Source: Ferroacidibacillus organovorans (lineage in GTDB: Bacteria > Bacillota > Bacilli > Alicyclobacillales > SLC66). From it: DNA of 64,000 nucleotides. The notes under the pieces were generated by a model. The model was not told the DNA's origin and made no database searches. It was given only the letters and a program-made list of their open reading frames with translations. Position 1 is the stretch's first letter, and each line of letters begins with the position of its first letter. The stretch is from NCBI RefSeq assembly GCF_001642725.1, contig NZ_LSUQ01000001.1, positions 1-64,000 of the forward strand. Direction: 5' to 3'. This document shows positions 1 to 64,000 of this stretch, in pieces. The position numbers and the translations under genes were made by a program.

Positions 1-2
1 AT

Positions 3-1433
3 GTGGTGCGCGAAGTGCCTCTAAGCGAGTTTCCAAGTTATGTCGCGCGTGAAGAGCGCGCCGTATGGGTCGAGCGAATCGACCTCTACTTCGATTCGCC
101 GCTTGCTCGCGTAGGCGTGACACTCGTGGACACCCCTGGCTCAAACTCGATTCACGCGCGCCATACCGACCTCGCGTTTCAATTTATGCGGGACGCAGAT
201 GCGACCGTGTTTGTCACGTATTACAACCACGCATTTGCAAAACCTGACCGCACCTTTTTGCGACAACTCGGGATGGTGAAAGACGCGCTTGACACGGATG
301 CGATGATTTTTGTCATCAACGCGGCTGACCTTGCGGCGACATCTGATGAAACGGAGCACGTCGCGTCCTATGTGCGCCAAGAACTGAAGAAACTCGGCGT
401 GCGCGAGCCTCACATCTACCCACTTTCAAGCCAACTCGCCATGTTTGCGTCCATGATCCGCAGCAACACGTTTCCAGAAGAAGCGGTCGTGGCGCTTCGT
501 CAGCGGCTTCATTTGGCGGAGGATGAAGCCCTCCCGGCGGTTGAACAGATAGAGGCGCGCTCTGGCATGGGGCCGTTTTACGAGGCGCTCGAAGCGCTGG
601 CGGTGCTGCGTTTGCGCGATGAGTCACGGGCGCGCGCACGGTCTGAACTCACGCGCGCTATGCAGCGTCTCACAGCGGGGGTTGCGGCACTGGAAGAGCA
701 AATTCAGAAGGGTGACGCGTATCAGCGCATGCGCATGGACGAGAGTCGGGAATTTGTCGCGCAGATGGATGACGATCTGGCGATTGAGGCGCAACGCCTA
801 AAGGCAGAAGGTGACGAGCTTTTTCATCACGCTTTGCAGCGCATCCGTTTTGCGCTGCCGGAACTGGGGGCAGTGGCGTTTCACGCCTCAACGCGGTGAA
901 ACGGTTCGCGCGATGAGGCTGATCGGGCGTACCGCGAATGGCGCAGTGACGTGGCGGAGCGCGCGACTCAAGAGGCGCGCGCGACTTCCATTCGGCTTTT
1001 GCGCATGGTAGAGCAGGGGAGGTTGCGGCGGATTCAGGCAAACCTTGATTTCTGCGCGCGCGTAGGTCTTGTGGAGCAGAGTCCGCGCAGCGAAGCGCTT
1101 GCCTACCCTACGCCGGCGGCGCTTACGCTCTTTCGCTCTCCTGACATCGAGCGGGCAGTGCAGCGCGCGGTACGCGATGTGCAGGCATTTGTTGAAGGGC
1201 AAGGGAGAGACCAACTAGCGCCAATTCTTGAGGCGCACGCGACAGAATCTGTCGATAGGTACTTTCAGTCGATCTTACGCGCCTTCATCGATACGTACAA
1301 CGAGCATGCGTTGGCGCAACTTGACACCTATCGCCAAGTTGTGAAACAAGCCGAAGCGCCCGTTCGCCATGACGAGTTGAGACAGCGGCTCGCGCTTTTG
1401 CTCGCGGCGCGCGCGGCGTGGCCGGATGAATAA
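3..1433 (+). pseudogene. Bacterial dynamin-like GTPase (DynA/YpbR-like), 5'-truncated by the window and interrupted by an in-frame TGA at 897-899
   Basis: G3 motif LVDTPG and G4-like INAADLA, followed by a helical stalk. ORFs 3..899 and 951..1433 share a frame and codons 900-950 are open (NGSRDEADRAYREWRSD). Confidence 0.75.
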
Positions 1434-1453
1434 GAATTTTTGGAGGAGTTAGT

Positions 1454-1858
1454 ATGAATGAATCGCGCATCACGCTCGTTGTTCGCTCGACGGAGATTGA
1501 TATCAATGGCCACGTCAACAATGCGAAGTATCTGGAATACCTCGAATGGGGGCGGGAAGACTTTTACGAGCGCGCCAAGCTTGATTACGACACGCTTATA
1601 AAGCTTGGCGTGTTTACCGTTTCGGCCAACATCTCAATTAATTATCGACGCGAGGCAAAACAAAATGATGTACTCACCGTGATTACCAGACCCGGACAAC
1701 CGGGGAACAAAAGTTTCGTTTTTCATCAGACCATCTTGCGCGAAGCGGATGACACGCTGATTGCGGATGCGTCTGTGACGCTTGTGACGGTGGATGCAAA
1801 GACGCGTAAAAGCACACCGCTTCCGGCGAAACTGCGCAGTGTGCTCCAGAGTGAATAA
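1454..1858 (+). CDS. Acyl-CoA thioesterase (4HBT/YbgC hot-dog fold)
   Basis: EIDINGHVNNAKYLEYLEWGR motif; GGAGGAG SD. Confidence 0.9.
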   Translation: MNESRITLVVRSTEIDINGHVNNAKYLEYLEWGREDFYERAKLDYDTLIKLGVFTVSANISINYRREAKQNDVLTVITRPGQPGNKSFVFHQTILREADDTLIADASVTLVTVDAKTRKSTPLPAKLRSVLQSE

Positions 1859-1889
1859 AAACGAAAAGAGCAGAGGGAAGGCGTTTTTG

Positions 1890-2285
1890 ATGATTGATTC
1901 ACCCTATGAGAAGATCGGCGGGGAAGAGACGATCGGGCGATTGGTGGACGCTTTTTATGCGCGCGTCATGAAGCACGAGGACTTGATTCCCATTTTCCCG
2001 AGTGACATTTTGCCAGTACGCGACAAACAGTTCCTCTTTTTAACGCAATTCTTGGGCGGACCGCCTCTCTATTCAAACGCGTACGGTCACCCGATGCTGC
2101 GTGCGCGCCACATGCCGCATGAGATCACGCCAAAACGCGCCGCCGCGTGGCTGTCATGTATGAGAGAGGCAATGGATGAGATTGGTCTGGCGGGCGAGAT
2201 GCGCAGCTTCATTGAGGAGCGCTTGACCATGACGGCGCAGCACATGGTCAACCGATCGGATGATGAGGCCAAAAGGACAGTCTAG
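1890..2285 (+). CDS. Group II truncated hemoglobin (YjbI-like)
   Basis: YEKIGGEETIGRLVDAFY, FLTQFLGGPPLY, GHPMLRARH; start set at ATG 1890. Confidence 0.92.
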   Translation: MIDSPYEKIGGEETIGRLVDAFYARVMKHEDLIPIFPSDILPVRDKQFLFLTQFLGGPPLYSNAYGHPMLRARHMPHEITPKRAAAWLSCMREAMDEIGLAGEMRSFIEERLTMTAQHMVNRSDDEAKRTV

Positions 2286-2321
2286 CGTACGGCGTTTGGC
2301 GTTTACAACCGTGAGGAGTGA

Positions 2322-3137
2322 GTGACGATTCTTGAACAAGTAACGTTTGATTTGGACGGAACGCTTGCCGATGCGCCGTTTGAGCGGTTGGTTCTTCCAC
2401 ATGTCTATCGGGAGATGGAGCGACTGGGTATCGCGACGCCGCAAGAGCGGCTCTTTCAGGAGCAATTGCGGCGTTTTGATGAAGAGCGGCGGGTCGACGC
2501 GTTTCACTGGGACGATCTCGTGCTACAGGTTTTGCGCGCAGAGGGGGTACAAGCGTCGATTGTGATGGCCGATCTTATAGAGCGTGAAGATGTCGCCAAA
2601 GCGCTGCGCGAAGAAAAATTGTTTCCAGACGTGATCGCGGGACTGCGCGCGATTCGCGCACTCGGGTTTGGCATCTCTGTATTGACGAATGGGCATGCAC
2701 GCTACCAGCGTGCGGTTTTTGCCAAAATGGGCGTTGACACACTGTTTGATGTCATTGTCGGCCCAGATGTTTTAGGCATCTCGAAGCCAAACCCTGCGGT
2801 TTTTACGCACGAGAGCCTGAAACTGCCCGTGCGCATGCACGTCGGGGATTTGTTGACGCAAGATGTGGCGGTAGCGAAGGGTGCAGGAATACGCGGTGTC
2901 ATGGTGGCGCGACCGCGGCAAACGGTGGATGGGTTTGAGCGTTTGCGCGCGTACTCGCCTGCAGAGCGCCCACGCGCGGCGCTTGCGTCAGGTTTGCTTT
3001 TGCAGCAATACGAAAAGGAGCATCGCTATCTTGCCCGCCCGCTGCCGCCTGCTCCGCTCACGTCAGAGAGCGATGCGTTTCCAGACGCGATCGTATTTTC
3101 AATCGAAGAATTGCCCGACCTTTTGCGCACACCATGA
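2322..3137 (+). CDS. HAD-superfamily hydrolase
   Basis: FDLDGTL motif I, LTNG, KP, VGD...D motifs; GAGGAG SD. Confidence 0.88.
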   Translation: MTILEQVTFDLDGTLADAPFERLVLPHVYREMERLGIATPQERLFQEQLRRFDEERRVDAFHWDDLVLQVLRAEGVQASIVMADLIEREDVAKALREEKLFPDVIAGLRAIRALGFGISVLTNGHARYQRAVFAKMGVDTLFDVIVGPDVLGISKPNPAVFTHESLKLPVRMHVGDLLTQDVAVAKGAGIRGVMVARPRQTVDGFERLRAYSPAERPRAALASGLLLQQYEKEHRYLARPLPPAPLTSESDAFPDAIVFSIEELPDLLRTP

Positions 3138-4360
3138 GCAAAGAGATGAAAGCGCGCCAGGCGTACCCGGTCGTACTGTTCATTTTTTTTACGACATCCC
3201 TTGTCGAGTCGTTGGTGGTTTCTCATTTAAACGCATTTCTTCCGGTCTATCTCCATCAGGATCTTTCCGTTTCGCAAAAAAACGTCCCGATTTTTCTGGC
3301 GCTCTCGACTGCCATCGAGTTTGTACTCGGGCTTCCGCTCGTTCCCTTCTGGGGTGTGTGGGCAGACAAATTCAGCCGCAAGTGGGTGATTGCGCGCAGT
3401 GCCTACGTCGAGGCGCTCGTGTTTTTTATGATCGGTGCCTCACACTCGGTTGTGATGTTTGTCATCTCACTGCTTTTTGTCGGGTTCCAACTGGGGAACA
3501 CAGGCGTCATGCTCTCATCGATTCGCGATGTGGCGCCCGCCAAGCGCACAGGATTCGCCATCGCGATTTTCGGCTTGGCAAGTCCGCTCGGCTTCGCGCT
3601 CGGACCACTCATGGGGAGCTTTCTCGTAGAGCATACGGGACTTGGGTTGCACGGCTTATTCCTGCTTGACGGCGTCTTGTCTGCTGGCAGTGGCGTTCTC
3701 GTCTCTGTGTTGTTTCGCGAAGTGCGACCCGCAGCGCCGCCCGAAGGGCGCACACTTGATCTCGCGCTGCGCGCTGTTCGCCGCGTCTTTACGTCGCCGC
3801 GGATAGGGAAATTGTTCCTCATTTTTGGCTTGGTCATCCTGGGGCGGCAGATGGTCTCACCGTTCATTCCACTATTAGTCATTCACCTGCACCCGCTCAG
3901 TTACGGACAACTCAGCGCCATCGGACTCGTGACCGGAACCTCCGCGCTCGCGGGCGCCGCGATCTCGCCTCTGGCTGGCATCCTCGGTGATCGCATCGGG
4001 TTTCGCCGCGTCTTGTTTGTCTCCGTAATCGTCATGGCTGCGAGTTTTTTTGCGATGGCGATCGCCCCAAGTGTTCTCGCGCTAGCCGGTTTAAGTCTGC
4101 TCTTTTCTGCCGCCAACAGCATCAACTTTGCGATGATCTTTTCCATGTTGGCAACGACACTGCGCGATGACGAGCGAACGCCTGCGCTCAATCTGGTGTA
4201 CGTCCCGCTCTACATCTCCGGGATCATCGGTCCCATCATCGCGGGCGGCTTCGCGCGCGTCGATTTCCCGCTGGTGTTCATCGCAGCCGGTGTCATGGCG
4301 CTGATCGGGGCATGGGTGGTCTACCAAACGCGCGCTCGCACAGCGGTTACGACTCTCTAG
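3134..4360 (+). CDS. MFS transporter
   Basis: About 12 hydrophobic segments; motif A (GVWADKFSRK and GILGDRIGFRR). Confidence 0.9.
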   Translation: MSKEMKARQAYPVVLFIFFTTSLVESLVVSHLNAFLPVYLHQDLSVSQKNVPIFLALSTAIEFVLGLPLVPFWGVWADKFSRKWVIARSAYVEALVFFMIGASHSVVMFVISLLFVGFQLGNTGVMLSSIRDVAPAKRTGFAIAIFGLASPLGFALGPLMGSFLVEHTGLGLHGLFLLDGVLSAGSGVLVSVLFREVRPAAPPEGRTLDLALRAVRRVFTSPRIGKLFLIFGLVILGRQMVSPFIPLLVIHLHPLSYGQLSAIGLVTGTSALAGAAISPLAGILGDRIGFRRVLFVSVIVMAASFFAMAIAPSVLALAGLSLLFSAANSINFAMIFSMLATTLRDDERTPALNLVYVPLYISGIIGPIIAGGFARVDFPLVFIAAGVMALIGAWVVYQTRARTAVTTL

Positions 4361-5219
4361 TCTCGCGCGACAGCGCGTCGCCGAGTTCTGCCGAGCGCTC
4401 TGTCGCGCGTTTGATCGCGCTGCGCACGGCGTCTGTAAAGGAGTACGCGTCGAGCACTGCGAGACCGGCCATCGTCGTGCCGTTGGGCGATGTCACTTGT
4501 TTTCGCAGCGTCGCCGGCGGCGCCACGCGTTCACGCAGCATCTGGGCTGCGCCAAACAGTGTCTCGACGACGAGTTCTGTCGCCGTGTGCGGGTCGAGTC
4601 CGACGTCAATGCCGCCTTGTGTCATCGCCTCGGCAAGATAGTATACATACGCAGGGCCGCTGCCAGACAGGCCAGTCACCGCGTTAAGAAGCGACTCTTC
4701 GAGCGGATACGCGCGCCCCAAAGCGCCGAGCAGTGTGCGCACCACCGCCTCATCTTCTGGCGTGCACGCGTGGTTCAGCGCGTAGCCGGTCGCTGAACAC
4801 AAGACGATGCTCGACGTGTTTGGCATCGCGCGCACGATGCGCTTGCGGGGCTCCTCATAACCGCTTTTCGATTGCGAAAGCGCCCCCTCGATCGTTGCGA
4901 TATCGATGCCCGCAGCGATGGAGACGTACAGCGCGTCGCGCGGCGCAAACGGTGCGATGTAAGCGAGTGCGGTTGGCACATCGCGCGGTTTGGTGCAGAT
5001 CAAAATGACGTCGACATGCGCAAACGCATCTGTTGCGAGCGCGTACGTATTTACGCCATAGCGTGTCTGAAGCTCCGCAAGGCGAACGTGATTTCCGCGG
5101 TTTGTCACGTGGATTTGCTCAGGTTTGGCGACGCCTGTGGAGGTGAGCCCGCGGATCAGCGCCTCTGCGATGGCTCCTGCGCCGAGAAACCCGAGGTGCA
5201 GCGTCCCTAGCGCTTTCAT
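4347..5219 (-). CDS. proC: Pyrroline-5-carboxylate reductase
   Basis: GFLGAGAIA, RAMPNT, GLSGSGPAY, VTSPNGTT; GAGGGG SD before ATG 5219. Confidence 0.95.
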   Translation of the reverse strand: MKALGTLHLGFLGAGAIAEALIRGLTSTGVAKPEQIHVTNRGNHVRLAELQTRYGVNTYALATDAFAHVDVILICTKPRDVPTALAYIAPFAPRDALYVSIAAGIDIATIEGALSQSKSGYEEPRKRIVRAMPNTSSIVLCSATGYALNHACTPEDEAVVRTLLGALGRAYPLEESLLNAVTGLSGSGPAYVYYLAEAMTQGGIDVGLDPHTATELVVETLFGAAQMLRERVAPPATLRKQVTSPNGTTMAGLAVLDAYSFTDAVRSAIKRATERSAELGDALSRETRES

Positions 5220-5248
5220 ATGGTTCACCCCTCATAGAAAATTTTGAA

Positions 5249-6181
5249 TCAGCGCGCCCCGTGCGGTGTACGCTGCGCCTTCATATGCACATGCGCACCC
5301 ATCGTCGTCGGTGGAAGAATGCGCGCAACGGCGGTACTGCCTGTCTGTTCAAACGCATTCACCATCGCCTGCGCAACGGCTTGGGCAGGGGCGCCTGCCT
5401 CGACGACTGCGAGCAGCGTGGGACCGGCACCACTCAACACCGTGCCGATCGCGCCTGCGCGCTGTGACGCAGCGTACACCGCGTCAAACCCGGGAATCAG
5501 GTGTTTGCGCGCGTCCTGGTGCAGGCGATCGGCGAGTGATCGCCGCAAGAGTGGCAGATTACCTGTGGTGAGTGCCGCTGTCAGGAAACTCGCGTGTGCT
5601 ACGTTAAAGATGGCGTCGGCGCGCGCGACGTGATCGCCAAGTACGCCCCGCGCGGTCTCGGTGAGCAGTGGGAATTTCGGCGTTACGGCGACAAACGTGA
5701 GATTGTCGCGAATCGGCAGGTTGACGTGTGTCACGACATGATCTTCGAGATACGCAAGCACCGCACCACCTAAAAAGGCGGGAGCGACGTTGTCTGGGTG
5801 GCCCTCATCCTCGACGGCGATGCGCAGAATTTGCGCGCTTGTAAAAGGGGAATCAAGAAAGTGATTCGCGGCGAGCAAGCCACCGACGAGTGCCGCTGCG
5901 CTTGAACCAAGCCCTGCTGCGACGGGAATGTGATTGACCATGCGCAGGTGAACGCCGTGAAACGGCTCCCCCGCGCGTTCGTACATCATCTTCATGCAGC
6001 GAATGACCAGATTCGTGTCATCGCGCGGCAGCGTGTCGGCGCCAACGCCGTCAATCTCAATCTGCAGATCGTCGGCGGGTGTCGCGTGAATCTCATTCCA
6101 CAGATCGAGTGCGATGCCCATACAGTCAAATCCGGGACCGAGGTTTGCGCTCGTCGCAGGCACATAGATGCTGACGTTCAC
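5249..6181 (-). CDS. thrB: Homoserine kinase
   Basis: [36 protein letters not shown] overlaps the thrC stop. Confidence 0.96.
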
Positions 6182-7257
6182 GATTTTCCCTCCGCAATGG
6201 CACGCCATACGGCAGCGCGTGACGCTTCCACCGCGCGCGCACTCACACTGTGAGAGGAGACGGCCGTGTCGGGGTCTTTTAGGCCATTGCCAGTGAGGAC
6301 ACAGACGATCTTGTCATCAGGTGAAAATGGGTGTTGTGCGGCATGCTTGAGAATCCCTGCGATCGGCGCTGCAGAGGCGGGTTCTGCAAACACACCCTCG
6401 CGCTGTGCAAGCAGTTTGTACGCTTCAAGAATTTCTTCATCTGTTACGGCCGCAATCGCGCCGCGACTTTCGGAAAGTGCATTTTTAGCGAGTTGCCAAC
6501 TGGCCGGATTGCCGATGCGAATCGCAGTCGCAATCGTATCGGGCTTTGCGACGATCTGTCCATTTACAATCGGTGCCGCGCCCGCCGCCTGAAAGCCGAG
6601 CATGCGCGGCACCCCAGACTGCCGCGTTTGATTCCACTCTGCGAAGCCCATGTGATACGCCGAGATGTTGCCCGCGTTGCCGACTGGAATCGCCAGGTAT
6701 TCAGGCGCCTGCCCGAGCGCTTCGACAATCTCGAAAGCGGCTGTTTTTTGCCCTTGCAAGCGGTATGGATTGACAGAGTTGACGAGGGTAATCGGCTCGT
6801 GCGCCGCGACGTCGCGCACAATGGTGAGCGCCTCGTCAAAGTTTCCCTCGATGCTGATCACCTCGGCGCCATAGGCGAGCGCTTGTGCGAGTTTGCCGAG
6901 CGCCACATAGCCGGCGGGGATGATCACGACACAGCGCAGGCCTGCGCGCGCCGCGTATGCCGCCGCCGCCGCCGACGTGTTGCCAGTGGATGCGCAGATG
7001 ATCGCGTGACTGCCTTCTTCGACCGCCTTGGCAACCGCCATGACCATGCCGCGGTCTTTAAACGAGCCTGTTGGATTTGCACCTTCATATTTGAGATAGA
7101 CATGCGCCTGTACGCGCTGTGAAAGATAAGGCGCCGGGATGAGCGGCGTGTCGCCTTCGCAAAGACTTAGCGGGGGTGTCTTTTCAGTCACAGGAAGATC
7201 CTTTTTAAAGCGGGCGAGAATGCCAGTGCGATGGTGAGTCTTTGCGATCAGATTCAC
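6178..7257 (-). CDS. thrC: Threonine synthase
   Basis: [13 protein letters not shown] lysine motif, [15 protein letters not shown]. Confidence 0.96.
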
Positions 7258-8546
7258 GCTTCGGCACTCCTTTCAACAGGCATGATGCAGTGCAGGGTTG
7301 AAACTGCGGGGTGCGCTTCGAGCTGTCTTAATGCAGCGTGTAGATGCTTTGCGTGGACATCATGTGTGACAATGACGATCTCCGCGTTGTGTGCTGCGAC
7401 ACGTTTTTGAAGAACGGTCTCCATGCTGACGCCGTGATCGCCAAAAATGCCCGCAATTTTTGCAAATACGCCAGGTTGGTCGTTTGCTGAGAGGCGAATG
7501 TAGTGGCTCGCCGCCTCTGCACGTTGTTGGTCGACCGGTTTGTGTGGTCGAGGATGCGGCACGTAGCCGCCGTTTTGCGGCTGGCGCATCGCTTTGAGTA
7601 CTTCGATGGCATCGCCGACGACGGCGCTCGCTGTGGGCAGCGCGCCAGCTCCCCTCCCGAAAAACATCAGGTCACCTGCCGCGTCGCCACGCACAAACAG
7701 CGCATTGTACGAACCGGAGACGTGCGCCAATGGGTGACTTTTCGGGATCAGTGTCGGTCGCACATGCAGGGTTAGCGCTCCGTCGCGCTCTGTGCCAACG
7801 GCGAGCAGTTTGATCACGGCACCCAATTCATGCGCGTAAGCGATGTCGCGCGCGGTGATCTTGCGAATCCCCGTGACTTCGACATCGCTCAAGCTGACCC
7901 GGGTATAAAACGCAATCGATGCGAGAATGGTCAGTTTGCGCGCTGCGTCCAGCCCATCGACATCGCTGCTCGGATCGCTTTCTGCATAGCCGAGGTCTTG
8001 CGCCTCTTGCAGCACATCCGAAAAATCGGCACCCGTCTCTGTCATTTGAGAGAGAATGTAGTTAGTCGTCCCATTGACGATCCCTTTGAGATCGGAGATC
8101 GCGTTTGCCGTCAAGCTTTCCTGGAGCGGTCGAATCAGCGGAATTGCACCGCCAACGGCTGCCTCATAGAGCACCGTGACGCCTGCCGCGTCGGCCGCCG
8201 CCAGAATTTCCTCACCACAGAGTGCGATCAAATCTTTATTGGCTGTGATGACGTGTTTTCCGCGCGCAATCGCCGCCAGAATAAACGTACGCGCAGGTTC
8301 GATGCCGCCGATGGTTTCGATGATGATGCGAATCGATTCATCGCCGAGCACGGTGTCGGGATCGTCCGTCAGCACATCCTCTGCAAAGGAGACGGTGCGC
8401 TCTTTGAGCACATCGCGCACAAGCACGCGCGCAATCACAGGTTCCCAACCGGTCAGACTCTGAAGGCGTTGTTTTCTCCTGCGCATCAGTTCGATAACGC
8501 CGCCGCCGACGGTTCCACACCCTAACAAGCCGATTCGCTGTTCCAT
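7254..8546 (-). CDS. hom: Homoserine dehydrogenase with C-terminal ACT domain
   Basis: [35 protein letters not shown]. Confidence 0.96.
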
Positions 8547-8603
8547 GACTCGTCTTCCTTTCACGCGCTCAATGTTGGTAGTCGTTGTGTAGTGTTATTT
8601 CTG

Positions 8604-9047
8604 TTACGAGCCCTGCCCGACCATGACGACCTGGTTTACGCCTTCGACTTCGCGAAGGATCTGCAGGAGGTCGTCGAGCGTTGCATCGAGCGTGTGTGTA
8701 TCCACGGAGAGAATGACTGTTGCAATGCCCTGGAGTGGCAGGGACTGATTGATCGTCAAAATGTTGCCGTGACTCGATGCGACCGTGTTGAGGACCGTCG
8801 AGAGTACGCCTGGCTTGTGTTCAAGCGTCAGGGCAATTGTGACAATCTGTCCACTCATCGCTTCGGAAAACGGTCGCACCGCATCTTTGTATTTGTAGTA
8901 TGCGCTGCGCGAGAGCCCGATCGCGCGCACCGCTTCGAGGACGCTCATGTCGCGCCGCCGCGTCAAGAGTTCGGTCACCAGCGTCGTTTTTTGAATAACT
9001 TCTGGCAAGTTTGAGCGGCGAATTAAAAAATAGGGATCTTCTGACAT
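8604..9047 (-). CDS. thrR: HTH + ACT domain transcriptional regulator (ThrR/PheB family)
   Basis: LPEVIQKT...GLSRSAYYKYKDAVRPF followed by an ACT domain (GNILTINQSLP); AGGAGG SD before ATG 9047. Confidence 0.85.
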   Translation of the reverse strand: MSEDPYFLIRRSNLPEVIQKTTLVTELLTRRRDMSVLEAVRAIGLSRSAYYKYKDAVRPFSEAMSGQIVTIALTLEHKPGVLSTVLNTVASSHGNILTINQSLPLQGIATVILSVDTHTLDATLDDLLQILREVEGVNQVVMVGQGS

Positions 9048-9081
9048 GGTGACCCTCCTGCGTCCACAATTCATGAACAAA

Positions 9082-9129
9082 TGTCCTATATGTACGGACA
9101 ATATACGATAAATCGTGAGTGTTCCGCAA
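9082..9129 (-). promoter_or_regulatory. Putative sigma-A promoter of thrR-hom with an overlapping inverted repeat (candidate operator)
   Basis: Minus-strand TTGCGG(9129-9124)-N18-TATATT(9105-9100); inverted repeat TGTCC-N9-GGACA at 9082-9100. Confidence 0.5.
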
Positions 9130-9201
9130 GTCTGTTCACATTGTGCACACAAAGATCCGCGAAATTGAGCAGAAAAAGGTGTTTTGCCAGGCGTTCTTAC
9201 C

Positions 9202-9231
9202 TTGACCGTTGCCGCCTCTGTACCGTACAAT
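9202..9231 (+). promoter_or_regulatory. Putative sigma-A promoter of the ilvE leader
   Basis: TTGACC-N18-TACAAT. Confidence 0.65.
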
Positions 9232-9254
9232 AAGTTAAATTTTTAACATTGTGC

Positions 9255-9364
9255 GTCAGGAGGATGTCTAGGGTTCCGCCTTTGGGGTCAGGACCGAGCG
9301 ACATCGCACTCATTTTAATTAGGGTGTACACCTTGGGGATAAAAACCCCGCGGCAGGTTCTGAC
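9255..9364 (+). ncRNA. ykkC-yxkD motif riboswitch aptamer, probably the ppGpp-sensing subtype 2a
   Basis: CTAGGGTTCCG...GGACCGAGCG...ACACCTTGGGGATAAAAACCCCGCGGCAGGTTC; P0 GTCAGGA/TTCTGAC; lies upstream of ilvE. Confidence 0.88.
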
Positions 9365-9418
9365 TCGCGATCGTCTCTTTGACGTTCGCGGGTTCCTGTC
9401 GCGGGGTTTTTCGTTCTT
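9341..9418 (+). terminator. Riboswitch-controlled intrinsic terminator
   Basis: AAAAACCCCGCGGCAGG pairs with CCTGTCGCGGGGTTTTT, followed by a T-rich tail; left arm overlaps the aptamer 3' end. Confidence 0.8.
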
Positions 9419-9458
9419 AATTAGGGACGCAACATTCATAAGTAAGGGATGGGACCGG

Positions 9459-10337
9459 ATGGATGCCGATCGAAAAATCTACCTAAACGGCCAACTCGTG
9501 CCAAAAGAACAGGCGGTCGTTTCCGTCTATGATCACGGTTTTCTTTATGGAGACGGGATCTTTGAGGGGATTCGCATTTATGACGGTGTCATTTTTCGAC
9601 TGGATGAACACCTGGAAAGACTCTATGATTCGGCGAAGTCGATCCTCCTTGACGTCCCCTTAACGTTTGAAGAAATGGCGAGCGCAGTGCTAGACACGGT
9701 GCGCGCAAATGGCCTGCAAAACGGCTACATTCGATTGGTCATCTCGCGCGGACCAGGAGACCTCGGGCTTGACCCGCGGAGCTGCCCGCGCGCAAACATC
9801 GTCATCATTGCGGATACGATTCAACTCTTCCCGCAAAAATATTATGAAGAAGGTCTGAAAATTGTTACGGTGCCGACGCGCCGGAACCCGGTTGGAGCGC
9901 TCAACCCACAGATTAAGTCGCTGAACTATCTCAACAGCGTTCTCGTCAAGATTGAGGCGGCAAACGCTGGATGTCTCGAGGCGCTCACGGTCAATGCGGA
10001 AGGGTATGTTTGTGAAGGGTCGGGCGACAACGTGTTTATCGTAAAGAAAGGGCGCGTCTACACGCCCCCAATCTATCTGGGCGCGCTCGACGGCATCACG
10101 CGTCGCTCGATCATCGATCTGTGCGCAAAGCTGTCTATTCCATTGCAAGAGACGCCGTTTACGCGTCACGATGTGTTTGTGGCGGATGAGGTGTTCTTGA
10201 CAGGGACGGCTGCGGAATTGATTCCGGTCGTCGAAGTGGATCGCCGGACGATTGGAAGCGGCGTGCCGGGTGAAGTCACAAAGCGACTGCACCGCGCGTT
10301 TCACGAGTTAGTCCGCATAGACGGTCGACGACTTTAA
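9459..10337 (+). CDS. ilvE: Branched-chain amino acid aminotransferase
   Basis: DHGFLYGDGIFEG, IKSLNY, EGSGDN, LDGITR, FLTGTAAE. Confidence 0.96.
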   Translation: MDADRKIYLNGQLVPKEQAVVSVYDHGFLYGDGIFEGIRIYDGVIFRLDEHLERLYDSAKSILLDVPLTFEEMASAVLDTVRANGLQNGYIRLVISRGPGDLGLDPRSCPRANIVIIADTIQLFPQKYYEEGLKIVTVPTRRNPVGALNPQIKSLNYLNSVLVKIEAANAGCLEALTVNAEGYVCEGSGDNVFIVKKGRVYTPPIYLGALDGITRRSIIDLCAKLSIPLQETPFTRHDVFVADEVFLTGTAAELIPVVEVDRRTIGSGVPGEVTKRLHRAFHELVRIDGRRL

Positions 10338-10425
10338 GTGTGCGATCTTTCATATGCATCAGGCGTAGAGAAAAAGAGATTGTGTCAAGAGAGAGTGTAA
10401 CGTGAGAGGAAAGGGAGGAAACCCA

Positions 10426-12162
10426 GTGAGCGCGAGCCAGACGTTTGAGACGATTCAAGCGCATCCGGAAAAACGGAAAATGCCTAAAGTCTCACTCGGC
10501 GCTGAACTGTTGTGCGACCTGCTGATTCAAGCGGGTGTCGACACAATCTTTGGCTATCCGGGTGGTGCAGTGTTACCGATCTACGACGCACTTTTTGACG
10601 CACCGCTCCGACATATTCTGACGCGCCACGAACAGGGCGCCATCCACGCGGCGCAAGGGTTTTCTCGCGCGACCGGGCGACCGGGCGTAGTGCTTGCGAC
10701 GTCGGGGCCGGGCGCCACTAACCTTGTCACCGGGATCACCGACGCGTTTATGGATTCGACGCCGGTGATCATTTTGACAGGCCAAGTGGCCTCGGAGAAA
10801 ATTGGCAGCGACGCGTTTCAAGAGGCAGATATCATCGGAATCACCTTGCCGATTACGAAACACAATTATCAGGTGAGAAACATCGCAGACCTCCCGCAGG
10901 TCATCGCTGACGCGTTTCACATCGCGACTACCGGGCGACCGGGTCCGGTCTTGATCGATCTCCCAAAGGACATGATGTCAGGTCCCGCGCAGCGATGCCA
11001 AATGCCAGAGCCAGCGCCGCGCGGCTATCGTGTCCCAAAGGCGCCAGATCCTGTGGTGCTCGAGCAAGTTGCGGCAGAGATCAAGCGGGCAAAACGTCCG
11101 CTGCTTTATATCGGCGGCGGGATTATCAGTTCGAAGTCCTCGGAAGATCTGCGCGAATTCGCACGGAGGAATCAAATCCCGGTAACGTCGACGCTCCTCG
11201 GGCTTGGCGCTTATCCGGCAGGGGATGACCTGTTCGTTGGAATGCTTGGCATGCACGGCATCTATGCCGCGAATCGGGCGATCACAGAGTGCGATGTTTT
11301 GATCGCGCTCGGGGTGCGCTTTGACGATCGCGTGACGGGTAAGCTTGAACGCTTTTCTCCCCACTCAAAGAAGATTCACGTTGACATCGACCCAGCAGAA
11401 ATCAATAAGAATGTACCTGTCATGTGGCCAGTGGTGGCGGATGTCGGCATGACGCTGCGCGGGCTCTTGGCGCTTGACTGCGTCCCGGATGCTGAGGCGT
11501 GGCGGCGGCAGATTGCCGGATGGCATGAGGAGTGGCCGCTGTCCTATCGCCCGGCGCAGGATGGACTAAAACCTCAGCGTGTCGTTGAGTTATTGGCAGA
11601 AGCGACAAAAGGGCAAGCCATCGTGACGACAGAAGTTGGGCAGCACCAAATGTGGGCGGCGCTTTTTTACCCATTCACGCGACCGCGCCAATGGATCACG
11701 TCAGGCGGTCTCGGCACGATGGGCTTTGGATTTCCCGCGGCGATGGGTGCGCAAGTTGCAATGCCGGAGCAAACGGTCGTATGTATCGCCGGCGATGCGA
11801 GTTTCCAAATGAACGTGCAAGAATTGCAAACGATCGTTGAGAACAAGTTGCCGGTTAAAGTGGCAATTCTAAACAACGGATTTCTCGGCATGGTGCGCCA
11901 GTGGCAGCAGTTTTTTCACGAGCGTCGCTATGCAGAGAGTCGCATTGGGTCTCCTGATTATGTGAAACTCGCTGATGCGTATGGCGCACTCGGATTGCGC
12001 GCGGCAAACGCGCACGAGGCTGAGGCAATCATTGAACAGGCGTTACGCCACGATGGGCCGGTGATCATGGAGTTTCTCGTTCACGAAGAGGAGAACGTGT
12101 TCCCGATGGTTCCTCCTGGTGCAGGGACGGATCAGATGACACTGGAATGGGAGGAGGCGTGA
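10426..12162 (+). CDS. ilvB: Acetolactate synthase large subunit
   Basis: FGYPGG, RHEQGA, TSGPGATN, GDASFQMN ThDP motif. Confidence 0.96.
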   Translation: MSASQTFETIQAHPEKRKMPKVSLGAELLCDLLIQAGVDTIFGYPGGAVLPIYDALFDAPLRHILTRHEQGAIHAAQGFSRATGRPGVVLATSGPGATNLVTGITDAFMDSTPVIILTGQVASEKIGSDAFQEADIIGITLPITKHNYQVRNIADLPQVIADAFHIATTGRPGPVLIDLPKDMMSGPAQRCQMPEPAPRGYRVPKAPDPVVLEQVAAEIKRAKRPLLYIGGGIISSKSSEDLREFARRNQIPVTSTLLGLGAYPAGDDLFVGMLGMHGIYAANRAITECDVLIALGVRFDDRVTGKLERFSPHSKKIHVDIDPAEINKNVPVMWPVVADVGMTLRGLLALDCVPDAEAWRRQIAGWHEEWPLSYRPAQDGLKPQRVVELLAEATKGQAIVTTEVGQHQMWAALFYPFTRPRQWITSGGLGTMGFGFPAAMGAQVAMPEQTVVCIAGDASFQMNVQELQTIVENKLPVKVAILNNGFLGMVRQWQQFFHERRYAESRIGSPDYVKLADAYGALGLRAANAHEAEAIIEQALRHDGPVIMEFLVHEEENVFPMVPPGAGTDQMTLEWEEA

Positions 12163-12689
12163 TGATGGAGCGAATCCTCAGTGTGATTGTCAATGATCGC
12201 CCCGGTGTCCTCGCGCGCGTTGCCGGCCTTTTTTCCAGACGCGGTTTTAACATTGAAAGCATCACCGTCGGGTCGGCTGAAGAGCCGACCTATAGTCGCA
12301 TGACGATTGTAAGCCACGGCGATGACGCGATGGCTCAGCAGATGGTCGTTCAATTGATGAAACTGGTGGATGTGATCGATGTGCACGACATCTCGCGCGA
12401 GAAGGTAGTTTCACGCGAACTCGCGCTCATCAAGGTGCGAATCGCCAAGGAGACGCGCATGGAAATTTCTCATATCCTCGAACCGTTTCGCGTTTCGATT
12501 GTCGATGTGGGTCACACGTCCATGAGCGTTGAAGTGACAGGAGACACGGAGAAGGTAGATGCGCTTATTGGTCTCCTTTCACCCTATGGCGTGCTTGCAA
12601 TCGCGCGCACAGGTGTGACGGCGCTCGTGCGTTCAGGGATCTCCGAGGCGGACTCTTATGACGAACGGCAAACGGCATGGCCGATGTAG
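12162..12689 (+). CDS. ilvH: Acetolactate synthase small subunit
   Basis: [29 protein letters not shown] domain. Confidence 0.95.
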
Positions 12690-12727
12690 TGATGCAGAGA
12701 AAAATGAAATTATGGGAGAGATCATTT

Positions 12728-13714
12728 ATGCAAATGTTTTATGAAAATGACGCAAACCTTCACATCCTCGCGGAAAAAACGGTCGCCGTGGTCGGCTATG
12801 GAAGTCAGGGCCACGCGCAAGCGCAAAATTTGCGCGATAGCGGTGTGCGCGTGATCATTGCGCAGCGCAACGGCAAGTCGGCGGATAAAGCGCGTGAAGA
12901 CGGCTTCACGGTTGTCAGCGTGGCAGAAGCTGCACAGACTGCCGATATTTTGCAAATCCTTCTGCCAGACGAATCGCAGGCGCGCGTATATAAGGAAGAA
13001 ATTGAGCCGTATCTGCGCAGCGGGCAGACACTTATGTTTTCACACGGTTTTAATATCCACTTTCAACAAATTAAACCACCCACCTTTGTCGATGTCGTGC
13101 TAGCGGCGCCTAAAGGGCCGGGACATCTCGTTCGCCGCGTCTATGAGGGCGGCGCGGGCGTTCCAGCATTGATCGCAGTGGCTCAGGATGCATCGGGACA
13201 CGCGCGGGAAACGGCGCTCGCCTATGCGAAAGGGATCGGCGCGACGCGCGCGGGCGTTCTTGAAACTACCTTTAAAGAAGAGACGGAGACCGATCTGTTC
13301 GGCGAGCAGGCCGTGCTTTGCGGCGGTGTGAGCGCGCTTGTCAAAGCAGGCTTTGAGACGCTTGTCGATGCGGGGTATCAACCGGAAATTGCATTTTTTG
13401 AATGCTGCCACGAACTCAAGCTCATTGTCGATCTCATCTATGAAGGTGGGCTTGAGCGCATGCACGACTCGATTAGCGACACGGCAGAGTATGGCGATTA
13501 TACCGCAGGACCAAAAATTGTCACAGATGAGACAAGGCGCGCGATGAAAGCGATTCTAAAAGACATACAGACGGGTGTCTTCGCACGCAACTGGATTCTT
13601 GAAAACCAAGCTGGACGACCCTCCTTCTCAGCGATGCGCCGCATCGACGCGGAACATCCCTTGGAGCAGGTTGGAAAAGAACTCCGCGGCATGATGAGTT
13701 TTATTGCGAAATAA
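12728..13714 (+). CDS. ilvC: Ketol-acid reductoisomerase
   Basis: [31 protein letters not shown]. Confidence 0.97.
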
Positions 13715-13745
13715 ACAAATAAAATGTGTAGCTGTGTAGAATCGA

Positions 13746-13785
13746 CAAGCGCGTGTCACCCGCACGGTGTGGGTACGCGCGCTTG
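13746..13785 (+). other. Intergenic stem-loop between ilvC and leuA (no clear U-tail; stabiliser or processing element)
   Basis: CAAGCGCGTGT...ACGCGCGCTTG inverted repeat. Confidence 0.45.
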
Positions 13786-13812
13786 CGAACCATATGAAAG
13801 GAGTGAGTCACG

Positions 13813-15345
13813 ATGAGGCGGATCCGCATTTTTGACACCACATTGCGCGATGGAGAGCAATCCCCGGGTGTGACGCTGACCCCGGCAGAAAAGTTGGAGA
13901 TTGCGAGGCAACTGGTTCGACTTCGAGTCGACGTGATCGAAGCGGGCTATCCGGCCGCATCACCTGGTGACTTTTCCTCCGTTGAAGCGATTTCTCGCGT
14001 CGCCAAAGGGGTTACTGTCTGTGGACTTGCGCGCGCGGTGCAAAGCGATATTCAAACAGCCTATGACGCGATTAAAGAGGCAGATGACCCGCGCATTCAC
14101 TTGTTTTTAGCTACATCGAATATACACATGGAAAAAAAATTGCGCTTGACGCGCGCACAAGTTGAAGAGCAAGTGGATCGTATGGTTCGCTTCGCGGCAA
14201 CGCTTACGCCAAACGTACAGTTTTCACCGGAAGACGGCGGCCGTACAGATCTTGATTTTCTTGTGCGCATCGTCGAGATTGCCATTCGCGCCGGCGCCAA
14301 GGTGATCAACATCCCCGACACGGTTGGCTTCTTGTTGCCATCGGAGTATGCCATGCGCATGAAGCATGTGCGCGATCACGTGGAGTTTGGTGATGTGCAG
14401 CTCTCCGCGCACTGTCACGACGATCTTGGACTCGCAGTCGCCAATTCTCTCGCTGCCATCTCAGCGGGTGTCGATCAAGTGGAGGGAACGATCAACGGAA
14501 TCGGGGAGCGCGCTGGCAATGCATCTTTGGAAGAGATTGCAGTCGCTCTGTCGCTTCGCGCAGAGCAGTTTGGCGCGTCGACAAATATCGATCTCTCGCA
14601 AATCGTTCGCACATCGCGTCTTGTCAGTCGCTTGACTGGGATGGTTGTCCCGCCTAACAAAGCCGTGGTGGGCGCAAACGCGTTTGCACACGAATCGGGT
14701 ATTCATCAAGACGGGGTCATCAAAGAGCGTACGACGTATGAAATTATTGATCCATCCTCCGTGGGTCTCACGGAGAATCGTTCGCTCGTTCTCGGGAAGC
14801 ATTCTGGGCGTCACGCATTTCGCAAGAACCTCGAAGAAATGGGATATGTGCTCGCCGATGGAGACCTCGCAGAAGTCTTTAAGCGTTTCAAGGCGTTGTG
14901 TGACCGCAAAAAAATTGTGACAGAAGAGGACATTCTTGCGCTCGTTGATGAGCGTTACCACGAGGATGTCGTAGGGCCGTACGCGCTTGACTATCTTCAC
15001 GTTTCTACGGGCAATTTTGCGCTCGCGACAGCGACGGTTCGCGTGACGGGACCAGACGGCGTGAAGGAGGAGGCAGCGGTCGGGAACGGTGGCGTCGAGG
15101 CGATTTACAATGCGCTTGATCGCGTGACCGGTGAGCAACTGGAACTCAAGTCGTATCAGATTCTATCGGTGACACCAGGACAGGATGCGCTCGGTGAGGT
15201 GCGCGTGCAGATTGCGGCGGGCGTCCATCGCGTCGCTGGTCGCTATGTGGCGAGCGACGTGTTAGAGGCATCCGCGCGCGCGTATCTGGATGCGATCAAT
15301 CGTTTGATTTATGTGCGCGGCGCTAAAATGACTGTGCAGAACTGA
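13813..15345 (+). CDS. leuA: 2-isopropylmalate synthase
   Basis: DTTLRDGEQ, HCHDDLG, GERAGN, HESGIHQDG and a C-terminal regulatory domain. Confidence 0.96.
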   Translation: MRRIRIFDTTLRDGEQSPGVTLTPAEKLEIARQLVRLRVDVIEAGYPAASPGDFSSVEAISRVAKGVTVCGLARAVQSDIQTAYDAIKEADDPRIHLFLATSNIHMEKKLRLTRAQVEEQVDRMVRFAATLTPNVQFSPEDGGRTDLDFLVRIVEIAIRAGAKVINIPDTVGFLLPSEYAMRMKHVRDHVEFGDVQLSAHCHDDLGLAVANSLAAISAGVDQVEGTINGIGERAGNASLEEIAVALSLRAEQFGASTNIDLSQIVRTSRLVSRLTGMVVPPNKAVVGANAFAHESGIHQDGVIKERTTYEIIDPSSVGLTENRSLVLGKHSGRHAFRKNLEEMGYVLADGDLAEVFKRFKALCDRKKIVTEEDILALVDERYHEDVVGPYALDYLHVSTGNFALATATVRVTGPDGVKEEAAVGNGGVEAIYNALDRVTGEQLELKSYQILSVTPGQDALGEVRVQIAAGVHRVAGRYVASDVLEASARAYLDAINRLIYVRGAKMTVQN

Positions 15346-15383
15346 TTCTTTATCGTTTTACAGGTTGAAATGGAGGGTTTTCC

Positions 15384-16451
15384 TTGGCAAAACGTGTGGC
15401 ACTCTTGCCGGGCGATGGGATCGGACCGGACGTTGTCGCATCGGCAGTCCGGGTGCTTCGGCAGGTCTTTTCTGACCGCCCAGAGGCACTCTCGTTTCAG
15501 TACCATCTCCTTGGCGGTTCGGCGATCGATGAGACGGGCCAGCCTTTTCCAGAAGAGACGCGCGCGGCGGTGCTCGCCTCTGACGCGGTTTTGTTGGGAG
15601 CTGTCGGCGGACCAAAGTGGGACAAAGGGCCAGGTCACTTGCGCCCTGAAGCGGGACTTCTCGCGCTGCGCAAGACGCTTGGCGTCTACGCGAATATGCG
15701 CCCTGTGCGCGCGTACGAAAGACTGCTCGACGCGTCACCTCTACGCCTTGATGTGGCAAAAGGGGTTGATCTCCTCATCATCAGAGAGTTGACTGGCGGA
15801 ATCTATTTTGGCGAACGGGAGCGCGGGGATACGGCGCTCGAGGGGCGTTTTGCCAAAGACACGATGTATTACACAGAGATGGAGATTCGGCGTGTTGTAA
15901 AAAAGGGGTTTGAGGCGGCGCGCGATCGCAAAGGCCATCTCACCTCGGTAGACAAGGCGAATGTGCTCGACAGCTCGCGCCTCTGGCGCGAGGTGGTCGA
16001 TGACATGAAAAAGGATTTCCCAGATGTTACGGTGGAGCACGTGCTCGTTGATTCCTGCGCGATGCACCTTGTCACAAGGCCGGAGCGTTTTGATGTCATT
16101 GTCACAGAGAACCTGTTTGGGGATATCCTGAGTGACGAAGCGGCCGTTTTGACTGGATCGATTGGTGTGCTTCCGTCTGCAAGCCTCGGCGATGGGCCAG
16201 GGCTGTACGAGCCAATTCACGGTTCAGCGCCTGACATCGCGGGAAAGGGGATCGCGAACCCACTCGGCACGATTCTTTCGGCTGCAATGATGCTGCGTCA
16301 TTCGCTCGCAGAGCCTGAGCGCGCGGAGCGCATGGAGGCGGCGGTTTCGCGTGTCATCGATGCGGGACTGCGCACGGCCGATCTGGCGCGCGGGCAAGCA
16401 TCCGTTTCAACGAATGCAATGACCGATGCGGTGATTGCGGCGCTGCTTTAG
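15384..16451 (+). CDS. leuB: 3-isopropylmalate dehydrogenase
   Basis: GDGIGP, RELTGGIYFG, NLFGDILSDE, EPIHGSAPDIAG. Confidence 0.96.
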   Translation: MAKRVALLPGDGIGPDVVASAVRVLRQVFSDRPEALSFQYHLLGGSAIDETGQPFPEETRAAVLASDAVLLGAVGGPKWDKGPGHLRPEAGLLALRKTLGVYANMRPVRAYERLLDASPLRLDVAKGVDLLIIRELTGGIYFGERERGDTALEGRFAKDTMYYTEMEIRRVVKKGFEAARDRKGHLTSVDKANVLDSSRLWREVVDDMKKDFPDVTVEHVLVDSCAMHLVTRPERFDVIVTENLFGDILSDEAAVLTGSIGVLPSASLGDGPGLYEPIHGSAPDIAGKGIANPLGTILSAAMMLRHSLAEPERAERMEAAVSRVIDAGLRTADLARGQASVSTNAMTDAVIAALL

Positions 16452-16491
16452 GAATGATGAGTTAAAACGAGTAAAGTGGATGAATTCTGTC

Positions 16492-16544
16492 AAGCCTATG
16501 AATCAGGCGTGGTATACTGATTCGTAGGCTTACGTTCTGTTTTT
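16492..16544 (+). terminator. Probable terminator after leuB
   Basis: AAGCCTATGAATCAG / CTGATTCGTAGGCTT hairpin followed by a T-rich run. Confidence 0.6.
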
Positions 16545-16581
16545 ATGCGCGTGCGACGTGGCTCGAGGAGGAAGATTTACG

Positions 16582-18261
16582 ATGGACAAGCCAGTCATCG
16601 TTCAGATGGATGGATCAATCTTATTGGATGTGCATCATTCTGACGCAGATGCGGCGAGGCAATGTCTCGTTCCTTTTGCAGAGCTAGAAAAGAGCCCAGA
16701 TCATTTTCACACGTATCGCGTTACTGCGCTATCTCTCTGGAATGCGGCGTCGGCGGGCCACCGCTCAGCAGAAATTGTGGAGAATCTGCGCTCGATCAGC
16801 CGCTACGATGTACCGCCGCCGATTATTCGTTTCATCACAGAGACAATGGATCGCTACGGCATCCTCGAACTTCATCGCGGTGAAAACGGATTGACCCTCT
16901 TCAGCCATGACCCGCTTGCGCTTCTCGAAGTGACTCAACATCGCTCCATCGCGCCGTTTGTGCGCCGAAATGTCTCCGCTTCTGCGGTTGAGATTCCACT
17001 GCTCGCGCGTGGAACAATTAAGGTGGCGCTGACGAAACTCGGCTATCCTGTTCGGGATCTGGCTGGCTATGCCGAAGGGCAACCTCTGCAATTCTCGCTG
17101 CGCGAGTTTTTGGGTGAGGGAGTTCCGTTTACGCTGCGCGACTATCAGGAACAGGCGGCAGAGTCGTTTCACGAAGGCGGCAATCTGTCAGGCGGATCGG
17201 GCGTTCTGACGCTGCCGTGCGGCGCTGGAAAAACGATTATTGGCCTGCGCGCAATGGAACTTCTGCAAACTTCGACGCTCATTCTTGCGGCGAACGTGAC
17301 GGCAGCCAGGCAGTGGATTCACGAGTGTATCGACAAGACGACGCTCACGCCAGACCAAGTCGCCGAGTACAGTGGAGAGAGTAAAATGACGGCGCCTGTC
17401 ACCGTGGCAACCTATCAGATTCTCAGCTACCGTCCTCGTGGGAAGGATGATTTTCCCCATTTATCACTTTTATCCTCACATAACTGGGGTCTCATTATTT
17501 ACGATGAGGTCCATCTTCTTCCGGCGCCCGTATTTCGCATTACAGCAGAGATTCAGGCGCGCCGCCGACTGGGACTCACCGCGACACTTGTGCGCGAAGA
17601 TGGGAAGGAAGAAGAGGTCTTCTCGCTTATCGGCCCCAAAAAGTTTGACGCACCGTGGAAAGAGCTCGAGGCGCAGGGGTATATCGCGACGGCGATGTGC
17701 ACGGAGGTGCGTGTCGGGTTGAACGATGAGGAGCGCCGTCACTACGCGGTCTCTGAACTCCGCGAGAAGGCGCGAATTGCGGCTGAGGCGAAGGAGAAGG
17801 AAGACGCGGTGCTGCGGCTTGTCGCGCGACATCCACAAGACATGATTCTCATCATCGGACAGTACATTGATCAACTCAAGCGGATCGCGGAGAAACTAAG
17901 CGCTCCTTTGATTACAGGAAGTACAAAATCGCGTGAGCGGGATGAACTCTACCAGGCGTTTCGCATTGGCGAATTGCGCGTTCTTGTCGTCTCGAAGGTT
18001 GCCAATTTCTCAATTGACCTCCCCGACGCTTCTGTCGCGATTCAGATTTCCGGCGCGTTTGGGTCACGCCAGGAAGAGGCGCAACGCCTTGGACGGATTA
18101 TGCGCCCAAAGGCGGACGGAATGACCGCCCACTTTTATTCGGTGGTGACACGGGAAACGAAGGATCAGGAGTTTGCGCTCGGTCGTCAGCGTTTCTTAAC
18201 AGAGCAAGGCTATCAGTATGACATTGTCGATCTCGCGGATCTTGAAGAGGTGTACGCATAA
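16582..18261 (+). CDS. Bacterial XPB/Rad25-like SF2 DNA helicase
   Basis: FAELEKSP...SLWNA N-terminal domain, LPCGAGKT, DEVH, LTATLVRED, QRLGRIMR. Confidence 0.92.
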   Translation: MDKPVIVQMDGSILLDVHHSDADAARQCLVPFAELEKSPDHFHTYRVTALSLWNAASAGHRSAEIVENLRSISRYDVPPPIIRFITETMDRYGILELHRGENGLTLFSHDPLALLEVTQHRSIAPFVRRNVSASAVEIPLLARGTIKVALTKLGYPVRDLAGYAEGQPLQFSLREFLGEGVPFTLRDYQEQAAESFHEGGNLSGGSGVLTLPCGAGKTIIGLRAMELLQTSTLILAANVTAARQWIHECIDKTTLTPDQVAEYSGESKMTAPVTVATYQILSYRPRGKDDFPHLSLLSSHNWGLIIYDEVHLLPAPVFRITAEIQARRRLGLTATLVREDGKEEEVFSLIGPKKFDAPWKELEAQGYIATAMCTEVRVGLNDEERRHYAVSELREKARIAAEAKEKEDAVLRLVARHPQDMILIIGQYIDQLKRIAEKLSAPLITGSTKSRERDELYQAFRIGELRVLVVSKVANFSIDLPDASVAIQISGAFGSRQEEAQRLGRIMRPKADGMTAHFYSVVTRETKDQEFALGRQRFLTEQGYQYDIVDLADLEEVYA

Positions 18262-19926
18262 GTGAGACTTGATTACTATCTGGCGAATTTGACCAAGCAA
18301 AAGCTCCTCGTCATTGCTGAATATCTCGGGCAAGTGGTTGACGGGCCCAAAGAGAAAGTGGCTCAAAGTGTCATTCAGTCGCTCGTTCATGGATCGGGGT
18401 ATACGCAACTTTTCCATATGCTTACAGATCACGACAAACGAATCTTGCGGATCGCATTTGTCGAAATGATCGGGGACGGATTTGTCGTGTCCATCTCGAA
18501 ATCGAGGCTACTTCACTTAATTGAAGAGTCGTACGATGGAATGCCGGATGTAATCCCATCGATCAATCACCTCGCAGATCTAACCATGCTGATTCCTACA
18601 CAGATTTGGTATCTCGGTGATGGATTTGAAATGCCGAGGGAGTGCTTCGATCTTTTAAAAATGATCTATAAAGATGAAGTGGCGCGGCTGATTCCGTGTG
18701 TGCCAAAAGAGCATGTTACGGTGGAGCGCTCGCTCGGCTCGATGTTTGCAAACGACATGATCAGACTGATGACATACATAAGCACACACAGCGTATCCGC
18801 AACCAAAAATGATGTGGTTTATAAGCGTGAATTGCAGCGAATCAAACTGCTCTTTCGCACACTACACTATCAAAAAGAAGAAGTTGAGGAGGGCCCTTGG
18901 GCGGGCTTCCCTGAAGTCGTATACCTTGCGTTTCAGATCCTGAAGGATCTGTCTGTGATCACCATTGGAAACGGTTCGGTGCATCCTCAAGGAAAATTGA
19001 TGCGCGAGGTATTGACGCAGCCGTTTGATGAATTGCAACAGCAAATCGGAGAGACACTTTTTTCCAACCTATTATCTCCCCGTATGCAATCCCATTTTCA
19101 CGTCCTGTTATTTGAGATGATCATGTCAGCGAATGAAGAATCATGGTATGCCATCTATCACGGTATCTCGTCATGGCTCGAATTGCCTGACGGAAAGCGT
19201 TGCGCTGCGCACAATACAGCCGCGCGCCTGATCAGTGTGCTGGCGCTGATTGGACAGGTGGATTTTGGTTTCGATCGGAAGTATGGCCTGGTGTATAAGC
19301 GATGCCGCCCAATCACCGCGCGCCAAGGCAGAATCTCTGTGCAACCGAATCTCGACATCCTCGTTCCTGATGATGTTCATCCGATGCTGCACTTTTTTGT
19401 TGGTCAGTTTGCAACGCTTAAACGCGCGGATGAGATGTCTCTTTATACGATGGATCGTGAGTCGGTTTTGCAACTCTGCGATCACGGCTGGCGTGAGGCG
19501 GATTTGAATGATGCGCTTGATAAGTACTCTTCTGTTGCCATCGGGTCGTCGATTAAAAGATCGATTCGCGATTGGATGATTGCGTATAGTCGCGCGGTGA
19601 TCTGGGATGCGATGTTTGTGCGCTTCGAGCAGGAAGAGGTGTATCAGGCGTTTCTCGCAGACCCGCGAAGCAAAAAGTGTACGGTTGAGGCATTCGACCA
19701 GGTGGTTGTCACGATGCGCAGTGCAGAAAAAGTGGTGCGCGAGATCTTGAGTGACCTTGGAGCGCCTGCTCCGCTTGAGGTGCGTAGTGTAACAGAGGAT
19801 GTTCCGACGACGAAGGCGAAGCGGGGGGCGCCGAATAAAGCGAATACGCAGGCGCTGCGCATTCTGCAAAGTCGGGAGCTTATTCACTTGATCGACGATG
19901 CCCTTAGCATACACTCCACATTGTGA
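18262..19926 (+). CDS. XPB-associated protein with a C-terminal Helicase_C_3-like domain
   Basis: ISVQPNLDILVP...FATLKRAD...YTMDRESV...IRDW pattern; abuts the XPB stop. Confidence 0.65.
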   Translation: MRLDYYLANLTKQKLLVIAEYLGQVVDGPKEKVAQSVIQSLVHGSGYTQLFHMLTDHDKRILRIAFVEMIGDGFVVSISKSRLLHLIEESYDGMPDVIPSINHLADLTMLIPTQIWYLGDGFEMPRECFDLLKMIYKDEVARLIPCVPKEHVTVERSLGSMFANDMIRLMTYISTHSVSATKNDVVYKRELQRIKLLFRTLHYQKEEVEEGPWAGFPEVVYLAFQILKDLSVITIGNGSVHPQGKLMREVLTQPFDELQQQIGETLFSNLLSPRMQSHFHVLLFEMIMSANEESWYAIYHGISSWLELPDGKRCAAHNTAARLISVLALIGQVDFGFDRKYGLVYKRCRPITARQGRISVQPNLDILVPDDVHPMLHFFVGQFATLKRADEMSLYTMDRESVLQLCDHGWREADLNDALDKYSSVAIGSSIKRSIRDWMIAYSRAVIWDAMFVRFEQEEVYQAFLADPRSKKCTVEAFDQVVVTMRSAEKVVREILSDLGAPAPLEVRSVTEDVPTTKAKRGAPNKANTQALRILQSRELIHLIDDALSIHSTL

Positions 19927-20086
19927 CACTTTGACGGATTGACGAGAGGGACGAAGAAAAACCGTACCATTCGCCCTATTTCCTTTTCCGTGTAAAAACG
20001 ACCGTTCTCTCACATAGTAAGGATGTCCCTTCTGGTTCAACCACGTCCAGGGAACATGAGTGGAGAGAAGATGTGATAGAGTGCAG

Positions 20087-20923
20087 ATGAAAAAGAGAAT
20101 TCTTCCAATGGTTATAAGGCTTGGTATTGTGGGAATGTTGATTGCACTATGTGACGCGCCACTCGGTCAAACGGCAGAGGCGTTTCAGTGGTTTCCGAAG
20201 AAACAGGTAGCCAAACCCAATCTGCTGCCAACTCGACTTCATAAAACGGTTGTGGTTGATCCTGGTCACGGTGGCATTGATGGAGGTACGTCGCGAGGGG
20301 GATTGCTTGAGAAGACCATTACGTTGGAAATTGCCAAAAACCTCGCGCTTGAGCTTGATCGCGCCGGGTTTGACGTGACAATGACGCGCAGGACGGATAT
20401 CGATTGTTCCGGTCTGTTTCCATCCCCGCTGTCAGGCAGGCACCGCAGAGATCTGCAAAACCGTCTGGATTTGCTGCGCAAGGCGCGCGCAGTGGGCTTT
20501 TTAAGCATCCATGTGAACAGCTCAGCCAACCCGAGTGATCGCGGACCGCTTGTTTTCTACACGGTCCACTCAGAGGCGAGTCAACAGCTTGCGAGTCTTG
20601 TTCAGGCGAAACTAAACGCGTTGGCAGATACGACACAGCGACCGATTGGGCGCAAAAACCTGTTCGTGATTCGGCATGCGCCGTGTCCTGCCATTCTCGC
20701 AGAGGTGGGTTATGTGACGAACGACCGCGATGCGATCAAATTGCGGCAACCCATGTATCTAAAACAAGTGGCGCATGCGATTGCCGTTGGCGCAATTCCA
20801 TTTTTACGTCAACAGTCGACACCAAACGCAGTTGTTGGCAATCCGAATGATGATTGGGTACCGCCTGCACTGTCTCCCGCTGTGGTACAATCAGGAAGTT
20901 CAAACATGGCACAATCACGGTGA
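20087..20923 (+). CDS. N-acetylmuramoyl-L-alanine amidase (Amidase_3, CwlD-like)
   Basis: Signal/TM segment, DPGHGG.D, EK, SIHVN, AILAEVGY. Confidence 0.88.
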   Translation: MKKRILPMVIRLGIVGMLIALCDAPLGQTAEAFQWFPKKQVAKPNLLPTRLHKTVVVDPGHGGIDGGTSRGGLLEKTITLEIAKNLALELDRAGFDVTMTRRTDIDCSGLFPSPLSGRHRRDLQNRLDLLRKARAVGFLSIHVNSSANPSDRGPLVFYTVHSEASQQLASLVQAKLNALADTTQRPIGRKNLFVIRHAPCPAILAEVGYVTNDRDAIKLRQPMYLKQVAHAIAVGAIPFLRQQSTPNAVVGNPNDDWVPPALSPAVVQSGSSNMAQSR

Positions 20924-20939
20924 GATGCAGGGGGCTGGC

Positions 20940-21998
20940 ATGAGAGAGACTGAATGGAATGAGACACAATTAGAGGAAGCGCTTGAGTCGGCCGTAAATC
21001 ACATCGTACGACTCGTATCGATTCCGAGCCCGACGGGATTCACGGACCAGGCCATTCACTACTGCGCAGAGCGCTTCGGGATGCTCGGTGTGTCCTATAA
21101 GCGCACCTATAAAGGCGGCTTGCAGATTTTAATTCCGGGAAAATCACAAAAAACGCGCGTGTTGGCGGCTCACGTGGATACGCTAGGAGGCATGGTCAGA
21201 GAAATTACTGACCAGGGATATTTGCGTCTCTCCGCGCTTGGTGGATATGCGTTTCAAACGGTGGAGGGCGTCTATTGCAAAATTCACACCTTGGACGGTG
21301 CCGTTTACACAGGTACGCTCGTGGCGCGACACGCGTCAACGCATGTGTATAAAGAGGTGGAAGAGCGCACACCAGACACGGTCGTGCTTCGCCTAGATGA
21401 AAAGGTTCAATCAAAAGTGGATGTGGAAGCGCTCGGCATTGCGGTGGGTGATTTTGTTTCGTACGATCCGCGTGTCGTTGTCACGACGTCCGGCTATCTC
21501 AAATCACGTCACCTCGACGACAAGGCTTCGGTCGGCATCCTCCTTTCCCTTGTAGAACGTACTCTGGCAAATTCGATAGAATTGCCTTATTCGTTGTGTC
21601 TCCTGATCAGCACGGACGAAGAGATCGGTTACGGCGGAAATTCAAACATCCCTGAAGAGGCGTTTGAGTACGTGGCGGTTGACATGGGCGCCATTGGAGA
21701 AGGATTAACGACCACGGAACACGTCGTTTCGATCTGTGCAAAGGATTCGAGCGGTCCATACGATTACCAACTGCGTAAAAAATTGACACACCTCGCAAAA
21801 ACGCATCAGATTCCTCACGCAGTGGATCTTTATCCGTACTATAGTTCGGATGCGAGTGCGGCACGCCGCGCTGGGTATGATCTCGCAACGGGTCTCATTG
21901 GTCCTGGAATTGACAGTTCGCACGCCTATGAACGAACACATCGCGACGCGATCTCCGCAACACTTCGACTTTTATGGCAATACATACAGAGCGTATAA
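20940..21998 (+). CDS. M42 family metallopeptidase (YhfE-like)
   Basis: PSPTG, AHVDTLG, SRHLDDK, EEIG, SSHAYER. Confidence 0.9.
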   Translation: MRETEWNETQLEEALESAVNHIVRLVSIPSPTGFTDQAIHYCAERFGMLGVSYKRTYKGGLQILIPGKSQKTRVLAAHVDTLGGMVREITDQGYLRLSALGGYAFQTVEGVYCKIHTLDGAVYTGTLVARHASTHVYKEVEERTPDTVVLRLDEKVQSKVDVEALGIAVGDFVSYDPRVVVTTSGYLKSRHLDDKASVGILLSLVERTLANSIELPYSLCLLISTDEEIGYGGNSNIPEEAFEYVAVDMGAIGEGLTTTEHVVSICAKDSSGPYDYQLRKKLTHLAKTHQIPHAVDLYPYYSSDASAARRAGYDLATGLIGPGIDSSHAYERTHRDAISATLRLLWQYIQSV

Positions 21999-22042
21999 GA
22001 TCATCGCAATGTGCAGGAGAGTTCTGGTTAGAATGTACGGTT

Positions 22043-22149
22043 AAATAAAATAAGCGAGACGCTGTCGCAAGCGACAGCGTCAGGGTTATATGAGCACCAA
22101 TAGAACAGGAAAAGATAAGAGCGAAAATCATGAGTGCACTCATAAGAAC
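22043..22149 (-). ncRNA. Candidate ~105-nt intergenic sRNA
   Basis: Own promoter TTGACT-N17-TACATT (22184-22156) and own terminator GACGCTGTCGC-TT-GCGACAGCGTC followed by TTATTTTATTT. Confidence 0.5.
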
Positions 22150-22203
22150 GAGATCAATGTAACAAAATCTACATCGTTAGTCAAGGTTCGACACAGCTTG
22201 TCC

Positions 22204-22235
22204 AAAAAAAACTGCGGAGCTGAGTCCTCTCCGCA
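22204..22235 (-). terminator. Intrinsic terminator of the NYN gene
   Basis: Minus-strand TGCGGAG-loop-CTCCGCA followed by GTTTTTTTT. Confidence 0.8.
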
Positions 22236-22244
22236 AAGCGACAA

Positions 22245-23210
22245 TCAAGGGCGCGGAATGGAGTACTCATCGTGATCAAGCGACGCATTCTCATCGCGCT
22301 CGGGCGTTTCAATGCTCAATACGATATTTTTATGGGTGCCATACTCGTTTGTACGCAGTTCTTCACGGATGAAGTTTCCGCGGTGAAGGAGATCGATCAC
22401 TTGGCTCGCCGTATTGCTTGGAATGCTTAAATAGTCAGCGAGTCCATCGCGCAACCATTTCGGTCCGAGATTTTTGGTGCGGTTTGCCGGTTGTGCATGC
22501 CACTCTGAAATATATTGAATCGCATCTTGAATAAAATCAGACGGATTTTTGGGACTGACATCCACGTGAAGAAATTCCAACAGATCGTAACTCTGATGCG
22601 CAAATTTGCGAATGTCCGTATGCTTTGCAATCGCGTCTTCCACGTAAAACAATTCAACGTGCTTACCGCGATATAGCATTCTGCTCATAATCGGGATCAT
22701 GTCACTATCCGCTGTTACAAAGACATAACAGGAAATATTTGAATCCGAATACGAAGTTTCCATTGCATCAATCGACAATTCGATATCGGACGCATTCTTT
22801 GCTTTGTCTTCATTTTTCCCGTTCGCGTAAACGTGTCGTATCTGCACACGCTTCTTTTGCAGACTCGTCAGGTTGGCCGCGACCTGTTCAAAGTCTGCGT
22901 ACGCTTTGAACATGCGAATGTTGTTTTTGTCGTATTTTTCCCAGAGTCGGTCAAACAAGTTGCGCTGGGGGTCCTCGTGATCAGGGTCGTGACGATAGCG
23001 ATTCATCAGTGTCCAATAAACGTTATCGTAATCGACGAATACGGCGACATTCTGCATCGCATGGTCATCTGAACGGGTTTGTATGGCGCGCTCTACCGCA
23101 CCCGCAATTGCAATTCCCAATTTGTTCATTACGGTGTCTTCCGAAAAAGAGATTGGGTCAGTCTCCAATTTCTTTCGGTGTGGCACCTGTGCCGCACGTG
23201 ACTCACTCAT
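22245..23210 (-). CDS. NYN (LabA/DUF88 PIN-like) domain protein
   Basis: VFVDYDN, KNASDIELSIDA, TADSDMIP; AGGAGG SD before ATG 23210. Confidence 0.85.
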   Translation of the reverse strand: MSESRAAQVPHRKKLETDPISFSEDTVMNKLGIAIAGAVERAIQTRSDDHAMQNVAVFVDYDNVYWTLMNRYRHDPDHEDPQRNLFDRLWEKYDKNNIRMFKAYADFEQVAANLTSLQKKRVQIRHVYANGKNEDKAKNASDIELSIDAMETSYSDSNISCYVFVTADSDMIPIMSRMLYRGKHVELFYVEDAIAKHTDIRKFAHQSYDLLEFLHVDVSPKNPSDFIQDAIQYISEWHAQPANRTKNLGPKWLRDGLADYLSIPSNTASQVIDLLHRGNFIREELRTNEYGTHKNIVLSIETPERDENASLDHDEYSIPRP

Positions 23211-23372
23211 GTGTTGCCTCCTATCGATAACACGCACGATCTCCATCGCACTGTATCTACATGTTCTCCTCGAGAGCCGAATTTCCTTCCGAGGGCCAGT
23301 GAAAATTACCTATTTTCGTGGATCCATCTACTCTTATGATATGCGCAAGATGCTGGCGAAAGGTTACAGCTG

Positions 23373-24329
23373 TTATACTGGTTTTTTCAAAAATCGCTGC
23401 AAAAAGACGAGTGAGAGAGCACCGACGGGAATCGGTAAATAAAAAGAGATGAAGCGATACATCAGAGTGCCTGCAATCGCCATCGATAAAGGGACGCCGT
23501 AGCTGTGAACGACAGTTGCGAGCACAGCCTCCACGACGCCAATTGTCGTCGGCGCCAGTGACACGAGTACCAAAAGGGACGTGATCGAGTACGAGAGCAC
23601 AGCGAGCCAAAGTGAAATTGGGACGTGAATCGCCTGAAATGCGGTGTACACCATGACCATCCGAACGACATAAACGAGAAAAAGGTATACACAGGCGAAC
23701 AAAAATGGGATGGGATGGTGCTGCATCCGTTTCCATTCTTCTCGAAGAATCGTTAAAGTATGCGAAGCCCGCTTGCTTTTCTGCCCAAAACGCGAAATCA
23801 GAAAGTAAAGAAGCAAAACGCCAAGACTCACAGCTACCGCGATAAGCAGTCCCACTCTAATGAGGTTTGCTTCCTGCCCGTTCGTTGCAAACGCGGCAAA
23901 CAGACAAAGAAGCAGCAATGGGACGAGTGAAACGTAGCTGAGCGCGAGTGACCACAGATTGGTCGCCGTCGTTTCTTTTAAGCCATACCCTAAACGATTT
24001 CCCCAGAAAATGAAAGCGGCAGTCCCTGATGCGCCAGACAAAGGCAAGACAGCGTTATACATGGTTTGCAATGTATAGAGCACAGTGAGCAAAAGGAGCG
24101 GAACCTTTCGCTGCATGGTTGCAAAAAGCACGCGGCCGGATGCCCCTTGTAGCAGAAAGAACAGCAGTTGAAGGGCGAGTAGCGCTGCGACCCCCCAGGC
24201 GTTTGCGTGAAGCAGATAGGGCCAAGAACGCGCCAACTCTCCGCGCTCTTTGTCGATCAGGTAGACGATCAGACCAGCCGTCGCGAAAAGCAAAAAAATC
24301 GACCATGCGCGTGAGAAACGCTTTCTCAA
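23373..24329 (-). CDS. Lysylphosphatidylglycerol-synthase TM (UPF0104) flippase-like membrane protein
   Basis: About 8 TM segments; PTTIGVVEA...GTLMYRFISFYLP. Confidence 0.8.
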   Translation of the reverse strand: MRKRFSRAWSIFLLFATAGLIVYLIDKERGELARSWPYLLHANAWGVAALLALQLLFFLLQGASGRVLFATMQRKVPLLLLTVLYTLQTMYNAVLPLSGASGTAAFIFWGNRLGYGLKETTATNLWSLALSYVSLVPLLLLCLFAAFATNGQEANLIRVGLLIAVAVSLGVLLLYFLISRFGQKSKRASHTLTILREEWKRMQHHPIPFLFACVYLFLVYVVRMVMVYTAFQAIHVPISLWLAVLSYSITSLLVLVSLAPTTIGVVEAVLATVVHSYGVPLSMAIAGTLMYRFISFYLPIPVGALSLVFLQRFLKKPV

Positions 24330-24470
24330 TCCTCATGCAACCTTTCTCACGTTCCGTGCGCTGCGTCTTTCATCGTTTCTGCCAGATATTGTACCACATA
24401 CCTTGGCATTACAGTGTGATACTACAGCAAATAGAGACGTGTTTGTCCATCATAAATCGGAAGAGGGCAT

Positions 24471-27400
24471 TTGCACTTGTCTGAAACAGCAACCGTCATC
24501 CACGAATTGCCAGGACGCATTCGGGTGCGCGTCAAATGGATTCACGTTCGGCAAAATGAGCAGGCGACCGTATTGCGTGCGCTGCGCGAATTGCCAGGCA
24601 TGGTGCGCTTGGAATTAAACACGTTGACAGGAAACCTGTTGATCTTGTTTCAGCAAGGGGAAAATCGTCAAGATCACGTTGTGAAGTCGATACTGTCAAC
24701 CATCGAAGACACCTTGCGCACAACAGAAAATTCGCACGCCGACACTTCGAAAGAAATGTCTGGCGGGACGGTGACCTTACCCTTTAAATATGCGCAAACG
24801 GCTGCTGCACATCTGAGCGTGGACAGGGGTTGCGCAGAGCGAGGATGTGGACTGTCTACTCAAGAGGCGAAAGAGCGTTTGCGCCAGTATGGGGAAAATC
24901 GCTTGCCACTTTTGCGTGATACACCGTGGTGGAAGCATGTCCTAAAGCAAGGTCAGGATGGCATGACGCTTTTGCTGCTCGGGTTGGCGGGTCTATCCTT
25001 TGTCTCAAAGCGTACCGCAGAGGGTAGCGCCCTTCTCATTGTCATCATGGTCAACAGCGTCGTCACAGTCCTTCAGCAACATCGTTCAGGGCGCGACAAG
25101 CGAACGCTTGCCGCAATGACAGACGGAGATGCAATCGTGTTTCGCGATGGACGACGCGAGCATCTTGCTAAAGAACTGCTCGTACCAGGGGATCTCGTTT
25201 GGCTGGAAGAAGGGATACAGGTGCCTGCGGATGGCGAACTGATCGAATCGCATCACCTCGCGTGTGATGAATCCCTTTTAACAGGGGAGCCCCTTGCGAT
25301 CGAAAAAAATGCTGCCGCGCTCAGTGCTAAAACGACGGTGCGTGAACAAAATCCTGACGGCGTGACGTCTGCGTCAGGCGTTGTGATGGGCAGCTTTGTC
25401 GTGCGCGGAAACGGTGTCATGCTCGTCACACAGACTGGTTCTGAGACGGTCATGGGAAAGATTGCAAAAGGACTTGTAGAGCCAACGCTGGTTGAAACGC
25501 CGCTTCAGCGCAGTGTGTCCCGGTTTTCGCGCGCGGTGGTCACTACGATAGGGCTTTCCACTGCGCTTTTGATTCTCGTTGGGATCTTGCGCAAAGAGCG
25601 TGTGGGACCACTGCTCCTCTCAGCGCTAAGCATCGGGGCGTCCGCGATTCCGGAGGGTCTTCCTGTGTTGATTGGCATCGCCTTGACGGCGGGCGTTCGC
25701 CGCATGCAGGCGCGCAAGGCGCTTGTACAAAAGCCGTCGGCGCTCGAAACACTCGGGCGCAGCACGGTGATCTGCTCTGACAAAACGGGAACACTAACCA
25801 AAAATGAGATGACCGTGCGCGTGCTGTTTGACGGCACGCATGTCAGGGTGCTTCCTGATTTGGATGTTCTGTCGACAAGCGATATGGATCAACCGCTTCG
25901 CGCGTCAGGCCACGTGGTCAATCTGCTCACAAAGGCGGTTTTATGCAGTAACGCAGAGTGGGTGGAGGCCGAGCGCGATGGAAAGACAGAGTGGACACTG
26001 CGCGGCGATGCCACCGAAGGGGCGCTTCTTGCGGCCGCCTGCAGAGCGGGAATCGCTCTGCGGGAAATTCGCGCAAAGTATGCGCGCCTAGATGAGCGCC
26101 CCTTTGAGTCGGAGCGCCAGCGTATGAGTGTCATCTGCCAAGGCTTCTCAGGTAGTGAACTGATCGTAAAGGGAGCGATCGAACCCATATTTGCGCGTTG
26201 TGCGTTCTATCAGTCAGAAGACGGGCTCTGTGAATTGGATGACGCGAATCGCGCGCGCATTCTTGCCATCGCGAACGATTTTTCTCGGGAGGCATACCGA
26301 GTGATCTGCCTTGCGTATCGCCCGCTCCCGCACGACGTTCCGGCGCGCGCGGTGGATGAGAACGAAGAGAATCTCATCTTTCTCGGGCTCGTAGGCATGG
26401 AAGATCCGCCGCGTGAACATGTAGAACAAGGCATCCGCGCATGTCGCGATGCAGGGATTCGCGTCTTAATGATGACCGGGGATCACCCGGAAACGGCGCG
26501 CGCGACCGCGCGCAAAATCGGACTTTCGACGTCACAAGCGGAGCGTGTGCTTGTGGGGAGTGAACTCACGGAATACTCGGATGAGGCGTTGCAGCGCGTG
26601 TGCCTTGATGTATCGATTTTTGCGCGCGTCACACCACAAGATAAACTGCGCATCGTCGCGGCGCTCAAAGCGACCGGCCATGTCGTCGTGATGACCGGGG
26701 ATGGGGTCAATGACGCGCTGGCGATTCGTCACGCAGACGTCGGTATTGCCATGGGACAGAGTGGGACGGCGCTTGCGCGCGAGGCGAGTTCGATCACCTT
26801 GGTCGACGACGATTTTAACGCGATCATTCGCGCGGTCGATGAGGGACGGGGGATTCTCGGTAATATCCGCCGGGCGCTTGGATACCTGCTCTCTGGAAAT
26901 CTGGGAGAAATCTTGTTCAGTCTACTCTCCGTTCTCTTCGGGTTACCGCTTCCCTTTGTTCCGATTCAGATTTTGCTGATCAATCTGCTGACCGACGCGG
27001 CGCCGACACTCACGCTGCTTGTGCGCCCCAAACGACACGCGGGCATGTTGCGCGTTCGCGAGGCGGATTTGAATGACCGCAACTTTCTCACGCAACTCGT
27101 TGTACGCGCACTCTCAATCGGTTTCTCAACGTTTTTGCTCTATCGCTCGCTGCTACTGCGTGTCGCACCGCGCATTGCGCAATCGGCTTCGCTCACTACG
27201 CTGGTGCTTGTCCAGTGGTTTCAAGTCGAAAGTTGGCACCACGACGGCGCCGCACCGCAGCGCATCCTTCCACGTCAACGATCCATGCAAGGTGTTCTTG
27301 CTGTCAGCTTTGCCGCGCTCATCGGAGCGCTTTATATTCCGCCGCTTGCAGCGCTTACCGGGCTTCAGCCGCTTTCGCTCGGCATCTTCTTTGCGGCTGT

Positions 27401-27494
27401 TACAACAGCGTACGCCGCCCAACTACTTCATGGAGGGATCATGCAATGCCTGAGACACTTGAAAATAAGCTCCACGCCATCTCTGCAGCACTAA
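24471..27494 (+). CDS. P2-type (Ca2+-like) P-type ATPase with an N-terminal HMA_2-like domain
   Basis: VIHELPGRIRVRV N-terminus; TGE, IPEGLP, CSDKTGT, KGA, DPPR, TGDGVND, GNLGE, NLLTD. Confidence 0.9.
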   Translation: MHLSETATVIHELPGRIRVRVKWIHVRQNEQATVLRALRELPGMVRLELNTLTGNLLILFQQGENRQDHVVKSILSTIEDTLRTTENSHADTSKEMSGGTVTLPFKYAQTAAAHLSVDRGCAERGCGLSTQEAKERLRQYGENRLPLLRDTPWWKHVLKQGQDGMTLLLLGLAGLSFVSKRTAEGSALLIVIMVNSVVTVLQQHRSGRDKRTLAAMTDGDAIVFRDGRREHLAKELLVPGDLVWLEEGIQVPADGELIESHHLACDESLLTGEPLAIEKNAAALSAKTTVREQNPDGVTSASGVVMGSFVVRGNGVMLVTQTGSETVMGKIAKGLVEPTLVETPLQRSVSRFSRAVVTTIGLSTALLILVGILRKERVGPLLLSALSIGASAIPEGLPVLIGIALTAGVRRMQARKALVQKPSALETLGRSTVICSDKTGTLTKNEMTVRVLFDGTHVRVLPDLDVLSTSDMDQPLRASGHVVNLLTKAVLCSNAEWVEAERDGKTEWTLRGDATEGALLAAACRAGIALREIRAKYARLDERPFESERQRMSVICQGFSGSELIVKGAIEPIFARCAFYQSEDGLCELDDANRARILAIANDFSREAYRVICLAYRPLPHDVPARAVDENEENLIFLGLVGMEDPPREHVEQGIRACRDAGIRVLMMTGDHPETARATARKIGLSTSQAERVLVGSELTEYSDEALQRVCLDVSIFARVTPQDKLRIVAALKATGHVVVMTGDGVNDALAIRHADVGIAMGQSGTALAREASSITLVDDDFNAIIRAVDEGRGILGNIRRALGYLLSGNLGEILFSLLSVLFGLPLPFVPIQILLINLLTDAAPTLTLLVRPKRHAGMLRVREADLNDRNFLTQLVVRALSIGFSTFLLYRSLLLRVAPRIAQSASLTTLVLVQWFQVESWHHDGAAPQRILPRQRSMQGVLAVSFAALIGALYIPPLAALTGLQPLSLGIFFAAVTTAYAAQLLHGGIMQCLRHLKISSTPSLQH

Positions 27495-27661
27495 AGGATG
27501 CGATTGAAACGAGCGTTGATGCGTTTCAAAGCGGTGTCGATAAAAAGGAAATAGGTCAGTTGTGGAGTGGCATGCTCAGTCAGTTCATGGAGGATATGCG
27601 CAATAAAAGTCGGAGTACCGGGGAAAACTTGCTGGCATGGGTTCGCATGCCGCGCATCTAG
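27446..27661 (+). CDS. Small helical hypothetical protein (71 aa)
   Basis: GGAGGG SD then ATG 27446; MPETLENKLHAISAALKDAIETS...; fills the gap in the operon. Confidence 0.65.
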   Translation: MPETLENKLHAISAALKDAIETSVDAFQSGVDKKEIGQLWSGMLSQFMEDMRNKSRSTGENLLAWVRMPRI

Positions 27662-27688
27662 CGGATTGCCTCTGAAAGGTTGAGAGAA

Positions 27689-28138
27689 ATGAACAGACTG
27701 CTGTGGGTGGGGCTTTTAAGTTTGGTGATCGCCTCGCGAGCAAAGGACGAGCGCAATTTTCGTTCGCAGGTGGTGCGCACCGTCGTGAATGGCATGCGCG
27801 CTGCAGATCTCGCCAAAGTGTCTGTCGCACGCTTTAAAGAGGTGGGCGAAGACCTATTAGCGGACGTTCGCTATCAGTATGAACAGCGCACGCGAAAAGC
27901 GGCTGATTCTTTACAAGAGTTGCCAAGCCCATCTGACTTTCGTATGATGGACGCGACAATCGAGAGACAGGAGAGCCGCCGACATGCGAATACGAATGTG
28001 GATGCCAGCGACTGGAATTCTGTTGCTCTCCCTCGCGTCTTGGTACGCGAGTGTAAAGGCGTGGAGTCCGCCACTGACGTTTCTACTTTGCGCGCTTACG
28101 ATCATCGCACTCGCGCGACGCATCGGGTCATCCACTGA
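27689..28138 (+). CDS. Small membrane-anchored protein, DUF5132-like
   Basis: Hydrophobic N-terminus, then RTVVNGM...ARFKEVGEDLLADVRYQYE amphipathic helix; 3' end overlaps cax by 155 nt. Confidence 0.55.
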   Translation: MNRLLWVGLLSLVIASRAKDERNFRSQVVRTVVNGMRAADLAKVSVARFKEVGEDLLADVRYQYEQRTRKAADSLQELPSPSDFRMMDATIERQESRRHANTNVDASDWNSVALPRVLVRECKGVESATDVSTLRAYDHRTRATHRVIH

Positions 28139-29042
28139 GCATCTCGCGCGGCACCTTGGCTCGACGCTTGGAGCGTTGCTGTCCGCCACATTTGGAAACA
28201 GCGTTGAACTGATTCTGTCTATCGCGGCGCTGCGTGCAGGACTCTATCGCGTCGTTCAGGCGAGCATCGTGGGCAGTGTCCTCGCTAATCTTCTGCTGAC
28301 ACTCGGTGTCTGCATGATGATCGGCGGCGTCACACAGAAGGTGCAGGTGTTCAGCCGCGCTCGCGCAGGGTTGAACAGTGTGATGCTTTTTATTGCCGTA
28401 TTCGGTCTCTCCATGACGAGTCTATACCAATATTCAGGTACGCACGCAGGCCACGCCAAAGCGCTTGGCGTCAGCATTTCCATCGTGTTTTTACTGATCT
28501 ATGCGCTCGGATTTGTGTTTTCCTTCTTCACACATCGGAGTTTCCTGGTGCCCGCCGAGTCACTCGGTGGGCAAGAGCGTCAACCGGGGTCACTCTTTCC
28601 ACACATGGTTGAATTGATTGTCGCTACGATCCTAGTTTCGATTGTCAGTGAGGGGATTGTCGGTTCAATCGTACCGCTCTCCGCGCGGTTTGGGATCTCG
28701 GAGCCGTTTGTTGGCATGATCCTCTTACCACTGATCGGAATCGCACCTGAATTTTTCTCCGCAATATTACTTGCACGGCGTGGGAATTTGGATGGAAGCA
28801 TGGAGATTGGACTCGGATCAAGTTTGCAAATCGCGCTCTTTGTGGCACCCGCACTCGTGCTTACGGATACGGCGATGCGCGGGAAATTTACACTTGTTTT
28901 TACGCCTGTGGAGGTACTCGTACTCTTTTTGTCGACCCTTTTGGTGAGTCTTGTCTCACTTGACGGGGAGACCCACTGGTACGAGGGAATGATGGTGACG
29001 GCCGCTTACGTCATGCTGGGATTGCTCTTTTTCTTTCAGTGA
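27984..29042 (+). CDS. Ca2+/H+ antiporter (CAX/ChaA family)
   Basis: ATFGNSVELI alpha-1 repeat, GSVLANLLL, GSSLQIALFVAP, DGETHWYEG. Confidence 0.92.
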   Translation: MRIRMWMPATGILLLSLASWYASVKAWSPPLTFLLCALTIIALARRIGSSTEHLARHLGSTLGALLSATFGNSVELILSIAALRAGLYRVVQASIVGSVLANLLLTLGVCMMIGGVTQKVQVFSRARAGLNSVMLFIAVFGLSMTSLYQYSGTHAGHAKALGVSISIVFLLIYALGFVFSFFTHRSFLVPAESLGGQERQPGSLFPHMVELIVATILVSIVSEGIVGSIVPLSARFGISEPFVGMILLPLIGIAPEFFSAILLARRGNLDGSMEIGLGSSLQIALFVAPALVLTDTAMRGKFTLVFTPVEVLVLFLSTLLVSLVSLDGETHWYEGMMVTAAYVMLGLLFFFQ

Positions 29043-29069
29043 AATGGACAGCGTGGATCAACAGGGGGT

Positions 29070-29762
29070 GTGGGTGTGTACAAAAAAATCACTCGCCACA
29101 CGGTGTGGATGCTACTATTTGCCCCGCTCGCGCTTCTTCTCATGATTCTTTTTTATCGCTCTGGAAGCTGGACAATCCTTCCTACATACCTGGAAAAATT
29201 GGGACATGCCGGAATCGTTTTAAGCTACCTGTTGGTGGTGCTTCAGACGGTGGTCCCGTTTGTCCCCTTTGCCATTCTAGCGGGTATGAATGCGACTGCG
29301 CACGGATTCTTCACAGGCTATCTGGCGACACTTTTCGGGAGTTTCACAGGCGCACTCCTTCTTTATGGCTTGAGCAAAAGTGTGCTGAGACCGCTTTTCA
29401 GCCGCTATTTAAGACGTTTTTTTGCGCGCCACCAAAAATTGCAAACTGCCGTATCCCGGATCGAACAGGCAACGCCGTGGTCCACCTTTTTTACCGTTTT
29501 GGGTTTGCGCTTACAGTTCTGGCTTCCGGCATCGCTCATCGATGTTTCTGCAGGGATTTCTTCCGTGTCCTTTGTACCCTTTCTTTTTGGTACACTCATC
29601 GGACAGGCGATCATGGTTCTACTCGAGAGTTATGTGGGGCATCGCGTGCTACATTTCCAAGCTCACATGGCTGAACTCGCAGGAATCTGCGTGATAGGGG
29701 GGGCCATTTTGGCGACAAATTTCATTTTGGCAAAACGGAGAAGGCGAAAGCTGAACTCATGA
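29070..29762 (+). CDS. TVP38/TMEM64 (DedA superfamily) membrane protein
   Basis: QTVVPFVPFAIL.G, LRL...P..LID..AG, FLFGTLIG. Confidence 0.85.
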   Translation: MGVYKKITRHTVWMLLFAPLALLLMILFYRSGSWTILPTYLEKLGHAGIVLSYLLVVLQTVVPFVPFAILAGMNATAHGFFTGYLATLFGSFTGALLLYGLSKSVLRPLFSRYLRRFFARHQKLQTAVSRIEQATPWSTFFTVLGLRLQFWLPASLIDVSAGISSVSFVPFLFGTLIGQAIMVLLESYVGHRVLHFQAHMAELAGICVIGGAILATNFILAKRRRRKLNS

Positions 29763-30415
29763 TGCACGCGCTGTATTCCTTTTTTGCCATCCTTCTCACC
29801 GATTTGGTTCTTTCGGGAGACAATGCGTTTGTGATCGCGATGGCGACACTCCATCTCGCCCCAAGCGCGCGAAAGCGCGCGATGCTTTACGGTGCGGCAG
29901 TCACGATTTTGCTCAGGGTGTTACTCACGCTCGTCCTCGGACGCGCGCTCACGTGGCCGTACTTACAGACGATTGGTGGCTTGCTTTTGCTCTACGTCGC
30001 CTATTCCGTCTTGTTTCATAAGGATTTAAAAGTAGCGTCTGACGAGCAAACAAAGCGCGGCGTTCTGTCAACGGTCGCAACCATTCTAATCGCCGATCTC
30101 ACAATGAGTGCAGATAATGTGGTGGCGGTGGCGGGAATTGCGCAGGGCAATGCAGTGATGACGGCGCTCGGTCTTTTAGTGAGTATTTCTCTTTTGATGT
30201 TTGCCAGTTCTTTGATTGCCAGGCTGATGGCGCGTTTGGCGATTCTGCGATGGATTGGGGCAGGCGTTCTCGCGTGCACGGCGGGCGTGATGTTTCACAG
30301 TGATCCAGGGATCGCTCACTTTTTTGGGGCGCGGTCGATCTACGCGCCGATTTTCGGATTTGTACTTGGATCTGTACTCTATGTCGCGTCGCGCAAATGC
30401 AACGTCAGCTTTTGA
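29759..30415 (+). CDS. TerC-family (YjbE-like) metal-transport membrane protein
   Basis: DLVLSGDNAFVIAMA and ADLTMSADNVVAVAG. Confidence 0.9.
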   Translation: MMHALYSFFAILLTDLVLSGDNAFVIAMATLHLAPSARKRAMLYGAAVTILLRVLLTLVLGRALTWPYLQTIGGLLLLYVAYSVLFHKDLKVASDEQTKRGVLSTVATILIADLTMSADNVVAVAGIAQGNAVMTALGLLVSISLLMFASSLIARLMARLAILRWIGAGVLACTAGVMFHSDPGIAHFFGARSIYAPIFGFVLGSVLYVASRKCNVSF

Positions 30416-30978
30416 GCAAACGCGATCTGCCAAAAATCCGCTTTCTTTTTTAACAGATGATCTACATCGTCAGGTGAGAGTCCGCTCACAACGAGTGTGA
30501 CCTCGCGGGAGGTGCGCTTGATCTCGTGAAGGACGGCCGTCCCGAGATGTGATCTGTCGAGACCGTCGGCGACGCGCAGGCATGCGCAACAGGCGAGCAG
30601 GTCGCGCGCTCTGCCAATTTTGTCGATCCAAGAAGGTTTAACGCTGCGCCTGTGATAGAAACACAATGTTGCGACATCCTCTTTGAGTGTCGCATCCCAC
30701 GTGGCCGTCTCGCGCGCGTGTCGGACGATGTAGCGGGAGTGCTTGTGATGGTTTCGCGAATTTATGGAATGCCCCACATCATGGAGATAGCCAGCCAATT
30801 CGAGTGTTAATTGGGCGGCTTGCTGCGCCGCTTCGCCACGCATGCCGAGATAGAGCGTTTGCGCGAACGAGGCGACGCGCATGCAGTGCGCGCGATCGGT
30901 TTGAAAATGGTTCATCGCGCGCAGCGCGTCATGTTTGTATTTTGCGAGTGACAGAGCGACCGAAGTGGGATCTTTCAT
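30379..30978 (-). CDS. Stand-alone HD-domain protein resembling the Ppx/GppA C-terminal module
   Basis: H...LHDVG....HHKHS...YHRR...LRVADGLDRSH. Confidence 0.85.
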   Translation of the reverse strand: MKDPTSVALSLAKYKHDALRAMNHFQTDRAHCMRVASFAQTLYLGMRGEAAQQAAQLTLELAGYLHDVGHSINSRNHHKHSRYIVRHARETATWDATLKEDVATLCFYHRRSVKPSWIDKIGRARDLLACCACLRVADGLDRSHLGTAVLHEIKRTSREVTLVVSGLSPDDVDHLLKKKADFWQIAFAQKLTLHLRDAT

Positions 30979-31673
30979 TTGCGAATCAGGCGTGAGACGT
31001 GCGTGCGCAGGGTCTCCTGCACCTCTTCAATCGCGCGTGTGCCGTCAAGTGTAACAAAATGATAGTCTTCTGCCAGTTCTTCAAACTGCTGTGCGCAAAG
31101 AGACTGATAGCGATGAAAGCTTTCAAACATGTCCGTCGACAAAGAGAGGTCCATGCCAGATTCCCAGTAATCGAGAACGCCGCGTTTTTGAAAATGGCGA
31201 TGCAGCAACACTTCGGGTGTCATATGCAAATAAAACGTGAGATCCGGAATGCGCGCAAAGCCAAACAGCTCTTCTAGCCAGTCAGGATCGGCGCCACGCA
31301 CGGCGTCGCGAACCATCAGCGTAAATATGTAACGATCCGCAAGCACGATAAATCCTGCCCGAAGCGCCGGAATGATCTTGTTTTCCAATTGATCTGCAAA
31401 ATCGGTCGCGTAAAGCAGGCTGAGTGTCGTCTTGCCAAGGACATTGCCCTCTTTTGCTTGATCGATAACACCGCTGACGAGGGTGGAACGCTTGATCCCT
31501 GTGTCCATGACCGCGTGTCCTTCATACTCGAGCCACTGTTTTAATAAAAATGCCTGGGTCGATCGCCCTGAACAGTCGGCGCCTTCGATCACAATCAGCT
31601 TTCCGGCGTACGTCTCATCCTTCAGATAGGGGAGACCTGCGCCGTAGTAGGTTTTCTTCGACTCATCCATCAC
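30975..31673 (-). CDS. Thymidylate-kinase-fold protein B with a degenerate P-loop (candidate PPK3-type partner subunit)
   Basis: IVIEGADCSGRST (Lys->Arg), LADRY. Confidence 0.8.
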   Translation of the reverse strand: MMDESKKTYYGAGLPYLKDETYAGKLIVIEGADCSGRSTQAFLLKQWLEYEGHAVMDTGIKRSTLVSGVIDQAKEGNVLGKTTLSLLYATDFADQLENKIIPALRAGFIVLADRYIFTLMVRDAVRGADPDWLEELFGFARIPDLTFYLHMTPEVLLHRHFQKRGVLDYWESGMDLSLSTDMFESFHRYQSLCAQQFEELAEDYHFVTLDGTRAIEEVQETLRTHVSRLIRK

Positions 31674-31696
31674 CGTAGCGCTCCTCTCGTCTTTGC

Positions 31697-32404
31697 TTAT
31701 CGCGTGGTTAAATGATAGGGAAGTTCATAATCCGTCAGATGCTTCTCGACGATCTCGCGCACGATGCGCTGTTGTTCTTCAATCGGTTTTGTCGCGTCGA
31801 CGACCGTAAAATGCTCCTCATCGATCATCGCGTCATAGTGATCCTTGATTTTTCCCTGAAACAACTTGAAGCTCTCGATGGGGTCGGTCGAGAGACCGAG
31901 ATCGAGACCCGCCTCATGGTATTTTAACTGTGGACGCCCACTCAAGATGCGATCGAGCGAAACGGCGAGCGGTGTCTGGAAATAAAAGCTGACCGTTGGT
32001 TTGACCGCGAATCCATACATGTTCTTTACCCAGTCCGGGTCACACCCGCGCGCCATGTCACGCGCATACGCGGTGTATACATAGCGGTCAGCAAGGACGA
32101 TGTAACCTGCGCGCAAATAGGGTAGCATCATCTTTTCATAACGGTCGGCAAAATCGCACGCGTGAATCAGACTGAACGTCGTTGGCGTCAACAAATTCTT
32201 TTTCTTCGCCTTTTTATTCGCCGATTTGATGAGTTCACTGGAATTCCACTCTGTAAAAAAGACAGGGTATCCGCGGTCTTCGAGCCAACGTTTCAACAAG
32301 TAAATTTGCGTGCTTTTTCCTGAGCCGTCGTTTCCTTCTACAATAAAAAGTCTCCCCGGATAATGCATGCTGCGGCCGAGTCCACGTGCTTTTTTTAGTC
32401 GCAT
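31697..32404 (-). CDS. Thymidylate-kinase-fold protein A with an intact P-loop (candidate PPK3-type catalytic subunit)
   Basis: FIVEGNDGSGKSTQ, TEWNSS, LADRY; AAGGAG SD. Confidence 0.8.
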   Translation of the reverse strand: MRLKKARGLGRSMHYPGRLFIVEGNDGSGKSTQIYLLKRWLEDRGYPVFFTEWNSSELIKSANKKAKKKNLLTPTTFSLIHACDFADRYEKMMLPYLRAGYIVLADRYVYTAYARDMARGCDPDWVKNMYGFAVKPTVSFYFQTPLAVSLDRILSGRPQLKYHEAGLDLGLSTDPIESFKLFQGKIKDHYDAMIDEEHFTVVDATKPIEEQQRIVREIVEKHLTDYELPYHLTTR

Positions 32405-32408
32405 ATCG

Positions 32409-33914
32409 TTACGGTGCTCCTTTTTCTGATGAGATGGAAAGCGGGAATCCAAACGCTTTGCGAAAGAGTGGAAGCAAATCATTTGCCGCCTGATACTCAA
32501 GATCGCCTTCGTCCGCGTGCACGTAAAGGACAGCCTGTTTCTTTTCGGTCTTCAGTCGAACCGCCGAAACGCGCTTTTCGTGGCGGCGATCAAGCGCTTC
32601 GGCAAGGCGGACAATCACGCCGATTTTTGTGATTTCTGTAAGATCGTCTTCACTGAGCAAAGTGCGAAACGGCGCACACTGCTTCCGTGTCCTGTTGCGT
32701 CCCTTGTAGGAGGCGGCTGCCGCGACCATCAACAGTTCGCGATGCGTAAGTCCATAAAGGGTGCCGTTTAAGATCAAATAAAAGGTGTGGCGGTCAAAAT
32801 CATAATAGTGAATGTGAATCCCGACACGATGGAGCATAGCGGCCGCATAGAGCAGGTGGAGCCGCGCAGGATCAAGATCACCTCGCTCGCAAAGCGGCGT
32901 TGCAATGGCGAGTGCCAAGTGTGTCACGGTTTTTGCGTGATCGATTGGAACGCGACAGCGTTCGAGCAGATTGTGGACGCTTGTCTCAAGAACGCCTTCG
33001 GTAAGCAGACCGTTGTCAGTGCCTAAGACGCGTGTAAAAAATGTCCCGTCGCGCAGCCCGCGGCCGCTGATGCGCAGCACGGAGGACGCGGTATAGCGCA
33101 TGAGGCTGAGGAGAATCATACCGCCGGGAACGATCAGATCGGCGCGGTCTTTAGAGAGTCCCTCCACCTTTTTGCGCCGGGCGAGCGGTATGTCACCCAG
33201 GTAGGCAACCGTTTCCTCGACATCTGTTTGCTGCATGAAATAATTATGCGTAAGCGCGAGGGGGTAGCCGCTGAGTCCTTGGTGGACGCGCGCAATCGTG
33301 CGGATGGTGCCGCCGATCCCGATCAGTTCCATGTTCTTCGCCTGCGTGAGTAGTTCCACCTGCGGGAAAAGGGTTTGGATGCGCTGCATCATTTGCTCGC
33401 GAGACAGTTGACCTAGATCGCGATTCGCGGTGACTGCGCCAATGGGAAAGGAGTGTGACGCGATAGCCGCTCCGCTCCTGACAAGGGTGACTTCGGTGCT
33501 GCCGCCGCCAATGTCGACGAGCAGCGCATCACAAAGCTTCATGGTGTTGGCCACCGCGCTAAAACCGAGCGCGGCTTCTTCGACGCCAGGGATGACTTCG
33601 ACGTGAATCCCGGTCTCGCGCTCAATGCGCTCGACGATCTCTGCGCGGTTCTTGGCTGCACGTAAAGCGGCGGTTCCCACGGCTTCGATGCGTGTGGCGT
33701 GGTGGGCGCGGCAAAGTCCGATGAAACCTTGTAGTTTCTCGATCAGGTCGCGAATGGCATCCTCTGCGATCGCTCCATCACGCTTGATCTGTTGGCTGAG
33801 TCGCGGAGATGCCTTCTGTTCATCAAGCACGTAATAGGCGCCACTTTGCAAGGAAGCAATGATCGAGAGACGCATGGAGTTTGAACCGATATCAATGATC
33901 CCGGTAACGTTCAC
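32409..33914 (-). CDS. ppx: Ppx/GppA exopolyphosphatase with a degenerate HD-like C-terminus
   Basis: IDIGSNSMRL, GTAALR, EEA, DIGGGSTE, GIGGT, RADLI, GLRDG; AAGGAG SD before GTG 33914. Confidence 0.92.
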   Translation of the reverse strand: MNVTGIIDIGSNSMRLSIIASLQSGAYYVLDEQKASPRLSQQIKRDGAIAEDAIRDLIEKLQGFIGLCRAHHATRIEAVGTAALRAAKNRAEIVERIERETGIHVEVIPGVEEAALGFSAVANTMKLCDALLVDIGGGSTEVTLVRSGAAIASHSFPIGAVTANRDLGQLSREQMMQRIQTLFPQVELLTQAKNMELIGIGGTIRTIARVHQGLSGYPLALTHNYFMQQTDVEETVAYLGDIPLARRKKVEGLSKDRADLIVPGGMILLSLMRYTASSVLRISGRGLRDGTFFTRVLGTDNGLLTEGVLETSVHNLLERCRVPIDHAKTVTHLALAIATPLCERGDLDPARLHLLYAAAMLHRVGIHIHYYDFDRHTFYLILNGTLYGLTHRELLMVAAAASYKGRNRTRKQCAPFRTLLSEDDLTEITKIGVIVRLAEALDRRHEKRVSAVRLKTEKKQAVLYVHADEGDLEYQAANDLLPLFRKAFGFPLSISSEKGAP

Positions 33915-33992
33915 AGATGCACTCCTTGCATAGAGAGATTTCAAAGGGATTTCACGGATCAACCCGTGCGTGCGCGCGAGGCGCACATGGCG

Positions 33993-34089
33993 GTTCGTGT
34001 AACGCAGAGCGTTCGTGTAACGCAGAGCGTTCGTGTAACGCAGAGCGTTCGTGTAACGCAGAGCGTTCGTGTAACGCAGAGCGTTCGTG
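33993..34089. repeat. Perfect tandem repeat of the 18-bp unit GTTCGTGTAACGCAGAGC, 5 copies plus a 7-nt partial
   Basis: Read directly from the sequence; units are contiguous with no spacers. Confidence 0.97.
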
Positions 34090-34180
34090 ACACGCGGCAC
34101 ACGTTTTCTGTAGTATAGAGTTTGTCCTCGTGAAGAGCAAAACGGGTGACGATTGGGAAAGAAAAAAAGCAGGTGAGATT

Positions 34181-34477
34181 GTGACGAAACGGTTTACCAT
34201 CGATGATGTTGCGGGGATGTTTCAGGTGCGCAAAGAAGACGTGCGGGTGGCACTCGTTCGTCTCCAAGAAATGCGTTCGCTGTCCGCTGAAACCTTTTTT
34301 TATGCGGGAGAGGCTGCGCGGATTGCGCCGTCTGATCTTGATCGCATTCGGCGAGAACTCGGTGCATTAAAAGAGGCGCCCATAAAAGACGAAACCGCGT
34401 CCCAGCGGGGGACGCGGCGTATCATTCGAAAAACCGTGCGGCTTGCCGCAGAGGAAGATTCACCCCCCGACGCCTGA
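34181..34477 (+). CDS. Small protein with an N-terminal MerR/excisionase-like HTH signature
   Basis: FTIDDVAGMFQVRKEDVR; AGGTGA SD before GTG 34181; basic C-terminal tail. Confidence 0.6.
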   Translation: MTKRFTIDDVAGMFQVRKEDVRVALVRLQEMRSLSAETFFYAGEAARIAPSDLDRIRRELGALKEAPIKDETASQRGTRRIIRKTVRLAAEEDSPPDA

Positions 34478-35770
34478 GAGAATTGCGGAGACGTCGCTCG
34501 CATTGCCGAGCCCCAATTGCCAGATTGCGACACCGCCGTATCCGGCAGCGGTTGTCATGGCGGCGCGTTCGCGCAGAGAGCTTGTCGTCTCAAGCCACAT
34601 CCACTGGGTTTGCGCGCCGACGTGAAACGTGTCGACGGTAAGCCCTGATGTCGGGTCATTTCGCAGCGATGCGGGGTGACTGTTTTTTATGCTCGCTTCC
34701 TGCGACAGGGAGAGCGCTGTGGAAGAAAAATTGCCAGGACTGCCAGACCACAGCCTCGTATAAAACGGGATGCCCGCGAGAATCTTTGCCTTTGGCACAC
34801 CCCCTTGTGCGGTTTTTTGAAGTTCTTGCATCATCCAGGGGATGCCTGCCACTGGTCCTGAAAATGGGTCACCCGCGTAGTATTGATCGTAGGTCATCAC
34901 GACCAAGTTGTCGGCGATGGCGGCGAGGGCTGGACGGTTGTAGACGAGGCCCCAGTTCGGGTCGCTTGAAGGAACGGACACGTCAACACTGATCGTTTTT
35001 CCCATGGCGTGAAGGAGTGTCGCCAGATTTTTTGTCAATTGGGTGAGGCGTGGCGAATCAGATGGAATCATATCCTCAAAGTCGAGGTTGATGCCATCCA
35101 CGTGGTCTCGGGCGACGTCAGCGAGGATGGTCGAGAGGAAATTCGCCTGTGCGGTCGGACTCTCAAGAAGTGCTGTGGTACGCGCCGGATTGAAACCTGA
35201 ATCGACAATTGGCCATACCTGTTCTCCGTGCGCGTGCGCAATCTGCACCGCTTGGGCCGAGAGTTGGTCAGAGACTGTGCCGTTTTGTGAAGTTACATTA
35301 TAAACCATCGGCGCATAGACGGAGATCGGATAACCGGCGCTTCCGGTGTCTGTCAGTGCATACGGATCGTCGAAACCGAGCACAATTTCTCCATTGATTT
35401 TATTCACAGGCTGTATGATTCCGGTTTTGACGGTAAATAAACGGGCGTCAGAAAGCGGAGCCGTGACCGTCTGACCCGCGTTTTGAAACGAAAAGGTTTG
35501 CGCGGTCGTCGCTGTGACACTCACGAGCGTATTGGTTTGTATGGCCGGCGCGTTTTGTAAACGACTCGTGATGAGCGCGTATGTAACGTTTGGCGGCGCA
35601 TCTGGCGCGACGGTTGCTTTTTGCATCTGGCGGGCTGTCGTGTCAATCGTGCGCGTGGGAAGCGCACGGGCGCTTTCAATGAATGAATACGCGCGTGTAG
35701 AGGTAGAGACGGCGAGCAGCAGAGTAAGGGTGATCACACCCGATAGGCGATAGATGAGCTTATCGTTCAT
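34460..35770 (-). CDS. Secreted GH18 glycoside hydrolase (chitinase/spore peptidoglycan hydrolase-like)
   Basis: Signal peptide, DGINLDFE catalytic motif, MTYD, GIPFY, GVAIWQLG. Confidence 0.88.
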   Translation of the reverse strand: MNDKLIYRLSGVITLTLLLAVSTSTRAYSFIESARALPTRTIDTTARQMQKATVAPDAPPNVTYALITSRLQNAPAIQTNTLVSVTATTAQTFSFQNAGQTVTAPLSDARLFTVKTGIIQPVNKINGEIVLGFDDPYALTDTGSAGYPISVYAPMVYNVTSQNGTVSDQLSAQAVQIAHAHGEQVWPIVDSGFNPARTTALLESPTAQANFLSTILADVARDHVDGINLDFEDMIPSDSPRLTQLTKNLATLLHAMGKTISVDVSVPSSDPNWGLVYNRPALAAIADNLVVMTYDQYYAGDPFSGPVAGIPWMMQELQKTAQGGVPKAKILAGIPFYTRLWSGSPGNFSSTALSLSQEASIKNSHPASLRNDPTSGLTVDTFHVGAQTQWMWLETTSSLRERAAMTTAAGYGGVAIWQLGLGNASDVSAILSGVGG

Positions 35771-35946
35771 AGTGTCTCCCTTTTTCGTCTATGAAGGAAT
35801 GCGCATAATCTCGCAGAAATCCTTTCGTTGCTAGTGTACGAGCCAATGGAAGACGTGCCAACACGCAAGATCTGGAAACGGTGCGCTAGACATGGCGGAT
35901 CGCGAGCGTGTACGATAGACGCATGGCGATAAAGGGGTGATGATCG

Positions 35947-36246
35947 ATGGTGACCGAAGAAGCGATCTATGAGCAATTAAAAGATGTGCTCGACCCGGAG
36001 ATCCAGATCGATGTGGTCAATCTGGGCATGATCTATGGCGTAAAGATTGAAGAAGAGAAGGTCACAGTAAGAATGACCCTGACGACGATGGGGTGTCCTG
36101 CAATGGAAGAACTGCAGGGGGATGTCGTGCGTAAAGTAAAGGAGCTCGGTGTTCCTGAAGTTGAGATCGATTTGACGTTTGATCCACCGTGGAACAAGGA
36201 CATGATGTCGGATGAAGCGAAAACGGTGATGCGGTACCTTTTCTAG
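35947..36246 (+). CDS. sufT: SufT/DUF59 Fe-S cluster assembly factor
   Basis: DPEIQIDVVNLGMIY, MTLTTMGCP, FDPPW. Confidence 0.88.
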   Translation: MVTEEAIYEQLKDVLDPEIQIDVVNLGMIYGVKIEEEKVTVRMTLTTMGCPAMEELQGDVVRKVKELGVPEVEIDLTFDPPWNKDMMSDEAKTVMRYLF

Positions 36247-36257
36247 ACGCACCGCTC

Positions 36258-36295
36258 AAAAGCCCTGCCACACGGATTGCGTGGCAGGGCTTTTT
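36258..36295 (+). terminator. Intrinsic terminator after sufT
   Basis: AAAAGCCCTGCCAC...GTGGCAGGGCTTTTT. Confidence 0.85.
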
Positions 36296-36384
36296 GACAA
36301 TTTCTAGACATTCGATGCAGGTGTGCGTTTGCCAGCTTTCAGAGGAGACTGTGATCTTGCAATTTTGTGTGGGTGTGATAGCAT

Positions 36385-36409
36385 AAACATGACTAAATTA
36401 GTCGACTTT
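36385..36409. promoter_or_regulatory. IscR type-1-like Rrf2 operator at the suf promoter
   Basis: AAACATGACTAAATTAGTCGACTTT matches ATASYYGACTRWWWYAGTCRRSTAT at 22/25; lies just downstream of TTGCAA-N16-TAGCAT. Confidence 0.75.
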
Positions 36410-36457
36410 AAACAAGATATCGCGTCGCAATGGTTGCGTGTACAGGGGGATGGTTAC

Positions 36458-37246
36458 ATGGCTTCAGTGCCTGAGTTGAAAATTAATGAATTGCGCGCCT
36501 CAGTAGAGGGCAAAGAGATTTTGAAAGGGGTCAATCTCACGGTGCGCGGTGGCGAAGTCCACGCGATCATGGGCCCAAACGGTACGGGAAAAAGTACGCT
36601 TGCTTCTTCTTTGATGGGGCATCCAAAATACGAAGTGACGAGCGGCACGGTCTCATTAGATGGCGAAGATCTGCTTGAGATGAGCGTTGATGAGCGCGCG
36701 CGAAATGGCCTGTTTCTCGCGATGCAGTATCCCAGCGAGATTGCGGGTGTGAGCAACGCAAACTTTATGCGCATGGCGCTAAATGCCAAACGTGGAGAGG
36801 GTAACGAGATACCCGTTCTCAAGTTTCATCGCGAACTGCAAAATAAAATGAAATCGCTCAGCATCGATACAGCATTTGCCGAACGCTATCTCAATGAAGG
36901 TTTCTCAGGCGGCGAGAAAAAGCGCAATGAGATTCTTCAGATGTCCGTTCTTGAACCGCGGATCGCGATTCTTGACGAGATCGACTCAGGGCTTGACATC
37001 GATGCACTGCGCATCGTCGCAGACGGTGTAAACGCCTTGCGCGGACCTGCATTTGGCCTTTTGATCATCACGCACTACCAACGTCTTTTACAGTACATCG
37101 TGCCGGATCACGTGCATGTCATGATGCAGGGGCGCATTGTTCGCTCCGGAACGCGCGAACTTGCGGAAGAACTCGAGGCGCGCGGCTACGACTGGCTTAA
37201 AGATGAACTGGGCATCGAAGATGAGACCGAATCGGTGAATGTGTAA
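36458..37246 (+). CDS. sufC: Fe-S cluster assembly ATPase SufC
   Basis: MGPNGTGKST, FLAMQYP, NEGFSGGEKKRNE, LDEIDSGLD. Confidence 0.97.
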   Translation: MASVPELKINELRASVEGKEILKGVNLTVRGGEVHAIMGPNGTGKSTLASSLMGHPKYEVTSGTVSLDGEDLLEMSVDERARNGLFLAMQYPSEIAGVSNANFMRMALNAKRGEGNEIPVLKFHRELQNKMKSLSIDTAFAERYLNEGFSGGEKKRNEILQMSVLEPRIAILDEIDSGLDIDALRIVADGVNALRGPAFGLLIITHYQRLLQYIVPDHVHVMMQGRIVRSGTRELAEELEARGYDWLKDELGIEDETESVNV

Positions 37247-37249
37247 GGG

Positions 37250-40179
<2,930 letters not shown>

Positions 40180-40251
40180 GCGAAAATCCGAATACGTGAC
40201 GAACTAACTGATGAAGTGCAAGTAAGGAGTTTCACACTAGGAGGGGTTACG

Positions 40252-41649
40252 ATGAGTCAGAAGGTGCCGGAGCTCTCTGAGTACCAATACGGTTTTATCG
40301 ATAAGGATGTTTCGGTCGTCCGTTTTAACAAGGGGCTTAGCAAGAAAGTGGTCGAAGAAATTTCGTCGATGAAGAACGAACCGGGGTGGATGACCGATTT
40401 TCGGTTGCGTTCTCTTGAGATTTTTAACAATAAGCCGATGCCCAACTGGGGTGGAGATCTCGGGTCGCTTGATTTTGACGAGATCACGTACTATGTGAAG
40501 CCGTCCGAACGTCAAGGAAAAACGTGGGAGGAAGTCCCTGAAGAGATCAAGAACACGTTTGATCGCTTGGGAATTCCTGAGGCGGAGCGCAAGTTTTTAG
40601 CGGGCGTCTCAGCGCAGTACGAGTCAGAAGTTGTGTATCACTCGATGCAAAAGGAACTCTCTGATCTGGGAGTCATTTTCACGGATACCGACTCGGCGCT
40701 GCGCGATCATCCGGAAATTTTCAAATCCTACTTCGGCACGATCATCCCACCGGAGGATAACAAGTTTGCGGCGCTCAACTCGGCGGTCTGGAGTGGTGGT
40801 AGTTTCATCTATATTCCAAAAGGTGTGCGCTGTGAGGTTCCACTTCAAGCGTATTTCCGCATCAACTCCGAGAATATGGGACAGTTTGAGCGGACGTTGA
40901 TCATTGCGGATGACGACAGTTTTGTGCACTACGTCGAGGGGTGCACCGCGCCGATTTACAGCACGAACTCGTTGCATAGCGCAGTCGTTGAAATTATTGT
41001 GAAAGATCGCGCGCGGGCGCGCTACACGACGATTCAAAACTGGGCGCCGAACATCTACAATCTCGTCACGAAGCGGGCGGTCGCGTATGAAGACGCGACG
41101 ATGGAGTGGATTGACGGAAATATCGGATCGAAACTGACGATGAAGTACCCGGCAATCTACATGCTCGGGCCGCGCGCCAAAGGGACGGTGCTCTCGATTG
41201 CGGTGGCAGGCGCCGGGCAGCATCAGGATGCAGGGGCGAAGGTTGTTCACGCCGCGCCTGACTGCACGTCGACAATCATCTCAAAATCGATCAGCAAGCA
41301 CGGTGGAAAGACAACGTACCGCGGTTTGGCACACTTTTCTCCGGATGCTGACCGATCCAAATCAAATATTAAGTGTGATACGCTGATTCTTGACAAGGAG
41401 TCGACGTCTGACACGATTCCATACAACGAGATTTTGAATGAGTCAGTAACGCTTGAACATGAAGCAACCGTCTCCCGTGTCAGTGAGGAACAACTCTTTT
41501 ATTTGAGAAGTCGGGGAATTCCAGAAGAAGAGGCAACGCGGATGATCGTCATGGGCTTTATTGAACCGTTTACGAAGGAACTGCCGATGGAGTACGCGGT
41601 GGAGATGAATCGTCTCATTAAATTTGAGATGGAAGGTTCGATCGGTTAA
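40252..41649 (+). CDS. sufB: Fe-S cluster assembly protein SufB
   Basis: [30 protein letters not shown]. Confidence 0.97.
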
Positions 41650-41954
41650 TGCGTACAGTGACAGTCAAACCGCTTGAAGAGCTTGAGGTAGGAACGTTCT
41701 GCAAAGTGACGGTGGATCAAAAGGATATCCTTTTGGTGCGTCTTGAGGATGGCGTATTCGCAACGAGTGACGTGTGCACACATGCGCTTGTCAATTTGAG
41801 TGGCGGATGGCTTGAGGGAAACGTCATCTGTTGCCCAAAACACGGAGGGAAGTTCGATGCAAGGACGGGAAAGGCGCTCGCTTTCCCTGCAATTACGGGA
41901 CTCAAGACGTATCGGACATCCGTCGTGGACGGACAGATTGTGCTTGAGGTTTAA
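41649..41954 (+). CDS. Rieske-type ferredoxin
   Basis: CTH...CPKHGGKFD. Confidence 0.92.
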   Translation: MRTVTVKPLEELEVGTFCKVTVDQKDILLVRLEDGVFATSDVCTHALVNLSGGWLEGNVICCPKHGGKFDARTGKALAFPAITGLKTYRTSVVDGQIVLEV

Positions 41955-42028
41955 TGGGTTGTCCGTTTTTTGATTGACGACATCTCTGGTCATGCAGAAA
42001 CACACCCATGGAGCGAGGAGTGAACGGT

Positions 42029-42529
42029 GTGAAAGTGTCCATGAGAACAGAATACGGATTGCGCGCGATCGTGACACTTTGCGATATGTCGGACCGTTCG
42101 GGGCGCGCTGTGCCGCTTCGCGAGATTGCATCGTTTGAAGAGATTCCCGAGGCGTTTCTTGATCAGATATTCGGAACGCTTCGTAAGGAAGGCATCGTTC
42201 AAAGCGTGCGTGGTGCGTCAGGCGGTTATCGATTGGCAAAGCCGGCAGAGGAGATCTCGATGGGGCAGCTCATCCAAATTCTTGAAGGCAACCTTGCCCC
42301 TATGGCGTGTGTGGGAGATGTCGATGCAGTCGCAGAAGAGTTCTGCGTGAAAGCGTCGCGCTGCCATACGCGAAGCGTGTGGCTTCGTCTCTACGAGTCG
42401 ATTTCTATGGCGTTAAACAAGATCTCACTTGCTGAAATCGTGCGGCTTGAGTCGGTTCCGGCCGAGTATTCAAATCGGATGAGTGTCGAAAGCCCCGCCG
42501 CCACAGACGCGTTATCGGCGTCGCATTGA
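42029..42529 (+). CDS. Rrf2-family regulator with three Cys (IscR-like)
   Basis: YGLRA, SVRGASGGYRLA, C-x11-C-x5-C-H; GAGGAG SD before GTG 42029. Confidence 0.88.
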   Translation: MKVSMRTEYGLRAIVTLCDMSDRSGRAVPLREIASFEEIPEAFLDQIFGTLRKEGIVQSVRGASGGYRLAKPAEEISMGQLIQILEGNLAPMACVGDVDAVAEEFCVKASRCHTRSVWLRLYESISMALNKISLAEIVRLESVPAEYSNRMSVESPAATDALSASH

Positions 42530-42616
42530 TTCACGTATCCCAAACTCGCCAATGTTCCCTCGTAGTACAGTTCACACGCGCGCGCTGATACACACTGGGA
42601 CACCTGTGCAGATCTG

Positions 42617-42645
42617 TATAAACCGCCCTAAAGGGCGGTTTATTA
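42617..42645. terminator. Hairpin after the suf operon (probably a bidirectional terminator)
   Basis: ATAAACCGCCCT-AA-AGGGCGGTTTAT. Confidence 0.7.
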
Positions 42646-42818
42646 TACGATTGTGTGTGCGTGTATTACGGACACATGGATAACCCTCGTATACAGTTAC
42701 AATCTTTTTACATATATTTTTCATTCGCTTTAAGTCAAGGGTGTGTTAGCGTAATATTCAAGAAGCGACATGATATTCACGGTCATTCGTACATTTAGCG
42801 CTGTTTTTCACGAAGGCA

Positions 42819-42847
42819 TTGACTTTTTGAGGCAAGTCTCCTATATG
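42819..42847 (+). promoter_or_regulatory. Putative sigma-A promoter of the peptide ABC operon
   Basis: TTGACT-N17-TATATG. Confidence 0.55.
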
Positions 42848-42987
42848 TATCTTGTAGTGTTTGTTAAGTCTTTGTGTCTTTGGTGTGGAGAATTTGTAAG
42901 GATATTGGCCGAATTTTCCAAGTGTTCCTTGCTCGCCTCTCTGCCAGTATGTATGCACCATAAATGTCAAATTGCAGGGGGTGCCCC

Positions 42988-43956
42988 GTGTCGACGCCAT
43001 TGCTTGAAGTTCGCAATCTGAAAACACATTTTATCAGTCGAACGAGTCGCGTCCGAGCGGTCGACGGTGTCGACTTTTCGGTCGAGCGAGGCAAGGTCTT
43101 GGGAATTGTTGGAGAGTCAGGCAGCGGTAAAAGCATGACTTCCTTATCGATCATGCGCCTCGTGCCTGGACCTCAAGGGCAAATTGTCGACGGAGAAATT
43201 CTCTTAGACGGGAAAAACCTTTTAAAACTCACTGAACGGGAAATGACGAATATTCGCGGCAATCAAATCGGAATGATCTTCCAAGAACCGATGACAGCAC
43301 TCAACCCCGTGTTAAAAATCGGCGAACAAATTGGAGAGGTCTTGACGCGGCATCGCGGGATGAATAAAGCCGAAGCGAAAAAGCATGCGGTGGAGCTTTT
43401 GAAAAATGTCGGATTCCCGCGCGCCGAACAGATTGTCAATGAGTATCCTCACCAGTTATCGGGCGGAATGAGACAACGCGCGATGATCGCGATGGCGATG
43501 GCGTGCCAGCCGACGCTGTTGATCGCCGACGAACCGACGACAGCGCTTGATGTGACGATTCAGGCGCAGGTGCTCGACCTGATGCGCGAACTTAAAAATC
43601 GCACAGGCACGGCAATTATCTTGATTACGCACGATCTCGGCGTCATCGCTGAGATGGCGGACGATATGGTTGTGATGTATGGCGGTCAGGTTGTGGAGTC
43701 GGGATCTGCGGATTCTGTGTTTGAAGAGCCACTGCACCCCTATACGCGCGCGCTGCTTGAGTCAATCCCTGTAATTGACGAAGAGCGGGAGCGGTTGACG
43801 GCGATTCCGGGAACCGTGCCGAGTGCGGCGAACTTCCCCGAGGGCTGTCGCTTCGCAGATCGCTGTTCGCTCGTAGAGTCGTCGTGTCGCGAGAAGATGC
43901 CAGAGCTGCGCGAGTTGCGCAAAGGGCACAGCGTGCGTTGCACGCTCGCGGTATAG
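42988..43956 (+). CDS. Oligopeptide ABC transporter ATPase (OppD/AppD)
   Basis: [26 protein letters not shown] and a C-terminal Cys cluster. Confidence 0.93.
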
Positions 43957-44058
43957 CGCGGCCTGTGGTGGTGCGCGAGTGAGACGATTGTGTGGAAAGC
44001 CATGTCGCCTTGCGATACGCGCATAGCGGCAGGAAATTAGGGGAGAGGGGGAATCCGT

Positions 44059-45069
44059 GTGAGTGTTGCAGAACGGCAGATGGACGCGAACCACACACCT
44101 CAGAGCGACATTCTTTTAGAACTCACAGGTGTGAAAAAGTATTTTCCGATTACGGGTGGCGTGCTGCGCCGAACGATTGGCGCGGTCAAAGCGGTTGACG
44201 ATATTTCATTTACGCTGCGCAAGGGTGAAACGTTGGGTCTTGTCGGTGAGTCTGGTTGCGGCAAATCAACGACAGGCCGTGTGATCATGAAGATCTTGGA
44301 TCCTACGGCGGGTACCATTCGTTTTGACGGCCGCGATATCACGAAATTGTCTGGGCGCGCTTTGCGCGAAATGCGCCAGGATTTCCAGATGGTGTTTCAG
44401 GATCCTTATTCATCACTCAATCCGCGGATGAGCGTCGGCGCGCTGGTTGCTGAACCGCTGATTGTCAACAAGAAGGGGACGCGCGAACAGATTCGCGATG
44501 AAGTGGAGCGATTGCTTCAAGTTGTCGGACTTTCTCCGGAGGCGCGATTGCGTTTTCCTCACGAATTTTCTGGTGGTCAACGGCAACGGATTGCGATCGC
44601 GAGAGCGCTCGCCCTGAAGCCCAAGTTGATTGTCGCTGATGAAGCTGTTTCTGCACTTGACGTTTCGATTCAAGCGCAGATCTTAAACCTGTTGGCTGAC
44701 CTCCGCAAGGAGTTTGGACTCTCTTATGTGTTTATCTCTCACAACCTCGCTGTCGTGAAACACGTCAGCGATCGCGTGGGGGTGATGTACCTCGGACGGA
44801 TGGTGGAACTCGCTGACAAGGCGAAACTCTACAGTCAACCGCTCCACCCGTACACGCAGGCGCTGCTCTCTGCGGCGCCCGAACCGAAGCGAAACGTAAC
44901 CCGTGATCGCATCGTGCTCGCAGGAGATGTTCCGAGTCCTGCCAATCCACCCTCGGGTTGCGCGTTTCACACGCGCTGTCCCAAGGTGATGGATGTGTGC
45001 AAGAGTCAGCGACCTGAGCTTACCGCATACGGAGATGGCCAGCTTGTGGCGTGCCACCTCTACGCGTAA
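44059..45069 (+). CDS. Oligopeptide ABC transporter ATPase (OppF/AppF)
   Basis: [34 protein letters not shown]. Confidence 0.93.
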
Positions 45070-45126
45070 GACGCAGGGCAAAATGCTTCACGCCGCAGAG
45101 GCGCATATGAAAAGGGGGTAACACAA

Positions 45127-46860
45127 ATGAATAAACGCACAGCCATGTTTTCGGCTGCAGCAGTTGTAACACTTTCCGGACTCTTGGCAGGGCTCGCAGG
45201 TACCGGCGCATTCGCCGCGACAAAACCTGTCGCAAAACACGCAGCGAAGCATGCAGCAATCCCGAACGGCGGAACGCTCGTGCAGACCGTGCCTTCTTCG
45301 TTTGGCGTAAACTTTATCCCACTTTTGGACTCTTCCGCGTATAACCAGAATGTGACAGGACTCATGTTCGATCCGATCTTGACGATCAATGCGAACAACC
45401 AATTGATCGGCGATATTGTGCAAAAATGGTGGTTCTCGAAGAACTTAAAGACCACGTACTTTAAGATTAATCCTAACGCCAAATGGTCAAACGGAATCCA
45501 CGTCACATCAAAAGACGTCGAACTTGGCGTTGACTGGCTCGCCTCGCAGTCTTACAACAATAAAGACAACGGCGCTTATAACTACATCGTGAGCAGCATC
45601 GTTGGCGCACAAAAACCGCTGCCTGACGGCACGACGCCTAGTGGATTCAAGATCATCAGTCCGACGGAGTTTTCAATCACACAAACGACGGTCGATCCGA
45701 CAAACTTGGGCTCCAATCTCCAATTCATCACACCACTCCCGACATTTATTCTCGGCAAGATACCGATGTCGAAATGGTCGACGTCTGCATTCAACAAGCA
45801 GCCGACGATTGGCGATGGACCGTTTACGATCACGCAGATCGTGCCAAACCAATCGGTGACGATGAAGGCCAACCCTTACTACGTGTTTGGCAAACCGCAT
45901 ATCGCCTTCAACATTTGGAAAGTCGTTTCTCCTGACGTTGTGAGCGGCGACCTCGTATCTGGTCAAGTATCGATTGCAGCAGTCCATGCAACAGACTTTA
46001 ATAAATTGAAGAATGCACCTGGGCTCGCGACGAACGTGACGCCGCAAAACAGCTATGACTTCCTTGGCTGGCGCTTGAACAACGCGGTGTATGGAAAAGA
46101 GTTCAGCAATGTGAAATTCCGTCAGGCTGTCGAGTATGCGCTGAACCGTCCGGCACTCGTTCAGGCGCTCGACAAGGGTTACGCTACCGTTGTCAACGGT
46201 CCTTTCCCATCCGCGAACAGCTATGCGGATAAAGCACTCGCAAACTCCTATAAGTACAACCCAACGCTTGCAAACAAACTCCTGAATGAGGCAGGCTTCA
46301 AGATCGGCAAGAACGGTTGGAGAACGACCCCGGGCGGCCGCCCATTTACGCCGACGCTGACGTACGCGTCTGGAGATTCGTTGCTTCAAACGCAGGCAGA
46401 GTTCATGAAGCAATTCATGAATGCGGTGCACATCAACCTGAAGCTGAATGCGCCGATCTCCTTTGAGCAACAGCTTAACGAATTGAATAACGATACAAAT
46501 GGCAAGCAGCCGATTCAAGGCTTCCTTGAAGCCTGGAACTTGGGAAGCGGTCCCCAAGATCCGCGTGGTTTGTGGCTCTCAAACGCCACGTTTAACACGA
46601 CGACCCAAGACTGGACACAGCCGGTGAGCGTGCTAAAACAAAACGACAAGCTTCTCGCAGAGCAGGCGAGTGCCGCCGCGTACAATCCGGCGTATCGCCA
46701 ACGCGTGCTCAACCAATGGCAACAGCTTTGGAACACGCAGTTGCCGACAAATAACACGATCTCTGACGACCTGCTGACAGTGTATAGCAACAAATTGCAC
46801 GGCGTTGTCTTCTCGCCATACGGCACACTCTTCATCTACAAGTGGTATCTGACGAAGTAA
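45127..46860 (+). CDS. Family-5 peptide ABC substrate-binding protein (OppA/AppA-like) without a lipobox
   Basis: AKWSNG.HVT..DV, IGDGPF, FRQAVEYALNR; signal peptide ending AFA. Confidence 0.9.
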   Translation: MNKRTAMFSAAAVVTLSGLLAGLAGTGAFAATKPVAKHAAKHAAIPNGGTLVQTVPSSFGVNFIPLLDSSAYNQNVTGLMFDPILTINANNQLIGDIVQKWWFSKNLKTTYFKINPNAKWSNGIHVTSKDVELGVDWLASQSYNNKDNGAYNYIVSSIVGAQKPLPDGTTPSGFKIISPTEFSITQTTVDPTNLGSNLQFITPLPTFILGKIPMSKWSTSAFNKQPTIGDGPFTITQIVPNQSVTMKANPYYVFGKPHIAFNIWKVVSPDVVSGDLVSGQVSIAAVHATDFNKLKNAPGLATNVTPQNSYDFLGWRLNNAVYGKEFSNVKFRQAVEYALNRPALVQALDKGYATVVNGPFPSANSYADKALANSYKYNPTLANKLLNEAGFKIGKNGWRTTPGGRPFTPTLTYASGDSLLQTQAEFMKQFMNAVHINLKLNAPISFEQQLNELNNDTNGKQPIQGFLEAWNLGSGPQDPRGLWLSNATFNTTTQDWTQPVSVLKQNDKLLAEQASAAAYNPAYRQRVLNQWQQLWNTQLPTNNTISDDLLTVYSNKLHGVVFSPYGTLFIYKWYLTK

Positions 46861-46880
46861 ACACCTAGAGAATCCACGAT

Positions 46881-46908
46881 GAAAGGGGTAGCCCAGGCTG
46901 CCCCTTTC
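46881..46908 (+). other. Stem-loop after the binding-protein gene (mRNA stabiliser or attenuator)
   Basis: GAAAGGGGTAGC-CCAG-GCTGCCCCTTTC. Confidence 0.6.
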
Positions 46909-46935
46909 GCTAAATGAGGAGGTTGAAAAGCCGTC

Positions 46936-47901
46936 ATGGCGTCTTACATTGTACGGCGGTTGTTAGGTCTTATTCCGACACTCTTCGTCATCACGGTGAT
47001 TGTCTTTTTGCTTATGCACGCGATGCCTGGCAACGCGTTTATGGCGCTCGTCTACAATCCAAAGGTGAAAGACCCGGCTGCGCTAATCGCTAGATTGGAA
47101 GCGCAAAACGGATTGAATCAACCGCTCTATATTCAGTACTTTGACTGGTTGCGTAACGTTTTTCAAGGAAACCTTGGCATGTCACAGAGTCTGAATGAAC
47201 CGGTATCGCAAGCGATTGGTCAAGCACTTCCGAATACATTGCTACTCGCTGTCACTGCGGAGGTTATTATCCTTCTTGTTTCGATTCCAATTGGTGTTCT
47301 TCAGGCTAACCGCGCAAACAAAGGGTTTGATATCACAACCTCGTTTATTGCAGTGCTGTTTTATTCAATTCCTGGATTTGTTTTCGCATTAATCCTCTTG
47401 CTCTTTTTTTCTTTTAAATGGAATATACTCCCTTCGACAGGTACGGTGACGCCAGGGGTGTCGTATTCGGGCTCTCTAGGTGATCACATTATTCACTTGG
47501 TACTTCCGGCGATGGCGCTCGCCCTTCCTTCGCTCGCCTATTACACACGATTGACGCGCGGGAACACGCTCCAGGTGATCGTCGCAGATTTTGTTCGAAC
47601 GGCCAAAGCAAAAGGTTTGCGCACGCCGCGCATTCTTTTCCGTCACGTGTTGCGAAACGCAATTATACCTCTTGTCACGCAGTTTGGGTTTGACATTGGG
47701 GGGCTGTTTGGCGGGGCGATTATTCTCGAAGAAATTTTTACGTGGCCAGGAATGGGTGAATTATCGATCAATGCGACACTTAGCCATGATTACCCGTTGA
47801 TTCTTGGTTCCACGCTTGTTTTTGCGGTAACCGTTCTTATTGGGAATCTGATCGCTGATATTCTACTCGCTGTTTCTGACCCGAGAATTCGCTACGATTG
47901 A
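46936..47901 (+). CDS. Peptide ABC permease (OppB/AppB)
   Basis: YIVRRLL, RTAKAKGL, RHVLRNA, DPRIRY. Confidence 0.94.
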   Translation: MASYIVRRLLGLIPTLFVITVIVFLLMHAMPGNAFMALVYNPKVKDPAALIARLEAQNGLNQPLYIQYFDWLRNVFQGNLGMSQSLNEPVSQAIGQALPNTLLLAVTAEVIILLVSIPIGVLQANRANKGFDITTSFIAVLFYSIPGFVFALILLLFFSFKWNILPSTGTVTPGVSYSGSLGDHIIHLVLPAMALALPSLAYYTRLTRGNTLQVIVADFVRTAKAKGLRTPRILFRHVLRNAIIPLVTQFGFDIGGLFGGAIILEEIFTWPGMGELSINATLSHDYPLILGSTLVFAVTVLIGNLIADILLAVSDPRIRYD

Positions 47902-47913
47902 GGAGGTGAGCCA

Positions 47914-48822
47914 GTGGCTACACAAATTGTGCAACATGCCGTGAAGAAACCAGAGCGAAAGGTAACGGTTGGTAAATCTCCGACAAGGCTTGCGTTTGAG
48001 CGATTTTTTCGAAACCCACTCGCAGTCGCGGGAGTAATTGTTCTTTCACTCATCATCTTGGTCACCATCTTTGCGCCGTTTTTGACAAAGTTCTCACCGA
48101 GTACGGCGGACATCATGAACACTGACTCGCCTCCTACCGCGCTCCACCCGCTGGGCACGGACGCATCAGGCTTTGACAATTTGGCGAGGGTGCTCTATGG
48201 CGGAAGGGTTGATCTCACTGTCGCATTCGCGGCGGCGTTCATGTCCATGTTTTTGGGTACGCTTTATGGAGGAATCTCTGGTTTTTTTGGTGGGTGGGTT
48301 GACAACATCATGATGCGTTTCGTCGACATCATGCTTAATTTTCCGTTTTTGATACTCGTTCTTGCGCTCGAATCGATCTTCAGCGTGCAAGGTGTATGGA
48401 TTCTTGTCTTTGTTGTCGGAGTGACGGCGTGGCCGGGGCCAGCCCGTTTGATGCGTGGTATGTTTCTTCAATTGCGCGAACAGGACTATGTGATCGGTGC
48501 GCGGACGATTGGTTGCAGTTCTTGGCGGATCATTTTTCGGCACATGCTGCCAAACACACTCAGCTTTTTGATCGTCCTCGTCAGTTTTTCCGTCGCGAGC
48601 TACGTCGGTCTTGAAGCTGCTCTCTCCTTTCTTGGGTTAGGCGTTCCTTTATCTGTTCCTTCTTGGGGAGGTATGCTTAACGCCTCGACTGGATACATTC
48701 AGTTGACAACGGAGCCGTATGCTTGGGGTCCTCCAATGGCAATGATTGTACTGACGATCTTGTCGGTTAACTTTATCGGAGACGGTTTGCGTGACGCGTT
48801 TGATCCACAGTCAAAAGCGTGA
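47914..48822 (+). CDS. Peptide ABC permease (OppC/AppC)
   Basis: HPLGTD, RHMLPN, PSWG, GDGLRDAFDP. Confidence 0.94.
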   Translation: MATQIVQHAVKKPERKVTVGKSPTRLAFERFFRNPLAVAGVIVLSLIILVTIFAPFLTKFSPSTADIMNTDSPPTALHPLGTDASGFDNLARVLYGGRVDLTVAFAAAFMSMFLGTLYGGISGFFGGWVDNIMMRFVDIMLNFPFLILVLALESIFSVQGVWILVFVVGVTAWPGPARLMRGMFLQLREQDYVIGARTIGCSSWRIIFRHMLPNTLSFLIVLVSFSVASYVGLEAALSFLGLGVPLSVPSWGGMLNASTGYIQLTTEPYAWGPPMAMIVLTILSVNFIGDGLRDAFDPQSKA

Positions 48823-48933
48823 TTGATTCACCGTCGTTACGTAATGATCTTTGAACATGACCCTGTGATCTTTGTTGATCGCCGGGTTTTTACTATGGAT
48901 GCGGTGAGATCCTCTAAACCCGCCATGAACCCG

Positions 48934-48983
48934 TTGACAAGAGGGGAACGCCTATCTACAATAATGAATGAATACTCATTCGA
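48934..48983 (+). promoter_or_regulatory. Sigma-A promoter and FadR box for fadR-etfBA
   Basis: TTGACA-N17-TACAAT; ATGAATGAATACTCATTCGA (48964-48983) matches the Bacillus FadR box TGAATGANTANTCATTCA. Confidence 0.85.
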
Positions 48984-49004
48984 AATGAGCTGGCTGAATG
49001 CGGG

Positions 49005-49631
49005 GTGGAAGGGATCGCGCAACGGAAAGATGGAGCGAAGTATCAGACCATCCTTGCGGCTGCTGTGGAAGTGATGTCGGAATCCGGTTATCACGGTGCA
49101 CAAGTGGCGCGCATCGCGCGCGTGGCGGGGGTTGCGGATGGAACGGTCTATCTCTATTTTAAGAACAAAGAGGACATTCTCGTCTCCATCTTGCGTGAGA
49201 CGATTGGGGAGATTGTCACGCTCTCCACACTTCTTGAAGGTGACCATCCGGAGCCGCTTAAGGCGCTGCATAAGCTGATCGAGGCGCACTTTCAAACGCT
49301 CGGGCAAAACCCGGCGCTCGCGTCTGTGCTGCAGGTCCACATCCGCCAGGCAGACCCGGCAATTCGTGCCCAGGTCGCGGAGATCATGAGACCGTATCAG
49401 CAAACAGTCGCGCGCATTGTTGAGATGGGTGTTGTACGCGGTGAAATGCGCAGTAAGCTCGATCTGCGAATTGCGCGGCGCATGATCTTTGGAACGATTG
49501 ACGAGACCGTCAATGCATGGATTTTTACTGGTGCAAAGTATGATTTGACAGCGTTGATTGATCCTGTTTTTGATGTTCTCATGACTGGACTTACGGGTAG
49601 GAATGATTACGATCGAGAAGGTAAGGAGTGA
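49005..49631 (+). CDS. fadR: TetR-family fatty-acid degradation regulator FadR (YsiA-like)
   Basis: AGVADGTVYLYFKNKEDIL; sits upstream of etfBA with a cognate box. Confidence 0.88.
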   Translation: MEGIAQRKDGAKYQTILAAAVEVMSESGYHGAQVARIARVAGVADGTVYLYFKNKEDILVSILRETIGEIVTLSTLLEGDHPEPLKALHKLIEAHFQTLGQNPALASVLQVHIRQADPAIRAQVAEIMRPYQQTVARIVEMGVVRGEMRSKLDLRIARRMIFGTIDETVNAWIFTGAKYDLTALIDPVFDVLMTGLTGRNDYDREGKE

Positions 49632-49637
49632 TCGCTT

Positions 49638-50405
49638 GTGAATGTGATCGTATGCATGAAACAGACGTTTGACACAGAGGCAAAAATTACCCTCACGGAT
49701 GGAAAGATTAACGAAGAGGGCGTGCAGTGGATTATCAATCCATATGACGAGTACGCGATCGAGGAAGCGTTAAAAATCAAAGAGGCAACGGAGGGAACGG
49801 TAACGGTCGTCACGATCGGTCCCGCGCGCGTTGAAGAGGCGGTGCGGACTGCGCTGGCGATGGGTGCGGATGACGCTGTGATTGTTGATGACCCAGCCGC
49901 GTTTGGCGATGAATTTACGGCGGCTGAGGTGTTGGCGGCAGTGATTCGCACGCGCACCTATGATGTCATTCTCGCGGGCAATCAGGCGGTGGACGACGGT
50001 TCGTCGCAAGTGGCAGTAAGGCTTGCGCAGCTTCTCGATGTGCCCCATGTCTCGACGATTACCAAACTCACGTTTGATGGCGCAGTCGCCGTCGCAGAGC
50101 GCGACGCAGAGGGTGACACAGAAGTTGTAGAGGTCAAACTCCCTGCACTCTTTACGGCACAGCAGGGGCTCAACGAGCCGCGCTATCCGTCGCTCCTGGG
50201 AATTCGAAAAGCGAGCAAGAAACCTGTAGAGCACGTGACGGTTGCAGGGATCGGTCTCGCTGAGAATGCGATTGCGAAGCGTGTGGCTGTGACAGAGACG
50301 TTTATCCCAGCGCAAAAAGGGGCTGGCCGCATTTTGACGGGTGATACTCCGGAGCGCGTCCGCGAATTGGTGCGAGAGCTTAGACAAACAAGCAAAGTGA
50401 TTTGA
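49638..50405 (+). CDS. etfB: Electron transfer flavoprotein beta subunit
   Basis: NPYDEYAIEEA, ALAMGAD, GNQAVD, NEPRYP. Confidence 0.96.
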   Translation: MNVIVCMKQTFDTEAKITLTDGKINEEGVQWIINPYDEYAIEEALKIKEATEGTVTVVTIGPARVEEAVRTALAMGADDAVIVDDPAAFGDEFTAAEVLAAVIRTRTYDVILAGNQAVDDGSSQVAVRLAQLLDVPHVSTITKLTFDGAVAVAERDAEGDTEVVEVKLPALFTAQQGLNEPRYPSLLGIRKASKKPVEHVTVAGIGLAENAIAKRVAVTETFIPAQKGAGRILTGDTPERVRELVRELRQTSKVI

Positions 50406-50480
50406 TGCGTTGCGCGCTTTGATTTCGCGTGTTTTTTGTAGCGGGACGAAGGACGAAGGACGGAGAGAGGATGACCGTGA

Positions 50481-51449
50481 ATGCAAGACGTATTAGTCGT
50501 CGCTGATTTGCGTGGCAGTACATTGCGAAATGTTTCACTAGAGGCGCTCTATGGCGCAGGAGTCATTGCACAAGGCGGGCGCGTCACCGCGCTGCTTGCC
50601 GGGCATGGTGTTGTCGATCTTGCTGAAGTGCTCTTATCGCATGGCGCGAATGATGTGCTTGTCGTCGATGATGAACGCCTGCGCACTTATCAACCAGAGT
50701 TTTATCGCAAGGCTGTGCAAGCGGCCATCGAAGCGATAAAACCATCAACGGTTCTGTTTGCCCACTCTGCCATCGGTCGCGATCTCGCACCAGCGATCGC
50801 TGCGCACTACAAGGCGGGACAGGTGTCTGACGTGATTGGCATTGAGCTTCAGGGCAATCAGGTGATTTACACAAGACCAGTGTATGCGGGAAAAGCGTTT
50901 ACGAAAAACGGAATTTCCGGCGATTTGGCGATCGTAACCATCCGGCCTAATAACCTACCGGTTTCTGAGGCGACGCAAGCGAGTGGTACCGCGAAAAATC
51001 TTGACGTATCCTTTGTCGACGATTTGCGGTCGACGATCAAGGACGTAGTGAAAAAAGTGAGCGGCGGGGTTGATCTGACAGAAGCCAAAATCATCGTTTC
51101 GGGAGGACGAGGCGTCAAAAGTGCAGAAGGGTTTGAACCCTTGCGCGAACTGGCGAGTGTTCTCGGCGCGGCGGTTGGCGCATCGCGGGGAGCGTGTGAC
51201 GCGGGATACTGTGACTATTCCATGCAGATTGGGCAGACCGGAAAAGTGGTGACACCGGATCTCTATATCGCGTGTGGGATCTCTGGCGCGATCCAACATC
51301 TCGCTGGCATGTCAAACGCAAAGGTCATCGTCGCAATCAACAAAGATCCGGAGGCGCCGATCTTCAAAGTGGCAGACTACGGAATTGTCGGCGATCTCTT
51401 TGATGTGGTGCCGGCACTTACACAGGAGCTTCGAGCATTCCTAGGGTGA
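50481..51449 (+). CDS. etfA: Electron transfer flavoprotein alpha subunit
   Basis: [30 protein letters not shown]. Confidence 0.96.
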
Positions 51450-51485
51450 TTGTTCGCAACCAACTGCAAGACATTCTTCTTCGTA

Positions 51486-51515
51486 CCCTGCATGCATCGC
51501 GCGTGCAGGGCTTTT
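51486..51515 (+). terminator. Terminator after etfA
   Basis: CCCTGCATGC...GCGTGCAGGG followed by CTTTT. Confidence 0.65.
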
Positions 51516-51667
51516 AGATGTGGTGAGAAGGACTTACTGCAGAAAGAAAGACATCGCTTTTTGGGTGGAAATGCGCACAAAAGAGGGGGCGTGCGCCCGT
51601 ACGCAAGAGATTTGTCCTGCATCTATTAGGAGTGTAGTAAACACCAAACTCCAGGAGGGAATTTACC

Positions 51668-51784
51668 GTGGGTGTTTTCGGCGGATACACGCGCTGGGCT
51701 GTCGTATTTCTCATCATCTTTGTGCTGTTCTTCTTGCTTGTGCCGGGTTATACGACACAGTGCACGACCGTTCCGGTGTATTGA
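51668..51784 (+). CDS. 38-aa single-TM microprotein (YjcZ/SscA-like)
   Basis: AGGAGGG SD, GTG start, MGVFGGYTRWAVVFLIIFVLFFLLVPGYTTQCTTVPVY*; followed by a terminator. Confidence 0.7.
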   Translation: MGVFGGYTRWAVVFLIIFVLFFLLVPGYTTQCTTVPVY

Positions 51785-51789
51785 TCAAG

Positions 51790-51827
51790 AGGCAGAGGGT
51801 GTCTGCGTTGCACCCTCTGCCATTTTT
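51790..51827 (+). terminator. Terminator after the microprotein gene
   Basis: GGCAGAGGGTG...CACCCTCTGCC followed by ATTTTT. Confidence 0.8.
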
Positions 51828-51922
51828 GTAAGAATCGTCGCATGGCTGTGAAGACTATGATTTTATAGCTTAAAACGATACAATGAGAGGTGAAGATACA
51901 TTGAGGTGTGGGGGAATTGTGT

Positions 51923-53617
51923 GTGGGATTTTCATCGTATCTTTATCAACGGCCTGATATGGAGGAAACGAAACACCTTTTTGAGGAGCGCCTGGAGACT
52001 TTCAGGGCGTGTAACAGTGTCGTAGAGGCGCGCACTGCAATCGCTGCGATAAACGCAATACGCGATGCATTTGATTCGATGGGAAATCTTGTTTACATAC
52101 GGCACAGCACAGATACGAACAGCGAGTTCTACCGTGATGAACAACGTTTTTTTGATGAATTCGGCCCTGTCATGCAGTCGCTTACGACCGCCTTTTACGA
52201 TGCGCTTCTCACATCGCCGCATCGCGCAGAGCTTGAAAAAGAGATTGGTGAACGCGTCTTTAGGCTCGCGGAGCTTCAGCGCAAAACGTTTTCGCCAGAG
52301 GTTCTCGAAGATCTGCAAAAAGAGAATGAGCTAACGACAAAATACCAAGAGATCGTGGCTTCTGCCAAAATTGCGTTCGACGGCAAGGAACTAAACCTCG
52401 CGCAGTTTGGTCCTTACACCGAATCTCCGGATCGGGATTTGCGCAAAGCGGCGAGTGAGGCGCGGTTTGCGTTCATGGCTTTGCACGAAGAAGAATTCGA
52501 CAGCATCTATGACCAACTCGTAAAATTGCGACACGGCATTGCAGTAAAACTCGGATTTCCAAGTTTTACGGAGCTGTCCTATGCGCGATTGAATCGCACA
52601 GACTATTCACAGGAGGATGTCAAAAGGTTTCGCGATCAAGTTCACCGTGAGATTGTTCCGATTGTTGAGGGGCTCACAGAGCGAAAAAAGGCTCGTTTAC
52701 ATCTCGATAAGCTCTACTATTACGATGGCGCATTTTCGTTTGCGACGGGAAACCCAACGCCAAAGGGATCGCCTGAGGAGTTGGTGGCTTACGCGAAACG
52801 GATGTATGCGGAACAATCGGATGTAACTAAATCCTTTTTTGACTTCATGATCGAGAATGACTTGATGGATCTTGTGACAGGCCCTGGTAAAGCGGCTGGC
52901 GGATACTGTACATACATTCCGCAGTATGGCTCGCCGTTTATTTTCGCGAATTTCAACGGAACCTCTGGAGATGTAGACGTTTTGACTCATGAAGCGGGGC
53001 ACGCGCTTCAGGTGTTCCTGAGCCGAGAACAAGTGATGCCTGAGTATTATTGGCCAACGTTTGAAGCGGCCGAGATCTTTTCGATGAGTATGGAATTCTT
53101 TGCGTGGCCGTGGATGGATCTTTTCTTTAAGGAGGATACTGACAAGTACAAGTTTGACCATCTGAGTGGGGCACTCTCCTTCTTGCCTTACGGGGTTGCA
53201 GTCGATGAGTTTCAACACTTTATCTACGCCAATGTTGACGCCACACCCGCAGAACGCAAGTCGGCGTGGCGGGCGGTTGAACGAAAATACTTGCCATCGC
53301 GGGATTATGCGGGAAACGAATACCTGGAGCGAGGCGGATTCTGGCATATCCAGTCACATATTTTTGGAACACCGTTTTACTACATTGACTATACGCTTGC
53401 GCAAGTTTGCGCGTTTCAGTATTGGCAACGCTCCCTCGACGAACGGGATGCGGCGTTTGCGGATTATCTCGCGATCGCGCGTAAAGGTGGCAGCGCGTCC
53501 TTCACTGAACTTGTGCACGCTGGAAACTTGACGTCGCCGTTTGCGACTGGCTGTCTCGAAGAGGTGTCAGGTGCTGTGCGCGTGTGGCTCGATCGGATTG
53601 ATGATTCGGCGTTCTAA
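51923..53617 (+). CDS. M3-family oligoendopeptidase (PepF-like)
   Basis: HEAGH zinc motif, EIFSMSME, PFYYIDY. Confidence 0.92.
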   Translation: MGFSSYLYQRPDMEETKHLFEERLETFRACNSVVEARTAIAAINAIRDAFDSMGNLVYIRHSTDTNSEFYRDEQRFFDEFGPVMQSLTTAFYDALLTSPHRAELEKEIGERVFRLAELQRKTFSPEVLEDLQKENELTTKYQEIVASAKIAFDGKELNLAQFGPYTESPDRDLRKAASEARFAFMALHEEEFDSIYDQLVKLRHGIAVKLGFPSFTELSYARLNRTDYSQEDVKRFRDQVHREIVPIVEGLTERKKARLHLDKLYYYDGAFSFATGNPTPKGSPEELVAYAKRMYAEQSDVTKSFFDFMIENDLMDLVTGPGKAAGGYCTYIPQYGSPFIFANFNGTSGDVDVLTHEAGHALQVFLSREQVMPEYYWPTFEAAEIFSMSMEFFAWPWMDLFFKEDTDKYKFDHLSGALSFLPYGVAVDEFQHFIYANVDATPAERKSAWRAVERKYLPSRDYAGNEYLERGGFWHIQSHIFGTPFYYIDYTLAQVCAFQYWQRSLDERDAAFADYLAIARKGGSASFTELVHAGNLTSPFATGCLEEVSGAVRVWLDRIDDSAF

Positions 53618-53649
53618 GCATGGTAAGAGGGCAGGAGGTAGTGTTTTAC

Positions 53650-53982
53650 GTGATGGATCTGAACAAGGTTGTTGCACATCTTGACCCGATGTGCGGTAAC
53701 CTCGTCTTTTTACATATGGAAGTGAATCCCGGAGCATACATCCGAAATGCGGCTGTAAAACTGGAACGCTATCACGTGCGGGGGGATGGCGTTTATCGTG
53801 TGTATTTGGAGTTTGCCGACCGTCAGGGCATACTGCACATGGATGACGTGACGGAGGCGCGCGTGGAGGAAGGTCGCGTTCTTTTTGTGGGGTATGACGA
53901 GAGGGAGCGGCTCGCGCGCACACTTGTCATCAGCTTGCAACCGCTCTCTATGGGACAAAACGGCGAGAGGGAGGGCGCGTGA
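53650..53982 (+). CDS. YojF-family protein (DUF1806)
   Basis: HME...GAYIRN...GDGVYRV; directly upstream of bshB2 as in Bacillus; start codon uncertain. Confidence 0.75.
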   Translation: MMDLNKVVAHLDPMCGNLVFLHMEVNPGAYIRNAAVKLERYHVRGDGVYRVYLEFADRQGILHMDDVTEARVEEGRVLFVGYDERERLARTLVISLQPLSMGQNGEREGA

Positions 53983-53983
53983 C

Positions 53984-54670
53984 GTGAACCGTGAAAAGGT
54001 CATCGCAGTATTTGCTCACCCGGATGATGAGACATTTATCTGTGGCGGGATTCTCGCGCGCTATGCAGCCCTTGGCGCGGATGTCACGCTCGTTTGTGCG
54101 ACGCTTGGCGAGATGGGGCGGCGCATGGGCGTACCGCCCATCGGTGATCGCGAGTCGATCGGGGCAATTCGTCAGCGTGAACTGGAAGAAGCGGCGCGTG
54201 CACTTAACCTGTCGCGTGTAAAACTACTTGGTTATCGCGACAAGACGCTTGAGATCATCCCGCGCACGGAACTCGTCTCAAGGCTTGATGCGATTTTTGA
54301 AGAGATAGAGCCGACGGTCGTCCTCACGTTTCACCCGGAACGCGGCGGGCATAATGATCACTGTGCGATTGGGGAAGCGGCGACAGAAGCGGCAGAGCGC
54401 TGGTTTCAAAAGAACGCTTCACTTGCACTCTATTACATCACATTTGCAAATGGCGAGAAGCGCCAGGAAACGTTTCGCGCCATGCAGTTAAATCATGAAG
54501 CGCACGACGTCAGTGCTTACCTGCAGCAAAAACTGGAAGCGTTTCGCGCACATCGGACACAATCTGGTCTTCATCGCGCACTGTGGGGTTCAGCAAAACA
54601 GGCGAAACAATCCCTGTCTGCAACGGAATTTGTGTGGCGGGTGTCGTTTTCGCCACACTCGAAAGTGTGA
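53984..54670 (+). CDS. bshB2: PIG-L family deacetylase, bacillithiol biosynthesis BshB2 (YojG)
   Basis: AHPDDE, TLGEMGRRMG, GYRDKTLE, HNDH, AHRTQ. Confidence 0.85.
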   Translation: MNREKVIAVFAHPDDETFICGGILARYAALGADVTLVCATLGEMGRRMGVPPIGDRESIGAIRQRELEEAARALNLSRVKLLGYRDKTLEIIPRTELVSRLDAIFEEIEPTVVLTFHPERGGHNDHCAIGEAATEAAERWFQKNASLALYYITFANGEKRQETFRAMQLNHEAHDVSAYLQQKLEAFRAHRTQSGLHRALWGSAKQAKQSLSATEFVWRVSFSPHSKV

Positions 54671-55133
54671 ACGGAGTTTCATTCGCGCGCTGATCGGATT
54701 TGCTTTTTGCAGTGCCCTTCTTTGCAAAAACGACCGTGCGCAACAGGAAGAAGGTGACGCTTGACGCGACGAGCATGGCGAATCCTTTGCCAATGTTCGT
54801 GGCGAAAAGCGGTTTAAAGCCCATCTGAAGCGCAATCGAAGTCATTTGGTTTAAAACCAGATCGTTTAACGCGATATTGATAAGCGCCTGCAAAATGAAC
54901 AGTACGCGTTGGCGCACGTGACCAGTGGCTTCGCGGCGAAAGGTGATACGCGTGTTAAAGAGGTAACTGTTTGCGATCGCCGCGATCACGCTAAGCGTGT
55001 TGTCAAGCGTGAGCGTCCATCCGCTCGCGTGTGGAGATAACAGCAAGAGCCCGTTGAGAACTGCGATATCGACAAAGACGCTAGAAACGCCTACCAGGAG
55101 AAAATTTGCGTACTGGTTTGTCACTCGACGCAT
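54510..55133 (-). CDS. GtrA-family membrane protein
   Basis: FLLVGVSSVFVD, ANSYLFNTRITFR, four TM segments. Confidence 0.8.
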   Translation of the reverse strand: MRRVTNQYANFLLVGVSSVFVDIAVLNGLLLLSPHASGWTLTLDNTLSVIAAIANSYLFNTRITFRREATGHVRQRVLFILQALINIALNDLVLNQMTSIALQMGFKPLFATNIGKGFAMLVASSVTFFLLRTVVFAKKGTAKSKSDQRANETPFTLSSVAKTTPATQIPLQTGIVSPVLLNPTVRDEDQIVSDVRETLPVFAAGKH

Positions 55134-56287
55134 ACAGGCTCACCCCCCATGCGACGCTCTGGTCGCGCCCGTTTCCATTTGGCGAGCCGGATGGCCGCGT
55201 CATACGTACGAATCAATTCATCCGTTGCATGATCCCAGTTCCAGCGTTGTGCCCGCAAAACGCCAAACGCTGTCATCTCGGTGAGACGATCTACGTCCTG
55301 TGAAAGCGCGCGCACCTGCGCGATAAAAGTGGATGGATCGGCACCGTCAAACCACGTCCCGTTTCGCTCTCCTTTGAGCAGTTCAAGTGTTGGTTCGCTC
55401 TTTACCGCAAGCACCGGTAGACCGCTTGCCATCGCCTCCATCACGACGAGCCCAAGCGTCTCTGTGACCGACGGAAAGACGAACAGATCCGCGCTGGCAT
55501 ACGCTTCTGCAAGATCGCGGCCGTAAAGCGGACCCGCGAACGTCACATTCGCTGACGCGTAATCGACGGTGAGTTCGGCGCGCGCCGGTCCGTCTCCAAC
55601 GAGAATCAAATGCGCCTCCGGCAAGAGTTTCATCGGCTCAAGGATTGTGCGCAAATCTTTTTCGTGAGCAATTCGTCCGACATAAAGCAGCGTAAATCGG
55701 TCATCTCGCAAAGACCATGCACGCTTTTTTTCCGGTGTGTCCTGTGGCTGAAACGCCGCGTGGTCAAGACCGCGCGGCCAGTACCGCATCCGGCGAAAGC
55801 CATGTTCACGGAGTTCGCGCACCATCGCATGCGACGTCGCGAGTGAGACGTCCGCGAGGTTGTGCAGATTGCGCAAATAAAACCAACTGACCGGCCCGAG
55901 AAACGGCACATTGTAGCGTTTGGCATAGACAGCAAGGTGTGTGTGATAGGACGCGACGAGCGGGATGTGACAGCGCTTGGCGATCAGCACCGCACCCATG
56001 CCGAGCACGATCGGACCTGCCGCGTGAATCACGTCAGGCTTTGCGTCGAGCAACGGTTTGACGAGCGCCGGAAGTGGCCAGGCAAAGCGTTTTTCAGGGT
56101 AAAAGGGGTAGGGGAAACCGGGCAAACTCGTGACTTCTACTCCGGAGAACGAGGACACACTTCCGGCCGGAGCAAACACGCGCACTTCATGCCCTTTTTG
56201 GGTGAGGTTGCGAATGGTGTGCGTGAGACGCGTTACGATTCCGTCTGTAGCCGGAAGAAACGTTTCTGTCACGAGTGCGATTCTCAT
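55121..56287 (-). CDS. sqdX: GT4 glycosyltransferase, probable sulfoquinovosyltransferase
   Basis: ETFLP..DGIVTRL, SYHTH, YVGRIAHEK, ETLGLVVMEAMASG; adjacent to sqdB. Confidence 0.8.
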   Translation of the reverse strand: MRIALVTETFLPATDGIVTRLTHTIRNLTQKGHEVRVFAPAGSVSSFSGVEVTSLPGFPYPFYPEKRFAWPLPALVKPLLDAKPDVIHAAGPIVLGMGAVLIAKRCHIPLVASYHTHLAVYAKRYNVPFLGPVSWFYLRNLHNLADVSLATSHAMVRELREHGFRRMRYWPRGLDHAAFQPQDTPEKKRAWSLRDDRFTLLYVGRIAHEKDLRTILEPMKLLPEAHLILVGDGPARAELTVDYASANVTFAGPLYGRDLAEAYASADLFVFPSVTETLGLVVMEAMASGLPVLAVKSEPTLELLKGERNGTWFDGADPSTFIAQVRALSQDVDRLTEMTAFGVLRAQRWNWDHATDELIRTYDAAIRLAKWKRARPERRMGGEPVCVE

Positions 56288-56343
56288 CGGGATGCCCTCC
56301 TCAAAACGTTGCGACACCCGCCCGTTTGCGATTCAATCTCGCG

Positions 56344-57507
<1,164 letters not shown>

Positions 57508-57738
57508 TTAAAATAACGGATTAGGATTAAAAAACGCTTAAGATTTCGTGCATCCAGTGTACTATTGTACTTCAAACTTGGGATCGGATGCGAACCTTGT
57601 TTTGTGAATGAAGACGAATTCATGCTGGTCGCATAGAATCTGGTTTGCATTAAGGCTATAATGACGTAGTGCCTTTTCAATTATGGACATGACGTAGGTC
57701 TCTCAGCAGGACAAGTGGCATGTCGTTTGGAGGAAGAT

Positions 57739-59130
57739 ATGGGCGTTACGATGGATCAATTGGTTTCTCTTGCAAAGCGTCGAGGATTTATTTTCCCGGG
57801 TTCTGATATTTATGGCGGACTTGCCAACACATGGGACTATGGGCCACTCGGCTCTCTCTTAAAAGGAAATATAAAGCGCGCATGGCAATACTACTTTATT
57901 CAGCAAAATTCGTATAACGTCTTGATTGACGCGGCCATTCTGATGAATCGCCAAGTGTGGGTTGCGTCGGGGCATGTGGGGAATTTTAACGATCCGATGA
58001 TCGACTGCCGCGCGTGCAAAGCGAGGCATCGCGCAGACAAGCTGATTGAAGACGAACTGGCAAAGCGCGGCGAGGATCGCTTGGTTGACGGGCTGCCCTT
58101 TGCGGAGATGGAGCGGTTGCTTCAGGCGTATGATATTCGCTGCAAGGATTGCGGCGCAAAAGATTTCACGCCGATTCGCCAGTTCAACATGATGTTCAAA
58201 ACGCATCAAGGCGTTACGGACGACTCGAGCAGTGAGATTTATTTGCGGCCGGAGACTGCACAAGGCATCTTTGTGAACATGAAGCATGTACAGCGCACCA
58301 TGCGCAAAAAACTGCCATTTGGCATCGGTCAGATCGGAAAGAGCTTTCGCAATGAGATCACGCCCGGAAACTTTACGTTTCGGACGCGCGAGTTTGAACA
58401 GATGGAACTGGAATTTTTTTGTGAACCGGGAACGGATGAACCGTGGTTTGCGCACTGGCGTACCTTCTGCTACCAATTTGTGGAGGCTCTAGGTGTTTCT
58501 AAAGAGAATATCCGCTTTCGCGACCATCAAAAAGAGCAACTGTCCCACTACAGCAAAGCGACGACTGACGTTGAGTATCAGTACCCGTTTGGTTGGGGTG
58601 AACTCCTAGGCGTGGCGAATCGCACCGACTACGACCTCCGCCAGCATGAGACGTATTCGCACGAAGACTTCACGGTGCGCGAAGAGGGAAAAGAGCCTTT
58701 CATACCGTACTGCATTGAGCCATCGATCGGTGCAGACCGTTTAACGCTTGCTGTCTTGCTTGACGCATATGAAGAGCAAACGCTTGAAGACGGGGATGTG
58801 CGCACCGTTCTTCATTTTCACCCAGCGCTTGCGCCGTTTCAGGCGGCCGTCTTTCCACTCTCAAAGAAACTTTGCGATCAGGGGCAAGCGGTTTTTGACA
58901 AACTTTCTGCCGAATTTATGGTGGATTATGACGATTCAGGCTCTATTGGGAAACGCTATCGCCGTCACGATGAGATCGGGACACCGTATTGTGTCACCGT
59001 TGACTTTCAGACGGAAGAAGATGGGTGTGTCACCATTCGCGATCGCGACACCATGACGCAGGAACGGGTTTCGATTGCCGAACTCTCGTCGTGGCTGCGT
59101 GCAAAAATCGCCTTCACTCCTTTGCGCTGA
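57739..59130 (+). CDS. glyQS: Glycine-tRNA ligase, homodimeric alpha2 type
   Basis: [45 protein letters not shown]. Confidence 0.96.
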
Positions 59131-59232
59131 AATGGGGCTCACAGGCAGGCTTGGAACTGGCTTGTATGAGGACACACATTGTGGGTGGGGCGTTTGGCAA
59201 CCTCCGCTTCACCCGAGTAGGAGGGAAATACC

Positions 59233-59736
59233 GTGCTTCTTGATGCGTATATTGCGCTGCTTATCGCGTCAGCGATTGGCGCCATACTCTTTGTGGGCTA
59301 TACGTTTCGCGTAAAGATTGTCTACCCGATTCGCATCGTGCAACTGCATGTCCTGACTACGATCATCGCGATGGTTCTCTTCACCATGGCAACGTGGGAT
59401 AAGGTGACACTCAGTGGATATTTTGCGCACGCAACGTTTGGACTCTGGTTTCTTATCATTTCTTATCTTATTGGGTTGCTTACACTCGTTCTCGGGTTTG
59501 CGTTTTATTGGCAGTTTGACGCAAAGCTGCGCGTACTACGCTTGCGATTTATTGCGATTCATCTCACACTTGCCGGGATCAGTTTTATATTTTTTACGTC
59601 GGCCGTCATCCTCTATCAATTTCCAGTTCACTACGAATCGAATCAAGTCATCGGCTCGCGCAGCGGTGCGTGGTACATCCTTCACCGCAATGAAATCTTG
59701 CGGCAGAAGTACGATCTAACGCATCAAAAGACGTAG
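59233..59736 (+). CDS. Hypothetical 4-TM membrane protein
   Basis: AGGAGGG SD; four hydrophobic segments, two containing His. Confidence 0.7.
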   Translation: MLLDAYIALLIASAIGAILFVGYTFRVKIVYPIRIVQLHVLTTIIAMVLFTMATWDKVTLSGYFAHATFGLWFLIISYLIGLLTLVLGFAFYWQFDAKLRVLRLRFIAIHLTLAGISFIFFTSAVILYQFPVHYESNQVIGSRSGAWYILHRNEILRQKYDLTHQKT

Positions 59737-59817
59737 TGGGCGACAGGGATGAGGTGCACTCATCCCTGCCAATGCTCGCGTGTCAATCGTTGCTCTGATC
59801 AAGCGCGTTCCACTCGA

Positions 59818-60021
59818 TCAAAGTTCGTCATAAAGCGCCTCTTTAAAATCGTTCAGACTTTGCTCGCGATGCGCATTGCGCGTCTCAAGATCCGCGCGAA
59901 CGTTGCTTGAGAGTGGTTGCGTAGCCAGTACTTCTTCCGTGCGCTTGTGATTTTCTTCCGTATTGTGAATGTGATCGCGTATTTCTTCAACGGCTTGATT
60001 GCGTTCTCGATTGGTAGGCAT
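59818..60021 (-). CDS. tlp: Small spore protein Tlp
   Basis: N.AVEEIRDHIHNTEEN...RNAHREQSLNDFKEAL.DE pattern; GAGGGG SD. Confidence 0.75.
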   Translation of the reverse strand: MPTNRERNQAVEEIRDHIHNTEENHKRTEEVLATQPLSSNVRADLETRNAHREQSLNDFKEALYDEL

Positions 60022-60109
60022 AAAAAGACCCCTCTCATCCGTACCATGATGGTTGCACCGTTAACATGCGTCATGGCATTCGGAGTTATCCACGCGAAAG
60101 AACGGAGGG

Positions 60110-61582
60110 GTGAAGATGTGGTATGTTCGTGAGTCCTTCACAAAACTCGTCTATCCGTTTCTTTTGACATCGTCCGAAGAGAGCGGGTTTCTGGAAATTT
60201 GTGACGCGATCAATCGCACGGCGGCGGAGACAGAGTCTCCGTTTTGGCGTGAGGTCGCGATTCGCGATGATGAGCTTGACAACGTCATCCCTTACGTGAA
60301 GCGATACGTAAAGAGGCCAGAGAATCAGCGGCGCTTTTCGGTTCGTGAAGCGTGGATGACATCACTTCAGGCGATGCGCACGTCGCGCATGAAAGAGGAT
60401 GATCCAGCGTTTCGCTTTCGCGCGATTGATCTGCATGTCTTTTTTAATGGTGTCGGTTTTCTCGTCTTTGAGATTGAACCGGTCTACGATGACGCTTTAC
60501 TGACCATCGAGTGGGTGCAAAACGTCAACGCAGATCTCGCCTCGCTCACGCGCGGACGGCCGCTTTTGCGCGTGAGCACGCCGCACAGTGAGCGTGAAAG
60601 TTCCCACGACGATCCGTACGCTGGATCAATCTATGTTCCGCGCACGTTTACGATGCGCACCCTCGTAAGCCGACTGCTCGATCCTCTGATGAGCGCGTGC
60701 AGGAGTGTAAAAATTGATCCGATGGTTGACACGTTCCTATTAGCGTATGGTGCGGTGCAACTGACGCTTGAGGATGATGTGCCAGATCCTGACGCGGCGT
60801 TTCAGAGTTTTGCCGCACAGCATCTGACCGTTTTGCGAAAAACGCTGTCCGCTCAAAACAGCAACCACTTTTCTCAGCAGATTTTTGGCGACCCTGAGCA
60901 TAATTACATGCCTTACCACAACGTGATTCACACGCAGTCCCTCGAAGGTGGATTTGTCATTGCATACGACAACGGCGCGAGCCATTTTCAGGGGCGACCG
61001 TCGGCGGCGATGGCATCCTTTCGCAAGCATTATTTCTTAATGATGCTCCTTGCGCTCCATCAGCGGATGAGTATTTTACGCTATGCGACAGGTGCCGCAG
61101 ACGCGGCGCTTTTATCGGAGCGCGCGCAAAAGTTGCGCGCCTTGCGCGAACAGATCTACGATTTTACATCACGCTGCTACTTTTCTCAGGCATCCATCAG
61201 TGAAGAGCGCGACCAACTCTATCGACGCTGGCAACGGGCGTTTAACATCTCTCAGATGTACGACGAGTTAATTGAGGAAATTCACGATATTGACGACTAC
61301 CTCGCGGGGGTTGAACGGGAGCGGGAACTCGCCACAAAAGCACAAGAACTGCGCCAAGATGCACAGCGAACCAAGCTCGTCACGTATGTCAGTTTTATTC
61401 TTCTTCCTGTTTCTATCCTCGTCAATCTCATTCAGGCAATTCCCGTGATTCAGACATGGTGGATGCACGGATTTCTGTCTTTTCGCATGGGTGCGTTCTT
61501 TGCGCTCACGTTCGTTGTGTTTATTTTTATTATCATTCTGATCATCTCTCGTTTTGCGCGAAATCATCAAGAAAGAAGGTGA
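60110..61582 (+). CDS. Hypothetical protein with a CorA-like helical bundle and two C-terminal TM helices
   Basis: YFLMMLLALHQR, LREQIYDF...YFSQ, LYRRWQ...EL..EI; two TM segments; no GMN motif. Confidence 0.65.
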   Translation: MKMWYVRESFTKLVYPFLLTSSEESGFLEICDAINRTAAETESPFWREVAIRDDELDNVIPYVKRYVKRPENQRRFSVREAWMTSLQAMRTSRMKEDDPAFRFRAIDLHVFFNGVGFLVFEIEPVYDDALLTIEWVQNVNADLASLTRGRPLLRVSTPHSERESSHDDPYAGSIYVPRTFTMRTLVSRLLDPLMSACRSVKIDPMVDTFLLAYGAVQLTLEDDVPDPDAAFQSFAAQHLTVLRKTLSAQNSNHFSQQIFGDPEHNYMPYHNVIHTQSLEGGFVIAYDNGASHFQGRPSAAMASFRKHYFLMMLLALHQRMSILRYATGAADAALLSERAQKLRALREQIYDFTSRCYFSQASISEERDQLYRRWQRAFNISQMYDELIEEIHDIDDYLAGVERERELATKAQELRQDAQRTKLVTYVSFILLPVSILVNLIQAIPVIQTWWMHGFLSFRMGAFFALTFVVFIFIIILIISRFARNHQERR

Positions 61583-61586
61583 CGGC

Positions 61587-62531
61587 GTGGCAGTTCATGA
61601 ACAACCGCCTCCCTCGATGAAACGTACCGTCTTTGCGGTAGCGATAACACTGCTCTTCTGGTCATCCGCATTCGCCGGAATTCGCATCGGCCTTGAAGGT
61701 GGATACGGCGCAGGCGGGCTTGTGCTTCTGAGATTTCTGTCTGCCTCCCTCGTCTTTTTGGTTTACGCGATCGTGCGACGTGTGGCCATTCCTTCAAAAA
61801 GGGACATGGTAAGGCTCGCGCTGCTCGGAATCTCGGGCATTACGATCTATCACATTGCGCTCACCTTTGGTGAAGAGTGGGTCAGTGCCGGGACGGCCAG
61901 TCTGATTATCGCGGCTGCACCCATTTTTACGGCGCTCGTCTCGCTCGTGGCGCTGCGCGAACGTCTGAATGCGCTCGGGTGGGGAGGGCTCGCGCTTGGG
62001 TTTCTCGGAGTCGCGATCATCACGCTAGGTCCCCAGTCGTCTTCTCACTACCTGCGCGGCACGCTGCTTATCCTTGTCTCTGCAGTGTCTACCGCGTTCT
62101 ACTTTGTCTATCAACAACCGCTTCTCATGCGATATGGCGCGATCGACGTGACCGCGTATGTTACGTGGTTTGGCACTGTGCCGATGCTCTGGTTTACAAA
62201 AAGTTTATTTTTGCAAATGCCACACGCCAGTCTCACGGCGACGATCGCGGTGATTTATATTGGTGTATTCCCGGCCGCGATCGCGTATGTCGCGTGGGCG
62301 GTGGCGCTCTCTTTAGGGCGTGCGTCTGGCGTGTCTTCGGCGCTCTACTTAAACCCCATTCTCGCCATGATCGTCGCGTGGTTTCTGTTGCGTGAGGTTC
62401 CAAAGTGGCAGGCTGTGCTCGGTGGCGCAGTGGCAATTCTCGGCGTGATTGTCGTCAATCGCTCGAATACGCTTTCGCGCAAACGAAAGACGGCAATCGC
62501 GACGGAAGAAGGGAGAAATTCGACTACTTAA
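61587..62531 (+). CDS. DMT/EamA family transporter
   Basis: LFWSSAF, LLRF, AGTASLII, two 5-TM repeats. Confidence 0.9.
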   Translation: MAVHEQPPPSMKRTVFAVAITLLFWSSAFAGIRIGLEGGYGAGGLVLLRFLSASLVFLVYAIVRRVAIPSKRDMVRLALLGISGITIYHIALTFGEEWVSAGTASLIIAAAPIFTALVSLVALRERLNALGWGGLALGFLGVAIITLGPQSSSHYLRGTLLILVSAVSTAFYFVYQQPLLMRYGAIDVTAYVTWFGTVPMLWFTKSLFLQMPHASLTATIAVIYIGVFPAAIAYVAWAVALSLGRASGVSSALYLNPILAMIVAWFLLREVPKWQAVLGGAVAILGVIVVNRSNTLSRKRKTAIATEEGRNSTT

Positions 62532-62547
62532 TTTGTCTTGAGTGGGA

Positions 62548-62576
62548 TTGTCACCGCGCGGCGTGTAGGGTATACT
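62548..62576 (+). promoter_or_regulatory. Sigma-A promoter of the T-box/cimA leader
   Basis: TTGTCA-N17-TATACT. Confidence 0.8.
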
Positions 62577-62599
62577 TGCCATAATTCATGAGAGTGTTG

Positions 62600-62836
62600 G
62601 CGATGATGGGAACGAGTAGTCTGGAAGAGCGAACAGAGAGCGGGACGCAAGGGTGCGAGTCCTGAACGAACTCACCAGATGAAGATCCTCCTTGAGCTGT
62701 TGCGTGAACCTTTTTGCAGTAGCGCGACCGGAACCCTACCGTTAAAAAGGGGGGATGTGATCAAAGAAACGGATCACCCGGTGGTAGAGCGAAGAAGTCT
62801 TTCGTCCGGTATGGATGAAGGGCTATTTGTGTTTTT
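62600..62836 (+). ncRNA. T-box riboswitch, probable Ile (ATC) specifier, with antiterminator and terminator
   Basis: GA motif, AGTA/GAA specifier loop with ATC at 62685-62687, AGAGA and GGTGCGA, CCGTTA; antiterminator CCGG-TGGTAGA-GCGAAG..TTTCGT-CCGG; terminator GTCTTTCGTCC/GGATGAAGGGC plus T-rich tail. Confidence 0.88.
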
Positions 62837-62895
62837 AAAAGAGATAAGAACTTCGGTTCAAAAGAGAGAAATAAGGGAGAAGGAGTGGGGACGAC

Positions 62896-64000
62896 ATGAA
62901 CCGTGTGTACGTCTATGACACAACGCTGCGCGACGGCGCTCAGACAGAAGGCGTGAGTTTTTCCGTTGCCGACAAGCTTGATGTGGTTACGCGCCTCGAT
63001 CAGTTAGGCGTCGATTACATCGAGGGTGGATGGCCTGGATCAAACGCCAAGGATCTCGAATTCTTTTATCGCTTAAAATCACTTCCGCTTCGACACAGCC
63101 GAGTCGTCGCGTTTACGAGCACGCGCCGCAAGGGGCAAAAGATTGAGCAGGATGAACCGATGAAGATGGTGTTGGGGACGGATCTAGCGCACTGCGCAGT
63201 CGTAGGGAAAACGTGGGATTTCCACGTTGAGAAGGCGCTGCAAACGGATCTTTTAGAGAATCTGGCGATGATTCGTGATACGGTGAGATTTCTGAAGGAT
63301 CGAGATATTGAAGTTTTATTTGACGCGGAACACTTTTTTGACGGTTACAGTAACAACTCGGTCTACGCATTGGAGGCGCTTTATACGGCAAAAAACGCCG
63401 GGGCGGACTGGCTGATCTTATGCGATACAAATGGCGGAGCGCTGCCGAGCGCAATTGCGCGCGCGGTGGCTGATGTTCGGGCAAATGGGTTGGGACCTGT
63501 GGGAATTCACGCGCACAATGACGGGGGGCTGGCGATTGCAAACACCCTCTTTGCCGTCGATGCTGGCGCTACGCAGGTTCAGGTGACGGTGAATGGACTC
63601 GGTGAACGCTGTGGGAATGCCGATATGTGCTCCGTGGTGCCGAATCTTGTTCACAAAATGAAGCACGTCTGCACCATGGGAGAGCAGGGATTGCGTGATC
63701 TGAAATCCATCTCAGAACATCTTTACACGTTGACGGGAATCAAGCCGCAAGCGCATCAACCGTATGTTGGCCGAAGCGCGTTCGCGCATAAAGCGGGCAT
63801 CCACGTGAGTGCGGTGATGCGCGATCCAAAACTCTACGAACATCTCGCGCCTGATGCAGTTGGGAATGAGCGACGCGTTCTCGTGTCTGAGCTGTCTGGC
63901 GCGAGCAATATCGCCTTTTACCTGGAGAGCAGAGGGGTTCAGGCAACGCCTGCACAAATTCAGGAGATTCTGGGCCAGGTGAAATTGGCAGAGCAGAAAG
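62896..64000 (+). CDS. cimA: Citramalate synthase (3'-truncated by the window)
   Basis: YDTTLRDGAQTEG, YIEGGWPGSN, FDAEHFFDG, LCDTNGG, HAHNDG, AFAHKAGIH; AAGGAG SD; absent from the ORF track because it runs off the window. Confidence 0.88.
   Translation, partial: MNRVYVYDTTLRDGAQTEGVSFSVADKLDVVTRLDQLGVDYIEGGWPGSNAKDLEFFYRLKSLPLRHSRVVAFTSTRRKGQKIEQDEPMKMVLGTDLAHCAVVGKTWDFHVEKALQTDLLENLAMIRDTVRFLKDRDIEVLFDAEHFFDGYSNNSVYALEALYTAKNAGADWLILCDTNGGALPSAIARAVADVRANGLGPVGIHAHNDGGLAIANTLFAVDAGATQVQVTVNGLGERCGNADMCSVVPNLVHKMKHVCTMGEQGLRDLKSISEHLYTLTGIKPQAHQPYVGRSAFAHKAGIHVSAVMRDPKLYEHLAPDAVGNERRVLVSELSGASNIAFYLESRGVQATPAQIQEILGQVKLAEQK

Follow-up and report, generated by a model that had tools for sequence, protein, structure and literature searches.

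The window analysed here, positions 1 to 64,000 of contig NZ_LSUQ01000001.1 from a genome that is 96.8% complete, contains two convergent operons. The plus strand carries, in order, genes for a P2-type ATPase, two small proteins, a Ca/H exchanger, a DedA protein and TerC, and the minus strand carries ppx, two thymidylate-kinase-like genes and an HD gene. All ten genes named in a preliminary description of this DNA are present where it had placed them and its gene identities are correct by Pfam and NCBIfam, as is the 37-nt convergent 3' overlap of the two operons, given by the TerC end at 30415 and the HD gene end at 30379. Divergent from the ATPase gene lies a gene for an LPG_synthase_TM-family membrane protein (23373..24329, minus strand; PF03706, E 3e-23), which stands beside the ATPase in eight related genomes (G001, G003, G005, G012, G016, G006, G007 and G013) and is also found in G009, a genome of the Sulfoacidibacillus-type family (hereafter the family) that has no ATPase; it is a syntenic neighbour only.

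The P2A (calcium-type) P-type ATPase (24471..27494, plus strand) matches Pfam E1-E2_ATPase and Cation_ATPase_N/C and begins with a CoBaHMA domain (Pfam HMA_2, at about 24483-24758; 35.7 bits with residues 1-130, cut-off 30). Its best solved relatives are Listeria LMCA1 (428 bits), SPCA1 (375) and SERCA (330), its DKTGT and PEGLP motifs are invariant in 16 aligned homologues, and its score falls under every NCBIfam equivalog cut-off. A second P2 ATPase, lacking the CoBaHMA head, is encoded on another contig of the genome.

The two ORFs that follow, small1 (71 aa; 27446..27661, overlapping the ATPase 3' end by 49 nt) and small2 (149 aa; 27689..28138, its last ~150 nt overlapping the start of the exchanger gene), are both real: orthologues of both occur in every relative with the ATPase and are missing from the two without it (G009 and G018). 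The first has no Pfam or NCBIfam match; its orthologues lie 3' of the ATPase in eight family genomes, and homologues of 76-81 aa are found near the pump in seven of 15 loci from other Bacillota families; both small partners recur beside CoBaHMA pumps elsewhere in the phylum. The first is a soluble helical protein and a conserved partner of CoBaHMA-type P2 ATPases. The second consists of an N-terminal membrane segment and a long helix, and its positional orthologues (G001, G003, G005, G006, G007, G012, G015 and G016) share the motif REE[LW]ED-VAE-[KR]Y; among five members of this protein family, three show sub-threshold likeness to DUF5132 (E 0.017-0.052) and two to DUF6110.

Downstream on the plus strand lie the Ca2+/H+ exchanger CAX (27984..29042; TIGR00378, 265.5 bits, cut-off 211.15), a DedA/VTT-domain membrane protein (29070..29762; PF09335, E 7.4e-13) with weak similarity to UptA models far under their cut-offs, and TerC (29759..30415; TIGR03717, 167.2 bits, cut-off 134.8), a putative Mn/Ca exporter of the YjbE type, whose start overlaps the DedA stop by 4 nt. 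No riboswitch reaches Rfam gathering scores anywhere in the window. Calcium ATPases, CAX and TerC are transporter types known to export from the cytoplasm. The genome has one copy each of TerC and DedA, and of CAX no other copy was found (a single tblastn match), so CAX and TerC are probably needed at the cell membrane.

The minus-strand operon begins with PPX (32409..33914), which has Ppx-GppA domains I-III (PF02541, E 1e-50; PF21447, E 2e-17), scores 263.4 bits with TIGR03706 (exo_poly_only), under the cut-off of 307, and is the only copy in the genome. Its start was read as the GTG at 33914, preceded by AAGGAG; the listed ORF reaches 34100 only by running across an 18-nt tandem repeat (33993..34089; TRF score 194, 5.4 copies, 100% matches). 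This array separates a -10-like TATACT from the start of ppx, contains the palindrome GCGTT-N5-AACGC in each unit and is unique in the genome; the sister species has only about two degenerate copies of the repeat, and the ATPase promoter has no copy of this operator-like palindrome. Divergent from ppx is orf115 (34130..34477, plus strand), a conserved small protein with no Pfam or NCBIfam match, which is syntenic in nine of ten family relatives with a PPK3 locus, is absent from all 73 such loci outside the family, and is a candidate local regulator. The operon ends with the HD / Ppx-GppA domain III gene (30379..30978; PF21447, E 8e-21; PF01966, E 2e-11), which has an ATGA overlap with the preceding gene; a homologue is found in 24 of 80 PPK3 loci, usually just downstream of the kinase pair.

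The two Thymidylate_kin genes between them are predicted to encode the catalytic (cPPK3, 31697..32404) and regulatory (rPPK3, 30975..31673) subunits of a family-3 polyphosphate kinase, PPK3, for which exactly this two-subunit architecture is defined in PMC12995831 (J Biol Chem 2026). The ORF of the cPPK3-like subunit is open to 32500, and the start common to relatives is the ATG at 32404, 4 nt past the ppx stop. Against PDB 2plr/5h70 (S. tokodaii STK_15430, described as a cPPK3 homologue in PMC12995831) the cPPK3-like subunit scores 215 bits, compared with at most 56 bits to dTMP kinases, and the rPPK3-like subunit 165 bits, compared with 50 bits or less to true dTMP kinases. The genome also has a canonical tmk elsewhere (143.6 bits), compared with which the two paralogues at this locus are weaker (77 and 76 bits). 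The cPPK3-like subunit retains the Walker A lysine, R120, DRY, lid residues R189 and K193 and a KKAKKK patch; in the rPPK3-like subunit Walker A has GRS for GKS, and neither the basic cleft nor the lid Arg/Lys remains. Over 80 catalytic (A-type) and 77 regulatory (B-type) sequences, the Walker A residue is Lys in 80/80 A-type versus Arg in 74/77 B-type, position 120 is Arg in 80/80 versus Gln in 73/77, and lid R189 and K193 are present in 80/80 A-type sequences and in these only. The rPPK3-like protein is therefore probably a regulatory, non-catalytic subunit, although its inactivity is not certain, since the DRX arginine reported as lost in archaeal rPPK3 (PMC12995831) is retained in 77/77 B-type sequences. 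The two genes are neighbours in 79 of 80 loci, the single exception falling at a contig end, and have ppx within 10 kb in 66 of 80. Searches of the 96.8% complete genome turned up neither PPK1 nor PPK2, which leaves PPK3 as the one recognisable polyphosphate kinase.

The two modules occur together in nine of the ten PPK3 loci of the family, from six genera, with the cation proteins diverged to 34-56% identity; in three further family genomes the cation operon can be followed as far as a contig end, which in one case falls within the HD gene, and the 3' overlap is of similar length in at least two relatives. This gene order is conserved far beyond chance. The flanking M42, NYN, orf115 and GH18 genes are equally syntenic, however, and with the whole 15-kb neighbourhood conserved, adjacency within the family says little. 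In family member G008 the polyphosphate operon stands directly beside NYN without the cation operon, and no CAX was found in that assembly. Outside the family, homologues of the ATPase, CAX, DedA and TerC were found within 10 kb of none of 73 PPK3 loci; in other Bacillota families, none of 20 HMA_2 loci has homologues of the PPX, PPK3, HD, CAX, DedA or TerC of the window, and none of 14 CoBaHMA-ATPase loci has a Pfam match to PP_kinase, PPK2, Ppx-GppA or CHAD among the ten nearest genes. In the sister family the CAX homologue stands alone in 10/10 loci. The juxtaposition belongs to the Sulfoacidibacillus-type family, where it has been passed on as part of the wider synteny. Co-occurrence across genomes, which the preliminary description had itself proposed as a test, fails outside that family (0/73 and 0/14), and its single Ca/Mn-loading system formed by both operons finds no support independent of adjacency, leaving a joint calcium-phosphate store a guess; its gene identities stand, and the polyphosphate side is stronger than it had claimed, because the kinase-fold pair is of PPK3 type and the only recognisable polyphosphate kinase found in the genome.

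The locus is best explained, with fairly good confidence, as two separable modules placed tail to tail, a PPK3 polyphosphate operon and a divalent-cation export operon. The catalytic subunit (31697-32404) would transfer phosphate reversibly between ATP/ADP and polyphosphate, with its paralogue (30975-31673) as the non-catalytic partner in a heteromer, on the model of the Sulfolobus acidocaldarius alpha2beta2 enzyme; PPX would take off terminal phosphate, and the stand-alone HD / Ppx-domain III protein may be an accessory. The P2A ATPase with its CoBaHMA head and two small partners, CAX and TerC would move Ca2+/Mn2+ out across the cell membrane, ion specificity and direction both being inferred, and DedA may act on a lipid, moving it out of the cytoplasm across the same membrane.

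A looser coupling without a compartment is unlikely, though it fares best among the alternatives. Polyphosphate would here be a cytoplasmic buffer for Ca2+/Mn2+ and other cations in a bacterium of acid mines, its breakdown by PPX/PPK3 would free phosphate and bound cations, which the adjoining pump, CAX and TerC would expel, and the operons would have stayed linked so as to be co-expressed when metal, acid or phosphate stress sets in. Polyphosphate-based metal tolerance is an established model for acidophiles, which counts for this reading, as do the adjacency maintained across six genera despite divergence of the cation proteins, the convergent, overlapping 3' ends, and the recovery of the same DNA, with a word share of 0.80-0.92, from metagenome runs of sediment, mine drainage and unspecified origin. 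A -10-like (G/T)ATACTAC box also occurs at matching places in both promoters in five genera, but it is a generic sigma-70-type -10 and not specific, and neither a shared operator nor a riboswitch was found. Convergent overlapping transcripts would be expected to interfere rather than to be co-expressed, the locus has no phosphate or metal-phosphate carrier, and the lack of linkage at other PPK3 and CoBaHMA-pump loci also argues for separable modules.

The single system of the preliminary description, an acidocalcisome-like Ca(Mn)-polyphosphate body, is very unlikely. It would place the CoBaHMA pump, CAX and TerC in an internal membrane that they load with cations, with DedA and the LPG_synthase_TM protein shaping that membrane and PPK3/PPX making and trimming polyphosphate. 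The genes do match the activities of acidocalcisomes (Ca-ATPase, Ca/H exchange, polyphosphate synthesis and hydrolysis), and the cluster holds two lipid-handling membrane proteins. Against this, the genome yielded neither a gene for H+-pyrophosphatase, the marker of bacterial acidocalcisome-like bodies, nor a CHAD granule protein, the sole copies of CAX and TerC are probably required at the cell membrane, the modules are unlinked outside one family, and one relative retains PPK3 without the cation genes. To our knowledge, membrane-bound polyphosphate bodies have not been reported in Bacillota. A calcium-phosphate body at this locus, quite unlikely as it is, keeps some chance because a CoBaHMA protein, a DUF5132-like protein and CAX are also grouped beside ccyA, described as marking intracellular calcium carbonate in Microcystis (bioRxiv 10.1101/2024.07.07.602159), heterologous expression of which is reported to raise Ca in polyphosphate granules (PMC8890360).

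That the thymidylate-kinase-like pair are nucleotide or other small-molecule kinases, working with a GppA-type phosphatase and an HD hydrolase in the turnover of nucleotides or of the alarmone pppGpp, is highly improbable: NCBIfam DTMP_kinase scores of 87.8 (just over the cut-off of 83.25) and 82.2, the pppGpp phosphatases within the Ppx-GppA family, the sub-cut-off exo_poly_only score and the lack of an assayed bacterial PPK3 (PMC12995831) would fit it, but the canonical tmk scores twice as high, the closest solved relative is a cPPK3 homologue that outscores every dTMP kinase fourfold, the A subunit conserves its basic KKAKKK cleft, and archaeal orthologues are reported in that paper to be without dTMP kinase activity.

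The closest known system is SaPPK3 of Sulfolobus acidocaldarius, with Saci_2019 as cPPK3 and Saci_2020 as rPPK3 beside ppx Saci_2018 (PMC12995831). Both systems have two adjacent thymidylate-kinase-fold paralogues adjoining ppx, one with intact catalytic motifs and basic cleft and the other degenerate, with a canonical tmk elsewhere and PPK1/PPK2 not found. The present host, by contrast, is an acidophilic member of the bacterial Bacillota, the DRX arginine is retained in the degenerate subunit, whose Walker A Lys is replaced by Arg, and the last gene of the operon encodes a stand-alone HD / Ppx-domain III protein; SixA and CHAD, described as accessories of the archaeal operon (PMC12995831), did not turn up among the scanned ORFs. 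The cation operon resembles the ccyA (calcyanin) neighbourhood of Microcystis aeruginosa PCC 7806, as described in bioRxiv 10.1101/2024.07.07.602159 and Benzerara et al. 2022 (PMC8890360), in uniting a CoBaHMA protein, a small DUF5132-type protein with a membrane segment and a long helix, and a Ca2+/H+ exchanger. It differs in that CoBaHMA is fused to a P2A ATPase and not, as in the ccyA product, to a DUF454 hairpin, the DUF5132 likeness is sub-threshold, the neighbour is a polyphosphate operon and the host is a non-photosynthetic acidophile, where carbonate would probably not be stable.

The ATPase shares DKTGT, PEGLP in M4 and N-x-x-T-D in M6 with LMCA1 (PDB 6zhf, 9euq) and SPCA1/SERCA, and unlike these has an extra 105-residue CoBaHMA head and two dedicated small partner genes. 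It also has, in what we take to be M5 by SERCA numbering, a Glu (GNLGE) where LMCA1 has Ala. From acidocalcisomes and the bacterial acidocalcisome-like volutin bodies reportedly described by Seufferheld et al., the locus differs in that no H+-pyrophosphatase gene was found and in gene linkage confined to one family. Bacillus subtilis has the TerC proteins MeeF/MeeY, and YjbE/YkoY are riboswitch-controlled. The TerC described here is likewise a putative Mn2+ exporter of the YjbE subfamily, but no yybP-ykoY riboswitch was found and its gene is translationally coupled to a DedA gene behind CAX.

All of the plus- and minus-strand genes that the preliminary description had listed for this region were recovered from open reading frames and Pfam and NCBIfam matches. 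The plus strand (24471-30415) carries a cation operon comprising a predicted calcium-type P-type ATPase with an HMA_2 head (the pump; 1007 aa, 24471-27494), a 71-aa ORF (small1, 27446-27661) for which the window copy gave no Pfam or NCBIfam match, a 149-aa ORF (small2, 27689-28138) of a group with sub-threshold likeness to DUF5132 and DUF6110, a Ca2+/H+ exchanger (CAX, 27984-29042; TIGR00378, 265.5 bits, cut-off 211.15), a DedA/VTT protein (29070-29762) and a YjbE-type TerC protein (29759-30415; TIGR03717, 167.2 bits, cut-off 134.8), the last three each present in single copy in the genome. The minus strand (30379-33914) carries a polyphosphate operon of ppx (32409-33914), kinase A (31697-32404/32500) and kinase B (30975-31673), both of the Thymidylate_kin family, and an HD gene (30379-30978) encoding a stand-alone Ppx-GppA domain III protein of 199 aa with an HD motif. 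Genes overlap by 4 nt at DedA/TerC and at kinase B/HD, and are separated by 4 nt between the ppx stop and the kinase A start and by 23 nt between the two kinases; with such tight spacing, each strand reads as one operon. The operons meet tail to tail, TerC and the HD gene overlapping by 37 nt as had been noted. The listed ppx ORF of 563 aa is overextended: some 60 codons at its beginning are read-through of a perfect tandem repeat of 18-nt units, and the start is likely the GTG at 33914 behind AAGGAG.

The best solved relatives of the pump are Listeria LMCA1 (428 bits), SPCA1 (375 bits) and SERCA (330 bits), and its motifs DKTGT, PEGLP (M4), GNLGE (M5) and N-L-L-T-D (M6) are invariant or nearly so in the alignment. 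By SERCA numbering, PEGLP and the M5 and M6 motifs are presumably the Ca sites. These features class the pump, at the level of sequence, as a calcium-type (P2A) ATPase, and the operon contains genes for both a Ca2+ pump and a Ca2+/H+ exchanger. The pump falls under all NCBIfam subfamily cut-offs (TIGR01522, 496.6 against 798.3; TIGR01116, 438.7 against 703.4), the general model TIGR01494 being the only NCBIfam P-type model that it passes. Its first ~105 residues match HMA_2 (PF19991; 35.7 bits, cut-off 30), the CoBaHMA domain, which according to PMC8890360 was first described at the calcyanin N-terminus and has as its signature a His that precedes strand 1, together with basic residues in strands 1 and 2. 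The corresponding signature in the window's pump is HELPGRIRVRVK; the head is HMA-like without CxxC and includes the sequence H-E-L-P-G-R-I-R-V-R-V-K, whose R16 and R18 do not vary among 16 homologues. A second P2-type ATPase, lacking a CoBaHMA head, is encoded on a short contig of the same genome (C88:193-2727); it is 38% identical to the pump over residues 127-977 and is probably an ordinary Ca2+ pump.

The distribution of small1 and small2 ties both to the pump. All eight genomes of the window's own Sulfoacidibacillus-type family (hereafter the family) that encode the ATPase have orthologues of the two, and two family genomes having CAX, DedA and TerC but no ATPase have neither. A small1 homologue, 76-81 aa long, likewise accompanies a CoBaHMA-headed P2 ATPase, adjacent or close by, in 7 of 15 loci from other Bacillota families (by fetched locus, L150:8585-8830, L151:3930-4163, L152:3245-3478, L157:14050-14283, L158:14188-14421, L159:5805-6041 and L161:5586-5816), and this association in distant Bacillota makes small1 a likely pump accessory. 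Residues S23, W40 and N61 are invariant in the small1 family (70-81 aa). In small2, an N-terminal membrane segment is joined to a long helix that bears the motif REE[LW]ED-VAE-[KR]Y; of five small2 orthologues, three show sub-threshold similarity to DUF5132 (PF17195; E 0.017-0.052, 14-16 bits, cut-off 25), and the sole profile match of the window's own copy is a weak one to DUF6110 (E 0.18).

The CoBaHMA-headed P2 ATPase of other Bacillota frequently has a companion, likewise an HMA_2-headed ATPase and usually encoded divergently or adjacently, of ~740-755 aa (L145:14817-17063, L157:5601-7826, L158:5644-7911) or, in one case, of P2 type and 1012 aa (L146:7965-11003). An ATPase of ~740 aa beside the pump in locus L154 has no HMA_2 match at E 1e-6. 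In Microcystis, according to bioRxiv 10.1101/2024.07.07.602159, genes for CoBaHMA proteins, DUF5132 proteins and a CAX lie together with ccyA and share its expression. The literature searched gave no description of CoBaHMA-pump clusters beyond this ccyA neighbourhood. The cation side of the region is a further member of these uncharacterised clusters and defines a small conserved partner protein.

Within the family, the cation genes adjoin the polyphosphate operon (a PPK3 locus, after its predicted third-family polyphosphate kinase) in the same convergent order in nine of ten PPK3 loci, spanning six genera. Identity to the window in eight relatives outside its genus is 80-86% for kinase A, 49-56% for CAX, 41-49% for TerC and 34-40% for the ATPase. 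The flanking M42 peptidase, NYN, orf115 and GH18 genes are likewise syntenic, so that adjacency within the family reflects background synteny. The HD gene directly adjoins NYN in one genome (G008), in whose 91%-complete assembly no CAX was found, and three others (G006, G007 and G013) are uninformative on adjacency, their contigs stopping within the cation operon or shortly beyond it.

A pattern scan of species-representative genomes yielded 166 related stretches, of which the best 80 loci, from several bacterial phyla, were kept. Single-query tblastn at E up to 1e-4, a search that may overlook distant transporters, gave no homologue of the ATPase, CAX, DedA or TerC within 10 kb of any of the 73 of these best loci that lie outside the family (in Bacillota, Chloroflexota, Geobacteraceae, Verrucomicrobiota, Terriglobia and others). 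From the side of the pump, HMA_2 was present in 44 of 401 sampled genomes of the phylum, and 15 of 20 fetched HMA_2 loci encode a CoBaHMA-headed P2 ATPase. Homologues of the window's PPX, PPK3, HD, CAX, DedA and TerC were absent from all 20. In 14 of the 15 pump loci (one near-duplicate was omitted), Pfam scanning of the ten genes closest to the pump gave no PP_kinase, PPK2, Ppx-GppA or CHAD and a single PstS-like binding protein. CAX has a homologue on its own in ten genomes of the sister family, the other family of the same order. The preliminary description had proposed that the two operons form one acidocalcisome-like system, to be judged by the co-occurrence of both across genomes; such co-occurrence was found in the family only, and as a hypothesis the acidocalcisome idea did not pass this test by comparative genomics. 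It is probable that the region holds two separable modules.

A loose, stress-linked coupling of the two operons would be in keeping with their conserved convergent order in the family and is unlikely; a shared operator was not found, the ppx-leader palindrome GCGTT-N5-AACGC having no copy near the ATPase promoter. Rather improbable is a scheme in which the CoBaHMA pump with small1 and small2, CAX, DedA and TerC would service an intracellular Ca(Mn)-phosphate body, with polymer made and trimmed by PPK3, PPX and HD, and in which the basic face of CoBaHMA would sense polyphosphate and not anionic lipid, so that the state of this store would gate the pump. If this scheme is true, the family would offer a Gram-positive counterpart of acidocalcisomes that does without the pyrophosphatase, and CoBaHMA-pump clusters would be tied to phosphate mineral storage; the side-by-side operons are an obvious place to test the relation between pump and phosphate storage. 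A true Ca-polyphosphate compartment is very unlikely. Membrane H+-pyrophosphatase is a marker of bacterial acidocalcisome-like bodies, and its domain (PF03030) had no match in the window's genome, the control being matched in 4 of 14 named genomes. The genome also yielded no CHAD gene, and the literature search found no work joining PPK3, polyphosphate and a P-type ATPase.

The ppx leader (33993-34089) contains the perfect 18-nt tandem repeat in 5.4 copies, each with the palindrome. The array is unique in the genome, and the presence of about two degenerate copies in the sister species indicates that its expansion is recent. A look-up of sequencing runs for this DNA gave no RNA data set. Metagenome contigs from four runs all break at this repeat, and one run (X5) contains short repeat-only contigs at 3.4-4.5x flanking depth. 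Divergent from ppx lies orf115 (34130-34477), a small protein conserved in the family, without profile match, whose N-terminus has by eye the look of a short helix-turn-helix; it may be a regulator reading the repeat array. The RNA structure of the leader was not significant (z-score -1.39). YjbE-type TerC genes often lie behind a yybP-ykoY riboswitch; across the whole 64-kb window, no riboswitch or other known RNA was matched at the Rfam gathering score.

The sequence (G/T)ATACTAC occurs at matching places before both operons in several genera. It was rejected as evidence of co-regulation, being a generic -10 box ([GTC]ATACTAC occurs 59 times in the genome and the 10-mer 4 times), and a sporulation-type (sigma F/G) reading of these boxes was dropped for want of a consistent -35. 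In two relatives' loci (L037 and L039), inspection by eye showed direct repeats TTGACA-N5-TTAACA-N4-TTCAT immediately ahead of the -10 box, ~60-100 nt before ppx, and these are reminiscent of Bacillus PhoP boxes. The window's own ppx promoter is without the TTGACA-N5-TTAACA repeats.

With its polyphosphate side, the region adds a new bacterial member to the published PPK3 family. As set out in PMC12995831, a pair of 'thymidylate kinases' encoded beside ppx in Sulfolobus acidocaldarius assembles into a polyphosphate kinase that is heteromeric and works reversibly, the founding case of a third PPK family composed of catalytic cPPK3 and regulatory rPPK3 subunits, with some bacterial members in 'a few taxonomically scattered bacteria'. 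The window's genome (3.03 Mb, 96.8% complete) has three PF02223 matches, namely a canonical tmk on another contig (C17, 143.6 bits) and the window pair (77.4 and 75.8 bits). Against the Protein Data Bank, the Sulfolobus tokodaii cPPK3 homologue (2plr/5h70) scored 215 bits for A and 165 bits for B, and the best true dTMP kinases 56 bits (A) and 50 bits (B). Databases still name PPK3-type genes dTMP kinase; that the two kinases are not a PPK at all is very unlikely, given these scores and the recurrence of the pair next to ppx. Among the best 80 of the 166 stretches, the A and B paralogues are adjacent in 79, the single miss falling at a contig end, and ppx lies at most 10 kb from the pair in 66. 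A homologue of the HD gene shares the locus in 24 of these 80; these homologues are mainly from Bacillota and usually follow directly on the regulatory subunit. The term 'HD domain' is absent from the main text of PMC12995831, and Sulfoacidibacillus has no row among the listed entries of its Data S1.

The PPK3 pair was found in 12 of 41 genomes of the window's order, namely 10 of the 19 family genomes and 2 of the 22 from the sister family. Loci with the window's gene order include that of Sulfoacidibacillus thermotolerans, and the sister-family PPK3 loci are from Alicyclobacillus. In the family, PPK1 scored above its cut-off in 0 of 19 genomes and PPK2 was present in 6 of 19; the corresponding counts in the sister family were 12 of 22 and 0 of 22, absence being called here on draft genomes. 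Most PPK3 carriers, judged on the window's own genome and the 19 family genomes, have neither PPK1 nor PPK2. Neither was found in the window's genome, and PPK3 appears to be the sole recognisable polyphosphate kinase of this acid-mine Bacillota genome. Five family genomes lack the block; an empty-site comparison with them was abandoned, as they also lack the M42 peptidase and their GH18 matches are just 32-35% identical, and these five gave no clean edge for an insertion or deletion.

Enzyme activity, assembly, ion specificity and transport direction are predicted from family membership. The minus-strand operon would make and degrade polyphosphate, an A2B2-type kinase interconverting ATP/ADP and polymer reversibly and, by analogy with the S. 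acidocaldarius enzyme (SaPPK3), favouring ATP formation at low energy charge, with PPX trimming the polymer and the HD protein acting as an accessory. The plus-strand operon would export Ca2+/Mn2+ from the cytoplasm, driven by ATP in the case of the pump and by an acidophile's large proton gradient in the case of CAX, with TerC as a further exporter and DedA in a lipid or carrier role. The CoBaHMA head, together with small1 and small2, would probably regulate or anchor the pump.

The division of labour between the two kinases was assessed in an alignment of 80 A-type and 77 B-type sequences from the best 80 PPK3 loci and the window. The A type keeps the Walker A Lys, R120, D138 and R139 (DRY) and lid residues R189 and K193 in 80/80 sequences, and its GSGKST P-loop and basic cleft are conserved throughout the 80, the basic stretch reading KKAKKK in the window. 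In the B type, the Walker A Lys is replaced by Arg (74/77) and R120 by Gln (73/77), and lid R189/K193 and the K92-K101 basic patch are lost. With its motifs intact, A (31697-32404) is predicted to be the catalytic subunit, and B (30975-31673), with these residues replaced or lost, a degenerate and presumably regulatory one. Biochemical proof of PPK3 comes so far from one archaeon only, and the way in which the bacterial B subunit departs from the archaeal pattern is accessible to direct test with purified proteins. In archaeal rPPK3s the DRX arginine is not conserved, according to the legend of Fig. S14 of PMC12995831, whereas DRY is retained in the window copy and in 77/77 bacterial B sequences. 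The bacterial B subunit has degenerated differently from archaeal rPPK3, exchanging the Walker A Lys for Arg while keeping the DRX arginine.
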